The translations under genes were made by a program, and so were the position numbers. From the NCBI RefSeq assembly GCF_003334765.1, contig NZ_QOWT01000010.1: 64,000 bases of DNA; one strand, written 5' to 3'. Positions 1 through 64,000 of the stretch are shown here, piece after piece (position 1 is the stretch's first letter; each line of letters begins with the position of its first letter). The notes below the pieces were generated by a model that saw nothing but the letters and a program-made list of their open reading frames with translations, made no database searches and was not told the origin of the DNA. The DNA comes from Escherichia coli (lineage in GTDB: Bacteria > Pseudomonadota > Gammaproteobacteria > Enterobacterales > Enterobacteriaceae).

Positions 1-1627
1 ACCCTTGGGCAAACAGAATTTCACTTTGCTGGATTAAACTCCACAAAGCGTAGTGCCAGACATCGTGCTGGCGTGCCATCTGTTCGGTTTGCTGCATTAG
101 CGCCAGTGAGCGGGTCAATTCGCCTTTGCAGTGCAGCACTTCACCCAGCACCGAGGTTGCCACAATGCGGCTATAGAACCAGCCCGGCGGCAGCTCTTCC
201 AGTGCCAGTTTTGCCAGCCGTTCCGCTTCATCCGGATTACCATCGTTAATCGCCACCTGGGCGCGCAGAGCGTTAAATTCTGCGTGCATGGTGTCTTCTC
301 TGATGTCCTTGATTTCATGTTCAGCACGGGCTAGCAGGGTGTTAACTTCGCCGTAGCGATGTTGGCTTTGCATCAGCCACGCCTGCAATAACACCAACTG
401 CGGATTTTCCAGCAAGCTGTCCCACGGCAGGGCCTTAAGCGACTCTTCCAGCAGCGACAGTTCGCTATGGTTGAACAGACTCCAGGCGTGATTAAGCAGA
501 ATATCGCGCAGCATCAGCGCATCGCCTGCCGCCAGCGCATGATGAATCGCTTCGCTGGGAAATCCCTGGGCCATCCAGCTTTCTGCGGCGGCACGGTGGA
601 TTTCCGGCAGCTCCGCCGCCAGTTCCCACTGGCAGCGCTGGCGCAGGAAGTTACCAAACAGCGGGTGATAGCAGAACCACTCGCCGGTATCATCCATCCG
701 CTGTAAAAACAGCCCCTGACGCTCAATCTCTTCGAGGCGCATTTGCCCGTTTTCTTCGCCGGTCACACGGGTGATGAGGGCATCGTTCATTGAGCGCAAA
801 ATGGCGCTTTTCAACAGAAAATGGCGCGTTGCGAGATCGACGTTATCCAAAACCTCATCGACCAGATAATCCGAAAGATGGCTGGCATTGATTCCCGCCA
901 GGCGGCGTGCCGACTTATGGGCTGAGTGGGTATTCTGCCGGGCGGAGAGGGCGATTAGCTGTAGTGCCGTCGCCCAACCGGAAACGTCATCGCAAATCCG
1001 ACTGCTTTCTGCGGCTTCAATCGGCGATGACAGACGGCAATCAAAAAACTGCTTCGCTTCCTGATGGGTAAATGCCAGTTGCTGACTGCCAATTTCCAGC
1101 AGTTGATCACGAACACGCAGATTGGCAATGCCCAGTTGCGGAAGGTTGCGTGACAACACCACCAGGGTGAGATTTTCTGGTTGATGGCGAATAAAGAAGC
1201 GCATTGACTCGTGGATCACTGGATTAGTGATCAGATGATAGTCATCGATGACCAGATAAAGTGGGCTATGCCATTCCGCCAGCTCAATGAAAAGCTGGGC
1301 GAAGAGTGACGTCAGGCTGGCATATTGCCGTTTTTGCGCCATCGTCTCACATATCGCACAGTGACCGTTGGTTGCCTGCTGCACGGCGGCAATGAGATAG
1401 CTGGCGAAACGCTCTTGCTGGTTATCACCTTCATCCAGCGAGTACCAGCCGATATCGTTTTTGCCTGCCGCCCACTGGGAAATGAGGGTGGTCTTTCCGT
1501 AGCCCGCAGGACTCGTGATCAGCGCCAGCCGGAAGTTGTTCGCGCCGGAAAGTTTAGCCAGCAGGCGCTCACGAACCACGGTATGGTCGAGTCGAACCGG
1601 ACGACTTAGTTTTGACGGAATCAGCAT
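1..1627 (-). CDS. malT: MalT, maltose regulon transcriptional activator (5' portion only; gene continues beyond window start)
   Basis: Reverse complement of ~1590-1627 translates [12 protein letters not shown], the MalT N-terminus; reading frame stays open to the window edge; divergent from malP as in K-12. Not in the ORF track because it is truncated by the window. Confidence 0.88.
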
Positions 1628-2120
1628 AGTTAATCACTTCACTGTGGAAAATGAGGAAATATTATTTTTTTTGCGCTTCGTAATTAATGGTTATAAGGTC
1701 GGCCAGAAACCTTTCTAATGCAAGCGATGACGTTTTTTTATGTGTCTGAATTTGCACTGTGTCACAATTCCAAATCTTTATTAACAACTCACCTAAAACG
1801 ACGCTGATCCAGCGTGAATACTGGTTTCCCTTATGTTCATCAGATTCATTTAAGCAAGGGTTTCTTCTTCATTCCTGATGAAAGTGCCATCTAAAAAGAT
1901 GATCTTAATAAATCTATTAAGAATGAGATGGAGCACACTGGATATTTTACTTATGAAACTGTTTCACTCCTTTACTTAATTTATAGAGTTACCTTCCGCT
2001 TTTTGAAAATACGCAACGGCCATTTTTTGCACTTAGATACAGATTTTCTGCGCTGTATTGCATTGATTTGATGCTAATCCTGTGGTTTGCACTAGCTTTA
2101 AGTGGTTGAGATCACATTTC

Positions 2121-2170
2121 CTTGCTCATCCCCGCAACTCCTCCCTGCCTAATCCCCCGCAGGATGAGGA
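2121..2170 (+). promoter_or_regulatory. malP promoter region with two inverted MalT-box hexamers (GGATGA / TCATCC)
   Basis: tcatcc at ~2126-2131 and ggatga at ~2162-2167, about 70-110 bp upstream of the malP ATG. MalT box consensus GGA(T/G)GA is from established knowledge; exact site boundaries not verified. Confidence 0.55.
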
Positions 2171-2214
2171 AGGTCAACATCGAGCCTGGCAAACTAGCGA
2201 TAACGTTGTGTTGA

Positions 2215-4632
<2,418 letters not shown>

Positions 4633-4641
4633 GGAAGCTCG

Positions 4642-6726
4642 ATGGAAAGCAAACGTCTGGATAATGCCGCGCTGGCGGCGGGGATTAGCCCCAATTACAT
4701 CAATGCCCACGGTAAACCGCAGTCGATTAGCGCCGAAACCAAACGGCGTTTGCTTGACGCGATGCATCAACGTACCGCCACGAAAGTGGCGGTAACGCCA
4801 GTCCCGAATGTCATGGTTTATACCAGCGGCAAAAAAATGCCGATGGTGGTGGAGGGCAGCGGCGAATATAGCTGGCTGCTGACCACCGAAGAAGGAACGC
4901 AGTACAAAGGCCATGTAACGGGGGGCAAAGCGTTCAATCTACCGACGAAGCTGCCGGAAGGTTATCACACGCTGACACTCACCCAGGACGACCAGCGCGC
5001 GCATTGCCGGGTGATTGTCGCCCCGAAACGCTGTTACGAACCGCAGGCGTTGCTGAATAAACAAAAGCTGTGGGGTGCCTGCGTTCAGCTTTATACGCTG
5101 CGATCGGAAAAAAACTGGGGTATTGGGGATTTTGGCGATCTCAAAGCGATGCTGGTGGATGTGGCAAAACGTGGCGGGTCGTTCATTGGCCTGAACCCGA
5201 TTCATGCGCTCTATCCGGCAAATCCGGAGAGCGCCAGCCCATACAGCCCGTCTTCTCGCCGTTGGCTGAATGTGATTTATATCGACGTTAACGCCGTTGA
5301 AGATTTCCATCTTAGCGAAGAGGCTCAGGCCTGGTGGCAGTTGCCGACCACGCAACAGACGCTGCAACAGGCGCGCGATGCCGACTGGGTCGATTACTCC
5401 ACGGTTACCGCCCTAAAAATGACAGCATTACGAATGGCGTGGAAAGGTTTCGCGCAACGTGATGATGAGCAGATGGCCGCGTTTCGCCAGTTTGTTGCAG
5501 AGCAGGGCGACAGCCTGTTCTGGCAGGCAGCCTTTGATGCGCTACATGCCCAGCAAGTGAAAGAGGACGAAATGCGCTGGGGCTGGCCTGCATGGCCAGA
5601 GATGTATCAGAACGTGGATTCACCAGAAGTGCGTCAGTTCTGCGAAGAACATCGTGATGACGTCGATTTTTATCTCTGGTTGCAGTGGCTGGCTTACAGC
5701 CAGTTTGCCGCCTGCTGGGAGATAAGCCAGGGCTATGAAATGCCGATTGGCTTGTATCGTGATCTGGCGGTTGGCGTAGCGGAAGGTGGGGCGGAAACCT
5801 GGTGTGACCGTGAACTATATTGCCTGAAAGCATCGGTTGGCGCGCCGCCGGATATCCTCGGCCCGTTGGGGCAGAACTGGGGATTACCGCCAATGGACCC
5901 GCATATCATCACCGCGCGTGCCTATGAACCGTTTATCGAGCTGTTGCGTGCCAATATGCAAAACTGCGGCGCATTACGAATTGACCATGTGATGTCGATG
6001 CTGCGTTTGTGGTGGATACCGTATGGCGAGACGGCAGATCAGGGCGCGTATGTTCACTATCCGGTGGATGATCTGCTCTCGATTCTGGCACTCGAAAGTA
6101 AACGTCATCGCTGTATGGTGATTGGTGAAGATCTCGGTACCGTACCGGTAGAGATTGTCGGTAAGCTGCGCAGCAGCGGTGTGTACTCTTACAAAGTGCT
6201 CTATTTCGAAAACGACCACGAGAAGACGTTCCGTGCACCGAAAGCGTATCCGGAGCAGTCGATGGCGGTTGCGGCGACACATGACCTGCCAACGCTGCGC
6301 GGTTACTGGGAGAGCGGGGATCTAACGCTGGGCAAAACCCTGGGGCTGTATCCGGATGAAGTGGTACTGCGCGGTCTGTATCAGGATCGCGAACTGGCGA
6401 AGCAAGGGCTGCTGGATGCACTGCATAAATATGGTTGTCTGCCGAAACGTGCCGGGCATAAGGCATCGTTGATGTCGATGACGCCGACGCTGAACCGTGG
6501 TTTGCAGCGCTACATTGCCGACAGTAACAGTGCTCTGTTAGGACTACAGCCGGAAGACTGGCTGGATATGGCCGAACCGGTGAATATTCCTGGCACCAGT
6601 TACCAGTATAAAAACTGGCGACGCAAGCTTTCCGCAACGCTTGAGTCGATGTTTGCCGATGATGGCGTGAACAAGTTGCTGAAGGATTTGGACAGACGGC
6701 GCAGAGCTGCAGCGAAGAAGAAGTAG
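4642..6726 (+). CDS. malQ: 4-alpha-glucanotransferase (amylomaltase)
   Basis: 694-aa ORF starting 10 bp after malP stop; MESKRLDNAALAAGISPNYINAHGKPQ recognised. Confidence 0.97.
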   Translation: MESKRLDNAALAAGISPNYINAHGKPQSISAETKRRLLDAMHQRTATKVAVTPVPNVMVYTSGKKMPMVVEGSGEYSWLLTTEEGTQYKGHVTGGKAFNLPTKLPEGYHTLTLTQDDQRAHCRVIVAPKRCYEPQALLNKQKLWGACVQLYTLRSEKNWGIGDFGDLKAMLVDVAKRGGSFIGLNPIHALYPANPESASPYSPSSRRWLNVIYIDVNAVEDFHLSEEAQAWWQLPTTQQTLQQARDADWVDYSTVTALKMTALRMAWKGFAQRDDEQMAAFRQFVAEQGDSLFWQAAFDALHAQQVKEDEMRWGWPAWPEMYQNVDSPEVRQFCEEHRDDVDFYLWLQWLAYSQFAACWEISQGYEMPIGLYRDLAVGVAEGGAETWCDRELYCLKASVGAPPDILGPLGQNWGLPPMDPHIITARAYEPFIELLRANMQNCGALRIDHVMSMLRLWWIPYGETADQGAYVHYPVDDLLSILALESKRHRCMVIGEDLGTVPVEIVGKLRSSGVYSYKVLYFENDHEKTFRAPKAYPEQSMAVAATHDLPTLRGYWESGDLTLGKTLGLYPDEVVLRGLYQDRELAKQGLLDALHKYGCLPKRAGHKASLMSMTPTLNRGLQRYIADSNSALLGLQPEDWLDMAEPVNIPGTSYQYKNWRRKLSATLESMFADDGVNKLLKDLDRRRRAAAKKK

Positions 6727-6734
6727 AGTGCGGT

Positions 6735-6830
6735 TGATGCCGGATGCGATGCTTGACGCGTCTTATCCGGCCTACTAATTCATCCCGAATCGTAGGCCGG
6801 ATAAGGCGGTCACGCCGCATCCGGCAGTCA
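6735..6830. repeat. BIME: two REP palindromic units in inverted orientation
   Basis: gccggatgcg...gcgtcttatccggcctac followed by gtaggccggataaggcg...cgccgcatccggc, between convergent malQ and gntT. Confidence 0.8.
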
Positions 6831-6836
6831 GTGTTA

Positions 6837-8153
6837 TCAAATCACCATATTCAGCAGCAGACAGCCTACCAGACCGCACACCGAGATAATGGTTTCCAGC
6901 ATCGACCAGGATTTGATGGTCTCGCCGATAGTCAGGTTAAAGTACTCTTTGAACAGCCAGAAGCCCGGATCGTTCACATGAGAGAAAATCACACTACCGG
7001 AACCAACCGCAATAACCATCAGCTCCGGGCTAACACCCGTCGTTGCAATCAGCGGTGCCGCGATACCACCCGCAGTGATTGCCGCAACGGTTGCGGAACC
7101 CAGCGCGATACGCAGTACGGCAGCAATCGACCAGGCCATCAGCAGCGGAGAAATGTTGGTTTCGTGCATCATGGAAGCAATGTATTTGTCCACGCCGCTG
7201 TCTACCAGCACCTGCTTGAACGCACCGCCACCACCGATGATCAACAGCATCATCGCAATGATTTTGATGGAAGAAACCAGCGTGTCGTTAATCTGATCCA
7301 TTGAACGACCACGGTTTAGACCAAAGGTGAACATCGCAATCAGCACGGCAATCAGCGTTGCCATTACCGGGTCACCGAGGAACTCCGCTACCGGCAGGAA
7401 AGCGTGACCTTTCGGCAGGATCATTTCGGCAATCGCACGCATCGCCATCAGTACTACCGGCACCAGAGAGGTCCAGACGCTGACGCCAAAGCTCGGCATC
7501 TCTTCTTCGCTGAAGGTTTTCGCGCTGTAGAGACCTTCCGGAATTGGCTTATCGATACCTTTCAACACGCGAGCGTAAACCGGACCGGCGAGAATCACGG
7601 TCGGGATTGCCAGAATAGTACCGTACAGCAGGGTTTTACCCATATCGGCATTGAAAATGGTGGCAATCGCAGTCGGACCCGGATGCGGTGGCAGGAAGCC
7701 GTGGGTCACAGACAGTGCAGCCGCCATTGGTACACCAACATACAGCAGTGGAATATTCGCAGAAGCCGCGATGGTAAACACCAGCGGCAGCATCAGCACA
7801 AAGCCCACTTCATAGAACAGGGCAAAACCAACGGTAAAACCGGTCAGTACCACCGCCCACTGGATGTGTTTTTTACCAAATTTGGCAATCAGCGTGGTGG
7901 CGATACGTTGTGCGCCACCGCAGTCTGCCAGCATTTTGCCCAGCATTGCGCCAAAACCCATGATCAGGGCAAGGCTACCGAGCGTCCCGCCGACACCGGC
8001 TTTGATGGAGCCAATAACTTTATCCAGCGGCATTCCTTGCATTAATCCAACAGCAAGCGCCACGAGGACGAGAGCGATGAAGCCGTTCATTTTGAAGCGG
8101 ATCATCAGGAGCAACAACAAGATTACACCGATAGCAACAATGACTAATGGCAT
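6837..8153 (-). CDS. gntT: High-affinity gluconate:H+ symporter
   Basis: 438-aa ORF; MPLVIVAIGVILLLLLMIRFKMNGFIALVLVALAVGLMQGMPLDKV recognised; GntP family. Confidence 0.95.
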   Translation of the reverse strand: MPLVIVAIGVILLLLLMIRFKMNGFIALVLVALAVGLMQGMPLDKVIGSIKAGVGGTLGSLALIMGFGAMLGKMLADCGGAQRIATTLIAKFGKKHIQWAVVLTGFTVGFALFYEVGFVLMLPLVFTIAASANIPLLYVGVPMAAALSVTHGFLPPHPGPTAIATIFNADMGKTLLYGTILAIPTVILAGPVYARVLKGIDKPIPEGLYSAKTFSEEEMPSFGVSVWTSLVPVVLMAMRAIAEMILPKGHAFLPVAEFLGDPVMATLIAVLIAMFTFGLNRGRSMDQINDTLVSSIKIIAMMLLIIGGGGAFKQVLVDSGVDKYIASMMHETNISPLLMAWSIAAVLRIALGSATVAAITAGGIAAPLIATTGVSPELMVIAVGSGSVIFSHVNDPGFWLFKEYFNLTIGETIKSWSMLETIISVCGLVGCLLLNMVI

Positions 8154-8172
8154 GATTTACCTGGCCTTTCAT

Positions 8173-8189
8173 TTGTTATGGGTAACGTC
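8173..8189. promoter_or_regulatory. Candidate GntR operator (gntT-proximal)
   Basis: ttgttatgggtaacgtc, an imperfect palindrome TGTTA-N-TAAC about 20 bp upstream of the gntT start codon. Confidence 0.45.
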
Positions 8190-8313
8190 AATTTTCTGAC
8201 GACAAACTCTAATTATCCCAATCGGGAACAGAGATATTGCGGCACCACGACTGATACCCACTAAAACTAATTATTGTAGTCAGATGTCAGGAGTATGTTT
8301 GGTACCCATGTGA

Positions 8314-8329
8314 ATGATACGGGTAACAT
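8314..8329. promoter_or_regulatory. Candidate GntR operator (gntT-distal)
   Basis: atgatacgggtaacat (reverse complement atgttacccgtatcat); shares the GGGTAAC core with the proximal site. Confidence 0.45.
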
Positions 8330-8456
8330 CTGGCGTTTGAGAATCACCAGAGCGGGGTAAATTTAAATTATGAGAGGTTGGTCATATTATCGCGGGGAAA
8401 CGAACCGAGGATTTGACAAAGCAATGCTGCGCCAACGTCTGGCACATGTTCAACGT

Positions 8457-8512
<56 letters not shown>

Positions 8513-9088
8513 TTAGTAGTAGGAGTGTTCGCCGCGCTGGTGTTCGGTGAGATCGCGCACACCTTTCAGCTCCGGGAATTCGTTCAGCAGCTGCTTCTCG
8601 ATCCCTTCTTTCAGCGTCACATCGACCATGGAACAACCGTTACAGCCGCCGCCAAATTGCAGAATGGCGTAACCGTCTTCGGTGATTTCCATCAGCGAAA
8701 CGCGACCACCGTGACCAGCAAGCTGTGGGTTGATCTGCGACTGCAGCATATACTCCACGCGCTCCATCAGCGGTGCATCGTCTGCCACTTTACGCATTTT
8801 GGCGTTCGGGGCTTTCAGCGTTAACTGGGAACCCAACTGGTCGGTAACAAAATCGATCTCTGCATCTTCCAGGTATGGTGCGCTTAACTCATCAACATAC
8901 GCGGTCAGCAGGTCAAATTTCAGGGCTGTGTCGGTGGCTTCCACAGCGTCCGGCGGACAATAAGAAACGCCACATTCAGCGTTAGGCGTGCCAGGGTTAA
9001 TCACAAATACGCGGATTTGTGTCCCTTCTTCCTGATTTGCCAGCAGTTTGGCAAAGTGCGCTTGTGCAGCATCGGAAATACGGATCAT
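8513..9088 (-). CDS. nfuA: Fe-S cluster carrier protein NfuA
   Basis: 191-aa ORF; [16 protein letters not shown]...; C-terminal CxxC ([17 protein letters not shown]) visible. Confidence 0.95.
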
Positions 9089-9146
9089 AGTAATGGCCTA
9101 ATAGTTGACTATTTTAGTTGGTTATAATACGCCCATCATCGAGGCT

Positions 9147-10638
<1,492 letters not shown>

Positions 10639-10666
10639 GTGGCTTTTGAAATGGCGAGACAGAACT

Positions 10667-11545
10667 TTACTGACTCGCCGCAGCCAACTCTTCTTCTGAC
10701 AGCCCGGTAAAGCGCATGATGTCTGCAAGAGGAACTCCGGATTCAAGCATTATTTTGGCTATATGCAGGGCTTTGGATTGTTCCCCCTCCTGCCGCAATC
10801 TTTCCGCAATAGTCATTAAACTCTCCTTGTGTTTCGGTGAACGTTCGGCAACGCCGTCGATAAAATCGTTAAAACGTACAGCGTCGCCAGTTTGCAGTAT
10901 GTAATTAAACAGCCCTTTGATTTGTCTGTCATTAGCGTATCCACTACTTAATAAGCAGGCCATTTGCTCTACCAGCCCCATCAGGTCGCGTTGACGAATA
11001 TGTTTTTGAATTAACTCCAGCAGCGCCATACGTCGGTGCTGCATGATTTCATCATCAGGCATGACGGTGACATCAATCAGCGGAAATGCGGAGGCATAAA
11101 GCTGCCTTGCCAGTTTGGGATCGGCGAAACAATCCAGCCAACACAGCGAATAGGGATAGGGGCTTTCAATACCGTGGTAAAACAACAATGGCACCACCAT
11201 CGGCAACGTTTTGTATCCAGCATCAAGGTGATTTTGCATTGCGGCAATAGCGTAACGCATCATGCGAAATGCGATCAGTTTGTTTGAGGTGCTTTGATGT
11301 TCAATCAGACAATAGATGTATCCTGGTCCTTGTTCCGTTTTCACCGACCACAGCACATCGGAATAGCTTTCACGCAGATCGTCATCAATAAAGCTGCTCG
11401 ACTCCAGCTTGAGGGTTTTCATATCACAAAGCGCGTGAATGGGTGCCGGTAAATGAAACGCAAGAAAATCACGAGCCGTGTCCGGTTGGCGTAAAAAGAG
11501 TTTGAACAGCGCATCGTGTGGGGTGGAACTCTGCTTTTTGCTCAT
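10667..11545 (-). CDS. rpnA: Recombination-promoting nuclease RpnA (YhgA), transposase_31 / PD-(D/E)XK family
   Basis: 292-aa ORF; [33 protein letters not shown] recognised as YhgA; no flanking inverted repeats seen. Confidence 0.88.
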
Positions 11546-11688
11546 GGCGTTCCTTCACCTGTTGTTTGAATGCCGCGACTCTACGCGCCACTCCACACCT
11601 GTGTATTAGCGAGTTTTCATCCCTGCGAGATGCTTTCAAAGGAACTTACGCCGTGCTGCAAGAGTTGCATTTTTATGGAAAGCCGCAC

Positions 11689-11723
11689 GCAAAAAAGCCC
11701 GGATGCAGACGCATACCGGGCTT
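11689..11723 (-). terminator. Rho-independent terminator downstream of feoC
   Basis: On the minus strand AAGCCCGG-13 nt loop-CCGGGCTT followed by TTTTTT; lies 25-60 bp after the feoC stop. Confidence 0.7.
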
Positions 11724-11747
11724 TCCAAAACAGGCGATGGAGTAAGG

Positions 11748-11984
11748 TTAACGCAGCGCCCACCACTCGCGCAGACAGGCTTTTCCTTCCGGGCAGCTTT
11801 TACAACTGCCAGAGAGGCAGCCGTCAGGTTCTTCCTGAATCCGCACGGCTTTGCCCATACTTTCCAGTTGTTGCAGCATGGCGTTAATCATTGGCTGTGG
11901 AGTGTTCAATGTCTGGCTTATCTGGGCCGCTTCCATACGGCCCCGTAACGCCAGCAAATCGCGCACCTGAATAAGTGAAGCCAT
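11748..11984 (-). CDS. feoC: FeoC, ferrous iron transport transcriptional regulator-like protein
   Basis: 78 aa from ATG at 11984 ([17 protein letters not shown]...); ORF track extends 3 codons upstream via a non-ATG start; start overlaps feoB stop as TAATG. Confidence 0.88.
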
Positions 11985-14305
11985 TAATGGCAATCACCGG
12001 TGGTGCTGGCTGCGCAGCAACTGCTTACCGACTTGCGGGTTGCCAGCAGTTCGATATCCACCCGGCTACGCGCGCGGCGCAGCAGACCGATAACCACGAT
12101 GTTAAACAGGATAACCGCCAGAATGCACACCAGGCTGTAAGTTGGATGCTGACTGTAGCTGGCGACCTGATAGAACAATGTTGCCAGTGAGTAAGCGATA
12201 TTCAGCCCCCACAGGATGGAGAAGCCCATCCAGCCACGGCTTGATTCACGGGCGATAGCCCCCATCACCGAGATACATGGTACATACAGCAGGACGAAAA
12301 TCAGGTAGCTGTAAGCTGCTGCTGCGCTACCGAATTTCTGATCCATCACGCCCATCGCCCCGGTACCCATTTCGCCGTCGCCTTTGCTGGCTTCAATGGG
12401 GTTCATCAGTACGCTAAGGCTGAAGGTGTCTTTCAGGCTCTGCCAGGTTTCATCTATCGCACTGAACAGCTCTTCACCGAGGTTAAATTCTGCCGGATTG
12501 AACTCTTCGTCCTGAATATTTTCTGCGGTGTAGAGGGTGTTGAGCGTACCCACTACCACTTCTTTCGCCATGGCACCTGTAAACAGGCCAACCGTTGCCT
12601 GCCAGTTATCTTCATGCACGCCAATTGGCTTGAAGACCGGGGTGATCACCCGGCTGACGGACGCCAGCGCCGAGTCGTTGATGTTATCGACGATTTTCCC
12701 GCTCAGCGAGAAGCTGTTGAAAGCGCTCAGGAAAATGCTGACGATGATGATCACTTTACCAGCACGCAGAACGAAGCCTTTCAGACGCTGCCAGGTCTGG
12801 ATAATCAGGCTTTTAACGTGTGGTACATGATAGACCGGCAACTCCATGACAAACGGCGTCGCTTCACCGCGCATGATGGTGTACTTGAGCATCAGGCCAG
12901 TCAGCACCGCCATCACAATACCCAGCATATACAGCGAGAAGACCGCCAGCGCACCGTTCTGCCCGAAGAAGGCAGCCGCGAATACTGCGAAGATAGCCAG
13001 ACGCGCGCCGCAGGACATAAACGGTGCCATCATGATGGTCATCAGACGTTCACGCGGTGCATCAAGCGTACGTGCACCCATTACCGACGGTACGTTACAA
13101 CCGAAACCGACGATCAGCGGCACAAAGGATTTCCCCGGCAAGCCCAGCGCCTGCATCAGACGGTCCATCACAAACGCCGCACGCGCCATATACCCGGAGT
13201 CCTCAAGGAAGGAGAGGAACAGGTACATCATGCCAATCTGCGGCACCAGTGGCAGCACGGTGTTAATGCCGCCACCCAGGCCCTGGGCGAGGAAGATAGT
13301 CAGCCAGTCCGGGAAGTGGAGCGTGTAGCCAATCCATTGAATACCATGCACAAATAGCGCCACGGAGCCGACGTCAAACAGCGGCTGTAACGCCCCGCCG
13401 ATGTTGATAGCCAGCAGGAACATCAGGTACATCACAAAGAGGAAAATCGGCAGACCGAGGAAACGGTTGAGCACGATTTTATCTACCGCAGTGGTGAAAC
13501 GGCTGGGTTCTGCCGTCAGGGTGTTGCTTACCACATCACAGATGGCAGCAATGCACTGGTAACGCGCATCGGCAATGTGCAGCGCCGGATCGTCCATCTC
13601 ATTACGCAGACGGGCGAGGGCGGCATCCAGATGCTGCGACGCTTCACCGGCGTAGGCGCGGCTGTAGATATCGCCTTCCAGCATTTGCAGGCCCAGCCAG
13701 CGACGTTGTTTCAGCGGGATGTCGGAAGGCATCACTTTTGCCAGTGAATCTGCTTCGTTGAGCAGCGGCTGTGCGTAATGCACCAGTTCCACATTCTCGT
13801 TAGCTTTATAGCGATCAATCGCCAGCTTGAGCGCTTCAATACCGCGACCACGGGTTGAAACCAGCGGGATCACCGGACAGCCCAGACGCGCCGACAGAGC
13901 ATCAATTTCAATACGAATATTTTGCTTCTCGGCAATGTCGAGCATGTTCAGTGCCACAATGCAGGGAATGCCGAGTTCCAGCAGTTGTAGCGTCAGGTAC
14001 AGGTTACGCTCAAGGTTAGACGCATCCACCACGTTAATCAGCAGGTCGGCGTCGCCACTCAAAATGTAGTGACAGGCGATTTGCTCATCGAGCGAGGTCT
14101 GCGATGAGATGGTGGTCAGAGAATAGGTGCCGGGCAGGTCCACCAGCGTGACCTGATGATCGGTGGTGGAGAATTGCCCTTCTTTACGTTCGACGGTAAC
14201 GCCAGCCCAGTTACCTACACGCTGACGTGAGCCAGTGAGCTGGTTAAATAACGTTGTCTTGCCAGAATTTGGATTACCAATTAAGCCAATGGTTAATTTT
14301 TTCAT
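11984..14305 (-). CDS. feoB: Ferrous iron transporter FeoB (GTPase + permease)
   Basis: 773 aa from ATG at 14305 ([26 protein letters not shown]1 motif GNPNSGKT); ORF track adds 4 upstream codons. Confidence 0.95.
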
Positions 14306-14321
14306 TGTTGTTATCACCGTA

Positions 14322-14549
14322 TTAACAGGAAACCGCTTCCACTTCTAATAAGGCCAGATCTTTTTTGCGTAATACCAGGCTCACACGACGGGTTTCGATA
14401 TGAATGGGGTCGCCGAGTGGAGCGACGCGCACCACATTAAAAGAGGAGCCAGGTAACATGCCAAGAGAAAGCAGTTTTTGGCGATATGCCGGGCTGATTT
14501 CACGGGAAAAGCCAGTGATTTTCCACGCAGTATCTGGAGTGTATTGCAT
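14322..14549 (-). CDS. feoA: FeoA
   Basis: 75-aa [40 protein letters not shown]...; 16 bp upstream of feoB. Confidence 0.95.
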
Positions 14550-14654
14550 AGGTGCCTACTTGTTTCTCATTAACTGGATAACTACCTCATGGGGCGTTTG
14601 ACAGCGACATGAGACCAGATGATTTGCCAACAAAGGAGAGATTAAATAATCAAC

Positions 14655-14680
14655 AACACAATGATAATGAGAATGGTTTC
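14655..14680. promoter_or_regulatory. Candidate Fur box upstream of feoA
   Basis: aatgataatgagaatgg resembles the Fur consensus GATAATGATAATCATTATC; about 110 bp upstream of the feoA ATG. Confidence 0.5.
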
Positions 14681-14738
14681 TATCAGCAATACTTAAAATG
14701 TGTGCGAATGTTGGTTTGAATAATAATCTGACTCAATG

Positions 14739-14752
14739 TTGATGTGGCTCAA
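14739..14752. promoter_or_regulatory. Candidate FNR site upstream of feoA
   Basis: ttgatgtggctcaa = TTGAT-N4-cTCAA, one mismatch to TTGAT-N4-ATCAA. Confidence 0.5.
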
Positions 14753-14880
14753 GGTTATATCGCAGCGAAAATATAATTCGAATAGTGAATTACCCGGACT
14801 GGCTAATGTTTAATTAAGGTTTCAGTTGTTAATGAAATGATAAATATTGCCGGAATATATTATGAGTTTGGCTGTGGAAT

Positions 14881-14913
14881 AAAAATGCCGGAGATATTCT
14901 CCGGCACTTTTAT
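14881..14913 (-). terminator. Rho-independent terminator downstream of tex/yhgF
   Basis: tgccggag-atatt-ctccggca hairpin flanked by an A-run on plus (T-run on minus). Confidence 0.65.
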
Positions 14914-14930
14914 GTCAGGCAAGGCGTTCG

Positions 14931-15004
14931 TTGCCAGATGCGGCGTGAACGCCTTATCTGCCCTACGATTTCGTGCAAATTCGAACCGTAGGCCAGTACG
15001 GGCG
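14931..15004. repeat. REP palindromic element(s)
   Basis: gccagatgcggcgtgaacgccttatctgccctacg ... cgtaggccagtacgggcg immediately after the tex stop. Confidence 0.7.
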
Positions 15005-15005
15005 T

Positions 15006-17327
15006 TTAACGTTTTTTGCCCATTGCCGCCGCCAGCGCATCCATCATCGCGCTATTACCGGCAGGCTGCGCTTCACGACCGCGTGGTTTGGCTGCCGGGC
15101 GGTTGTTTTGCGGGCGTTCATTACCGCCGCCGCGACGAGCGTTGGTTTCGCCAGGCTGCTCATCCAGGCGCATAGTCAGGGCGATACGTTTACGCTGAAG
15201 ATCCACTTCCAGCACTTTCACCTTCACAATGTCGCCCGCTTTCACCACGGTATGCGGATCTTCCACAAACTTGTTCGACAATGAAGAGATGTGAACCAGG
15301 CCGTCCTGATGCACGCCAATATCGACAAACGCGCCAAAGTTGGTGACGTTGGTCACTGCGCCTTCGAGGATCATACCCGGTTGCAGGTCGTTCATTGTCT
15401 CGACGCCATCGGCAAACTGAGCGGTTTTAAATTCCGGACGCGGATCGCGACCCGGTTTTTCCAGCTCTTTGATGATGTCGGTTACCGTCGGCACACCGAA
15501 TTTCTCATCAGTAAAGTCAGACGCTTTCAGGTTACGCAGTTCGCTGCTGTTACCCATCAGATCTTTCAGTGCCTGCTGTGTTGCTGCCAGAATGCGTTCC
15601 ACCACCGGATAGGCTTCCGGGTGAACGGTAGACGCGTCCAGCGGGTTATCACCGTGGTTAATGCGCAAGAAGCCCGCGCACTGCTCGAAGGCTTTCGGCC
15701 CCAGACGGCTCACTTTTAACAGTTGCTGACGGTTCTGGAACTGACCGTTCTCATCGCGCCAGGCAACGATGTTTTGCGCCATCATGCGCGTCAGGCCCGC
15801 CACGCGGGTTAACAGCGGAACAGAAGCAGTGTTGAGATCGACGCCAACGGCGTTTACGCAGTCTTCTACTACTGCGTCCAGTTTGCGGGCCAGTTGCGTC
15901 TGGCTGACGTCATGCTGATACTGACCTACGCCGATAGATTTCGGATCGATTTTCACCAGCTCCGCCAGCGGATCCTGCAAACGGCGGGCGATAGACACCG
16001 CGCCACGCAGCGAAACGTCGAGATCCGGGAACTCCTGTGCAGCCAGCTCGGAAGCCGAGTAAACCGACGCGCCTGCTTCGCTGACGATTACTTTCTGCGC
16101 GGTCACTTTCGGGAACTGCTTCTGCACATCGAGATAGAAACGCTCAGTTTCGCGGGAAGCTGTACCGTTACCGATCGCTACCAGTTCAACGTTATGTTTT
16201 TCACACAGCGCAGCAACGGTCATCGCTGCTTTTGCGGCCTGTCCGGTGTGCGGGTAAATGGTGTCGGTCGCCACCAGTTTGCCAGTGGCATCGACCACCG
16301 CCACTTTTACCCCAGTACGCAGACCCGGATCGAGGCCCATCGTTGCACGCAGTCCGGCAGGGGCCGCCATCAGCAGATCGTGCAGGTTACGGGCAAAGAC
16401 GTTGATTGCTTCATCTTCCGCACGTTCGCGCACGGTGCCCATCAGTTCGGTTTCCAGATGCATCAGCACCTTGATGCGCCACGTCCAGCTCACCACGCCT
16501 TTGCGCCAGCTATCCGCCGGGGCATTGTTCAGGCGCAGGCCAAGGTGATCCATGATGATTTGCTCGCAATAGCTCTCTTTGGGCGGCTCATCGAACTGTG
16601 GATCGGCATTCAGCGAAAGCTGAAGTACGCCTTCGTTACGCCCACGGAACATCGCCAGCGCGCGGTGAGAAGGCACCGTGGACAACGGTTCGTGATGATC
16701 GAAATAGTCGCGGAATTTCGCCCCTTCCTCTTCTTTACCGCTCACCACCGTAGAAACCAAATGCGCGTTCTTCCACAGATAATCACGCACTTTCGCCAGC
16801 AGCGCGGCATCTTCGGCAAACCGTTCCATCAGGATATAGCGCGCGCCATCCAGCGCGGCTTTGGTATCTGCCACGCCTTTATCGGCATCAACATATTGTG
16901 CAGCGGCGACTTCTGGCGTGTGTGACGGATCGCTCCACAGCAGGTCAGCCAACGGCTCAAGCCCTGCTTCAATGGCGATTTGCCCGCGGGTGCGGCGTTT
17001 AGGTTTGTAGGGCAGGTAGAGGTCTTCGAGTTCGGTTTTGCTTAGGGTGGCGTTGATGGCCTTCGCCAGATCATCGGTGAGTTTGCCTTGCTCGGAAATG
17101 GACTTGAGGATCGCCTGACGTCTCTCTTCCAGCTCGCGCAGATAGCTCAGACGCGTTTCCAGATTACGCAGCTGCGTGTCATCCAGACCGCCGGTGATTT
17201 CCTTACGATAACGTGCGATAAACGGCACGGTATTCCCTTCGTCAAGCAGGCGAACGGCAGCGTCAACCTGTTCCGGGCGCGCCTGAATTTCACCCGCAAT
17301 AATGCGGCAGAACGAATCATTCATCAT
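15006..17327 (-). CDS. tex: Tex-like transcription accessory protein with S1 domain (YhgF)
   Basis: 773-aa ORF; [43 protein letters not shown] (Tex N-terminus); C-terminal S1-like region and basic tail. Confidence 0.93.
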
Positions 17328-17423
17328 GGTTTGAGTTCATCTTTTCGGATCAAAAATCAGGGGATAGTTATACGGACTGGCTGGCAAAAATGCCAGCCAT
17401 CGGCAGGAGGTTAAGACTCTTCC

Positions 17424-17900
17424 TTACGGTTTCACGTACTCGATAGCATTAACATACCAGCTCGCTTCCCCGGCAGGGGTATTCACCACCGCCAGATCGC
17501 CGACTTCTTTTTTCAGCAATGCGCGGGCCATCGGGGAATCGATAGAGATGTAATCTTTACGGCCAAAAATTTCATCGTAGCCGACAATACGGAAACGGTG
17601 AGTCACGCCATCGTCGTTTTCAATCTCCACCCACGCGCCAAAAAAGACTTTGCCTTCCTGCTGAGGGGAGTAATCGACGATTTTGAGATTTTCCAGGCAT
17701 TTAGTGAGATAGCGCACGCGACGGTCGATTTCACGCAGACGCTTTTTATTATACTGATAGTCAGCATTTTCGCTGCGGTCGCCCAGACTTGCGGCCCAGG
17801 TCACCTTTTTTGTGACCTCCGGGCGTTCTTCACGCCAGAGATAATTAAGCTCTTGTTTGAGTTTTTCATACCCTTCCCGGGTAACCAGGGGCGTTTTCAT
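17424..17900 (-). CDS. greB: Transcription elongation factor GreB
   Basis: 158 aa from internal ATG at 17900 (MKTPLVTREGYEKLKQELNYLW); ORF track has a 12-codon upstream extension. Confidence 0.92.
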   Translation of the reverse strand: MKTPLVTREGYEKLKQELNYLWREERPEVTKKVTWAASLGDRSENADYQYNKKRLREIDRRVRYLTKCLENLKIVDYSPQQEGKVFFGAWVEIENDDGVTHRFRIVGYDEIFGRKDYISIDSPMARALLKKEVGDLAVVNTPAGEASWYVNAIEYVKP

Positions 17901-18127
17901 CTCGTTGATTCCCTTTGTCTGTTTGATAATGCGCACATTGGGTATAACGTGATCATATCAACAGAATCAATAATGTTTCGCCGAATAAATTGTATACTTA
18001 AGCTGCTGTTTAATATGCTTTGTAACAATTTAGGCTGAAATTCATACCAGATTTAGCTGGTGACGAACGTGAGCTTTTTTAAGAATACACGCTTACAAAT
18101 TGTTGCGAACCTTTGGGAGTACAAACA

Positions 18128-20196
<2,069 letters not shown>

Positions 20197-20197
20197 A

Positions 20198-20233
20198 TAA
20201 ACGGGAGGCGAAGGTGCCTCCCGTTTTGCTTTC
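20198..20233. terminator. Bidirectional rho-independent terminator between envZ and pck
   Basis: acgggaggc-gaaggt-gcctcccgt hairpin with T-run on plus and A-run upstream (T-run on minus). Confidence 0.7.
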
Positions 20234-20271
20234 TATAAGATACTGGATAGATATTCTCCAGCTTCAAATCA

Positions 20272-21894
20272 TTACAGTTTCGGACCAGCCGCTACCAGCG
20301 CGGCACCCGCAGGGGTGTCGGTGTATTTATCGAAGTTGTCGATAAACAGTTTCGCCAGGGTTTCGGCTTTTTCCTGCCACTGTTCCGGAGAAGCGTAGGT
20401 GTTACGCGGATCGAGAATCTTCGTGTCTACGCCCGGCAGTTCGGTTGGGATCGCCAGGTTAAACATCGGCAGAGTGAAGGTTTCTGCATTATCCAGCGAA
20501 CCGTTGAGGATGGCGTCGATAATGGCGCGGGTATCTTTAATCGAGATACGTTTGCCAGTGCCGTTCCAGCCAGTGTTAACCAGATAAGCCTGCGCGCCCG
20601 CCGCCTGCATACGTTTCACCAGCACTTCTGCGTACTGAGTCGGGTGCAGCGACAGGAATGCCGCGCCGAAGCAAGCGGAGAAGGTTGGCGTCGGTTCGGT
20701 GATGCCACGCTCAGTACCGGCCAGTTTGGCGGTGAAGCCAGAGAGGAAGTGATACTGGGTTTGATCGGCAGTCAGGCGAGAAACCGGCGGCAACACGCCG
20801 AAAGCATCAGCAGTCAGGAAGATAACCTTAGTCGCGTGGCCCGCTTTGGAAACCGGCTTAACAATGTTATCGATGTGATAGATCGGATAAGAAACGCGGG
20901 TGTTCTCGGTTTTTGAACCATCATCAAAGTCGATAGTGCCATCTTCACGCACGGTGACGTTTTCCAGCAACGCATCACGACGGATAGCGTTGTAGATTTC
21001 AGGTTCCGCTTCTTTCGACAGCTTGATAGTTTTTGCGTAGCAGCCGCCTTCGAAGTTAAACACGCCGTCATCGTCCCAGCCGTGTTCGTCATCGCCAATC
21101 AGGCGACGTTTCGGGTCGGTGGAAAGGGTGGTTTTACCGGTGCCGGAAAGGCCGAAGAACACCGCAACATCGCCTTTCTCACCAACGTTGGCGGAGCAGT
21201 GCATAGAAGCGATACCTTTCAGCGGCAGCAGGTAGTTCATCATCGAGAACATCCCTTTCTTCATTTCGCCGCCGTACCAGGTGCCGCCAATCAGCTGCAT
21301 GCGCTCGGTCAGGTTAAACGCCACGAAGTTTTCGGAGTTGAGACCCTGTTCTTTCCACTGCGGGTTAGTGCACTTCGCGCCGTTCATAACGATAAAGTCT
21401 GGTTTGAAACCTGCCAGTTCTTCATCGCTCGGGCGAATAAACATGTTTTTGACAAAATGCGCCTGCCAGGCCACTTCGGTGATGAAACGGACGGAAAGAC
21501 GAGTATCCGGGTTCGCACCACAGAAAGCGTCGACAACGAACAGACGTTTGCCGGAAAGCTGCCTGGTCACCAGGCCTTTCAGATGCTGCCAGGTTTCCGG
21601 AGAGAGAGGTTTGTTGTCGTTCTTACCTTTGCCTTTGTCTGCCCACCAGAAAGTATCGCGAGTGGTATCGTCACGGACGATATACTTATCTTTTGGTGAA
21701 CGACCGGTGAAGATCCCGGTATCGACGGCAACGGCACCCAGATTAGTTAACACCCCGCGCTCATAACCTGTCAGGCTCGGATCGAGCTCTTCCTGATACA
21801 GCAGGTCGTAGCTTGGGTTGTAAACGATATCATGTACGTCACTGATACCATAAGCCTCGAGTTCTTGCGGGGTCAAACCATTGTTAACGCGCAT
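20272..21894 (-). CDS. pck: Phosphoenolpyruvate carboxykinase (ATP)
   Basis: 540 aa from internal ATG at 21894 ([34 protein letters not shown]); kinase P-loop GLSGTGKTT; ORF track has a 23-codon extension. Confidence 0.95.
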
Positions 21895-22012
21895 TTCACT
21901 GCTCCTTAGCCAATATGTATTGCCTGAATAGTAAAGTCTTTTTGGGGGTGTTAACCGCGACAAGGCTCATAGATTTACGTATCTGGAGAAATTCATATTT
22001 GACAAAAAACTC

Positions 22013-22028
22013 CGTGATTCCTGTCACG
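22013..22028. promoter_or_regulatory. Candidate CRP site upstream of pck
   Basis: cGTGAttcctgTCACg (GTGA-N6-TCAC), about 120-135 bp upstream of the pck ATG. Confidence 0.5.
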
Positions 22029-22272
22029 AAACGGTTGCTATTATCGCAGAAATAGCATTTTAGGTGTGGAAAATGTTCTCAAAAGGTTAAATCTTGGTTT
22101 ATATGGCGGGAATATTGTGAGTGGAATCGCATTCCTGAATGAAATTGATGCAAATTCAACCGGTAAAGTATCGATTCACCACGCTAACTTTTTTTGATTA
22201 TTTTCTGAAAAAAGCAAAATACTACTGCCCGGATGCGATAATTAACCCACCTTTTGATTCTGGATAACCAAC

Positions 22273-23997
22273 ATGGATAACGTTGAACTTTCACCCGCAA
22301 CACGCTGGGGGATGATTGCTACCGGATTACTTCAGGGTCTGGTTTGCTACCTGCTGATCGCCTGGCTTTCCGGAAAAAATCACAGTTGGATTGTTTATGG
22401 CGTGCCTGCGACCGTCGCGTTTTCATCCGTTTTACTCTTCTCCGTGATCTCTTTTAAACAGAAGCGCCTTTGGGGATGGCTGGCGCTAGTGTTTATTGCC
22501 ACGCTGGGGATGAGCGGCTGGCTGAAGTGGCAAACTGATGGCATGAACCCCTGGAGAGCTGAAAAGGCGCTTTGGGATTTTGGTTGCTATCTGCTGTTGA
22601 TGGCAATGTTGTTGCTACCGTGGATACAACAAAGCCTTCGCATCCGCAATGACAGTAGCCGCTATCGCTATTTTTACCAGTCAGTATGGCATAACGTACT
22701 TATATTACTGGTGATTTTTCTCGCCAATGGCTTGACGTGGCTGGTGCTTTTACTGTGGAGTGAGTTGTTTAAACTTGTTGGCATCACGTTTTTCAATACG
22801 CTCTTTTTTGCAACCGACTGGTTTATTTATCTCACGTTAGGTCTGGTTACCGCGCTGGCGGTGATCCTCGCGCGAACACAGTCACGTTTAATCGACTCTA
22901 TTCAAAAGTTGTTCACGTTAATCGCCACGGGGTTGCTGCCGTTAGTATCATTGCTAACCCTGATGTTTATCATCACCCTGCCGTTTACGGGCCTGAGCGC
23001 GATTTCTCGCCACATCTCCGCCGCCGGGTTGCTGTTGACGCTGGCCTTTTTGCAATTGATCTTAATGGCTATTGTCCGCGATCCGCAAAAAGCGTCACTT
23101 CCCTGGACAGGGCCGTTGCGTTGCCTGATTAAAACCGCTTTGCTGGTTGCTCCGCTGTATGTGTTCGTCGCCGCCTGGGCGTTATGGCTGCGGGTCGCTC
23201 AGTACGGCTGGACTGTCGACCGCTTGCAGGGCGTGCTGGCGGTGCTGGTGTTACTGGTGTGGTCGCTGGGGTATTTTGTCAGCATCGTCTGGCGTAAAGG
23301 GCAAAATCCCGTTGTTCTTCAGGGCAAAGTGAACCTTGCGGTTTCGTTATTGGTGTTGGTGATACTGGTGCTTCTTAATTCGCCGGTGCTGGACAGTATG
23401 CGCATTAGCGTGAACAGCCATATGGCGCGTTATCAGAGCGGCAAAAACACGTCAGACCAGGTAACTATCTACATGCTCGAGCAGAGCGGTCGCTATGGAC
23501 GTGCTGCGCTTGAGTCGCTGAAAAGCGATGCCGGGTTTATGAAAGACCCGAAACGCGCGCGGGATCTGCTGATGGCGTTAGATGGAGAGCAACATCTTCA
23601 GCAACAGGTATCGGAAAAAGTATTAGCCGATAATGTGTTAATTGCCCCTGGTTCTGTTAAACCTGATGCGACATTCTGGTCGGCCTTAATCCAGGATCGC
23701 TATAACGTGATGACCTGTATTGAAAAAGACGCCTGCGTCCTGGTCGAGCAAGATCTGAATAGTGATGGTCAGGCGGAGCGGATCCTGTTTGCTTTTAATG
23801 ATGACAGAGTCATTGTCTATGGCTTTGACTCAGACAGAAAAGAATGGGACGCGCTTGATATGAGTTTACTTCCGAACGAAATAACGAAAGAAAAATTACT
23901 CACAGCTGCGAAGGATGGAAAACTGGGGACGAAGCCTAAAGCGTGGCGCGATCTTGTAGTGGATGGTGAAAGGCTGAATGTGAATCTGAATGAGTGA
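22273..23997 (+). CDS. yhgE: Inner membrane protein YhgE (multi-pass, function unknown)
   Basis: 574-aa ORF; [35 protein letters not shown]; many hydrophobic segments. Confidence 0.85.
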
Positions 23998-24059
23998 CAA
24001 AGCGCATCAGGTGTATTAGTCGTAAAATCCGGCAGAGCCCTCTCTGCCGGACATACTCA

Positions 24060-24938
24060 TTAATGAACTTGCGGATCTGCCGGAGACGCGTTGTTGCGGA
24101 TTTCAGCAATATCCATCGCATTGAACAGATAGTGGTTACCGCAGTAATCACAATGCATGTCAATTTCGCCATCTTCCGCCAGGATGCTATCAACTTCTTC
24201 ATCAGGCAGCGTTTTCAGCGCATCGGCGCAACGTTCACGCGAGCAGGTGCATTTGAACTCCACATCCTGCGGATCGTAAACCGTCACCTCTTCTTCGTGA
24301 TACAAACGCCACAACACTTCGTTTGCCGGTAAGGTCAGCAGTTCTTCGGTTTTGATGGTTTCGGTTAGCGTCGCCAGGTGGTCAAAGTCGTCCTGCTGGG
24401 CATTTTGCGCAGGCATTACCTGCAACAACATACCGCCTGCAGCCGGTTTGCCGTCTACGTCGCCGGTGCGAATAAACAGGCGCGTCGGCAGCTGTTCAGA
24501 ACGCATAAAGTAATCTTCCAGGCAGGCCGCCAGGGTATCACCTTCCAGACCAACTACGCCCTGATAGCGTTCGCCTTCGCTCGGGGTAATGGTGATCACC
24601 ACGTAACCATTGCCGACCAGCGTTTTCAGGTCGGCATTTTCTGGAATTTCGCCCTGCACGCGCGCCACACCGCGCATCTGCTGGTTATTGTTACCGTTAA
24701 TAACCGCCAGATTCATCGGACCGTCGCCCTGCAGCTGTACGGTGATATCACCATCAAACTTCAGCGTAGCGGTTAACAGGCTGGTCGCAACCAGCAGTTC
24801 TGCCAGCACGTTTTTAACGGGCTGCGGATAATCGTGGTTCTCAAGGATCTGTTGCAGGGTTTCCGAAACGGTTACCAGTTCGCCGCGCACGGCAAAGTTT
24901 TCAAACAGATAGCGATGTAATTGGTCATGTTGCGGCAT
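24060..24938 (-). CDS. hslO: Redox-regulated chaperone Hsp33
   Basis: [22 protein letters not shown]...; C-terminal Zn-binding CxC...CxxC (KCTCSRERC ... HCDYCGNHY); start taken as the second ATG (292 aa), ORF track gives MIMPQ (294 aa). Confidence 0.92.
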
Positions 24939-24962
24939 AATCATCTCTCTTGCAGGTGACAG

Positions 24963-25364
24963 TTATTCACTGTCGCCGTGTTTAAATCGTAACAGGTCGC
25001 GGCGCTCTTTTTTGTCCGGGCGTCGGTCCGGGTGCGGCATGGTTAAGGCATTAAGTTTACGTGCCAGCGCCATTTTTTCGCGTTTCTCTACACTTTCCGC
25101 AGTCTCTTCATACAGCAAGGCTGCCTCGCTGGCGGGGCGACGCTGTTCAGTAATCGCCTTTACAATCACCGTGCGTTCGTCATTTCCCTGGCGCAGAGTG
25201 AGCGTGGCATTCAGCTCGACGATTTTGCTCGGCTTGCTGCGCTGCCCGTTGTAATGCACCTTACCGCCTTCAATCATTTCACGGGCCAGCGCGCGGGTTT
25301 TATAAAAACGGGCAGCCCATAGCCATTTATCCAGTCGAACCTCAACAGCAGGTTTCTCTTTCAT
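24963..25364 (-). CDS. hslR: Heat shock protein Hsp15 (ribosome-associated, S4-like RNA-binding)
   Basis: 133-aa ORF MKEKPAVEVRLDKWLWAARFYKTRALAREMIEGGKVHYNG. Confidence 0.93.
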   Translation of the reverse strand: MKEKPAVEVRLDKWLWAARFYKTRALAREMIEGGKVHYNGQRSKPSKIVELNATLTLRQGNDERTVIVKAITEQRRPASEAALLYEETAESVEKREKMALARKLNALTMPHPDRRPDKKERRDLLRFKHGDSE

Positions 25365-25374
25365 GGCGTCTCCT

Positions 25375-26043
25375 TCACATTAGCGAGGGGATCAGGCGGC
25401 GGTAGTCATTCAGTGACGGATGGCGTTGATACTGTTTCTCGGCAATCCCGGAATCAGGATTAGTCACGCCGAGGCAGTAACGAATACCAAATTGCGCGGC
25501 AGCATCGAGAATCGCTTCGCTGTCATCAATAAACAGCGTTCTTTCAGCTTTCAGACCCGTAGCTTCGGCCACCGCATGCCATAACCGCTGATCCTCTTTC
25601 GGATAACCAAATGTGTGGGTGGAAAGTAATAAATCAAGGTGTGCGTCCAGACCGGTATGCTCAAGTTTTACCGCCAGGTTGTGCGGATGCGCATTGGTGA
25701 GCAAAATTCGCTGCTTACCGCTGGCTTTCAGTGCCTCAAGAAACGGAATGGTATCTTCACGCAGTACGGCACGCGGTCCCATCTCGGTGGTCATCGCACA
25801 GATATCCAGACCCAGTTGCTCACTCCAGTAATCAAGACAGTACCAGTTTAGCGTATGCTGTACGTCGTGATATTGCTGGCGCATATATTCCATCGCTTCC
25901 TGTGGCGTAACCCCGTTTTTCGCGCCCCATGTTTCAGGCACCAGCTTTTGCCAGAAATAGTTATCGAAGGCGAGGTCGAGCAACGTGCCGTCCATATCCA
26001 GCAGAACGGTATCTACGTCCTGCCAGGCAATGTTGATATGCAT
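25375..26043 (-). CDS. yrfG: HAD-family purine nucleotidase YrfG
   Basis: 222 aa from internal ATG at 26043 (MHINIAWQDVDTVLLDMDGTLLD, HAD motif I DxDGT); ORF track has a 15-codon extension. Confidence 0.9.
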   Translation of the reverse strand: MHINIAWQDVDTVLLDMDGTLLDLAFDNYFWQKLVPETWGAKNGVTPQEAMEYMRQQYHDVQHTLNWYCLDYWSEQLGLDICAMTTEMGPRAVLREDTIPFLEALKASGKQRILLTNAHPHNLAVKLEHTGLDAHLDLLLSTHTFGYPKEDQRLWHAVAEATGLKAERTLFIDDSEAILDAAAQFGIRYCLGVTNPDSGIAEKQYQRHPSLNDYRRLIPSLM

Positions 26044-26107
26044 GAGGGAAATCTCCAGAGTGAAGCAATTTGCGCGACAGGGTAGCATAACCTGCCGCGC
26101 AAACGTG

Positions 26108-28243
26108 TTATTCGATAAGGCTTTCTGAAGGGGTGATCAGTTGCGGGTTCAGGCAGCTTTCATAATAGGCCTGAATCTCCATCATGCGAGTGCGATGACG
26201 CTGGTAACGACGCCAGGCCTGTACGCCATTGTAAATGGCGCTACCCAGCATCGTCAGTAGCAGCAATGTGGTGCTGAGATAGCGCCACAGGCCGGAACGA
26301 TCCGGGATCGGATGAAGGCCAATATGCTGCGTACCATTGGCGTCAGTGAAGATTTTTGTGACGATACCCTCGGCGTTAAACGGCGTATGCATCAGCATTT
26401 GTGCCAGTTTCTGGAAAGCGTTCCACTGTTCTTGCGGCGGGTAGTCGTAAAGTGATGCCGAAGGCCAGGGCTGATCAACAAAATCGCTGCCTTCGTCGCT
26501 GACAATCAGGAATCCGCCGGGGGCCGGACTGTTTAGTGATTGTGCCGCTCGCGCCGTTTCATGCGTGATAAACGGCGCGGTGGAGGTTGCCACCAGGTTA
26601 TCCAGCGATTCCGCACTCACCGGGCGTAATAACACATTCACGCCATCGAGCTTCCCGGCGTTGGCGCGTTTTACCAGCGCGTCCCAGTCTTTACTGTTGC
26701 CGAGATTGACCAGCGCATTTTTCAGTCGCACACAGTCATCTTTGGCAGAACATAAATCCGCTGTCTTCAGTACAATGTCGCCAAAATCATCAAGCAATAC
26801 CATGCCGGATTTTTGAATTGCTGAACGTAATGAGGCACTGACGCGAGATTCATCTTCCGGTTTAGGGTGCAGCTGGCGATTAACTGCTTCAGTCAATGCC
26901 GTCGCTTTGTTGACCAGTTCAGATTCTGGTAATGGCAATGAGCGGGCGTCGTTCCAGATGATCTGCGAGCAGTCAAACGGTAAAAAAGGTGAATTGGTTT
27001 TCGCGCTCCAGGTTCCGGAAGTTCGAATATTACACATTCCCGTACCGCTAATACGCAATGTATCGCCTACCCGCACGCCAGCGTCAGCCAGTTGTTTTAC
27101 GCTGGTGGCTTCAATGGTCTGCGCGCCTTTCATCCATGAGAGAGTGAATTTCAGCGGCATATCCAGCGGGATCCAGAATAACAGCATAAACAGCACCAGC
27201 AGCGAGCCCGCAGCGATAATCGTACTGCGCAGCCAGTGCTGTAACGGAAAGTTTTTTACTTCATCATGCAGCGAAAGATATCGTCCCTGACGCACTACAT
27301 GGCGGTCGAGATAGATATCGATATCGGTTTGTTGACCGAGATCCTGAGCAATGTATGGCTGCCAGTGTGCGGGATAGACCAGGTCGATAATACCGAGTGA
27401 AATATTGTTGATCTGTTCCTGATCGTTTTCGCCAAACAATCCCCAACGACGGGGTGTACCGCGCAGACAATGAATTTCCCGCAGGGAGGATTTTGCCGGG
27501 GGCGCGAATAGCCCCCACAGACCTGCGCCCAGCAGCAGTAACGCGCCGCCTGCCAGCCACGGAACAAATACATCCGGGGTAATCAGGCAGAAAAAGAACA
27601 TCAGGAAGGAGGCGACGATCAGCAACGCTTCACGCAGCCCGCGCGGACGACTCAGCGCATATTCTTCATGCGTTTCTTTGCGAATATTGAGTAGCTCGAT
27701 TTGCTCACTCTCTTCCCCGCGAATCGACGCCTGCGTTGACGGAACAGGTTGCAAGGCATAGCTGCGAGTTTCCTGCATGTACTCCTGCAGCGTATGACCG
27801 TTGAGTGAAATAACCAGCGGCAGCGAATCGGTATGAATCAGTTCAACGGTATTCTCATCGTTGATGTACTGTTCCCAGAAAGGGGGCAGGTGGACTTCTA
27901 CCGAATCGAGGTAGTAACGCCATTTATTCGGATCGTCGGTAGAGATGCCGTAACGCGTGATAGCGTGTGTCAGCATCATGACGTTGTTGCTTTCGGCATT
28001 CAGCGCCAGAGAGATCGGTGCCGCGCTGGCTCCCGTTGGGCCAGGCACCTGTAATACCTGCGTCAGGCTCTCAAGATAATTTTCAACGGCGCTACGTTCT
28101 TCAGGTGTGAGTTTACGCGTTTGCGCATCCGCGAAGGCGTTGGTCCAGGGCAGCTGACGCCGTCTGGATCGCACTTTTATCAGCCATCCCGCAAGTAGTG
28201 AGCAGGCCAGCAAAGCAGCTAAAAAAATCACAATGGTGCTCAT
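26108..28243 (-). CDS. igaA: IgaA/YrfF inner membrane regulator of the Rcs phosphorelay
   Basis: 711-aa ORF MSTIVIFLAALLACSLLAGWLIKVRSRRRQLPWTNAFADAQTRKL. Confidence 0.93.
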   Translation of the reverse strand: MSTIVIFLAALLACSLLAGWLIKVRSRRRQLPWTNAFADAQTRKLTPEERSAVENYLESLTQVLQVPGPTGASAAPISLALNAESNNVMMLTHAITRYGISTDDPNKWRYYLDSVEVHLPPFWEQYINDENTVELIHTDSLPLVISLNGHTLQEYMQETRSYALQPVPSTQASIRGEESEQIELLNIRKETHEEYALSRPRGLREALLIVASFLMFFFCLITPDVFVPWLAGGALLLLGAGLWGLFAPPAKSSLREIHCLRGTPRRWGLFGENDQEQINNISLGIIDLVYPAHWQPYIAQDLGQQTDIDIYLDRHVVRQGRYLSLHDEVKNFPLQHWLRSTIIAAGSLLVLFMLLFWIPLDMPLKFTLSWMKGAQTIEATSVKQLADAGVRVGDTLRISGTGMCNIRTSGTWSAKTNSPFLPFDCSQIIWNDARSLPLPESELVNKATALTEAVNRQLHPKPEDESRVSASLRSAIQKSGMVLLDDFGDIVLKTADLCSAKDDCVRLKNALVNLGNSKDWDALVKRANAGKLDGVNVLLRPVSAESLDNLVATSTAPFITHETARAAQSLNSPAPGGFLIVSDEGSDFVDQPWPSASLYDYPPQEQWNAFQKLAQMLMHTPFNAEGIVTKIFTDANGTQHIGLHPIPDRSGLWRYLSTTLLLLTMLGSAIYNGVQAWRRYQRHRTRMMEIQAYYESCLNPQLITPSESLIE

Positions 28244-28562
28244 GCTTTCCCCATCTTACTTAGTCTGTCAGGCGTGGTCAGTCGCACCGGACACAATACA
28301 TGATTCTGCGGTTGGCTATCGGCAAGCGTGGAGTTTAACTTGAGCATCATTAAGCACATCACAGTAACCGCTGATCATAGCAAACCCTCTGAAGGCGGAA
28401 TATCAGCAAATTCCTGGAGTTATTTCAACCTATTGACTTTTAATTTGATTTGAGGACGATTATTTATTAAGTTACATAAATGTAAATAACATGCAATTCA
28501 CATTGCCGAAAGCGTGTCCGATATCGCACAATAACCGCTGATTTCACAGCATAGATCCCACG

Positions 28563-29123
28563 ATGAGCAAATCATTACAAAAACCCACCATTCTGAATGT
28601 TGAAACTGTAGCCCGTTCCCGACTGTTTACCGTCGAGAGCGTGGATCTGGAGTTCAGCAATGGCGTGCGGCGTGTTTATGAACGAATGCGTCCAACCAAC
28701 CGGGAAGCAGTGATGATTGTGCCGATTGTGGACGATCACCTGATCCTGATCCGCGAATACGCAGTGGGAACTGAATCCTACGAATTAGGTTTTTCGAAAG
28801 GATTAATTGATCCGGGTGAAAGCGTCTACGAAGCCGCTAACCGCGAGCTAAAAGAAGAGGTTGGATTTGGAGCGAACGATCTGACTTTTTTGAAGAAGCT
28901 CAGCATGGCACCGTCTTACTTTTCCAGCAAAATGAATATCGTGGTAGCGCAAGATCTCTACCCGGAATCACTGGAAGGCGATGAGCCAGAGCCGCTACCA
29001 CAGGTGCGCTGGCCGCTGGCGCATATGATGGATTTGCTGGAAGACCCTGACTTCAATGAAGCGCGCAATGTCAGTGCGCTGTTCCTCGTGCGCGAATGGT
29101 TGAAAGGGCAGGGGCGAGTGTAA
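28563..29123 (+). CDS. nudE: ADP compounds hydrolase NudE (Nudix)
   Basis: 186-aa ORF; Nudix box GLIDPGESVYEAANRELKEEVG. Confidence 0.93.
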   Translation: MSKSLQKPTILNVETVARSRLFTVESVDLEFSNGVRRVYERMRPTNREAVMIVPIVDDHLILIREYAVGTESYELGFSKGLIDPGESVYEAANRELKEEVGFGANDLTFLKKLSMAPSYFSSKMNIVVAQDLYPESLEGDEPEPLPQVRWPLAHMMDLLEDPDFNEARNVSALFLVREWLKGQGRV

Positions 29124-29204
29124 ATGCGTGAAGTTTGCCTGATGCACAATGTTTATCAGGCTTATGGGGTTTCTGCAATTTATTGAGTTTTCACGATTTT
29201 GTTA

Positions 29205-29234
29205 GCCGGATAACGCGTTCACGCCGTATCCGGC
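29205..29234. repeat. REP palindromic unit
   Basis: gccggataacgcgttcacgccgtatccggc between convergent nudE and mrcA. Confidence 0.7.
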
Positions 29235-29263
29235 ATAAACAAGTGCACTTTGTCAGCAAACTG

Positions 29264-29287
29264 AAAAGGCGCCGAAGCGCCTTTTTA
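29264..29287. terminator. Bidirectional rho-independent terminator (nudE / mrcA)
   Basis: aaaa-GGCGC-cgaa-GCGCC-ttttt immediately before the mrcA stop codon. Confidence 0.7.
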
Positions 29288-29288
29288 A

Positions 29289-31841
29289 TCAGAACAATTC
29301 CTGTGCCTCGCCATTATCGATAATGGTCGTTCCCACCTCGTGCACTGCCTGTTGTGTCGGCTGCGTACCTTCGATGAAATACTCTTCGCGGCTGTTGCCA
29401 CCATTAGCTAACTGCCCGGTGCTGCGATCGATATTCACCGTCACAATACCCGGTGGCGGCGTCAGCGGCTGCTCCGGCACACCTTCAAGAACGGCTTTCA
29501 TATAAGCGTCCCATGCAGGCTGGGCACTCTTGGCACCGCCTTCGTAACCTGAGATCTGATCTTTAATCGCTCCGGAAGCCGTTGTATGACCGAGATTACG
29601 ACGGTGATCATCAAAGCCAATCCAGACCGAGGTCACAACGCCCGGACCGTAACCCGAGAACCACGCATCTTTCGAACTGTTAGTGGTCCCGGTTTTCCCG
29701 CCGATATCGCGACGCTGCAAATCACGACCTGCACGCCAGCCAGTACCCTGCCAGCCTGGCTCACCAAAGATATTGGTGTTCAAAGCACTCTTAATCAGGA
29801 ATGCCAGCGGAGTGTTGATGACGTGCGGTGCGTACTCCTGCGCGCCAGTCTTCGCCACTAACGCCTGATTTGCCTGCTCCAGCTGCGGCATTGGTACAGA
29901 AACATTCTGCTGCTCGCGGGAGATAGCGACATCTTCAACATCGTTATTTTCCAGCACGTTCGATTTCTGCGTATCACCGTAAATCACCGGAATATCGCAT
30001 TCCGGGCAGGCTACTTTCGGTTTCGCTTCGAAAATCACGCCGCCCTGATCGTTTTCAATTTTGCTGATAAACCACGGGTCCACCAGGAAGCCGCCGTTCG
30101 CCATGACCGCGTAGCCGCGCGCCACCTGCATTGGGGTGAAGGACGCTGAACCCAGCGCCAGCGATTCGGTGTGGACAATGTTTTGTGCCGGGAAGCCGAA
30201 GCGTTGCAGATATTCTGCAGCGTAGTCGACGCCCATCGCCCGCATTGCGCGTACCATCACCACGTTTTTCGACTGACCCAGCCCCTGACGTAAGCGAATT
30301 GGACCAGCATACTGCGGTGGTGAGTTCTTCGGCTGCCAGTCAGAACCGGCACTTGCATCCCAGCGAGAAATTGGCACATCGTTCAACATACTTGCCAGCG
30401 TCAGACCTTTATCCATCGCCGCGGTGTAGAGGAACGGTTTGATGTTGGAACCCACCTGACGCAGTGCCTGGGTGGCGCGGTTAAACTTGCTCTGATTGAA
30501 ATCAAAGCCACCGACCAGCGCCATAACGGCACCGTTTTGCGGATTGATCGACACCAGCGCCGAGTTCACTTCCGGCACTTGTGCCAGCCACCATGCATCG
30601 CCAACCTGACGAACCCAGATTTGCTGACCCGTTTGCAGAACATCGGTCACTTTACGCGGCGTCGGTCCTTGCTGAGTATCCGAACGGTAAGGACGCGCCC
30701 AGCGAACGCCTTCCATACTCAATGCGACGGTCGACCCGTCCGCCAGCATCGCCGTCGCTTGCTGAGGATTGGCGCTGGTGACTGCGGCAGGCAGCAGCGG
30801 ACCATAGGTTGGCAGCGCCTTCAGCGTATCGGTAATCTTGTTGTTATCCCACGCCGACTCGCCCACTTTCCACAGCACATTTGCCGGGCCGCGATAGCCG
30901 TGGCGCATGTCGTAGTCCAGCACGTTATTACGTACCGCCTGCTGCGCGGCCTGCTGCACTTTGCGGGTGATGGTGGTGTAAATGCGATAACCGTCTTCAT
31001 AGGCACTTTCGCCATAACGGTTATACATCTCCTGGCGCACCATTTCGCTCAGGTACGGCGCAGAGAAAGCAATCTCCGGCGCGTGATAGTTAGCGTTAAT
31101 CGCCTCAGTGCGTGTCTGATCGAACTGTTGTTGGGTGATATACCCTTCATCCAGCATCCGCGACAGCACGACGTTACGCCGCGCGACGGCACGATCCATC
31201 GAGTAGAGCGGGTTGAAGGTGGAAGGCGCTTTCGGCAGCCCGGCTATCACCGCCATTTCGTTCAGCGTCAGTTGGTCGACCGTTTTTCCGAAATAGACTT
31301 GTGCCGCAGCACCGACACCATAGGCGCGGTAACCAAGGTAAATCTTGTTCAGATAAAGCTCGAGGATCTCGTCTTTCGTCAGCAGCTGTTCAATGCGAAT
31401 CGCGAGGAAGACTTCCTTAATCTTACGCATCAGCGTGCGTTCTGGACTGAGGAAGAAGTTTCTCGCCAGCTGCTGGGTAATGGTACTTGCCCCTTGTGAC
31501 GCGTGACCGGAGAACAGCGCCACGCTTGCTGCACGGAAGATCCCCACCGGGTCAACGCCGTGATGCTCGTAGAAGCGGCTGTCTTCTGTCGCGATAAAGG
31601 CTTTCACCATCTCCGGTGGGATTTGATCCAACGTAACCGGAATACGACGTTTCTCACCGTATTGAGCAATCAGCTCGCCATCGGCGCTGTAAATCTGCAT
31701 CGGAATTTGCAGGCGAACATCTTTTAATGTCGCCACATCCGGCAGTTGTGGCTCGATGTAGCGGTATAGGCCATAAATCGAGCCTGCTCCCAGCAGAATG
31801 CAACAGACTGCAAGGATCAAAAAATACTTTACGAACTTCAC
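29289..31841 (-). CDS. mrcA: Penicillin-binding protein 1A (bifunctional transglycosylase/transpeptidase)
   Basis: ORF track gives 858 aa from ATG at 31865 (MKLNGKFPVKFVKYFL...); I chose the internal GTG at 31841 (MKFVKYFLILAVCC..., 850 aa) on recalled K-12 length; transpeptidase motifs SxxK, KTG present. The upstream ATG at 31865 is a real alternative. Confidence 0.9.
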   Translation of the reverse strand: MKFVKYFLILAVCCILLGAGSIYGLYRYIEPQLPDVATLKDVRLQIPMQIYSADGELIAQYGEKRRIPVTLDQIPPEMVKAFIATEDSRFYEHHGVDPVGIFRAASVALFSGHASQGASTITQQLARNFFLSPERTLMRKIKEVFLAIRIEQLLTKDEILELYLNKIYLGYRAYGVGAAAQVYFGKTVDQLTLNEMAVIAGLPKAPSTFNPLYSMDRAVARRNVVLSRMLDEGYITQQQFDQTRTEAINANYHAPEIAFSAPYLSEMVRQEMYNRYGESAYEDGYRIYTTITRKVQQAAQQAVRNNVLDYDMRHGYRGPANVLWKVGESAWDNNKITDTLKALPTYGPLLPAAVTSANPQQATAMLADGSTVALSMEGVRWARPYRSDTQQGPTPRKVTDVLQTGQQIWVRQVGDAWWLAQVPEVNSALVSINPQNGAVMALVGGFDFNQSKFNRATQALRQVGSNIKPFLYTAAMDKGLTLASMLNDVPISRWDASAGSDWQPKNSPPQYAGPIRLRQGLGQSKNVVMVRAMRAMGVDYAAEYLQRFGFPAQNIVHTESLALGSASFTPMQVARGYAVMANGGFLVDPWFISKIENDQGGVIFEAKPKVACPECDIPVIYGDTQKSNVLENNDVEDVAISREQQNVSVPMPQLEQANQALVAKTGAQEYAPHVINTPLAFLIKSALNTNIFGEPGWQGTGWRAGRDLQRRDIGGKTGTTNSSKDAWFSGYGPGVVTSVWIGFDDHRRNLGHTTASGAIKDQISGYEGGAKSAQPAWDAYMKAVLEGVPEQPLTPPPGIVTVNIDRSTGQLANGGNSREEYFIEGTQPTQQAVHEVGTTIIDNGEAQELF

Positions 31842-31960
31842 TGGAAATTTCCCATTTAGTTTCATTTGGGCAGTTTATAAACAAACGCGCGGTAGTATAA
31901 AGGCAAGCCAGACGCATTGATATACCCGTCAGAGTGACGGGTGATAAGGAGATCATCACA

Positions 31961-32740
31961 ATGGCATTTAAGATCTGGCAAATTGGTTTGCATTTACAAC
32001 AGCAAGAAGCGGTAGCGGTTGCGATCGTGCGGGGCGCAAAAGAATGCTTTTTGCAACGCTGGTGGCGGTTGCCGCTGGAGAACGACATTATCAAAGATGG
32101 GCGGATTGTTGATGCGCAGCAGCTGGCTAAAACGTTGTTACCGTGGAGTCGCGAACTGCCGCAGCGTCATCACATTATGTTGGCGTTTCCCGCCAGTCGC
32201 ACATTACAGCGGTCATTTCCGCGCCCGTCGATGTCCCTTGGTGAGCGGGAGCAAACGGCCTGGCTGTCAGGGACGATGGCCCGCGAGCTGGATATGGATC
32301 CGGACTCCCTGCGCTTCGATTACAGCGAAGACTCACTCAGTCCCGCCTATAACGTGACTGCCGCGCAAAGCAAAGAGCTGGCAACGCTGCTTACTCTGGC
32401 AGAAAGGTTGCGTGTTCATGTGAGCGCGATCACCCCGGATGCCAGTGCATTACAGCGATTCCTGCCTTTTTTACCTTCTCATCAGCAATGTCTGGCCTGG
32501 CGTGATAACGAACAGTGGCTGTGGGCGACGCGCTATAGCTGGGGGCGCAAACTGGCGGTGGGGATGACTAGCGCGAAGGAGCTGGCGGCAGCGTTATCCG
32601 TTGATCCCGAAAGCGTCGCGATATGTGGCGAAGGCGGATTTGATCCCTGGGAGGCCGTTTCTGTTCGTCAGCCGCCGCTACCGCCGCCAGGTGGAGACTT
32701 TGCCATCGCGCTGGGGCTGGCGCTTGGGAAGGCGTACTGA
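31961..32740 (+). CDS. hofM: HofM, PilM-like type IV pilus/DNA-uptake assembly protein
   Basis: 259 aa from ATG at 31961 (MAFKIWQIGLHLQQQEAVAVAIVRG); divergent from mrcA. Confidence 0.85.
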   Translation: MAFKIWQIGLHLQQQEAVAVAIVRGAKECFLQRWWRLPLENDIIKDGRIVDAQQLAKTLLPWSRELPQRHHIMLAFPASRTLQRSFPRPSMSLGEREQTAWLSGTMARELDMDPDSLRFDYSEDSLSPAYNVTAAQSKELATLLTLAERLRVHVSAITPDASALQRFLPFLPSHQQCLAWRDNEQWLWATRYSWGRKLAVGMTSAKELAAALSVDPESVAICGEGGFDPWEAVSVRQPPLPPPGGDFAIALGLALGKAY

Positions 32741-33279
32741 TGAACCCGCCAATTAATTTTTTGCCCTGGCGACAGCAACGCCGGACCGCTTTTCTGCGTT
32801 TCTGGTTGCTGATGTTCGTTGCGCCTCTGCTGCTGGCCGTCGGGATAACGCTAATACTGCGTCTGACAGGCAGCGCCGAAGCGCGCATAGACGCAGTTTT
32901 GCTTCAGGCGGAACAACAACTCGCCCGCAGCTTACAGATAACGAAGCCACGTTTGCTGGAGCAACAGCAGTTACGCGAACAGCGTTCGCAACGGCAGCGC
33001 CAGCGACAATTTACCCGCGACTGGCAATCTGCGCTGGAAGCACTGGCGGCGCTTTTACCCGAGCACGCCTGGCTGACAACGATAAGCTGGCAGCAGGGAA
33101 CGCTGGAGATCAAGGGGCTGACAACAAGCATTACCGCGTTAAACGCACTAGAAACGTCACTCCGCCAGGATGCATCTTTTCATCTCAATCAGCGGGGAGC
33201 CACGCAGCAGGATGCGCAGGGACGCTGGCAATTTGAGTATCAGTTAACAAGGAAGGTTAGCGATGAACATGTTCTTTGA
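32740..33279 (+). CDS. hofN: HofN, PilN-like protein
   Basis: 179-aa ORF MNPPINFLPWRQQRRTAFLRFWLLMFVAPLLLAV; start overlaps hofM stop. Confidence 0.85.
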   Translation: MNPPINFLPWRQQRRTAFLRFWLLMFVAPLLLAVGITLILRLTGSAEARIDAVLLQAEQQLARSLQITKPRLLEQQQLREQRSQRQRQRQFTRDWQSALEALAALLPEHAWLTTISWQQGTLEIKGLTTSITALNALETSLRQDASFHLNQRGATQQDAQGRWQFEYQLTRKVSDEHVL

Positions 33280-33703
33280 CTGGTGGTTCGCCACATCACC
33301 CCGCCTCCGCCAGCTTTGCTGGGCATTCTGGTTGCTGATGTTAGTTACGCTCATTTTTCTGTCATCGACACACCATGAAGAGCGCGACGCATTAATTCGA
33401 CTACGGGCAAGTCATCACCAGCAGTGGGCCGCACTGTATCGCCTGGTAGACACCACTCCCTTCAGCGAGGAAAAAACGCTGCCCTTTTCGCCACTGGATT
33501 TTCAGTTATCCGGCGCGCAACTGGTTTCCTGGCATCCATCCGCGCAGGGAGGCGAGTTGGCGTTGAAAACGCTGTGGGAAGCAGTGCCGTCGGCATTTAC
33601 ACGGCTGGCAGAGCGCAACGTCAGCGTGAGCCGTTTTTCGTTAAGCGTGGAAGGTGATGATCTTTTGTTCACGCTACAACTGGAGACGCCGCATGAGGGT
33701 TAA
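33263..33703 (+). CDS. hofO: HofO, PilO-like protein
   Basis: 146-aa ORF MNMFFDWWFATSPRLRQLCWAFWLLMLVTLIFL; 17-nt overlap with hofN. Confidence 0.82.
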   Translation: MNMFFDWWFATSPRLRQLCWAFWLLMLVTLIFLSSTHHEERDALIRLRASHHQQWAALYRLVDTTPFSEEKTLPFSPLDFQLSGAQLVSWHPSAQGGELALKTLWEAVPSAFTRLAERNVSVSRFSLSVEGDDLLFTLQLETPHEG

Positions 33704-34097
33704 ACGCTGGTTGTTGGCAGGTATTGCATTGTGCCTTTTAACCGGTATGCGTGACCCTTTTAAACCGCCGGAAGATCTATGCCGGATTAGCGAACTTAGC
33801 CAGTGGCGCTATCAGGGGATGGTAGGGCGAGGCGAGCGCATCATCGGTGTAATAAAAGACGGGCAAAAGAAATGGCGACGGGTGCAGCAAAACGATGTGC
33901 TGGAAAACGGCTGGACAATTTTACAGCTGACGCCAGACGTACTAACGCTGGGTACCGGGACAAACTGCGAACCGCCACAATGGTTGTGGCAACGGCAAGG
34001 AGATACAAATGAAGCAATGGATAGCCGCACTACTGTTGATGCTGATACCCGGCGTACAGGCGGCAAAGCCGCAAAAAGTGACGCTGATGGTGGATGA
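33693..34097 (+). CDS. hofP: HofP, PilP-like lipoprotein
   Basis: 134 aa from internal ATG (MRVKRWLLAGIALCLLTGMRDPF); ORF track starts 13 codons earlier. Confidence 0.78.
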   Translation: MRVKRWLLAGIALCLLTGMRDPFKPPEDLCRISELSQWRYQGMVGRGERIIGVIKDGQKKWRRVQQNDVLENGWTILQLTPDVLTLGTGTNCEPPQWLWQRQGDTNEAMDSRTTVDADTRRTGGKAAKSDADGG

Positions 34098-35247
34098 CGT
34101 TCCGGTAGCTCAGGTGTTGCAGGCGCTGGCTGAACAGGAGAAGTTGAACCTGGTCGTGTCGCCAGACGTCAGCGGTACGGTGTCGTTACATCTAACAGAT
34201 GTTCCCTGGAAGCAGGCACTACAAACTGTAGTGAAAAGCGCCGGACTGATAACGCGGCAGGAAGGCAACATTCTCTCAGTGCATTCCATTGCCTGGCAGA
34301 ATAACAATATCGCCCGCCAGGAGGCGGAGCAGGCGCGGGCGCAGGCAAATCTGCCGCTGGAAAATCGCAGTATAACCCTGCAATACGCCGACGCGGGAGA
34401 ACTGGCGAAAGCGGGGGAGAAGCTACTGAGTGCCAAAGGGAGTATGACCGTCGATAAACGCACCAATCGCCTTTTGCTACGAGATAACAAAACGGCGTTA
34501 AGCGCGCTTGAACAGTGGGTAGCGCAAATGGATCTGCCGGTCGGGCAGGTTGAGCTGTCGGCGCATATTGTCACCATTAATGAAAAAAGTTTGCGTGAGT
34601 TAGGCGTGAAATGGACGCTGGCCGATGCGCAACACGCTGGTGGCGTTGGGCAAGTCACCACGCTTGGTAGCGACCTCTCCGTAGCGACGGCGACAACGCA
34701 TGTCGGTTTTAACATTGGGCGCATCAACGGACGCTTGCTGGATCTTGAGCTTTCCGCGCTCGAACAAAAACAGCAGCTGGATATTATCGCCAGTCCGCGT
34801 CTGCTGGCCTCACATCTTCAGCCTGCCAGCATTAAACAGGGGAGCGAAATTCCATATCAGGTTTCCAGCGGGGAAAGTGGCGCGACGTCGGTGGAATTTA
34901 AAGAGGCCGTCCTGGGGATGGAGGTCACGCCCACGGTGTTACAAAAAGGTCGCATCCGGCTGAAATTACACATCAGCCAGAACGTTCCGGGGCAGGTGCT
35001 ACAGCAGGCCGATGGCGAAGTGCTGGCGATTGATAAGCAGGAGATCGAAACGCAGGTCGAGGTCAAAAGCGGAGAAACGTTGGCGCTGGGCGGCATTTTT
35101 ACCCGTAAAAATAAATCGGGTCAGGATAGCGTACCGTTGCTTGGCGACATTCCCTGGTTCGGGCAATTATTTCGTCATGACGGAAAAGAAGATGAACGAC
35201 GCGAGTTAGTGGTGTTTATCACGCCACGACTGGTTTCCAGTGAGTAA
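34009..35247 (+). CDS. hofQ: HofQ, secretin (PilQ/ComE-like outer membrane channel)
   Basis: 412-aa ORF MKQWIAALLLMLIPGVQAAKPQKVTLMVDDVPVAQVLQAL; secretin C-terminal domain; begins inside the hofP reading frame. Confidence 0.9.
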   Translation: MKQWIAALLLMLIPGVQAAKPQKVTLMVDDVPVAQVLQALAEQEKLNLVVSPDVSGTVSLHLTDVPWKQALQTVVKSAGLITRQEGNILSVHSIAWQNNNIARQEAEQARAQANLPLENRSITLQYADAGELAKAGEKLLSAKGSMTVDKRTNRLLLRDNKTALSALEQWVAQMDLPVGQVELSAHIVTINEKSLRELGVKWTLADAQHAGGVGQVTTLGSDLSVATATTHVGFNIGRINGRLLDLELSALEQKQQLDIIASPRLLASHLQPASIKQGSEIPYQVSSGESGATSVEFKEAVLGMEVTPTVLQKGRIRLKLHISQNVPGQVLQQADGEVLAIDKQEIETQVEVKSGETLALGGIFTRKNKSGQDSVPLLGDIPWFGQLFRHDGKEDERRELVVFITPRLVSSE

Positions 35248-35647
35248 ACAGCCGTAAAAGCGGTAATGTTTTTACGCTGAACGTGTTTCATCTATTTGAC
35301 GCGCGCAGGTATTTAGCATACAAGGAGTACCGATTTGAGAGTTGGTGCTCTTCGCTGCCTGCGTTCCATGATGATGATTTATCATTCAGGCGGCATTTTG
35401 CTGTCTTTTTTACGCTAATCTTACCCGGTGATTTATCGCCAGAGCGGTGGTAGCAAGGCAGCGCGCTTGCAGCGACCAGATATGCAGAGGGATGGGTGAT
35501 TTATTCAGTTGCCAAACCCGCTGGAGTATTGAGATAATTTTCAGTCTGACTCTCGCAATATCTTATGAGGTTTCAGTTCATGTCCTGCGGCGCTCTCTGA
35601 GCGAAGCGGGTTTATCATTAACGAATAGTCTTAGTAGTACCGAAAAA

Positions 35648-36169
35648 ATGGCAGAGAAACGCAATATCTTTCTGGTTGGGCCTATGGGTGCCGGAAAAAG
35701 CACTATTGGGCGCCAGTTAGCTCAACAACTCAATATGGAATTTTACGATTCCGATCAAGAGATTGAGAAACGAACCGGAGCTGATGTGGGCTGGGTTTTC
35801 GATTTAGAAGGCGAAGAAGGCTTCCGCGATCGCGAAGAAAAGGTCATCAATGAGTTGACCGAGAAACAGGGTATTGTGCTGGCTACTGGCGGCGGCTCTG
35901 TGAAATCCCGTGAAACGCGTAACCGTCTTTCCGCTCGTGGCGTTGTCGTTTATCTTGAAACGACCATCGAAAAGCAACTTGCACGCACGCAGCGTGATAA
36001 AAAACGCCCGTTGCTGCACGTTGAAACACCGCCGCGTGAAGTTCTGGAAGCGTTGGCCAATGAACGCAATCCGCTGTATGAAGAGATTGCCGACGTGACC
36101 ATTCGTACTGATGATCAAAGCGCTAAAGTGGTTGCAAACCAGATTATTCACATGCTGGAAAGCAACTAA
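35648..36169 (+). CDS. aroK: Shikimate kinase I
   Basis: 173 aa from ATG at 35648 ([26 protein letters not shown]-loop); ORF track's 240-aa version starts at an upstream alternative codon. Confidence 0.95.
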
Positions 36170-36225
36170 TTCTGGCTTTATATACACTCGTCTGCGGGTA
36201 CAGTAATTAAGGTGGATGTCGCGTT

Positions 36226-37314
36226 ATGGAGAGGATTGTCGTTACTCTCGGGGAACGTAGTTACCCAATTACCATCGCATCTGGTTTGTTTAATGAACCA
36301 GCTTCATTCTTACCGCTGAAATCGGGCGAGCAGGTCATGTTGGTCACCAACGAAACCCTGGCTCCTCTGTATCTCGATAAGGTCCGCGGCGTACTTGAAC
36401 AGGCGGGTGTTAACGTCGATAGCGTTATCCTCCCTGACGGCGAGCAGTATAAAAGCCTGGCTGTACTCGATACCGTCTTTACGGCGTTGTTACAAAAACC
36501 GCATGGTCGCGATACTACGCTGGTGGCGCTTGGCGGCGGCGTAGTGGGCGATCTGACCGGCTTCGCGGCGGCGAGTTATCAGCGCGGTGTCCGTTTCATT
36601 CAAGTCCCGACGACGTTACTGTCGCAGGTCGATTCCTCCGTTGGCGGCAAAACTGCGGTCAACCATCCCCTCGGTAAAAACATGATTGGCGCGTTCTACC
36701 AACCTGCTTCAGTGGTGGTGGATCTCGACTGTCTGAAAACGCTTCCCCCGCGTGAGTTAGCGTCGGGGCTGGCAGAAGTCATCAAATACGGCATTATTCT
36801 TGACGGTGCGTTTTTTAACTGGCTGGAAGAGAATCTGGATGCGTTGTTGCGTCTGGACGGTCCGGCAATGGCGTACTGTATTCGCCGTTGTTGTGAACTG
36901 AAGGCAGAAGTTGTCGCCGCCGACGAGCGCGAAACCGGGTTACGTGCTTTACTGAATCTGGGACACACCTTTGGTCATGCCATTGAAGCTGAAATGGGGT
37001 ATGGCAATTGGTTACATGGTGAAGCGGTCGCTGCGGGTATGGTGATGGCGGCGCGGACGTCGGAACGTCTCGGGCAGTTTAGTTCTGCCGAAACGCAGCG
37101 TATTATAACCCTGCTCAAGCGGGCTGGGTTACCGGTCAATGGGCCGCGCGAAATGTCCGCGCAGGCGTATTTACCGCATATGCTGCGTGACAAGAAAGTC
37201 CTTGCGGGAGAGATGCGCTTAATTCTTCCGTTGGCAATTGGTAAGAGTGAAGTTCGCAGCGGCGTTTCGCACGAGCTTGTTCTTAACGCCATTGCCGATT
37301 GTCAATCAGCGTAA
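36226..37314 (+). CDS. aroB: 3-dehydroquinate synthase
   Basis: 362-aa [31 protein letters not shown]. Confidence 0.95.
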
Positions 37315-37405
37315 CAACAAGAAAGGTCAGGCCGCTTATCAAGCGGTCTATTAGCTTCAGGTTAATTGCAACGTGGTAAGCATTAACCTTTTAGTGGGGT
37401 GTTAA

Positions 37406-38692
37406 ATGGATGAATTCAAACCAGAAGACGAGCTGAAACCCGATCCCAGCGATCGTCGTACTGGTCGTTCTCGTCAATCTTCTGAACGTTCTGAGCGTAC
37501 TGAACGTGGCGAACCGCAGATCAATTTTGATGATATTGAACTTGATGACACTGACGATCGCCGTCCGACTCGTGCGCAAAAAGAGCGCAATGAGGAACCG
37601 GAAATCGAAGAAGAAATTGACGAATCCGAAGATGAAACCGTGGATGAAGAGCGCGTAGAGCGTCGTCCGCGTAAGCGCAAAAAAGCAGCCAGTAAACCCG
37701 CTTCTCGTCAGTATATGATGATGGGCGTCGGCATTCTGGTTCTACTGCTGTTGATCATCGGTATCGGTTCTGCGCTAAAAGCCCCCTCGACCACTTCCAG
37801 CGATCAAACCGCGTCTGGCGAGAAGAGTATTGATCTTGCTGGCAATGCGACCGATCAGGCGAATGGCGTGCAGCCAGCGCCGGGAACCACGTCTGCGGAA
37901 AATACTCAGCAGGATGTTTCTCTGCCACCGATCTCTTCTACGCCGACTCAAGGGCAAACCCCGGTGGCAACGGATGGTCAACAACGTGTTGAAGTGCAGG
38001 GTGACCTGAACAATGCGCTGACCCAGCCACAAAATCAGCAACAGCTGAACAATGTGGCGGTCAATTCCACGTTGCCGACTGAACCCGCAACGGTTGCGCC
38101 TGTTCGCAATGGCAATGCATCGCGTGACACGGCGAAAACGCAAACCGCTGAACGTCCGTCCACTACGCGCCCAGCTCGTCAGCAGGCGGTGATTGAACCG
38201 AAAAAACCGCAAGCAACCGTGAAAACGGAGCCGAAGCCGGTAGCACAGACGCCGAAGCGTACTGAACCAGCTGCCCCTGTGGCGAGCACGAAGGCACCGG
38301 CTGCGACTTCTACGCCAGCACCAAAAGAGACGGCGACTACGGCTCCAGTACAGACGGCATCCCCGGCGCAAACCACGGCAACACCCGCTGCTGGGGCGAA
38401 GACCGCAGGTAATGTTGGTTCGTTGAAATCGGCACCGTCCAGCCATTACACTCTGCAGCTGAGCAGTTCCTCTAACTACGACAACCTGAACGGTTGGGCG
38501 AAGAAAGAGAATCTGAAAAACTACGTTGTCTATGAAACGACGCGTAATGGTCAGCCGTGGTATGTCCTGGTTTCTGGCGTGTACGCTTCGAAAGAAGAGG
38601 CGAAAAAAGCGGTATCTACATTGCCAGCAGATGTCCAGGCCAAAAACCCGTGGGCGAAACCGCTGCGTCAGGTACAGGCCGATCTGAAGTAA
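37406..38692 (+). CDS. damX: DamX, cell division protein with C-terminal SPOR domain
   Basis: 428-aa [27 protein letters not shown]...; acidic N-terminus, one TM segment, long P/T/A/Q-rich linker, C-terminal SPOR-like region. Confidence 0.93.
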
Positions 38693-38798
38693 TCAAGGTT
38701 ATCTCCCGCAATGGTTTATCGTTGCGGGAGTTGCCTGAAGCGCTGGATGCTGTCGGAGCTTTCTCCACAGCCGGAGAAGGTGTAATTAGTTAGTCAGC

Positions 38799-39635
38799 AT
38801 GAAGAAAAATCGCGCTTTTTTGAAGTGGGCAGGGGGCAAGTATCCCCTGCTTGATGATATTAAACGGCATTTGCCCAAGGGCGAATGTCTGGTTGAGCCT
38901 TTTGTAGGTGCCGGGTCGGTGTTTCTCAACACCGACTTTTCTCGTTATATCCTTGCCGATATCAATAGCGACCTGATCAGTCTCTATAACATTGTGAAGA
39001 TGCGTACTGATGAGTACGTACAGGCCGCACGCGAGCTGTTTGTTCCCGAAACAAATTGCGCCGAGGTTTACTATCAGTTCCGCGAAGAGTTCAACAAAAG
39101 CCAGGATCCGTTCCGTCGGGCGGTACTGTTTTTATATTTGAACCGCTACGGTTACAACGGCCTGTGTCGTTACAATCTGCGCGGTGAGTTTAACGTGCCG
39201 TTCGGCCGCTACAAAAAACCCTATTTCCCGGAAGCAGAGTTGTATCACTTCGCTGAAAAAGCGCAGAATGCCTTTTTCTATTGTGAGTCTTACGCCGATA
39301 GCATGGCGCGCGCAGATGATGCATCCGTCGTCTATTGCGATCCGCCTTATGCACCGCTGTCTGCGACCGCCAACTTTACGGCGTATCACACAAACAGTTT
39401 TACGCTTGAACAACAAGCGCATCTGGCGGAGATCGCCGAAGGTCTGGTTGAGCGCCATATTCCAGTGCTGATCTCCAATCACGATACGATGTTAACGCGT
39501 GAGTGGTATCAGCGCGCAAAATTGCATGTCGTCAAAGTTCGACGCAGTATAAGCAGCAACGGCGGCACACGTAAAAAGGTGGACGAACTGCTGGCTTTGT
39601 ACAAACCAGGAGTCGTTTCACCCGCGAAAAAATAA
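38799..39635 (+). CDS. dam: DNA adenine methyltransferase (GATC)
   Basis: 278-aa [29 protein letters not shown]; catalytic DPPY motif (VYCDPPYAP). Confidence 0.96.
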
Positions 39636-39652
39636 TTCTCAAGGAGAAGCGG

Positions 39653-40330
39653 ATGAAACAGTATTTGATTGCCCCCTCAATTCTGTCGGCTGATTTTGCC
39701 CGCCTGGGTGAAGATACCGCAAAAGCCCTGGCAGCTGGCGCTGATGTCGTGCATTTTGACGTCATGGATAACCACTATGTTCCCAATCTGACGATTGGGC
39801 CAATGGTGCTGAAATCCTTGCGTAACTATGGCATTACCGCCCCTATCGACGTACACCTGATGGTGAAACCCGTCGATCGCATTGTGCCTGATTTCGCTGC
39901 CGCTGGTGCCAGCATCATTACCTTTCATCCAGAAGCCTCCGAGCATGTTGACCGCACGCTGCAACTGATTAAAGAAAATGGCTGTAAAGCGGGTCTGGTA
40001 TTTAACCCGGCGACACCTCTGAGCTATCTGGATTACGTGATGGATAAGCTGGATGTGATCCTGCTGATGTCCGTCAACCCTGGTTTCGGCGGTCAGTCTT
40101 TCATTCCTCAAACACTGGATAAACTGCGCGAAGTACGTCGCCGTATCGACGAGTCTGGCTTTGACATTCGACTAGAAGTGGACGGTGGCGTGAAGGTGAA
40201 CAACATTGGCGAAATCGCTGCGGCGGGCGCGGATATGTTCGTCGCCGGTTCGGCAATCTTCGACCAGCCAGACTACAAAAAAGTCATTGATGAAATGCGC
40301 AGTGAACTGGCAAAGGTAAGTCATGAATAA
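39653..40330 (+). CDS. rpe: Ribulose-5-phosphate 3-epimerase
   Basis: 225-aa [25 protein letters not shown]. Confidence 0.95.
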
Positions 40331-41081
40331 GTTTGAAGATATTCGCGGCGTCGCTTTTGATCTTGATGGTACGCTGGTCGACAGTGCTCCTGGTCTTGCT
40401 GCTGCGGTAGATATGGCGCTGTATGCGCTGGAGTTGCCCGTCGCAGGTGAAGAACGCGTTATTACCTGGATTGGTAACGGCGCAGATGTTCTGATGGAGC
40501 GCGCATTGACCTGGGCGCGTCAGGAACGTGCGACTCAGCGTAAAACAATGGGTAAACCGCCCGTTGATGACGACATTCCGGCAGAAGAACAGGTACGTAT
40601 TCTGCGTAAACTGTTCGATCGCTACTATGGCGAGGTTGCCGAAGAGGGGACGTTTTTGTTCCCGCACGTTGCCGATACGTTGGGCGCGTTGCAGGCTAAA
40701 GGCCTGCCGCTAGGCCTGGTCACCAACAAACCGACGCCGTTCGTCGCGCCGCTGCTCGAAGCCTTAGATATCGCCAAATACTTCAGCGTGGTGATTGGTG
40801 GTGATGATGTGCAAAACAAAAAACCGCATCCGGACCCGCTGTTACTGGTGGCTGAGCGGATGGGAATTGCCCCACAACAGATGCTGTTTGTCGGCGACTC
40901 ACGCAATGATATTCAGGCGGCAAAAGCGGCAGGTTGCCCATCAGTTGGCTTAACCTACGGATATAACTACGGCGAGGCTATCGATCTCAGCCAGCCTGAT
41001 GTAATTTATCAGTCTATAAATGACCTTCTGCCCGCATTAGGGCTTCCGCATAGCGAAAATCAGGAATCGAAAAATGACTAA
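40323..41081 (+). CDS. gph: Phosphoglycolate phosphatase (HAD family)
   Basis: 252-aa [33 protein letters not shown]; HAD motif DLDGT; 8-nt overlap with rpe. Confidence 0.93.
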
Positions 41082-42078
41082 GCCCATCGTTTTTAGTGGC
41101 GCACAGCCCTCAGGTGAATTGACCATTGGTAACTACATGGGTGCGCTGCGTCAGTGGGTAAACATGCAGGATGACTACCATTGCATTTACTGTATCGTTG
41201 ACCAACACGCGATCACCGTGCGCCAGGATGCACAGAAGCTGCGTAAAGCGACGCTGGATACGCTGGCCTTGTATCTGGCTTGTGGTATCGATCCTGAGAA
41301 AAGCACCATTTTTGTTCAGTCCCACGTGCCGGAACATGCACAGTTAGGCTGGGCACTGAACTGCTATACCTACTTCGGCGAACTGAGTCGCATGACGCAG
41401 TTTAAAGATAAATCTGCGCGTTATGCCGAGAACATCAACGCTGGTCTGTTTGACTATCCGGTGCTGATGGCAGCGGACATCCTGCTGTATCAAACTAATC
41501 TGGTACCGGTGGGTGAAGACCAGAAACAGCACCTCGAACTGAGCCGCGATATTGCCCAGCGTTTCAACGCGCTGTATGGCGAGATCTTTAAGGTGCCGGA
41601 GCCGTTTATTCCGAAATCTGGCGCGCGCGTAATGTCGCTGCTGGAGCCGACCAAGAAGATGTCCAAGTCTGACGATAATCGCAATAACGTTATCGGCCTG
41701 CTGGAAGATCCGAAATCGGTAGTGAAGAAAATCAAACGTGCGGTCACTGACTCCGACGAGCCGCCGGTAGTTCGCTACGATGTGCAGAACAAAGCGGGCG
41801 TTTCCAACCTGTTGGATATCCTTTCAGCGGTAACGGGCCAGAGCATCCCAGAACTGGAAAAACAGTTCGAAGGCAAGATGTATGGTCATCTGAAAGGTGA
41901 AGTGGCTGATGCCGTTTCCGGTATGCTGACTGAATTGCAGGAACGCTATCACCGTTTCCGCAACGATGAAGCCTTCCTGCAACAGGTGATGAAAGATGGC
42001 GCGGAAAAAGCCAGCGCGCACGCTTCCCGTACGCTAAAAGCGGTGTACGAAGCGATTGGTTTTGTGGCGAAGCCGTAA
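41074..42078 (+). CDS. trpS: Tryptophan--tRNA ligase
   Basis: 334-aa [28 protein letters not shown]; class I KMSKS motif (KKMSKSDD); 8-nt overlap with gph. Confidence 0.96.
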
Positions 42079-42111
42079 TTCACTATTGCTGGCAAATTGC
42101 GCTTTGTTCAT

Positions 42112-42200
42112 GCCGGATGCGGCGTGAACGCCTTATCCGGCCTACAAAGTAATGCACATATTGCAAGGAAATGTAGGCCTGATAAGCGTAGCGCATCAGG
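42112..42200. repeat. BIME: two REP units in inverted orientation
   Basis: gccggatgcggcgtgaacgccttatccggcctac ... gtaggcctgataagcgtagcgcatcaggc downstream of trpS. Confidence 0.8.
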
Positions 42201-42225
42201 CAATTTTGCTTTTATCATCACTCTG

Positions 42226-42250
42226 AAACCGGGGAAACCCGGTTTTTTTA
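42226..42250 (+). terminator. Rho-independent terminator ending the aroK...trpS transcription unit
   Basis: accggg-gaaa-cccggt followed by ttttttt. Confidence 0.75.
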
Positions 42251-42367
42251 TCCTCATTTGCAATAATCCGAAAAAATGTGAAGTGCCTCGCCGTTTCCAC
42301 ATCTCGCTGTTGCGCCTTATCTTCAAATTCCTGAAGATATAAATATTCAATTTACTGAAAATTTATT

Positions 42368-43273
42368 ATGCGTCGAACGTTTATCAAAAAAGAAGGCGTC
42401 GTCATCACGACGCTGGCCCGTTATTTGTTGGGTGAAAAGTGCGGTAATCGATTGAAAACCATAGATGAGCTGGCAAATGAATGCCGTTCATCCGTTGGCC
42501 TGACGCAGGCCGCGTTGAAAACGCTGGAATCAAGCGGAGCGATACGGATTGAACGCCGTGGGCGCAATGGCAGTTATCTGGTCGAGATGGATAACAAAGC
42601 ATTGCTGACTCATGTGGATATCAACAACGTGGTATGTGCAATGCCCTTGCCCTATACCCGTTTGTACGAAGGCCTGGCGAGCGGATTGAAAGCCCAGTTT
42701 GATGGCATTCCTTTTTACTATGCGCACATGCGTGGCGCGGATATTCGCGTGGAGTGTCTGCTTAATGGCGTGTATGACATGGCGGTGGTTTCGCGACTAG
42801 CGGCGGAAAGTTATCTCACGCAAAAAGGCTTATGCCTCGCGCTGGAGTTGGGGCCGCACACCTACGTTGGCGAGCACCAGTTGATTTGCCGTAAAGGCGA
42901 GTCCGCAAACGTGAAGCGCGTGGGGCTGGATAACCGTTCGGCGGATCAGAAAATCATGACCGATGTTTTTTTTGGCGGTAGTGATGTGGAACGAGTCGAT
43001 CTCTCTTATCACGAGAGTTTACAACGCATTGTTAAAGGCGATGTCGATGCGGTGATCTGGAACGTGGTGGCGGAAAACGAACTGACCATGCTGGGATTAG
43101 AGGCGACGCCGCTCACAGACGATCCGCGATTTTTACAGGCCACCGAAGCCGTGGTCCTGACGCGAGTCGATGATTACCCAATGCAACAACTGCTGCGTGC
43201 CGTTGTAGATAAACACGCCCTGCTCGCCCATCAACAACGGGTAGTGAGTGGGGAACAGGAACCGAGTTATTAA
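42368..43273 (+). CDS. yhfZ: YhfZ, putative DNA-binding transcriptional regulator
   Basis: 301-aa ORF MRRTFIKKEGVVITTLARYLLGEKCGNRLKTIDELANECRSSVGLTQ; N-terminal HTH-like segment. Confidence 0.83.
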   Translation: MRRTFIKKEGVVITTLARYLLGEKCGNRLKTIDELANECRSSVGLTQAALKTLESSGAIRIERRGRNGSYLVEMDNKALLTHVDINNVVCAMPLPYTRLYEGLASGLKAQFDGIPFYYAHMRGADIRVECLLNGVYDMAVVSRLAAESYLTQKGLCLALELGPHTYVGEHQLICRKGESANVKRVGLDNRSADQKIMTDVFFGGSDVERVDLSYHESLQRIVKGDVDAVIWNVVAENELTMLGLEATPLTDDPRFLQATEAVVLTRVDDYPMQQLLRAVVDKHALLAHQQRVVSGEQEPSY

Positions 43274-43289
43274 ACGAAAGGCATCTGAT

Positions 43290-43652
43290 ATGGAAACCAG
43301 ACTCAACCTGCTTTGCGAGGCAGGCGTTATTGATAAGGACATCTGCAAAGGCATGATGCAGGTCGTCAACGTACTGGAAACAGAGTGCCATCTGCCGGTG
43401 CGCAGTGAGCAAGGAACGATGGCGATGACACATATGGCGAGTGCACTGATGCGCAGTCGCCGTGGTGAAGAAATAGAGCCGCTGGATAACGAGTTGCTGG
43501 CAGAACTGGCGCAATCCAGCCACTGGCAAGCCGTTGTGCAATTGCATCAGGTGTTGTTGAAGGAATTCGCACTGGAAGTTAACCCGTGTGAAGAAGGCTA
43601 TTTGCTGGCCAACCTTTATGGATTATGGATGGCTGCTAACGAAGAGGTTTGA
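43290..43652 (+). CDS. yhfY: YhfY, small PRD-like protein
   Basis: 120 aa from internal ATG at 43290 (METRLNLLCEAGVIDKDICKGMMQ); ORF track has a 14-codon extension overlapping yhfZ. Confidence 0.78.
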   Translation: METRLNLLCEAGVIDKDICKGMMQVVNVLETECHLPVRSEQGTMAMTHMASALMRSRRGEEIEPLDNELLAELAQSSHWQAVVQLHQVLLKEFALEVNPCEEGYLLANLYGLWMAANEEV

Positions 43653-43730
43653 AGCTCCCGACAAATCCACGTCGCACAACCTAAATATTCAAAAAAATGA
43701 ATATTTAAGGAACAGAAACGAGGCAACAAG

Positions 43731-44894
43731 ATGTTTGTAGAAGCATTGAAACGCCAGAACCCGGCGCTGATTTCCGCCGCACTAAGCCTGTGGCAGCAGG
43801 GCAAGATCGCCCCGGACAGCTGGGTGATCGACGTGGATCAGATACTGGAAAACGGTAAGCGGCTGATTGAGACGGCGCGGCTTTACGGCATTGAACTGTA
43901 TCTGATGACCAAGCAGTTTGGTCGTAATCCGTGGCTGGCGGAAAAATTGCTGGCATTAGGCTACAGCGGCATTGTGGCGGTGGATTACAAAGAGGCGCGA
44001 GTCATGCGCCGCGCTGGTTTGCCTGTGGCGCATCAGGGGCATCTGGTACAAATCCCTTGTCATCAGGTTGCTGACGCCGTTGAACAGGGCACCGACGTCA
44101 TCACCGTGTTTACTCTCGACAAAGCGCGGGAAGTTTCTGCGGCGGCGGTGAAGGCCGGGCGAATCCAGTCTGTGCTGCTTAAAGTTTATAGCGACGATGA
44201 TTTTCTTTATCCGGGCCAGGAGAGCGGTTTTGCCCTCAAGGTGTTGCCGGAGATTGTCGCCGAAATCCAGAATCTGCCAGGGCTGCATTTAGCCGGACTT
44301 ACCCATTTCCCTTGCCTGCTTTGGGATGAGGCTGTCGGAAAAGTTTTGCCGACACCGAATCTTCACACGCTGATACAGGCACGGGATCAACTGGCGAAAT
44401 CTGGTATTGCACTTGAGCAACTGAACGCGCCTTCAGCGACCAGCTGCACTTCGCTGCCATTACTGGCGCAATACGGTGTGACTCATGCCGAACCCGGTCA
44501 TGCGCTGACGGGCACTATTCCGGCAAACCAGCAGGGCGATCAGCCTGAACGTATCGCGATGCTCTGGTTAAGTGAAATCTCCCATCATTTCCGTGGCGAC
44601 AGCTACTGCTACGGCGGCGGTTACTATCGTCGTGGTCATGCGCAACATGCGTTGGTGTTTACGCCAGAAAATCAAAAGATTACTGAAACCAATCTCAAAA
44701 CTGTGGATGACAGCAGTATCGACTACACCCTGCCGCTGGCAGGCGAGTTTCCGGTAAGCAGTGCAGTGGTGCTCTGTTTTCGCACGCAGATTTTTGTCAC
44801 CCGTAGCGATGTGGTGCTGGTGTCCGGTATTCATCGTGGCGAACCGGAAATCGTCGGTCGTTATGACAGTCTTGGAAACTCTCTGGGGGCGTAA
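43731..44894 (+). CDS. yhfX: YhfX, putative PLP-dependent racemase-like (alanine racemase fold) protein
   Basis: 387-aa [46 protein letters not shown]. Confidence 0.83.
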
Positions 44895-46120
44895 TGGCGC
44901 GATTTGTGGTGTTAGTGATTGATAGCTTTGGCGTAGGGGCAATGAAAGATGTCACGCTGGTGCGTCCGCAAGATGCGGGAGCGAATACATGTGGTCACAT
45001 CCTGAGCCAGTTGCCGCATTTGCAGCTACCAACGCTGGAGAAGCTGGGGCTAATCAACGCATTGGGTTATGCGCCAGGCGATATGCAGCCGTCAGATTCC
45101 GCAACCTGGGGCGTGGCAGAGCTGCAACATGAAGGTGGCGATACCTTTATGGGGCATCAGGAAATTTTAGGCACGCGCCCGTTACCGCCGCTGCGGATGC
45201 CTTTTCGCGATGTGATTGACCGTGTTGAGCAGGCATTAGTTTCCGCTGGCTGGCAGGTGGAGCGCCGTGGCGATGATCTGCAATTTCTGTGGGTCAATCA
45301 GGCGGTTGCGATTGGCGATAATCTCGAGGCGGATTTAGGCCAGGTCTATAACATTACCGCCAATCTCTCTGTGATCTCTTTTGACGACGCAATCAAAATT
45401 GGTCGTATCGTGCGTGAGCAGGTACAGGTCGGTCGGGTCATTACATTTGGTGGCCTGTTAACCGACAGTCAACGCATTCTCGATGCCGCAGAAAGCAAAG
45501 AAGGGCGCTTTATTGGTATCAATGCGCCGCGTTCTGGCGCTTATGACAACGGTTTCCAAGTCGTGCATATGGGCTATGGCGTCGATGAAAAAGTGCAGGT
45601 GCCACAAAAACTGTATGAAGCAGGCGTGCCAACCGTGCTGGTGGGTAAGGTGGCAGATATCGTCAACAATCCTTATGGCGTGAGCTGGCAAAATCTGGTG
45701 GATAGCCAGCGGATTATGGATATCACCCTCAACGAATTTAACACCCATCCGACGGCGTTTATTTGCACCAACATTCAGGAAACCGACCTCGCTGGTCATG
45801 CAGAAGACGTCGCACGTTATGCCGAACGTTTGCAGGTCGTTGACCGTAACCTTGCCCGGCTTGTTGAGGCGATGCAGCCAGATGATTGCCTGGTCGTGAT
45901 GGCGGATCACGGCAACGATCCGACCATTGGTCACAGCCACCATACCCGCGAAGTGGTGCCAGTGCTGGTTTATCAGCAAGGGATGATCGCTACGCAGCTC
46001 GGTGTGCGCACCACGCTTTCTGATGTGGGGGCTACCGTGTGTGAATTTTTCCGCGCGCCACCGCCACAAAATGGTCGCTCTTTTCTTTCCTCCCTCCGGT
46101 TTGCAGGAGACACCCTATGA
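44894..46120 (+). CDS. yhfW: YhfW, putative phosphopentomutase-like metalloenzyme
   Basis: 408-aa [23 protein letters not shown]; start overlaps yhfX stop; C-terminal ADHGNDPT motif typical of the alkaline-phosphatase-like mutase superfamily. Confidence 0.83.
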
Positions 46121-46995
46121 GTTTTGATCCGACGGGTTACACCCTCGCCCATGAGCATCTGCATATTGATCTCTCCGGCTTTAAAAACAACGTGGACTGC
46201 CGCCTTGATCAGTATGCGTTCATTTGCCAGGAGATGAACGACCTGATGACCCGGGGCGTGCGTAATGTGATTGAGATGACCAACCGTTACATGGGGCGCA
46301 ATGCGCAATTTATGCTTGATGTAATGCGCGAGACGGGGATCAACGTGGTGGCCTGTACCGGTTATTACCAGGACGCGTTTTTCCCGGAACATGTGGCGAC
46401 CCGCAGCGTGCAGGAACTGGCGCAGGAGATGGTCGATGAAATTGAACAGGGTATCGATGGCACGGAGCTGAAAGCCGGGATCATCGCGGAGATCGGCACC
46501 AGCGAAGGAAAGATTACGCCGCTGGAAGAGAAGGTATTTATTGCCGCTGCGCTGGCGCATAACCAGACCGGACGCCCGATCTCCACGCATACGTCGTTCA
46601 GCACGATGGGGCTGGAGCAACTGGCGTTGCTACAAGCCCACGGGGTTGATCTTTCGCGCGTCACCGTTGGTCACTGCGATCTGAAAGACAACCTCGACAA
46701 CATTTTGAAGATGATCGATCTCGGCGCGTACGTGCAGTTCGACACCATCGGCAAGAACAGTTACTACCCGGACGAAAAGCGTATTGCGATGCTTCATGCG
46801 CTACGCGACCGTGGGTTGCTGAACCGCGTCATGCTGTCGATGGATATTACGCGCCGCTCCCATTTAAAAGCCAACGGTGGTTATGGCTATGACTATTTAC
46901 TAACCACCTTTATTCCGCAATTGCGCCAGTCAGGATTCAGTCAGGCCGATGTGGATGTGATGTTACGTGAAAATCCCTCTCAATTTTTCCAATAA
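46117..46995 (+). CDS. php: Phosphotriesterase homology protein (amidohydrolase superfamily)
   Basis: 292-aa [25 protein letters not shown] (HxH metal-binding motif); 4-nt overlap with yhfW. Confidence 0.9.
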
Positions 46996-47005
46996 GGACA
47001 GACTC

Positions 47006-47359
47006 ATGAAAAAGATTGGCGTTGCAGGCTTACAGCGTGAGCAGATTAAAAAAACTATTGAAGCGACGGCTCCTGGCTGTTTTGAAGTTTTCATTCACAA
47101 CGACATGGAAGCGGCAATGAAGGTGAAATCCGGGCAACTGGATTATTACATCGGCGCGTGTAATACCGGTGCGGGCGCGGCATTGTCGATTGCCATCGCG
47201 GTGATAGGCTATAACAAAAGTTGCACCATTGCCAAACCAGGCATTAAAGCGAAAGACGAGCATATCGCCAAAATGATCGCTGAAGGAAAAGTGGCGTTTG
47301 GCCTTTCCGTTGAGCACGTCGAACACGCGATTCCGATGCTGATTAACCATCTGAAATAA
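47006..47359 (+). CDS. yhfU: YhfU, DUF2620-family protein
   Basis: 117 aa from internal ATG at 47006 (MKKIGVAGLQREQIKKTIEATAPG); ORF track extension overlaps the php 3' end. Confidence 0.78.
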   Translation: MKKIGVAGLQREQIKKTIEATAPGCFEVFIHNDMEAAMKVKSGQLDYYIGACNTGAGAALSIAIAVIGYNKSCTIAKPGIKAKDEHIAKMIAEGKVAFGLSVEHVEHAIPMLINHLK

Positions 47360-47370
47360 AAGGCACGACT

Positions 47371-48675
47371 ATGGATCTGTATATTCAGATTATCGTGGTG
47401 GCGTGCCTGACGGGTATGACATCGCTTCTGGCGCATCGCTCGGCGGCTGTTTTTCATGACGGCATCCGCCCGATCCTGCCGCAACTGATTGAAGGCTATA
47501 TGAACCGTCGCGAGGCGGGGAGTATCGCTTTTGGTCTGAGCATTGGTTTTGTGGCCTCGGTGGGGATCTCTTTTACCCTGAAAACCGGGCTGCTCAACGC
47601 ATGGTTACTCTTTCTTCCTACCGATATCCTCGGCGTCCTGGCGATAAACAGCCTGATGGCGTTTGGTCTTGGCGCTATCTGGGGCGTGTTGATCCTTACT
47701 TGCCTGTTGCCAGTAAACCAGCTGCTGACCGCGCTGCCGGTGGATGTATTAGGTAGCCTGGGGGAATTAAGCTCGCCGGTGGTTTCAGCTTTTGCACTGT
47801 TCCCGCTGGTGGCGATTTTCTACCAGTTTGGCTGGAAGCAAAGTCTGATCGCCGCCGTGGTGGTACTGATGACCCGTGTGGTAGTCGTGCGCTATTTCCC
47901 ACATCTTAACCCTGAATCCATCGAAATCTTTATTGGCATGGTGATGCTGCTGGGGATCGCGATAACTCACGACCTGCGTCATCGTGATGAAAATGACATT
48001 GATGCCAGCGGGCTTTCGGTGTTTGAAGAACGCACGTCACGGATTATCAAAAACTTACCCTATATCGCCATCGTGGGAGCATTGATTGCCGCCGTTGCCA
48101 GCATGAAGATTTTTGCTGGCAGTGAAGTGTCGATCTTCACACTGGAGAAAGCATATTCCGCAGGCGTAACGCCGGAACAATCGCAAACGCTGATTAATCA
48201 GGCGGCTCTGGCAGAATTTATGCGCGGACTGGGGTTTGTGCCGTTGATTGCCACCACCGCGTTAGCAACGGGTGTGTATGCAGTTGCGGGCTTTACCTTT
48301 GTTTATGCGGTGGGCTATCTCTCGCCGAATCCGATGGTTGCAGCGGTATTAGGCGCAGTGGTTATTTCGGCGGAAGTCTTGCTGCTTCGTTCGATCGGCA
48401 AATGGCTGGGACGCTACCCGTCGGTGCGTAATGCGTCGGATAACATCCGTAACGCCATGAATATGCTGATGGAAGTGGCGCTGCTGGTCGGTTCGATTTT
48501 CGCAGCAATTAAGATGGCGGGTTATACCGGATTCTCTATCGCGGTTGCCATTTACTTCCTCAACGAATCCCTGGGCCGTCCGGTACAGAAAATGGCGGCA
48601 CCGGTCGTGGCAGTAATGATCACCGGTATTCTGCTGAATGTTCTTTACTGGCTTGGCCTGTTCGTTCCGGCTTAA
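47371..48675 (+). CDS. yhfT: YhfT, polytopic inner membrane protein (putative transporter)
   Basis: 434-aa ORF MDLYIQIIVVACLTGMTSLLAH; strongly hydrophobic throughout. Confidence 0.85.
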   Translation: MDLYIQIIVVACLTGMTSLLAHRSAAVFHDGIRPILPQLIEGYMNRREAGSIAFGLSIGFVASVGISFTLKTGLLNAWLLFLPTDILGVLAINSLMAFGLGAIWGVLILTCLLPVNQLLTALPVDVLGSLGELSSPVVSAFALFPLVAIFYQFGWKQSLIAAVVVLMTRVVVVRYFPHLNPESIEIFIGMVMLLGIAITHDLRHRDENDIDASGLSVFEERTSRIIKNLPYIAIVGALIAAVASMKIFAGSEVSIFTLEKAYSAGVTPEQSQTLINQAALAEFMRGLGFVPLIATTALATGVYAVAGFTFVYAVGYLSPNPMVAAVLGAVVISAEVLLLRSIGKWLGRYPSVRNASDNIRNAMNMLMEVALLVGSIFAAIKMAGYTGFSIAVAIYFLNESLGRPVQKMAAPVVAVMITGILLNVLYWLGLFVPA

Positions 48676-48686
48676 GGAAGGCACCT

Positions 48687-49772
48687 ATGAAGACGTTTCC
48701 TCTGCAAAGCCTGACGATTATTGAGGCGCAGCAAAAGCAGTTTGCGCTGGTGGATAGCATTTGTCGCCATTTCCCCGGCAGCGAGTTTCTTACTGGCGGT
48801 GATTTAGGCTTAACGCCAGGACTGAATCAACCGCGCGTTACCCAGCGTGTGGAACAGGTGCTGGCTGATGCATTTCACGCACAGGCTGCGGCGCTGGTGC
48901 AGGGCGCGGGGACTGGCGCGATTCGCGCCGGGCTGGCGGCTTTGCTCAAACCGGGGCAGCGTCTTCTGGTGCATGACGCGCCTGTTTACCCGACGACACG
49001 GGTTATTATTGAGCAGATGGGGCTGACGCTTATTACTGTTGATTTCAATGACCTGTCGGCACTGAAGCAGGTCGTCGACGAGCAACAACCGGATGCGGCG
49101 CTGGTGCAGCATACGCGCCAGCAGCCGCAGGACAGCTACGTGCTGGCAGATGTGCTGGCAACGTTGCGCGCGGCAGGTGTTCCAGCGTTAACCGATGACA
49201 ACTATGCGGTGATGAAGGTGGCTCGAATCGGCTGTGAATGCGGCGCGAATGTCTCGACATTTTCCTGCTTCAAGCTATTTGGGCCAGAGGGTGTTGGTGC
49301 AGTGGTCGGCGATGCTGATGTTATCAACCGTATTCGCGCCACGCTTTACTCCGGCGGTAGCCAGATCCAGGGCGCACAGGCGCTGGAAGTATTGCGTGGT
49401 CTGGTGTTTGCGCCAGTGATGCACGCGGTGCAGGCAGGGGTATCTGAACGGTTGCTGGCTTTGCTTAACGGTGGTGCGGTGCCGGAAGTGAAAAGCGCGG
49501 TGATTGCTAATGCGCAGTCGAAGGTGTTGATTGTCGAGTTTCATCAGCCGATTGCCGCCAGAGTGCTGGAAGAGGCGCAAAAGCGCGGTGCCTTGCCTTA
49601 CCCGGTGGGTGCAGAGTCGAAATATGAAATCCCGCCGCTCTTTTATCGCCTTTCCGGAACGTTTCGCCAGGCGAATCCACAATCAGAACATTGTGCGATT
49701 CGCATTAACCCGAATCGCAGCGGTGAAGAGACGGTGCTGCGGATTTTGCGTGAGAGTATTGCCAGTATTTAA
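48687..49772 (+). CDS. yhfS: YhfS, putative PLP-dependent enzyme (aminotransferase-like fold)
   Basis: 361-aa ORF MKTFPLQSLTIIEAQQKQFALVDSICRHFPGSEFLTGG. Confidence 0.83.
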   Translation: MKTFPLQSLTIIEAQQKQFALVDSICRHFPGSEFLTGGDLGLTPGLNQPRVTQRVEQVLADAFHAQAAALVQGAGTGAIRAGLAALLKPGQRLLVHDAPVYPTTRVIIEQMGLTLITVDFNDLSALKQVVDEQQPDAALVQHTRQQPQDSYVLADVLATLRAAGVPALTDDNYAVMKVARIGCECGANVSTFSCFKLFGPEGVGAVVGDADVINRIRATLYSGGSQIQGAQALEVLRGLVFAPVMHAVQAGVSERLLALLNGGAVPEVKSAVIANAQSKVLIVEFHQPIAARVLEEAQKRGALPYPVGAESKYEIPPLFYRLSGTFRQANPQSEHCAIRINPNRSGEETVLRILRESIASI

Positions 49773-49807
49773 TGCTGGATAGCACCGTCAAGCTAAATTC
49801 CGTACTG

Positions 49808-49860
49808 AACGGTCCCCTCGCCCCTTTGGGGAGAGGGTTAGGGTGAGGGGAACGTACGGG
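49808..49860. repeat. GC-rich imperfect palindrome (REP-related intergenic repeat, family uncertain)
   Basis: ccgtactgaacggtcccctcgcccctttggggagagggttagggtgaggggaacgtacgg; outer arms ccgtac/gtacgg and inner C-rich/G-rich arms. Confidence 0.55.
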
Positions 49861-49885
49861 ATGTAAAATTCAACGCGCCAGCATC

Positions 49886-49922
49886 GCCGGATGCGATGCT
49901 GGCGCATCTTATCCGGCCTACG
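49886..49922. repeat. REP palindromic unit
   Basis: gccggatgcgatgctggcgcatcttatccggcctacg immediately downstream of frlR. Confidence 0.75.
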
Positions 49923-49923
49923 G

Positions 49924-50655
49924 TTAATGTCTTTTATTATCAATAGTTAAGGTGATGCGATTGGCGCGGCAGAAGAGTTCGGAGACGTGCACCGGTTTGT
50001 CATTCTGATCAAAGGCGATTTTGCTGATGCGAAACAACGGTTCGCCCAGTTCGCATTTCAGCCATTTTGCCTGCGGGCGGGTGGCGGCAAAGATATCGAT
50101 GGTCTTTTTGTCGCTGACCACTCGCGTGTCAAAACGCTCCTGAAATAACTGATAGGTGGAGCTTCCTTCGACGTAAATCTCATCAAAGTCAGGATAACGC
50201 GACAGCGGGATCCATGAACTATCAATAAACAGCGGCTCTTGATCGAGATACATCACCCGGCAGAGATGGAACACTTCGCTGTTTCCGGGGATGTTCAGCT
50301 TTTCGCAAAACGGCGCGGCGCTGACCCGTTCCTGTTCGATCACTTTCTCTTTCGTCGCCTTGCCTTGTGAGACGCCAAAATCGGTAAAACCACTGACAGT
50401 AAGCAGGGCGTTTTCAACTTTCTGGCTTTGTACAAAGGTGCCTTTTCCCTGCCAGCGGATCAGTACGCCGTCTGCCACTAAGTCGCTGATGGCTTTGCGA
50501 ATGGTAATGCGGCTGACGTTATATTGTGTACAAAGCTCGTTTTCGGTAGGGATCTGTTGCCCGGCCTGGTAAACCCCCTGCGCGATATCATCCAGCAGTC
50601 GCTGGCGGACGGTAGCGTAGAGGAGTTGATGAGAGTAGCGGTCCGTAGCTGACAT
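49924..50655 (-). CDS. frlR: FrlR, GntR-family repressor of the fructoselysine operon
   Basis: 243 aa from internal ATG at 50655 (MSATDRYSHQLLYATVRQRLLDDIAQGVYQ); HTH NVSRITIRKAISDL; ORF track has a 22-codon extension. Confidence 0.87.
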   Translation of the reverse strand: MSATDRYSHQLLYATVRQRLLDDIAQGVYQAGQQIPTENELCTQYNVSRITIRKAISDLVADGVLIRWQGKGTFVQSQKVENALLTVSGFTDFGVSQGKATKEKVIEQERVSAAPFCEKLNIPGNSEVFHLCRVMYLDQEPLFIDSSWIPLSRYPDFDEIYVEGSSTYQLFQERFDTRVVSDKKTIDIFAATRPQAKWLKCELGEPLFRISKIAFDQNDKPVHVSELFCRANRITLTIDNKRH

Positions 50656-50754
50656 AATCGACCCTGAAATAAAGAATGAATTACTCGGATTATAGGGTCG
50701 TTTTCCGGCAAGTAACAGCACGTTGGCGTGAAGATGCTCACGCCAACGTTATAC

Positions 50755-51540
50755 CTACCAGGCACCGTGGTACTGAATGGTTTTCGCCGCGCACGCCGTT
50801 CCCTGCGCTATCGCCTGCGGTAATGTCATCCCCGCAGACCAGCCGCAAAGGAATCCGGCAATGAACGAATCTCCGGCACCCATGGTGTCGATAACCGTCA
50901 CCGGTTCAGGAGCCTGACGCCAGAACTGCGCGCCATCCCAGGCAATGCTGCCGTTTTCACCCAGCGTGACAATCACTGTTCCTGCGCCACGGGCAACAAT
51001 CGCTTTCATCTTCAGACGCAGCGTTTCGTCTTCTTGCGGTGCGGAGGCAAAGGCAAAATCGAGATGCGGCACCAGTGTCTGCCAGAGCGGGCTGTCCCAC
51101 TTGTCGGAGAAGTCGAAAGCGGTAAGTTTGCCCGCAGCGTGCAGCTGTGGGAATGCGTCTTCCGCATGTCCCCAGATTGCCGCGTGCACAATGTCATACT
51201 GCGCCAGCCAGGCGTAATCCTCTTCACTCAGGGCAAAGTCGGCCATCACGCCTTCGGTGTAGTCGCCAAAAACGCGATCATTGTCGTGCAGTTCCACCTG
51301 AGTTTGTGCGGTAACGCCGTGTTTCGTATGGACATGGCTGATATCGACGCCCATGCGGGCGAGATCCTGCTTCAGCTTTGTGCCGTAGTCATCGTCACCC
51401 ACCCAGGTAATGCATCCCGGCTGTATGCCGTAGCGAGTGCAGTACACCGCCACATTGACCGCATTACCGCCAGAAAACGCTTTATTCAGTTGCGGGTAGA
51501 TATCGACGCAGTTATCGCCGATTGTCGCCAGGGTTTTCAT
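50755..51540 (-). CDS. frlD: Fructoselysine 6-kinase
   Basis: 261-aa [32 protein letters not shown]; PfkB-family motifs. Confidence 0.9.
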
Positions 51541-52367
51541 CTCTCATCCTCCGGCAGCAGCGCGCGAAAGCGTTCCAGCGCCTGGCGGGCATAGAGTCTG
51601 GGCTCGTTCATATACATCGTCACCAGCTCCACCGTACAGTAACCTTCATAGCCCCGCTCAATAATATCGCGCATCAGTTCCCGCAGCGGCATTTTGCCTT
51701 CTCCAGGAATGTAATGCGTGTCGCTGGCCCCGTCGCTGTCGACAATATGCAGATGACGTAATTTATCGCCCAGTTTGTCGAAATAACTCATCACCGGTTC
51801 CGCCTGGACATACGGCGCGCAAATGTCGACCATGCTGAACAGGCGCGGCGAAGGCACCAGCGCCAGCGCATGAAGCACATCATTAGCATTACACACGACG
51901 TTCGATTCATACGGCGTTAACGGTTCGAGGATTAGATCCATGCCGATGTTTTCCGCGTACTCACACAGTTCGCTTAGGTTCTCTGCCAGCCGTCCCCAGA
52001 TAACATTAGGTGGCGTGAGATAGCCCGCGTGGGCCGCGGAAATCAGCGTATAACCCGCGTTCATCTCTTTTGCCATATCCATCGCCAGCTTGATCATGTC
52101 GAGGCTTTCGCGACGCATATGTTCATCGCCCAGCATCATGTTATACGGATAGCCGTTGGTTTCTGGCGTATAGCCGATAATCGGCATCTGATACGTCTGC
52201 GCCAGCGCCTTGATTTGTTTGATGCCGCCCGCTTTTAAGTCCGGCGCGAACGCGTGCGGGCGACCGCCCCAAATTTCGATGCCGTCGTAACCCAGCTCGC
52301 TTGCATCACGAAATGCGTGTTCAATAGGCAGCCGCTGGTGGCCGCAGGTAAACATACCTGTTTTCAT
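51537..52367 (-). CDS. frlC: Fructoselysine 3-epimerase
   Basis: 276 aa from internal ATG at 52367 ([35 protein letters not shown]); ORF track has a 29-codon extension; 4-nt overlap with frlD. Confidence 0.85.
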
Positions 52368-52416
52368 CGGGTAACTCCTTGCGTAAATCCGGCCCGTTGC
52401 CGGGCCGGGAGAGGGA

Positions 52417-53439
52417 TTAATATTCCACCAGACCACCGTAATAGCGGCGTTCATCCGGGTTGTGATCTTTGTAAATAGACAGGTAGTAGCAGAGCCACTC
52501 CATTGGCACGAACATCAGGAACGGTGCCAGCCACGGGTGCAGCCCTTGCGAAATTTCGGCGTAATCGATGACGATCACGTTGTCAGTACGCTGTTTAACA
52601 AAGTTAATGGCGCGTTCGGTGGTGTGGCGACTTTCATCATTGCCGAGCAGGAACAGGAACGGAACGCCCGGTTCGACAATCTCCAGCGGGCCATGGCGGA
52701 ACTCTCCGCTCTCAATCACGCAGCCGTGCGTCCAGGTAAATTCCATCAGCGTTACAATGCCTTCTTTGTAACCCAGCGGACGCAGCGGACCCGCAGCAAC
52801 GGTATAAATCATCGGCCACTGGCTGGCCAGTTCACCAAGCTGGCGGCCTTTTTCTTCCCAGGTGCGTACCAGATGACCGAGCGCATTCGGCAACTGCTTG
52901 AGATCGTTTTTGATCTTGCCGATTTCCGCGTTCGGCGCGAGGCGGGTGATCATCTCCAGCACCACGCTGTAGCAGAGCAGCAGGTGAATTTCCCAGATAC
53001 AGTCGGCCTGATAATCAATGCTAAATTCCGCCGCCGAGGTAATCGGGCTATCCGCGCGTTTGGTGAACGCCGCAGTGAGTGCGCCGCAGGCCCGGCCCAG
53101 CTCCAGCGCTTTGATTACCTCTTCGGTTTTACCGTAGTCAGAAACGCCAATTACTGCGCAACGATCGTCGAGGCGATACGGGGTGTTATCGCAGAACTCC
53201 CAGCCGGAAATGGCGTAGACCTGAAGATCGGAAAAGCGATCCGCCAGATGTTTCGCCGTTTGCGCCGCGTTGAGTGGCGATCCGCAGGCAACGAAATAAA
53301 TACGATCAATGTCGCGCTTCACCATCTCTTCCACGATGGCGTGCACCAGCGGAACGTCATGGCTGAGAACTTTTTCCACTTCCTGAACCATATTTTCGGT
53401 GACCAGAAAGTCCACGGTGCTTTTATCAATATCCAACAT
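52417..53439 (-). CDS. frlB: Fructoselysine-6-phosphate deglycase (SIS domain)
   Basis: 340 aa from internal ATG at 53439 ([21 protein letters not shown]); ORF track has 7 extra codons. Confidence 0.87.
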
Positions 53440-53459
53440 TTTATTTTCTCCAGATAACA

Positions 53460-54848
<1,389 letters not shown>

Positions 54849-55014
54849 TTAAAAGGTAACATGACAATGCATGATGAATATAACAACATATGATGTTATG
54901 TAATGTGGAGGAAGATCACAAAATTTCGCACAGGATCGCGCTGTGGCTAATGGATGTAGTTATCAAATTGAATTTAAAGTGAAAATATTTTTACGGGCGG
55001 GGGCAAGAAGGACA

Positions 55015-55050
55015 TAGAAACAAATACGCCCTCGGAAAATCCAGAGGGCG
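55015..55050 (-). terminator. Probable rho-independent terminator downstream of yhfL
   Basis: On minus: cgccctc-tggattttcc-gagggcg followed by a T-rich stretch. Confidence 0.5.
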
Positions 55051-55091
55051 TCGGGCAATTAAACCGGTGTTAGCCGATTTCTGTCAGAGAC

Positions 55092-55259
55092 TTACTGTGC
55101 AGTAGGACCGCAACCGCCAATGATTTTAGAAATAGAAATTGCCGGGTGCAGCAGGTAGTCGTAAGAGCAGTTCTTATCACGGTTTTCAATATGACCAGTA
55201 CATGCAGTTAACGTAGCCAGTACTGCACCTACCAGTGCAACTTTAATAAATTTGTTCAT
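55092..55259 (-). CDS. yhfL: YhfL, small lipoprotein (55 aa)
   Basis: Hand translation of the reverse complement gives MNKFIKVALVGAVLATLTACTGHIENRDKNCSYDYLLHPAISISKIIGGCGPTAQ with a lipobox (LTAC). Below the 60-aa cutoff, so absent from the ORF track. Confidence 0.75.
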   Translation of the reverse strand: MNKFIKVALVGAVLATLTACTGHIENRDKNCSYDYLLHPAISISKIIGGCGPTAQ

Positions 55260-55505
55260 TTACATTCCCTATGTATTATATATTAATTAATATTCATTGA
55301 TTATATGAATATAAGCAGACTGCTCGTTAAGAACGATACAGGAATATTTAATTGGCGTCAGTGAGCGAATGACTTAATTTTGTAAGTCGCTGTAACGGTG
55401 AATATAACCCATTAGCAGATAATATTTATTAAGGGGCTATGTTTTATTTGCTGAATATATAAAAAGAGTCATTAAGAAGGCCAGAATTCTCTGGCCCGGG
55501 TTAAA

Positions 55506-56879
55506 TTAATGGTTGGAGAACCAGTTCAGTTTATCGCGCAGGCCAACAACCCGACCAATAATAATTAGCGATGGACTGTTCATTTGCTGCGCCAGTTCTC
55601 CCAGCTGTGTGAGCGTACCGTCAATCACGCGCTGCGTGACTGCCGTACCGTTTTCGACAATTGCCACCGGCATTTCGCCTGGCATTCCGTGTTCAATCAG
55701 CTTTTGCTGAATAGTCGCGGCCTGATTCAACCCCATATAGAACACCAGCGTCTGTTTTTCTGCCGCCAGGTTTTCCCAGTCCAGCTCGCCACCGGTTTTT
55801 AAGTGTCCGGTAATTAAGCGTACGCTCTGGGCATAATCGCGATGCGTGAGTGGAATACCCGAATAGGCAGAGCAACCAGAAGCTGCGGTAATACCCGGAA
55901 CCACCGAGAACGGAATACCCGCGTTGCACAGTGTTTCCAGCTCTTCGCCACCACGGCCAAAAATAAACGGATCGCCACCTTTCAGCCGCACCACGCGTTT
56001 GCCTTTTTGCGCTTCCCGCAGCAGGATCTGGTTAATCTCTTCCTGGGGTACGCAGTGGTATCCCGCGCGTTTGCCGACGAAAACACGGTCCGCATCGCGG
56101 CGTACCAGATTCATAATATCGTCAGAAACCAGACGGTCGTAGACCACCACATCTGCCTGCTGAATTTGTTGCAGTCCTTTCAGTGTCAGCAGCCCGGCAT
56201 CGCCCGGACCTGCACCAACCAGCACCACTTCACCGCGATGGTCGAGCGGTTCGTTGATTAACTGTTCGGTCGTTTCAGTAATGGCTTTCTGATCGTTGTT
56301 TGCCAGCGACTGCGCCAGGCGGTCGTTAACGAACAATTTCTCCCAGAAACGGCGACGCTCACCCATCGTGGCGAACTGTTGTTTCACTCGCCCGCGTAAT
56401 TGCCCGGCGTATTTCGCTACCTGGCCCAGATGTAACGGCAGCAGTGATTCAAGTTTTTCGCGCAACAGGCGTGCCAGAACCGGAGAGGTGCCGCCAGAGG
56501 AGACCGCTACCATGAGCGGTGAGCGGTCAATAATCGACGGCATAATAAAGCTGGCGGCTTTCGGCGCATCGACCACGTTACAGAAGATGCGACGAGCTTC
56601 AGCGGCTTCGCTGACGCGCTGGTTAAGCGCGTCATCATCCGTCGCTGCAATCGCCAGCCAGCAGGTGTCGAGAAGGCTTTCATCAAATGGCCCTTCGACG
56701 AGGGTTAACATGCCTGCATCTGCCCATGCGGTGAACTGTGGAATAAACGCTAATGCATTCACCGTTAAGCGAGCGCCTGCGTCTAACAGCAACCTTGCTT
56801 TGCGTTCCGCGACATCACCACCGCCGACAATCAGACAGTCGCGATCGCGTAATTGGCAAAATATAGGCAAATGATCCAC
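55506..56879 (-). CDS. cysG: Siroheme synthase (multifunctional)
   Basis: 457-aa [45 protein letters not shown]. Confidence 0.96.
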
Positions 56880-56897
56880 GTAAAAACCCCTTAGTAA

Positions 56898-57704
56898 TTA
56901 ACCGGCAGCCGTTTCAGTTTGATTAAATTTGTCCGCAACCGGACGATTCGCTTTCGGCGTAGCATACCAATAACCCAATCCCATGAATACGGCACCTGAT
57001 AAAGTATTACCCAGCGTCACCCACAGCAGGTTATGACCAATACCCGCCAGCGTGTAGGCTTCGCTGTGGTTGCCGAACCAGGAGAGCGCGAACAGCGTCA
57101 TGTTAGCGATAGAGTGCTCGTAGCCGGACGCGATAAATGCCAGCAGACACCACCAGATAGCGATAAATTTCGCCGCCCCTTCAGTGCGCAGCGCCATCCA
57201 GATTGCCAGGCAAACCAGCCAGTTACACAATGCACCTTTGAAGAAGAGTACCATTGCCGGTGCAGTGGTTTTAGCCAGCGCGACGGAGTGAACGATGCTG
57301 GTATCTACCGGCAGCAGGCTACCGCCGCCCCAGCTATAGAGCATGGCAACGAAGACGGAACCGACCAGGTTACCCAGCCAGGTTTGCGGCAGGATTGCCC
57401 ACATTTGCCCGTGGCTGATGCTGCCCGCTTTTACCCCAAAGGTGAGGAACATGGTGTGTCCGGTGAACAGTTCAGAACCGGCGATAATCACCAGCGTTAA
57501 GGCGATACCAAAGGTCGCGCCCATCACCAAAGGGCGTACGGATGGATCGAGCAAATTACCGAGCGTGAAAATCAGGATGATCCCAAGACCCACATACGCG
57601 CCCGCCATGGCGGAGCTGACCCAAAAGCCGAGCGGGTTATTTGCCGACAGGCGTGCAATGCGCGCAGCGTTAGCCGCACACTTATTAATAGTGTCTGTAA
57701 ACAT
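56898..57704 (-). CDS. nirC: Nitrite transporter NirC (FNT family)
   Basis: 268-aa ORF MFTDTINKCAANAARIARLSANNPLGFWVSSAMAGAYVGLG. Confidence 0.95.
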   Translation of the reverse strand: MFTDTINKCAANAARIARLSANNPLGFWVSSAMAGAYVGLGIILIFTLGNLLDPSVRPLVMGATFGIALTLVIIAGSELFTGHTMFLTFGVKAGSISHGQMWAILPQTWLGNLVGSVFVAMLYSWGGGSLLPVDTSIVHSVALAKTTAPAMVLFFKGALCNWLVCLAIWMALRTEGAAKFIAIWWCLLAFIASGYEHSIANMTLFALSWFGNHSEAYTLAGIGHNLLWVTLGNTLSGAVFMGLGYWYATPKANRPVADKFNQTETAAG

Positions 57705-57751
57705 TTGATTATCCTTTAAAAAATAAAAACAAAAAATAAAACAAAAAGTTT

Positions 57752-57820
57752 AAAAAATGTCCTGCAATATACCGAAGATTATTACAGGACCATGCAAAAA
57801 GGGGAGGCATTGCGCCTCCC
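57752..57820 (-). terminator. Two tandem hairpins with T-runs in the nirD-nirC spacer (possible intra-operon attenuator)
   Basis: On minus: GGGAGGC-gcaat-GCCTCCC + CTTTTT (57796-57820), then GTCCTG-20 nt-CAGGAC + ATTTTTT (57752-57790). Confidence 0.45.
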
Positions 57821-57829
57821 GTTAAAACA

Positions 57830-58156
57830 TTAACCGCGCAGCTGCACCACGCCGTCTTTCACTCGCGCTTCGTAATGTTTGACGGAAAACTGTTCGTCTT
57901 CCATGCACAAGCCGTCGCTTAAGCGAAAACGCTGTTTTTTCAGCGGGCTGGCGACCCACAGCTCGCCCTGGTGTTCCGCAATCAGTCCGCGTGACAGCAC
58001 GCTGGACTCGAAGAACGGGTCGATGTTGCTGATCGCAAACACCTGATCGCTGTGATACGGGCGGAAAATCGCGACCTGCTCGTCACCTAACAGCGCGCAG
58101 ACGCCGGTTTCAGGCAGGATGTCATCGATTTTGCAGATGTCTTTCCACTGGCTCAT
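57830..58156 (-). CDS. nirD: Nitrite reductase small subunit
   Basis: 108-aa ORF MSQWKDICKIDDILPETGVCALLGDEQVAIFRPY; 4-nt overlap with nirB. Confidence 0.95.
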   Translation of the reverse strand: MSQWKDICKIDDILPETGVCALLGDEQVAIFRPYHSDQVFAISNIDPFFESSVLSRGLIAEHQGELWVASPLKKQRFRLSDGLCMEDEQFSVKHYEARVKDGVVQLRG

Positions 58157-60696
58157 GCGTTGTCCTCCACCAGAGTTACTGGGATACGTTCATACGGCGT
58201 TGCCGGACGGTGCTGTTCGCGCTCTGGCACCATCTGCACGTTCGGGTCACGCTTGTCGCTGTTGATGAAGTGTTTGAAGCGAGTCTGCGCAGACGGCGTA
58301 TTGACCGTTTCAGTCCACTCACACAGTACCGCTTCACGCAGGCGCGCCATCTCTTCTTCCAGATGTGCGTTCAGCCCCAGTTTGTCGTCAATGATCACTG
58401 CTTTCAGGTAATCGATGCCGCCTTCGAGGTTTTCTAACCACGGTGCGGTACGCGTCAGTTTGTCGGCAGTACGGATGTAGAACATCATGAAGCGGTCGAG
58501 ATATTTGATCAGCGTTTCGCGATCGATATCCGCCGCCAGCAGATCCGCATGACGCGGTTTCATGCCGCCGTTACCGCAAACATACAGGTTCCAGCCTTTT
58601 TCAGTGGCGATAATACCCACGTCTTTACCCTGAGCTTCTGAACATTCACGGGTACAGCCGGAGACACCGAACTTCATTTTGTGCGGCGTACGGATGCCTT
58701 TGTAGCGGTTTTCCAGTTCCACGCCGAGGCCGACGCTGTCGCCAACGCCGTAGCGGCACCAGGTGCTACCCACGCAGGTTTTCGCCATACGCAGTGCTTT
58801 CGCATAGGCATGACCGGTTTCGAAGCCGGCTTCAATCAGCTGACGCCAGATCTCCGGCAGATCGTCTTTCTGTGCGCCAAACATCGCCAGACGCTGGGAG
58901 CCAGTGATCTTGGTGTAGAGATTAAATTCACGCGCGATACGACCTACCGCCATCAGCCCTTCCGGGGTGATTTCACCGCCCGGAGAACGCGGGATCACCG
59001 AGTAGGTGCCGTCTTTCTGGATGTTAGCGAGGAAGTTGTCGTTAGAATCCTGCAGCGGAGTATGTTCCGGCTTCAGAATGTATTCGTTCCAGCAGGAGGC
59101 CAGCAGCGAACCGACGGTTGGTTTACAAACTTCACAACCGTAGCCTTTGCCGTGTTTCGCCAGCAGTTCTTCGAAGGTTTTAATGCCTTCAACGCGGATC
59201 AAATGGAACAGTTCCTGACGCGAATAAGCAAAGTGTTCGCACAGGTTGTTGTTAACTTCGATGCCCTGTTTCGCCAGTTCCGCGTTCAGTACCTGAGTGA
59301 CCAGCGGGATACAGCCACCGCAGCCAGTACCCGCTTTGGTTTCAGCTTTCAGCGCCGCAACTGTGTGGCAGCCTTTGTTGATGGCAGCAATCAGATCACC
59401 TTTGGTGACGTCGAAGCAGGAGCAGATTTGCGCGCTGTCCGGCAGTTTATCAACACCGATAGACGGCTTGCCGCTACCCGAGTGTGCTGGCAGGATCAGG
59501 GAATCCGGGTTTTCCGGCAGTTCGATAGCGTTCAGCACCAGTTGCAGCAGGTTACCGTAGTCGCTGGTATCGCCCACCAGTACCGCACCGAGCAGGGTTT
59601 TGTTGTCTTCGCTGACAATCAGGCGTTTGTAGATCTCTTTACTTTCGTCGAGGTAAACGTAGCTACGTGCGCCAGGCGTGCGACCGTGCGCATCACCAAT
59701 ACCGCCTACGTCTACGCCCAGCAGTTTCAGCTTGGCGCTAAGGTCAGCACCTTCAAAGGCGTTTTCGCTACCGAGAATATGGTCAACGGCGACCTGCGCC
59801 ATTTTGTAGCCAGGTGCTACCAGACCAAATACACGGTTGTTCCAGCTTGCGCATTCACCGATGGCGTAGATATCCGGATCGGAAGTCTGGCAGGAATCAT
59901 TAATGACAATACCCCCACGCGGAGCAACGTCCAGACCACACTGGGTTGCCAGCTTATCGCGCGGACGGATACCGGTAGAGAAGACGATAAAGTCGACTTC
60001 CAGTTCGCTGCCGTCGGCAAAACGCATGGTTTTACGCGCTTCAACACCTTCCTGCACAATCTCAAGGGTGTTTTTGCTGGTGTGAACGCGCACGCCCATA
60101 CTTTCGATTTTGCGACGCAGCTGCTCGCCGCCCATCTGATCAAGCTGTTCTGCCATCAGCATAGGGGCAAATTCGATAACGTGGGTTTCAATACCTAAGT
60201 TTTTCAGCGCGCCTGCGGCTTCCAGACCTAACAGGCCGCCACCAACAACGGCACCGCGTTTGCTGCGACGGGCGCAGGATTCAATGGCGTTGAGGTCTTC
60301 AATAGTGCGATAGACAAAGCAGTCCTGAGTATCAGAACCTTTGATTGGCGGGATCCACGGGTAGGAACCGGTTGCCATGATCAGCTTGTCATAAAAAACG
60401 GTACGTCCGGCGCTGGAGTGAATCACCTTCTCCTGACGGTTGATGGTGATAGCGCGTTCGCCGACCAGAACTTTGATGCCGTGTTTCTCGTAGAAGCCTT
60501 CGCGCACCAGCGACAGCTCTTCGGCGGTGTGGTGAGAGAAGTAAGACGAGAGGTGTACGCGGTCATAAGCGATGCGCGGTTCTTCACAGAAAACGGTAAT
60601 ATCAAAGTTGGCCGCATCAGATTTATCAAGAAGATCTTCGATAAAGCGATGGCCGACCATACCGTTACCGATAATTGCGAGTCTGACTTTGCTCAT
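58153..60696 (-). CDS. nirB: NADH-dependent nitrite reductase large subunit
   Basis: 847-aa ORF MSKVRLAIIGNGMVGHRFIEDLLD (FAD/NAD Rossmann motif GNGMVG). Confidence 0.97.
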   Translation of the reverse strand: MSKVRLAIIGNGMVGHRFIEDLLDKSDAANFDITVFCEEPRIAYDRVHLSSYFSHHTAEELSLVREGFYEKHGIKVLVGERAITINRQEKVIHSSAGRTVFYDKLIMATGSYPWIPPIKGSDTQDCFVYRTIEDLNAIESCARRSKRGAVVGGGLLGLEAAGALKNLGIETHVIEFAPMLMAEQLDQMGGEQLRRKIESMGVRVHTSKNTLEIVQEGVEARKTMRFADGSELEVDFIVFSTGIRPRDKLATQCGLDVAPRGGIVINDSCQTSDPDIYAIGECASWNNRVFGLVAPGYKMAQVAVDHILGSENAFEGADLSAKLKLLGVDVGGIGDAHGRTPGARSYVYLDESKEIYKRLIVSEDNKTLLGAVLVGDTSDYGNLLQLVLNAIELPENPDSLILPAHSGSGKPSIGVDKLPDSAQICSCFDVTKGDLIAAINKGCHTVAALKAETKAGTGCGGCIPLVTQVLNAELAKQGIEVNNNLCEHFAYSRQELFHLIRVEGIKTFEELLAKHGKGYGCEVCKPTVGSLLASCWNEYILKPEHTPLQDSNDNFLANIQKDGTYSVIPRSPGGEITPEGLMAVGRIAREFNLYTKITGSQRLAMFGAQKDDLPEIWRQLIEAGFETGHAYAKALRMAKTCVGSTWCRYGVGDSVGLGVELENRYKGIRTPHKMKFGVSGCTRECSEAQGKDVGIIATEKGWNLYVCGNGGMKPRHADLLAADIDRETLIKYLDRFMMFYIRTADKLTRTAPWLENLEGGIDYLKAVIIDDKLGLNAHLEEEMARLREAVLCEWTETVNTPSAQTRFKHFINSDKRDPNVQMVPEREQHRPATPYERIPVTLVEDNA

Positions 60697-60754
60697 TTTT
60701 GCCTCGATTTCTTTTCTATTACCGCCTACCTTAACGATTCAGCAACCCCGCTTA

Positions 60755-60768
60755 TTGATGTAAATCAA
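60755..60768. promoter_or_regulatory. FNR site of the nirB promoter
   Basis: ttgatgtaaatcaa = TTGAT-N4-ATCAA, perfect half-sites, about 60-70 bp upstream of the nirB ATG; the surrounding sequence matches the nirB promoter as I recall it. Confidence 0.8.
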
Positions 60769-60781
60769 ATTCACCTTTATA

Positions 60782-60797
60782 TACTCCTTAATGGGTA
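60782..60797. promoter_or_regulatory. NarL/NarP 7-2-7 site of the nirB promoter
   Basis: tactccttaatgggta (minus-strand TACCCATTAAGGAGTA), inverted heptamers, about 28 bp upstream of the FNR site. Confidence 0.7.
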
Positions 60798-60915
60798 TAT
60801 TGCTGATTTGTATAAATTTTCTTAAGTCACGGAATTGTCTGATATTTCATGTTTGTGCAAAAAATAGACAAAATGAGCGGGTTTATAGAAATAGATGCAC
60901 GTAGCGGGGGAAGAG

Positions 60916-60949
60916 AGGAAAAGGCCGGACGACGATAGTGCCGTCCGGC
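60916..60949 (-). terminator. Probable terminator downstream of tsgA
   Basis: GCCGGACG-10 nt loop-CGTCCGGC followed on minus by a T/C-rich stretch. Confidence 0.5.
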
Positions 60950-60957
60950 ATGAGCAA

Positions 60958-62139
60958 TTAATGAGAGGTCAGGGTGTTATGCTGACGGTGACGGCTGACG
61001 AAACCTAACAGGAAGCACATCACAAAGACGACAGCGTACAGACCGTTTGCTGTAAGCAGTGCCGCCTGCGGACCGCTATGTTCAACGATCGGGCCGGTAA
61101 CCACAAAGGTCAACATAGTACCGATGGTTCCGCAGGTCAGGACAAAGTTAACCAGTTTTGGCGACGGTACTTTGGTCTGCTGTGAACCCAGGGTGATGAT
61201 GGTGGTATAGATCGCGCTGGAGAAGAAGCCCAGAGCGAGAATTGACCACGCCATATGTGCTGGTGTTCCGGTGTTAAAGACGTACATCAGAATCGCAGCC
61301 AGACCAGCCAGTACGGTCAGAATGCGTTGCAAATCAAAGAAGCGAAGAATAAAGCTGAACGCCCACATGCCGACCATGTATGACATCCAGAAGTTACTCA
61401 CCAGCGTGCCCGCGTCGTTCAGGCTCATGCCCAGGCCTTTGGCATACTCAGGCACCCAGGAGATAAAACCTAACTGACCGAGGATGTAGCACAACGCCGC
61501 AACAGAGAGAAACAGTACGCCGATCCCCCACTTTTCTTTCTCTACCGGAGCATCCGTTTTTGGCGCATGTTTGCCCAGCGCCGGGAACTCACAGCCGAAG
61601 GTCAGAATAAAAATAGCGACATACACCAGCCCGATGCAGGCATAAACCCAGTACCACTCAATGCTGCGCGCCAGTAGAAACGCGGCGATCATTGGGAAAA
61701 TCATCCCAGCCATACTGAAGAAGGAGTCGGTAAATAACAGGCGGGAACCGCGCTGACGCCCTTCATACATTTGTGTTACCAGGAATGTACCAATCGACAT
61801 GGTGATGCCGCTGACCACCCCGAGAATGAACATCGCCGCCGAGAACAGCGCCAGGCTGTGGCTGAACATCAAACCGGCAACCGCCAGCACCATCAGGAGA
61901 AAGCCAAAACGTAACTGCGTTTTCAACGGGACGATTTCCATCAGCCAGGCGTTGAGGAAGATAGAGATTAAAATGCCGGCGTTGAGGAAGGTGAAGGTAT
62001 TACTCATACTGGAAACAGGCAGATTGAAATAATCGGCGATATTTCCCATCACCATCCCGGTGACAATAACCAACGCACCAGTCAGTGCGTAGGAGAGAAA
62101 GCTAATCCATGTGAGCTTGATGCGATTGCTGTTAGTCAT
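60958..62139 (-). CDS. tsgA: TsgA, MFS-family transporter
   Basis: 393-aa [41 protein letters not shown]. Confidence 0.9.
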
Positions 62140-62262
62140 GATTGGCCTGCGTTCAAAAATAAAATGGCATAGCGGGATATGCCGCGAGCGGGCGATTTTA
62201 GGTGATTTTGTGATCTGTTTAAATGTTTTATTGCAATCGGTTGCTAAATTGCATTTTAAGAG

Positions 62263-62276
62263 GTGATTTTGATCAC
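62263..62276. promoter_or_regulatory. Candidate CRP site in the tsgA-ppiA divergent region
   Basis: GTGAttttgaTCAC (GTGA-N6-TCAC) about 135 bp upstream of ppiA; a second weaker gtgattttgtgatc at ~62202-62215. Confidence 0.5.
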
Positions 62277-62400
62277 GGAATAAAAAGTGATCGTCAGGTT
62301 ACATATATTTCAGATACGTAAAATTAGGTAAAGGGATGGCCTTGTTCTTGAAGGCTATTTAGAATCTCTTCACTTGCTTTTTTTCTGCTCTGTTTGTTAA

Positions 62401-62982
<582 letters not shown>

Positions 62983-62991
62983 TGATTTCTC

Positions 62992-63020
62992 GCGCGGGCA
63001 ATCTTGCCCGCGCTTCTGCT
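62992..63020 (+). terminator. Terminator hairpin downstream of ppiA
   Basis: gcgcgggca-atct-tgcccgcgc (9-bp GC stem) followed by ttctgct. Confidence 0.6.
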
Positions 63021-63086
63021 CTCCCGGCGTAACCCGGATTTGCCGCTTATACTTGTGGCAAATGGACACGTTCAGGGAGGCATCAA

Positions 63087-63254
63087 GTGAAGAAACTCAC
63101 CGATAAGCAAAAGTCCCGTCTCTGGGAGCTTCAGCGTAATCGTAATTTTCAGGCCAGTCGCCGTCTTGAAGGCGTCGAGATGCCTTTAGTCACTCTTACT
63201 GCCGCAGAGGCTTTAGCGCGCCTTGAAGAGCTGAGGAGTCACTATGAGCGATAA
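63087..63254 (+). CDS. yhfG: YhfG / FicA-type antitoxin-like small protein (55 aa)
   Basis: Hand translation from GTG at 63087 (gggagg SD 8 nt upstream): [55 protein letters not shown]; contains SxxxEG (S24...E28-G29); overlaps the fic start by 11 nt. Below the ORF-track size cutoff. Confidence 0.72.
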
Positions 63255-63846
63255 ATTCGGCGAAGGGCGCGATCCGTATCTTTATCCAGGCCTTGATATC
63301 ATGCGTAACCGGCTGAACATCCGCCAGCAGCAGCGGCTGGAACAGGCCGCTTACGAAATGACGGCGCTGCGTGCTGCGACCATTGAGCTTGGTCCGCTGG
63401 TGCGCGGTTTACCGCATTTGCGAACTATCCATCGCCAGCTGTATCAGGATATTTTCGACTGGGCAGGGCAACTGCGTGAAGTTGATATTTATCAGGGTGA
63501 TACGCCGTTCTGCCACTTTGCTTATATCGAAAAAGAGGGCAATGCCCTGATGCAGGATCTGGAGGAAGAAGGTTATCTGGTTGGCCTGGAGAAAGCGAAG
63601 TTCGTCGAGCGGCTGGCGCATTACTATTGTGAAATCAACGTGCTGCATCCCTTCCGGGTGGGAAGTGGTCTGGCACAGCGGATCTTCTTCGAGCAACTGG
63701 CGATTCATGCCGGATATCAACTGAGCTGGCAGGGTATCGAAAAAGAGGCCTGGAATCAGGCAAATCAGAGTGGGGCAATGGGGGATCTCACCGCACTGCA
63801 GATGATATTTAGCAAAGTGGTAAGCGAAGCCGGGGAATCTGAGTAA
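63244..63846 (+). CDS. fic: Fic (FIC-domain protein, class I FicT-like)
   Basis: 200-aa [28 protein letters not shown]; FIC-motif position reads [12 protein letters not shown]. Confidence 0.92.
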
Positions 63847-63877
63847 AATAGCGCGGTTCTTTTGTACCGGAGCCGCC

Positions 63878-64000
63878 ATGATCCTGCTTATAGATAACTA
63901 CGATTCTTTTACCTGGAACCTCTACCAGTACTTTTGTGAACTGGGGGCGGATGTGCTGGTTAAGCGCAACGATGCGTTGACGCTGGCGGATATCGACGCC
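63878..64000 (+). CDS. pabA: Aminodeoxychorismate synthase component II (5' end only; continues beyond window)
   Basis: Hand translation from ATG at 63878: [41 protein letters not shown], the glutamine amidotransferase N-terminus. Confidence 0.85.

Follow-up and report, generated by a model that had tools for sequence, protein, structure and literature searches.

The yhfG-fic pair of Escherichia coli is probably a re-purposed FIC enzyme gated by YhfG and working with another donor or on another target, and neither a decaying toxin nor an addiction module that adenylylates gyrase. Decay is argued against because the hydrophobic residues at positions 139 and 143 of Fic, its His135 and R146, and the SxxxEG motif of YhfG are all kept under purifying selection in the Enterobacteriaceae. 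We infer an enzyme with a new substrate, as the most likely reading, from conservation alone, and purifying selection is just as compatible with a role in binding that involves no catalysis.

According to the mechanism proposed here, an ancestral class I FicTA toxin-antitoxin (TA) module would have given rise to a vertically inherited chromosomal pair expressed in stationary phase. In the 1:1 complex seen in the crystal structures, Glu28 of YhfG locks R146 (R2) of Fic. The latter no longer has the three residues by which canonical AMP-transferases hold ATP and Mg2+ (V139 replaces E/D, S141 replaces N and L143 replaces R1), and once released from YhfG it may use a donor other than ATP in the canonical pose, on a further target.

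Locus Layout and Identity of the Pair

The locus is the ordinary yhfG-fic operon of E. coli K-12, whose altered active site and intact antitoxin motif were already published in 2016. It was studied in a window of 64,000 nucleotides, which is the whole stretch of DNA analysed. The region 62990-63900 of this window shows 100% nucleotide identity to E. coli K-12 MG1655, so the sequence-only reading was right to suppose that the window carries the native allele of the founding E. coli Fic. The same region is present in 5426/5426 complete E. coli genomes, nearly always as a single chromosomal copy. In the RefSeq annotation of MG1655, it encodes yhfG and fic, which lie between tsgA-ppiA and pabA-argD-yhfK. 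The features of the locus are as follows.

62992..63013, + strand: intrinsic-terminator-like hairpin of ppiA, with a 9-bp G+C stem, separating ppiA from the yhfG-fic unit
63048..63053, + strand: TATACT, candidate -10 of an RpoS-dependent fic promoter (sequence reading)
63075..63080, + strand: Shine-Dalgarno sequence of yhfG, GGGAGG, 6 nt ahead of the GTG start
63087..63254, + strand: yhfG (EcFicA), GTG start, 55 aa, FicA-type antitoxin-like inhibitor
63156..63173, + strand: codons for S24-R-R-L-E28-G29, the [S/T]xxxE[G/N] inhibitory-helix motif (read from sequence)
63233..63238, + strand: Shine-Dalgarno sequence of fic, GAGGAG, within the yhfG coding sequence and 5 nt ahead of the fic ATG
63244..63254, + strand: overlap of yhfG and fic, 11 nt, ATGAGCGATAA
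63244..63846, + strand: fic (EcFicT), ATG start, 200 aa, class I FIC-domain protein, wild-type allele
63646..63681, + strand: degenerate FIC signature H135-P-F-R-V139-G-S141-G-L143-A-Q-R146 (read from sequence)
63879..64000, + strand: first part of pabA, the gene conserved downstream, which begins 32 nt past the fic stop and continues beyond the window end

The ppiA gene stops at 62982, and the hairpin that follows it folds as RNA with -21.6 kcal/mol (z = -3.5). The sequence AGGGAGG ahead of yhfG is conserved in four other genera, and AGGAG or GGAGG is likewise conserved ahead of the fic start in the orthologues. The internal Shine-Dalgarno sequence of fic, together with the 11-nt overlap, suggests that the two genes are translationally coupled, as is usual with this layout. 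The assignment of pabA is based on the annotation of the identical MG1655 region, and the same gene order is found at every orthologous locus compared. An Rfam scan of the whole window returned no RNA family at or above the gathering score.

The small upstream ORF had been said to carry SxxxEG, with S24, E28 and G29, and to overlap fic by 11 nt. Both statements are correct, as can be read from the codons (S24 = AGT, 63156-58; E28 = GAA, 63168-70; G29 = GGC, 63171-73), which lie in the context Q-A-S24-R-R-L-E28-G29-V, and from the ORF coordinates.

Profile searches place both proteins in their named families. Fic matches the Pfam family Fic (PF02661, E = 1.5e-13) and the NCBIfam equivalog NF007672, "putative AMP-protein transferase Fic", with 430 bits over a cutoff of 181. 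YhfG matches the Pfam family YhfG (PF10832, E = 5.4e-24) as a full-length profile, and NCBIfam NF007573 with 127 bits over a cutoff of 77. Against the equivalog for VbhT-type FicT (NCBIfam NF045983), Fic scores 138 bits, below the cutoff of 800, a shortfall explained in part by the length of that model, whose 419 positions include the C-terminal domain of VbhT.

The pair corresponds to EcFicT/EcFicA, which has been crystallised as a complex (PDB 5JFF and 5JFZ; UniProt P20605/P0ADX5). YhfG matches chain B of 5JFF, the wild-type EcFicA, across all 55 residues (E = 6e-31), and the only differences between the Fic of the window and the crystallised protein are S2G and R27H, plus an engineered G55R present in 5JFF alone. 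Both alleles in the window are wild-type: Fic holds G55 (GGT, 63406-63408), and is therefore not the fic-1 G55R mutant, and YhfG holds E28. A strain-specific or mutant allele is ruled out by the 100% identity to MG1655 and by a motif state that is common to all close clusters.

Codon 27 of fic (CGC, 63322-63324) encodes R27 in the window and in MG1655, while H27 is found in the 5JFF and 5JFZ constructs and in some E. coli clusters. This position also varies between genera, where N, R or H may appear, which indicates that R27/H27 is a neutral polymorphism as judged from the sequences compared.

The architecture is that of a class I Fic protein (FicTA), with a separate 55-aa protein that holds S24xxxE28G29 and is encoded directly upstream, overlapping fic. 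The organisation of a type II TA operon is also present, including the upstream antitoxin gene, the 11-nt overlap and the internal Shine-Dalgarno sequence. However, the patchy mobile distribution of type II systems is not seen, given the occurrence of the pair in all 5426 complete E. coli genomes and between the same flanks in four other genera.

Expression

A simple sigma-70 promoter scan detected no promoter upstream of yhfG. The sequence TATACT, located 34 nt upstream of the yhfG start, is accompanied by no recognisable -35 element and is plausible as the -10 of a stationary-phase, RpoS-dependent promoter. A -10 element of this kind with no -35 fits the RpoS-dependent expression listed for the pair, since yhfG-fic is among the strongly RpoS-dependent genes of E. 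coli O157:H7 (PMC2907692).

A Degenerate FIC Signature Shared by Close Relatives

The signature of EcFic, encoded by CAT CCC TTC CGG GTG GGA AGT GGT CTG GCA CAG CGG, departs from the canonical HxFx[D/E]GNGRxxR at three positions, with V139 in place of the acidic residue, S141 in place of Asn and L143 in place of the first Arg (R1). The register of the motif was set by a phmmer alignment to canonical Fic-1 from Pseudomonas bijieensis 2P24 (PDB 8WT0), which is ungapped over residues 1-196. In this alignment, the Fic-1 motif lying opposite that of EcFic is HPFREGNGRAQR, so that V139, S141 and L143 face E139, N141 and R143. A wrong register is ruled out by this ungapped alignment, and the match to VbhT (E = 6e-33) also spans the motif region. 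The substitution of the three residues by V, S and L, as claimed by the sequence-only reading, is thus borne out, and the check that it had proposed, an alignment against canonical FicT toxins and K-12 Fic, confirmed the register and the absence of the canonical E, N and R. Fic does retain the FIC fold, as well as the catalytic His135, R146 and the two glycines of the loop.

These replacements are not peculiar to E. coli. Among the best 120 Fic clusters, which share 79-100% identity, H135, G140, G142 and R146 are kept in 120/120. Position 139 (L, I, V or F) and position 143 (L, M or I) are hydrophobic in every one of the 120, at position 141 S or N is found in 119 clusters and C in the remaining one, and a fully canonical motif was found in none of them (0/120). 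Of 150 representatives of the wider family, the best at 50% identity, 112 show the complete [DE]-N-R state, and the degenerate state is limited to the EcFic-like cluster and a few oddities.

The sequence-only reading had also pointed out that each replaced codon is a single nucleotide away from a canonical one. The distances are correct for K-12 (GTG/GAG, AGT/AAT and CTG/CGG), but they have no evidential weight, because the genetic code itself produces them. A single change turns any of the four Val codons into Asp or Glu, any CTN Leu codon into Arg and either AGY Ser codon into Asn; hence, the remark is uninformative. The chance that three random non-canonical codons would all be one step from canonical is about 0.05, a value with no bearing on function. 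In the orthologues, position 139 is encoded by TTG, CTC, ATC or ATT (Leu/Ile), which are two steps from Asp or Glu, and position 143 by ATG or ATT (Met/Ile). Codon proximity as a sign of recent inactivation or of easy reversion is therefore ruled out, both as a consequence of the genetic code and by these two-step Leu/Ile orthologues at position 139.

The Inhibitory Motif of YhfG and the Published Complex

A bare match to [ST]xxxE[GN] within 55 residues could arise by chance. The motif of YhfG is nevertheless accepted as real because it is conserved, with SxxxEG kept in at least 114 of the 120 YhfG clusters, and because a salt bridge between E28 and R146 has been published (PMC5033356). The exact form SRRLEG appears in 103/120 clusters.

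The pair was described as EcFicT/EcFicA, with crystal structures, by Stanger, Harms, Dehio and Schirmer (PLoS One 2016; PMC5033356). In that study, YhfG was reported to hold a canonical [S/T]xxxE[G/N] motif and to bind Fic tightly in a 1:1 complex, whose Tm of 63 C is lowered by 10 C by the mutation E28G (PMC5033356). The first helix of YhfG brings Glu28 to the last Arg of the FIC motif, Arg146, with which it forms a salt bridge, as in VbhTA (PMC5033356). The FIC signature of EcFicT was recognised there as degenerate, and the Leu (L143) found in place of R1 was judged to be the most important change (PMC5033356). No auto-adenylylation or target adenylylation could be detected, even with YhfG E28G, a result attributed mainly to L143, and the structure suggests that EcFicT does not bind ATP (PMC5033356). 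The authors also described a conserved hydrophobic groove adjoining the motif, proposed as a site for substrate binding, and concluded from a phylogeny that canonical AMP-transferases gave rise to the EcFicT-like group, which has been inherited vertically between ppiA and pabA in the Enterobacteriaceae (PMC5033356).

The description in the sequence-only reading of an altered active site with no demonstrable AMP-transferase activity agrees with this study. Its statement that the activity and the target of Fic remain open is also still valid, since the mechanism of EcFicT continues to be described as elusive in a 2026 paper. The literature is inconsistent with respect to growth inhibition: a 2024 review states that expression of EcFicT strongly inhibits the growth of E. 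coli (PMC10886550), whereas the primary structure paper regards EcFicT as only "toxin-like", with no adenylylation detected (PMC5033356).

Conservation and Selection

In Salmonella, Klebsiella, Leclercia and Citrobacter, the gene order tsgA-ppiA-yhfG-fic-pabA-argD-yhfK is shared, YhfG and Fic have the same lengths (55 aa and 200 aa), and the 11-nt overlap is identical. Selection was measured by Nei-Gojobori counts, with synonymous sites that are saturated, so the ratios are approximate. With this reservation, fic shows a pN of 0.08-0.13 versus a pS of 0.59-0.75, and yhfG a pN of 0.09-0.18 versus a pS of 0.56-0.92; for comparison, the pN of pabA is 0.06-0.13. Both fic and yhfG are clearly under purifying selection, comparable to that on pabA. 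A decaying pseudogene is ruled out, as pN lies far below pS for both genes and at the level of pabA.

Single-Chain Versions at the Same Locus

In some Enterobacterales, the interval between tsgA-ppiA and pabA-argD is occupied by one ORF instead of two. In Buttiauxella izardii, a single 200-aa ORF (WP_120065544.1, P0290; three independent sequences) replaces yhfG and fic, and the same protein family is found at 1011-1613 of L006 (Logan ERR4228981). In this protein, residues 1 to about 45 of YhfG are in frame with Fic from about residue 38-45. Its FIC motif reads HPFFVGSGRAQR, in which R1 is kept and V and S are present, while the YhfG motif reads SSRLDI. A second type of fusion, of 181-186 aa, joins residues 1-30 of YhfG to Fic from about residue 46, and has been located at the following positions.

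L007, 3001-3546, and L008, 927-1472: second-type fusion P0233
L011, 2501-3049: second-type fusion P0412, from Izhakiella australiensis
L009, 2501-3061, and L010, 231-791: second-type fusion P0413

Fusions of the second type have N or T where the inhibitory Glu would stand. P0412 and P0233 carry Ser instead of the catalytic His (SPFRRGNGRTLR and SPFRCGNARTLR), whereas P0413 reads HPFLRGNGRAQR. Their ORFs are intact, with a pN of 0.26-0.31 versus a saturated pS among P0233, P0412 and P0413, and the fusions evolve faster than the neighbouring genes. As judged from these sequences, the two-gene pair has been converted at least twice into a single chain composed of the YhfG helix and the FIC core, once in Buttiauxella izardii and once in an Izhakiella-like lineage. 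The terms "fusion" and "fused" do not appear in this sense in the 2016 paper (PMC5033356). By comparison, these natural fusions may help a little, and in a new way, to tell which parts of the module can be dispensed with, and represent a modest lead.

Other database entries are likely to have a technical origin. P0129 (212 aa) is a Fic homologue whose whole length shows substitutions (R to C, P to L/F, A to V, H to Y) that match those of C-to-T converted (bisulfite-like) reads assembled from a public run; it is thus a database artefact and not a real variant. P0001 (252 aa) and P0005 (233 aa), found only in Logan assemblies, are single chains identical to E. coli that contain both Pfam domains, YhfG and Fic. 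They probably reflect errors of sequencing or assembly, as proteins of such lengths would be expected if a frameshift in or near the 11-nt overlap had joined both frames.

Alternative Explanations

EcFicT could be a pseudoenzyme or scaffold with no catalysis, the YhfG-Fic complex acting by partner binding and His135 and R146 being kept for structural reasons or for that binding. We regard this as unlikely, even considering the decades that have passed with no EcFicT activity detected and the loss from EcFic of three ATP/Mg-binding residues. The fusions bear on this explanation in two ways. P0412 and P0233 read SPFR... in place of HPFR... in intact ORFs, with 60% identity between them and a pN of 0.26 versus a saturated pS of 0.88, and fused same-locus orthologues of this kind make a His-independent role possible in relatives. 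However, these His-less proteins form a different, faster-evolving lineage, and the His is invariant in the 120 close EcFic-like clusters. The strictly conserved groove next to the motif and the retention of an antitoxin Glu that blocks R2 are also easier to understand with a gated active site. A broader version would hold that the Fic encoded between ppiA and pabA is no longer a transferase and acts instead as a conserved binding or regulatory module capped by YhfG, or possibly erases AMP marks made by foreign FicT proteins. This version is supported by the collapse of the pair to a single chain at least two times, and by fusions that lack the inhibitory Glu, and in two cases the catalytic His, while the ORF persists; even so, it seems quite improbable to us.

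The eraser function alone, in which YhfG-Fic would deAMPylate GyrB or ParE modified by a foreign FicT, takes its model from the closest canonical relative with a solved structure. Fic-1 (39% identity to EcFic, E = 2e-49) AMPylates GyrB, and in complex with AntF it forms a deAMPylase (PMC13327609) that acts on GyrB via E28 of the antitoxin and R146 of Fic. By sequence, the required antitoxin Glu28, R146 and catalytic His are all present in YhfG and EcFic, as is S24, and the lost R1 contacts the beta-phosphate of ATP, a group that is absent from the Tyr-AMP substrate. Nevertheless, the acidic cleft of Fic-1 (E29, E36 and E139), which has been described as essential, corresponds to Q29, A36 and V139, so that the negative cleft is missing from EcFic. 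Moreover, deAMPylation by Fic-1-AntF needs a divalent metal, and the EcFic motif lacks the metal-binding acidic residue; K-12 lacks a canonical FicT of its own that such a complex would counteract, and no published deAMPylation test of EcFicTA was found in the literature covered here. An eraser-only complex is accordingly considered highly improbable. The probability of a conventional FicTA addiction module, in which gyrase and topo IV would be adenylylated after degradation of YhfG, is close to negligible. Such a module would be in keeping with the two-gene architecture and its overlapping upstream antitoxin gene, the structural homology of the pair to VbhTA, the inclusion of EcFicT among growth-inhibiting FicTs in a review (PMC10886550) and the listing of fic-yhfG as a type II TA in TA surveys. 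It conflicts with a motif that is non-canonical at three positions, with the failure of the primary authors to detect adenylylation (PMC5033356), with the score of 138 bits against the cutoff of 800 for the VbhT equivalog, and with a core, syntenic and vertically inherited locus that is not mobile. The re-purposed, YhfG-gated enzyme remains the reading that we favour.

Significance for Annotation

E. coli Fic is the namesake of a very large enzyme family, and its biochemical activity is still elusive, with more than 40 years having passed since the description of the fic-1 mutant. Thousands of enterobacterial genomes carry the annotation "putative adenosine monophosphate-protein transferase Fic", in which the chemistry is probably incorrect. 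The observation made in the sequence-only reading is correct and already known, as it restates the 2016 structure paper; the alignment with VbhT and YeFicT, the YhfG E28G mutant and the adenylylation assays that it had proposed have all been published (PMC5033356). The question of what E. coli Fic does is not advanced by the finding, whose use is that of a reminder on annotation.

Comparison with Known Systems

Precedents for a FIC fold with a divergent motif that uses a different donor are the kinase Doc and the phosphocholine transferase AnkX, both with no specific sequence relationship to EcFic.

The numbering of Fic-1/AntF is identical to that of EcFic/YhfG for H135, R146 and the antitoxin residues S24 and E28. 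Fic-1 differs from EcFic in residues E29, E36, E139, N141 and R143, which are Q, A, V, S and L in the latter, and the deAMPylase analogy is weakened by the absence from EcFic of the three cleft acids.

EcFicTA resembles VbhT/VbhA from Bartonella schoenbuchensis, YeFicT and PaFicT in the class I architecture and the FIC fold, and it shares with VbhTA-type modules the [S/T]xxxE[G/N] inhibitory helix and the salt bridge between Glu and R2. In contrast, VbhT holds the full HxFx[D/E]GNGRxxR motif and adenylylates GyrB and ParE, whereas EcFic, with V139, S141 and L143, shows no detected adenylylation. The two also differ in their mode of inheritance, VbhTA-type modules being horizontally mobile and yhfG-fic a fixed chromosomal locus.
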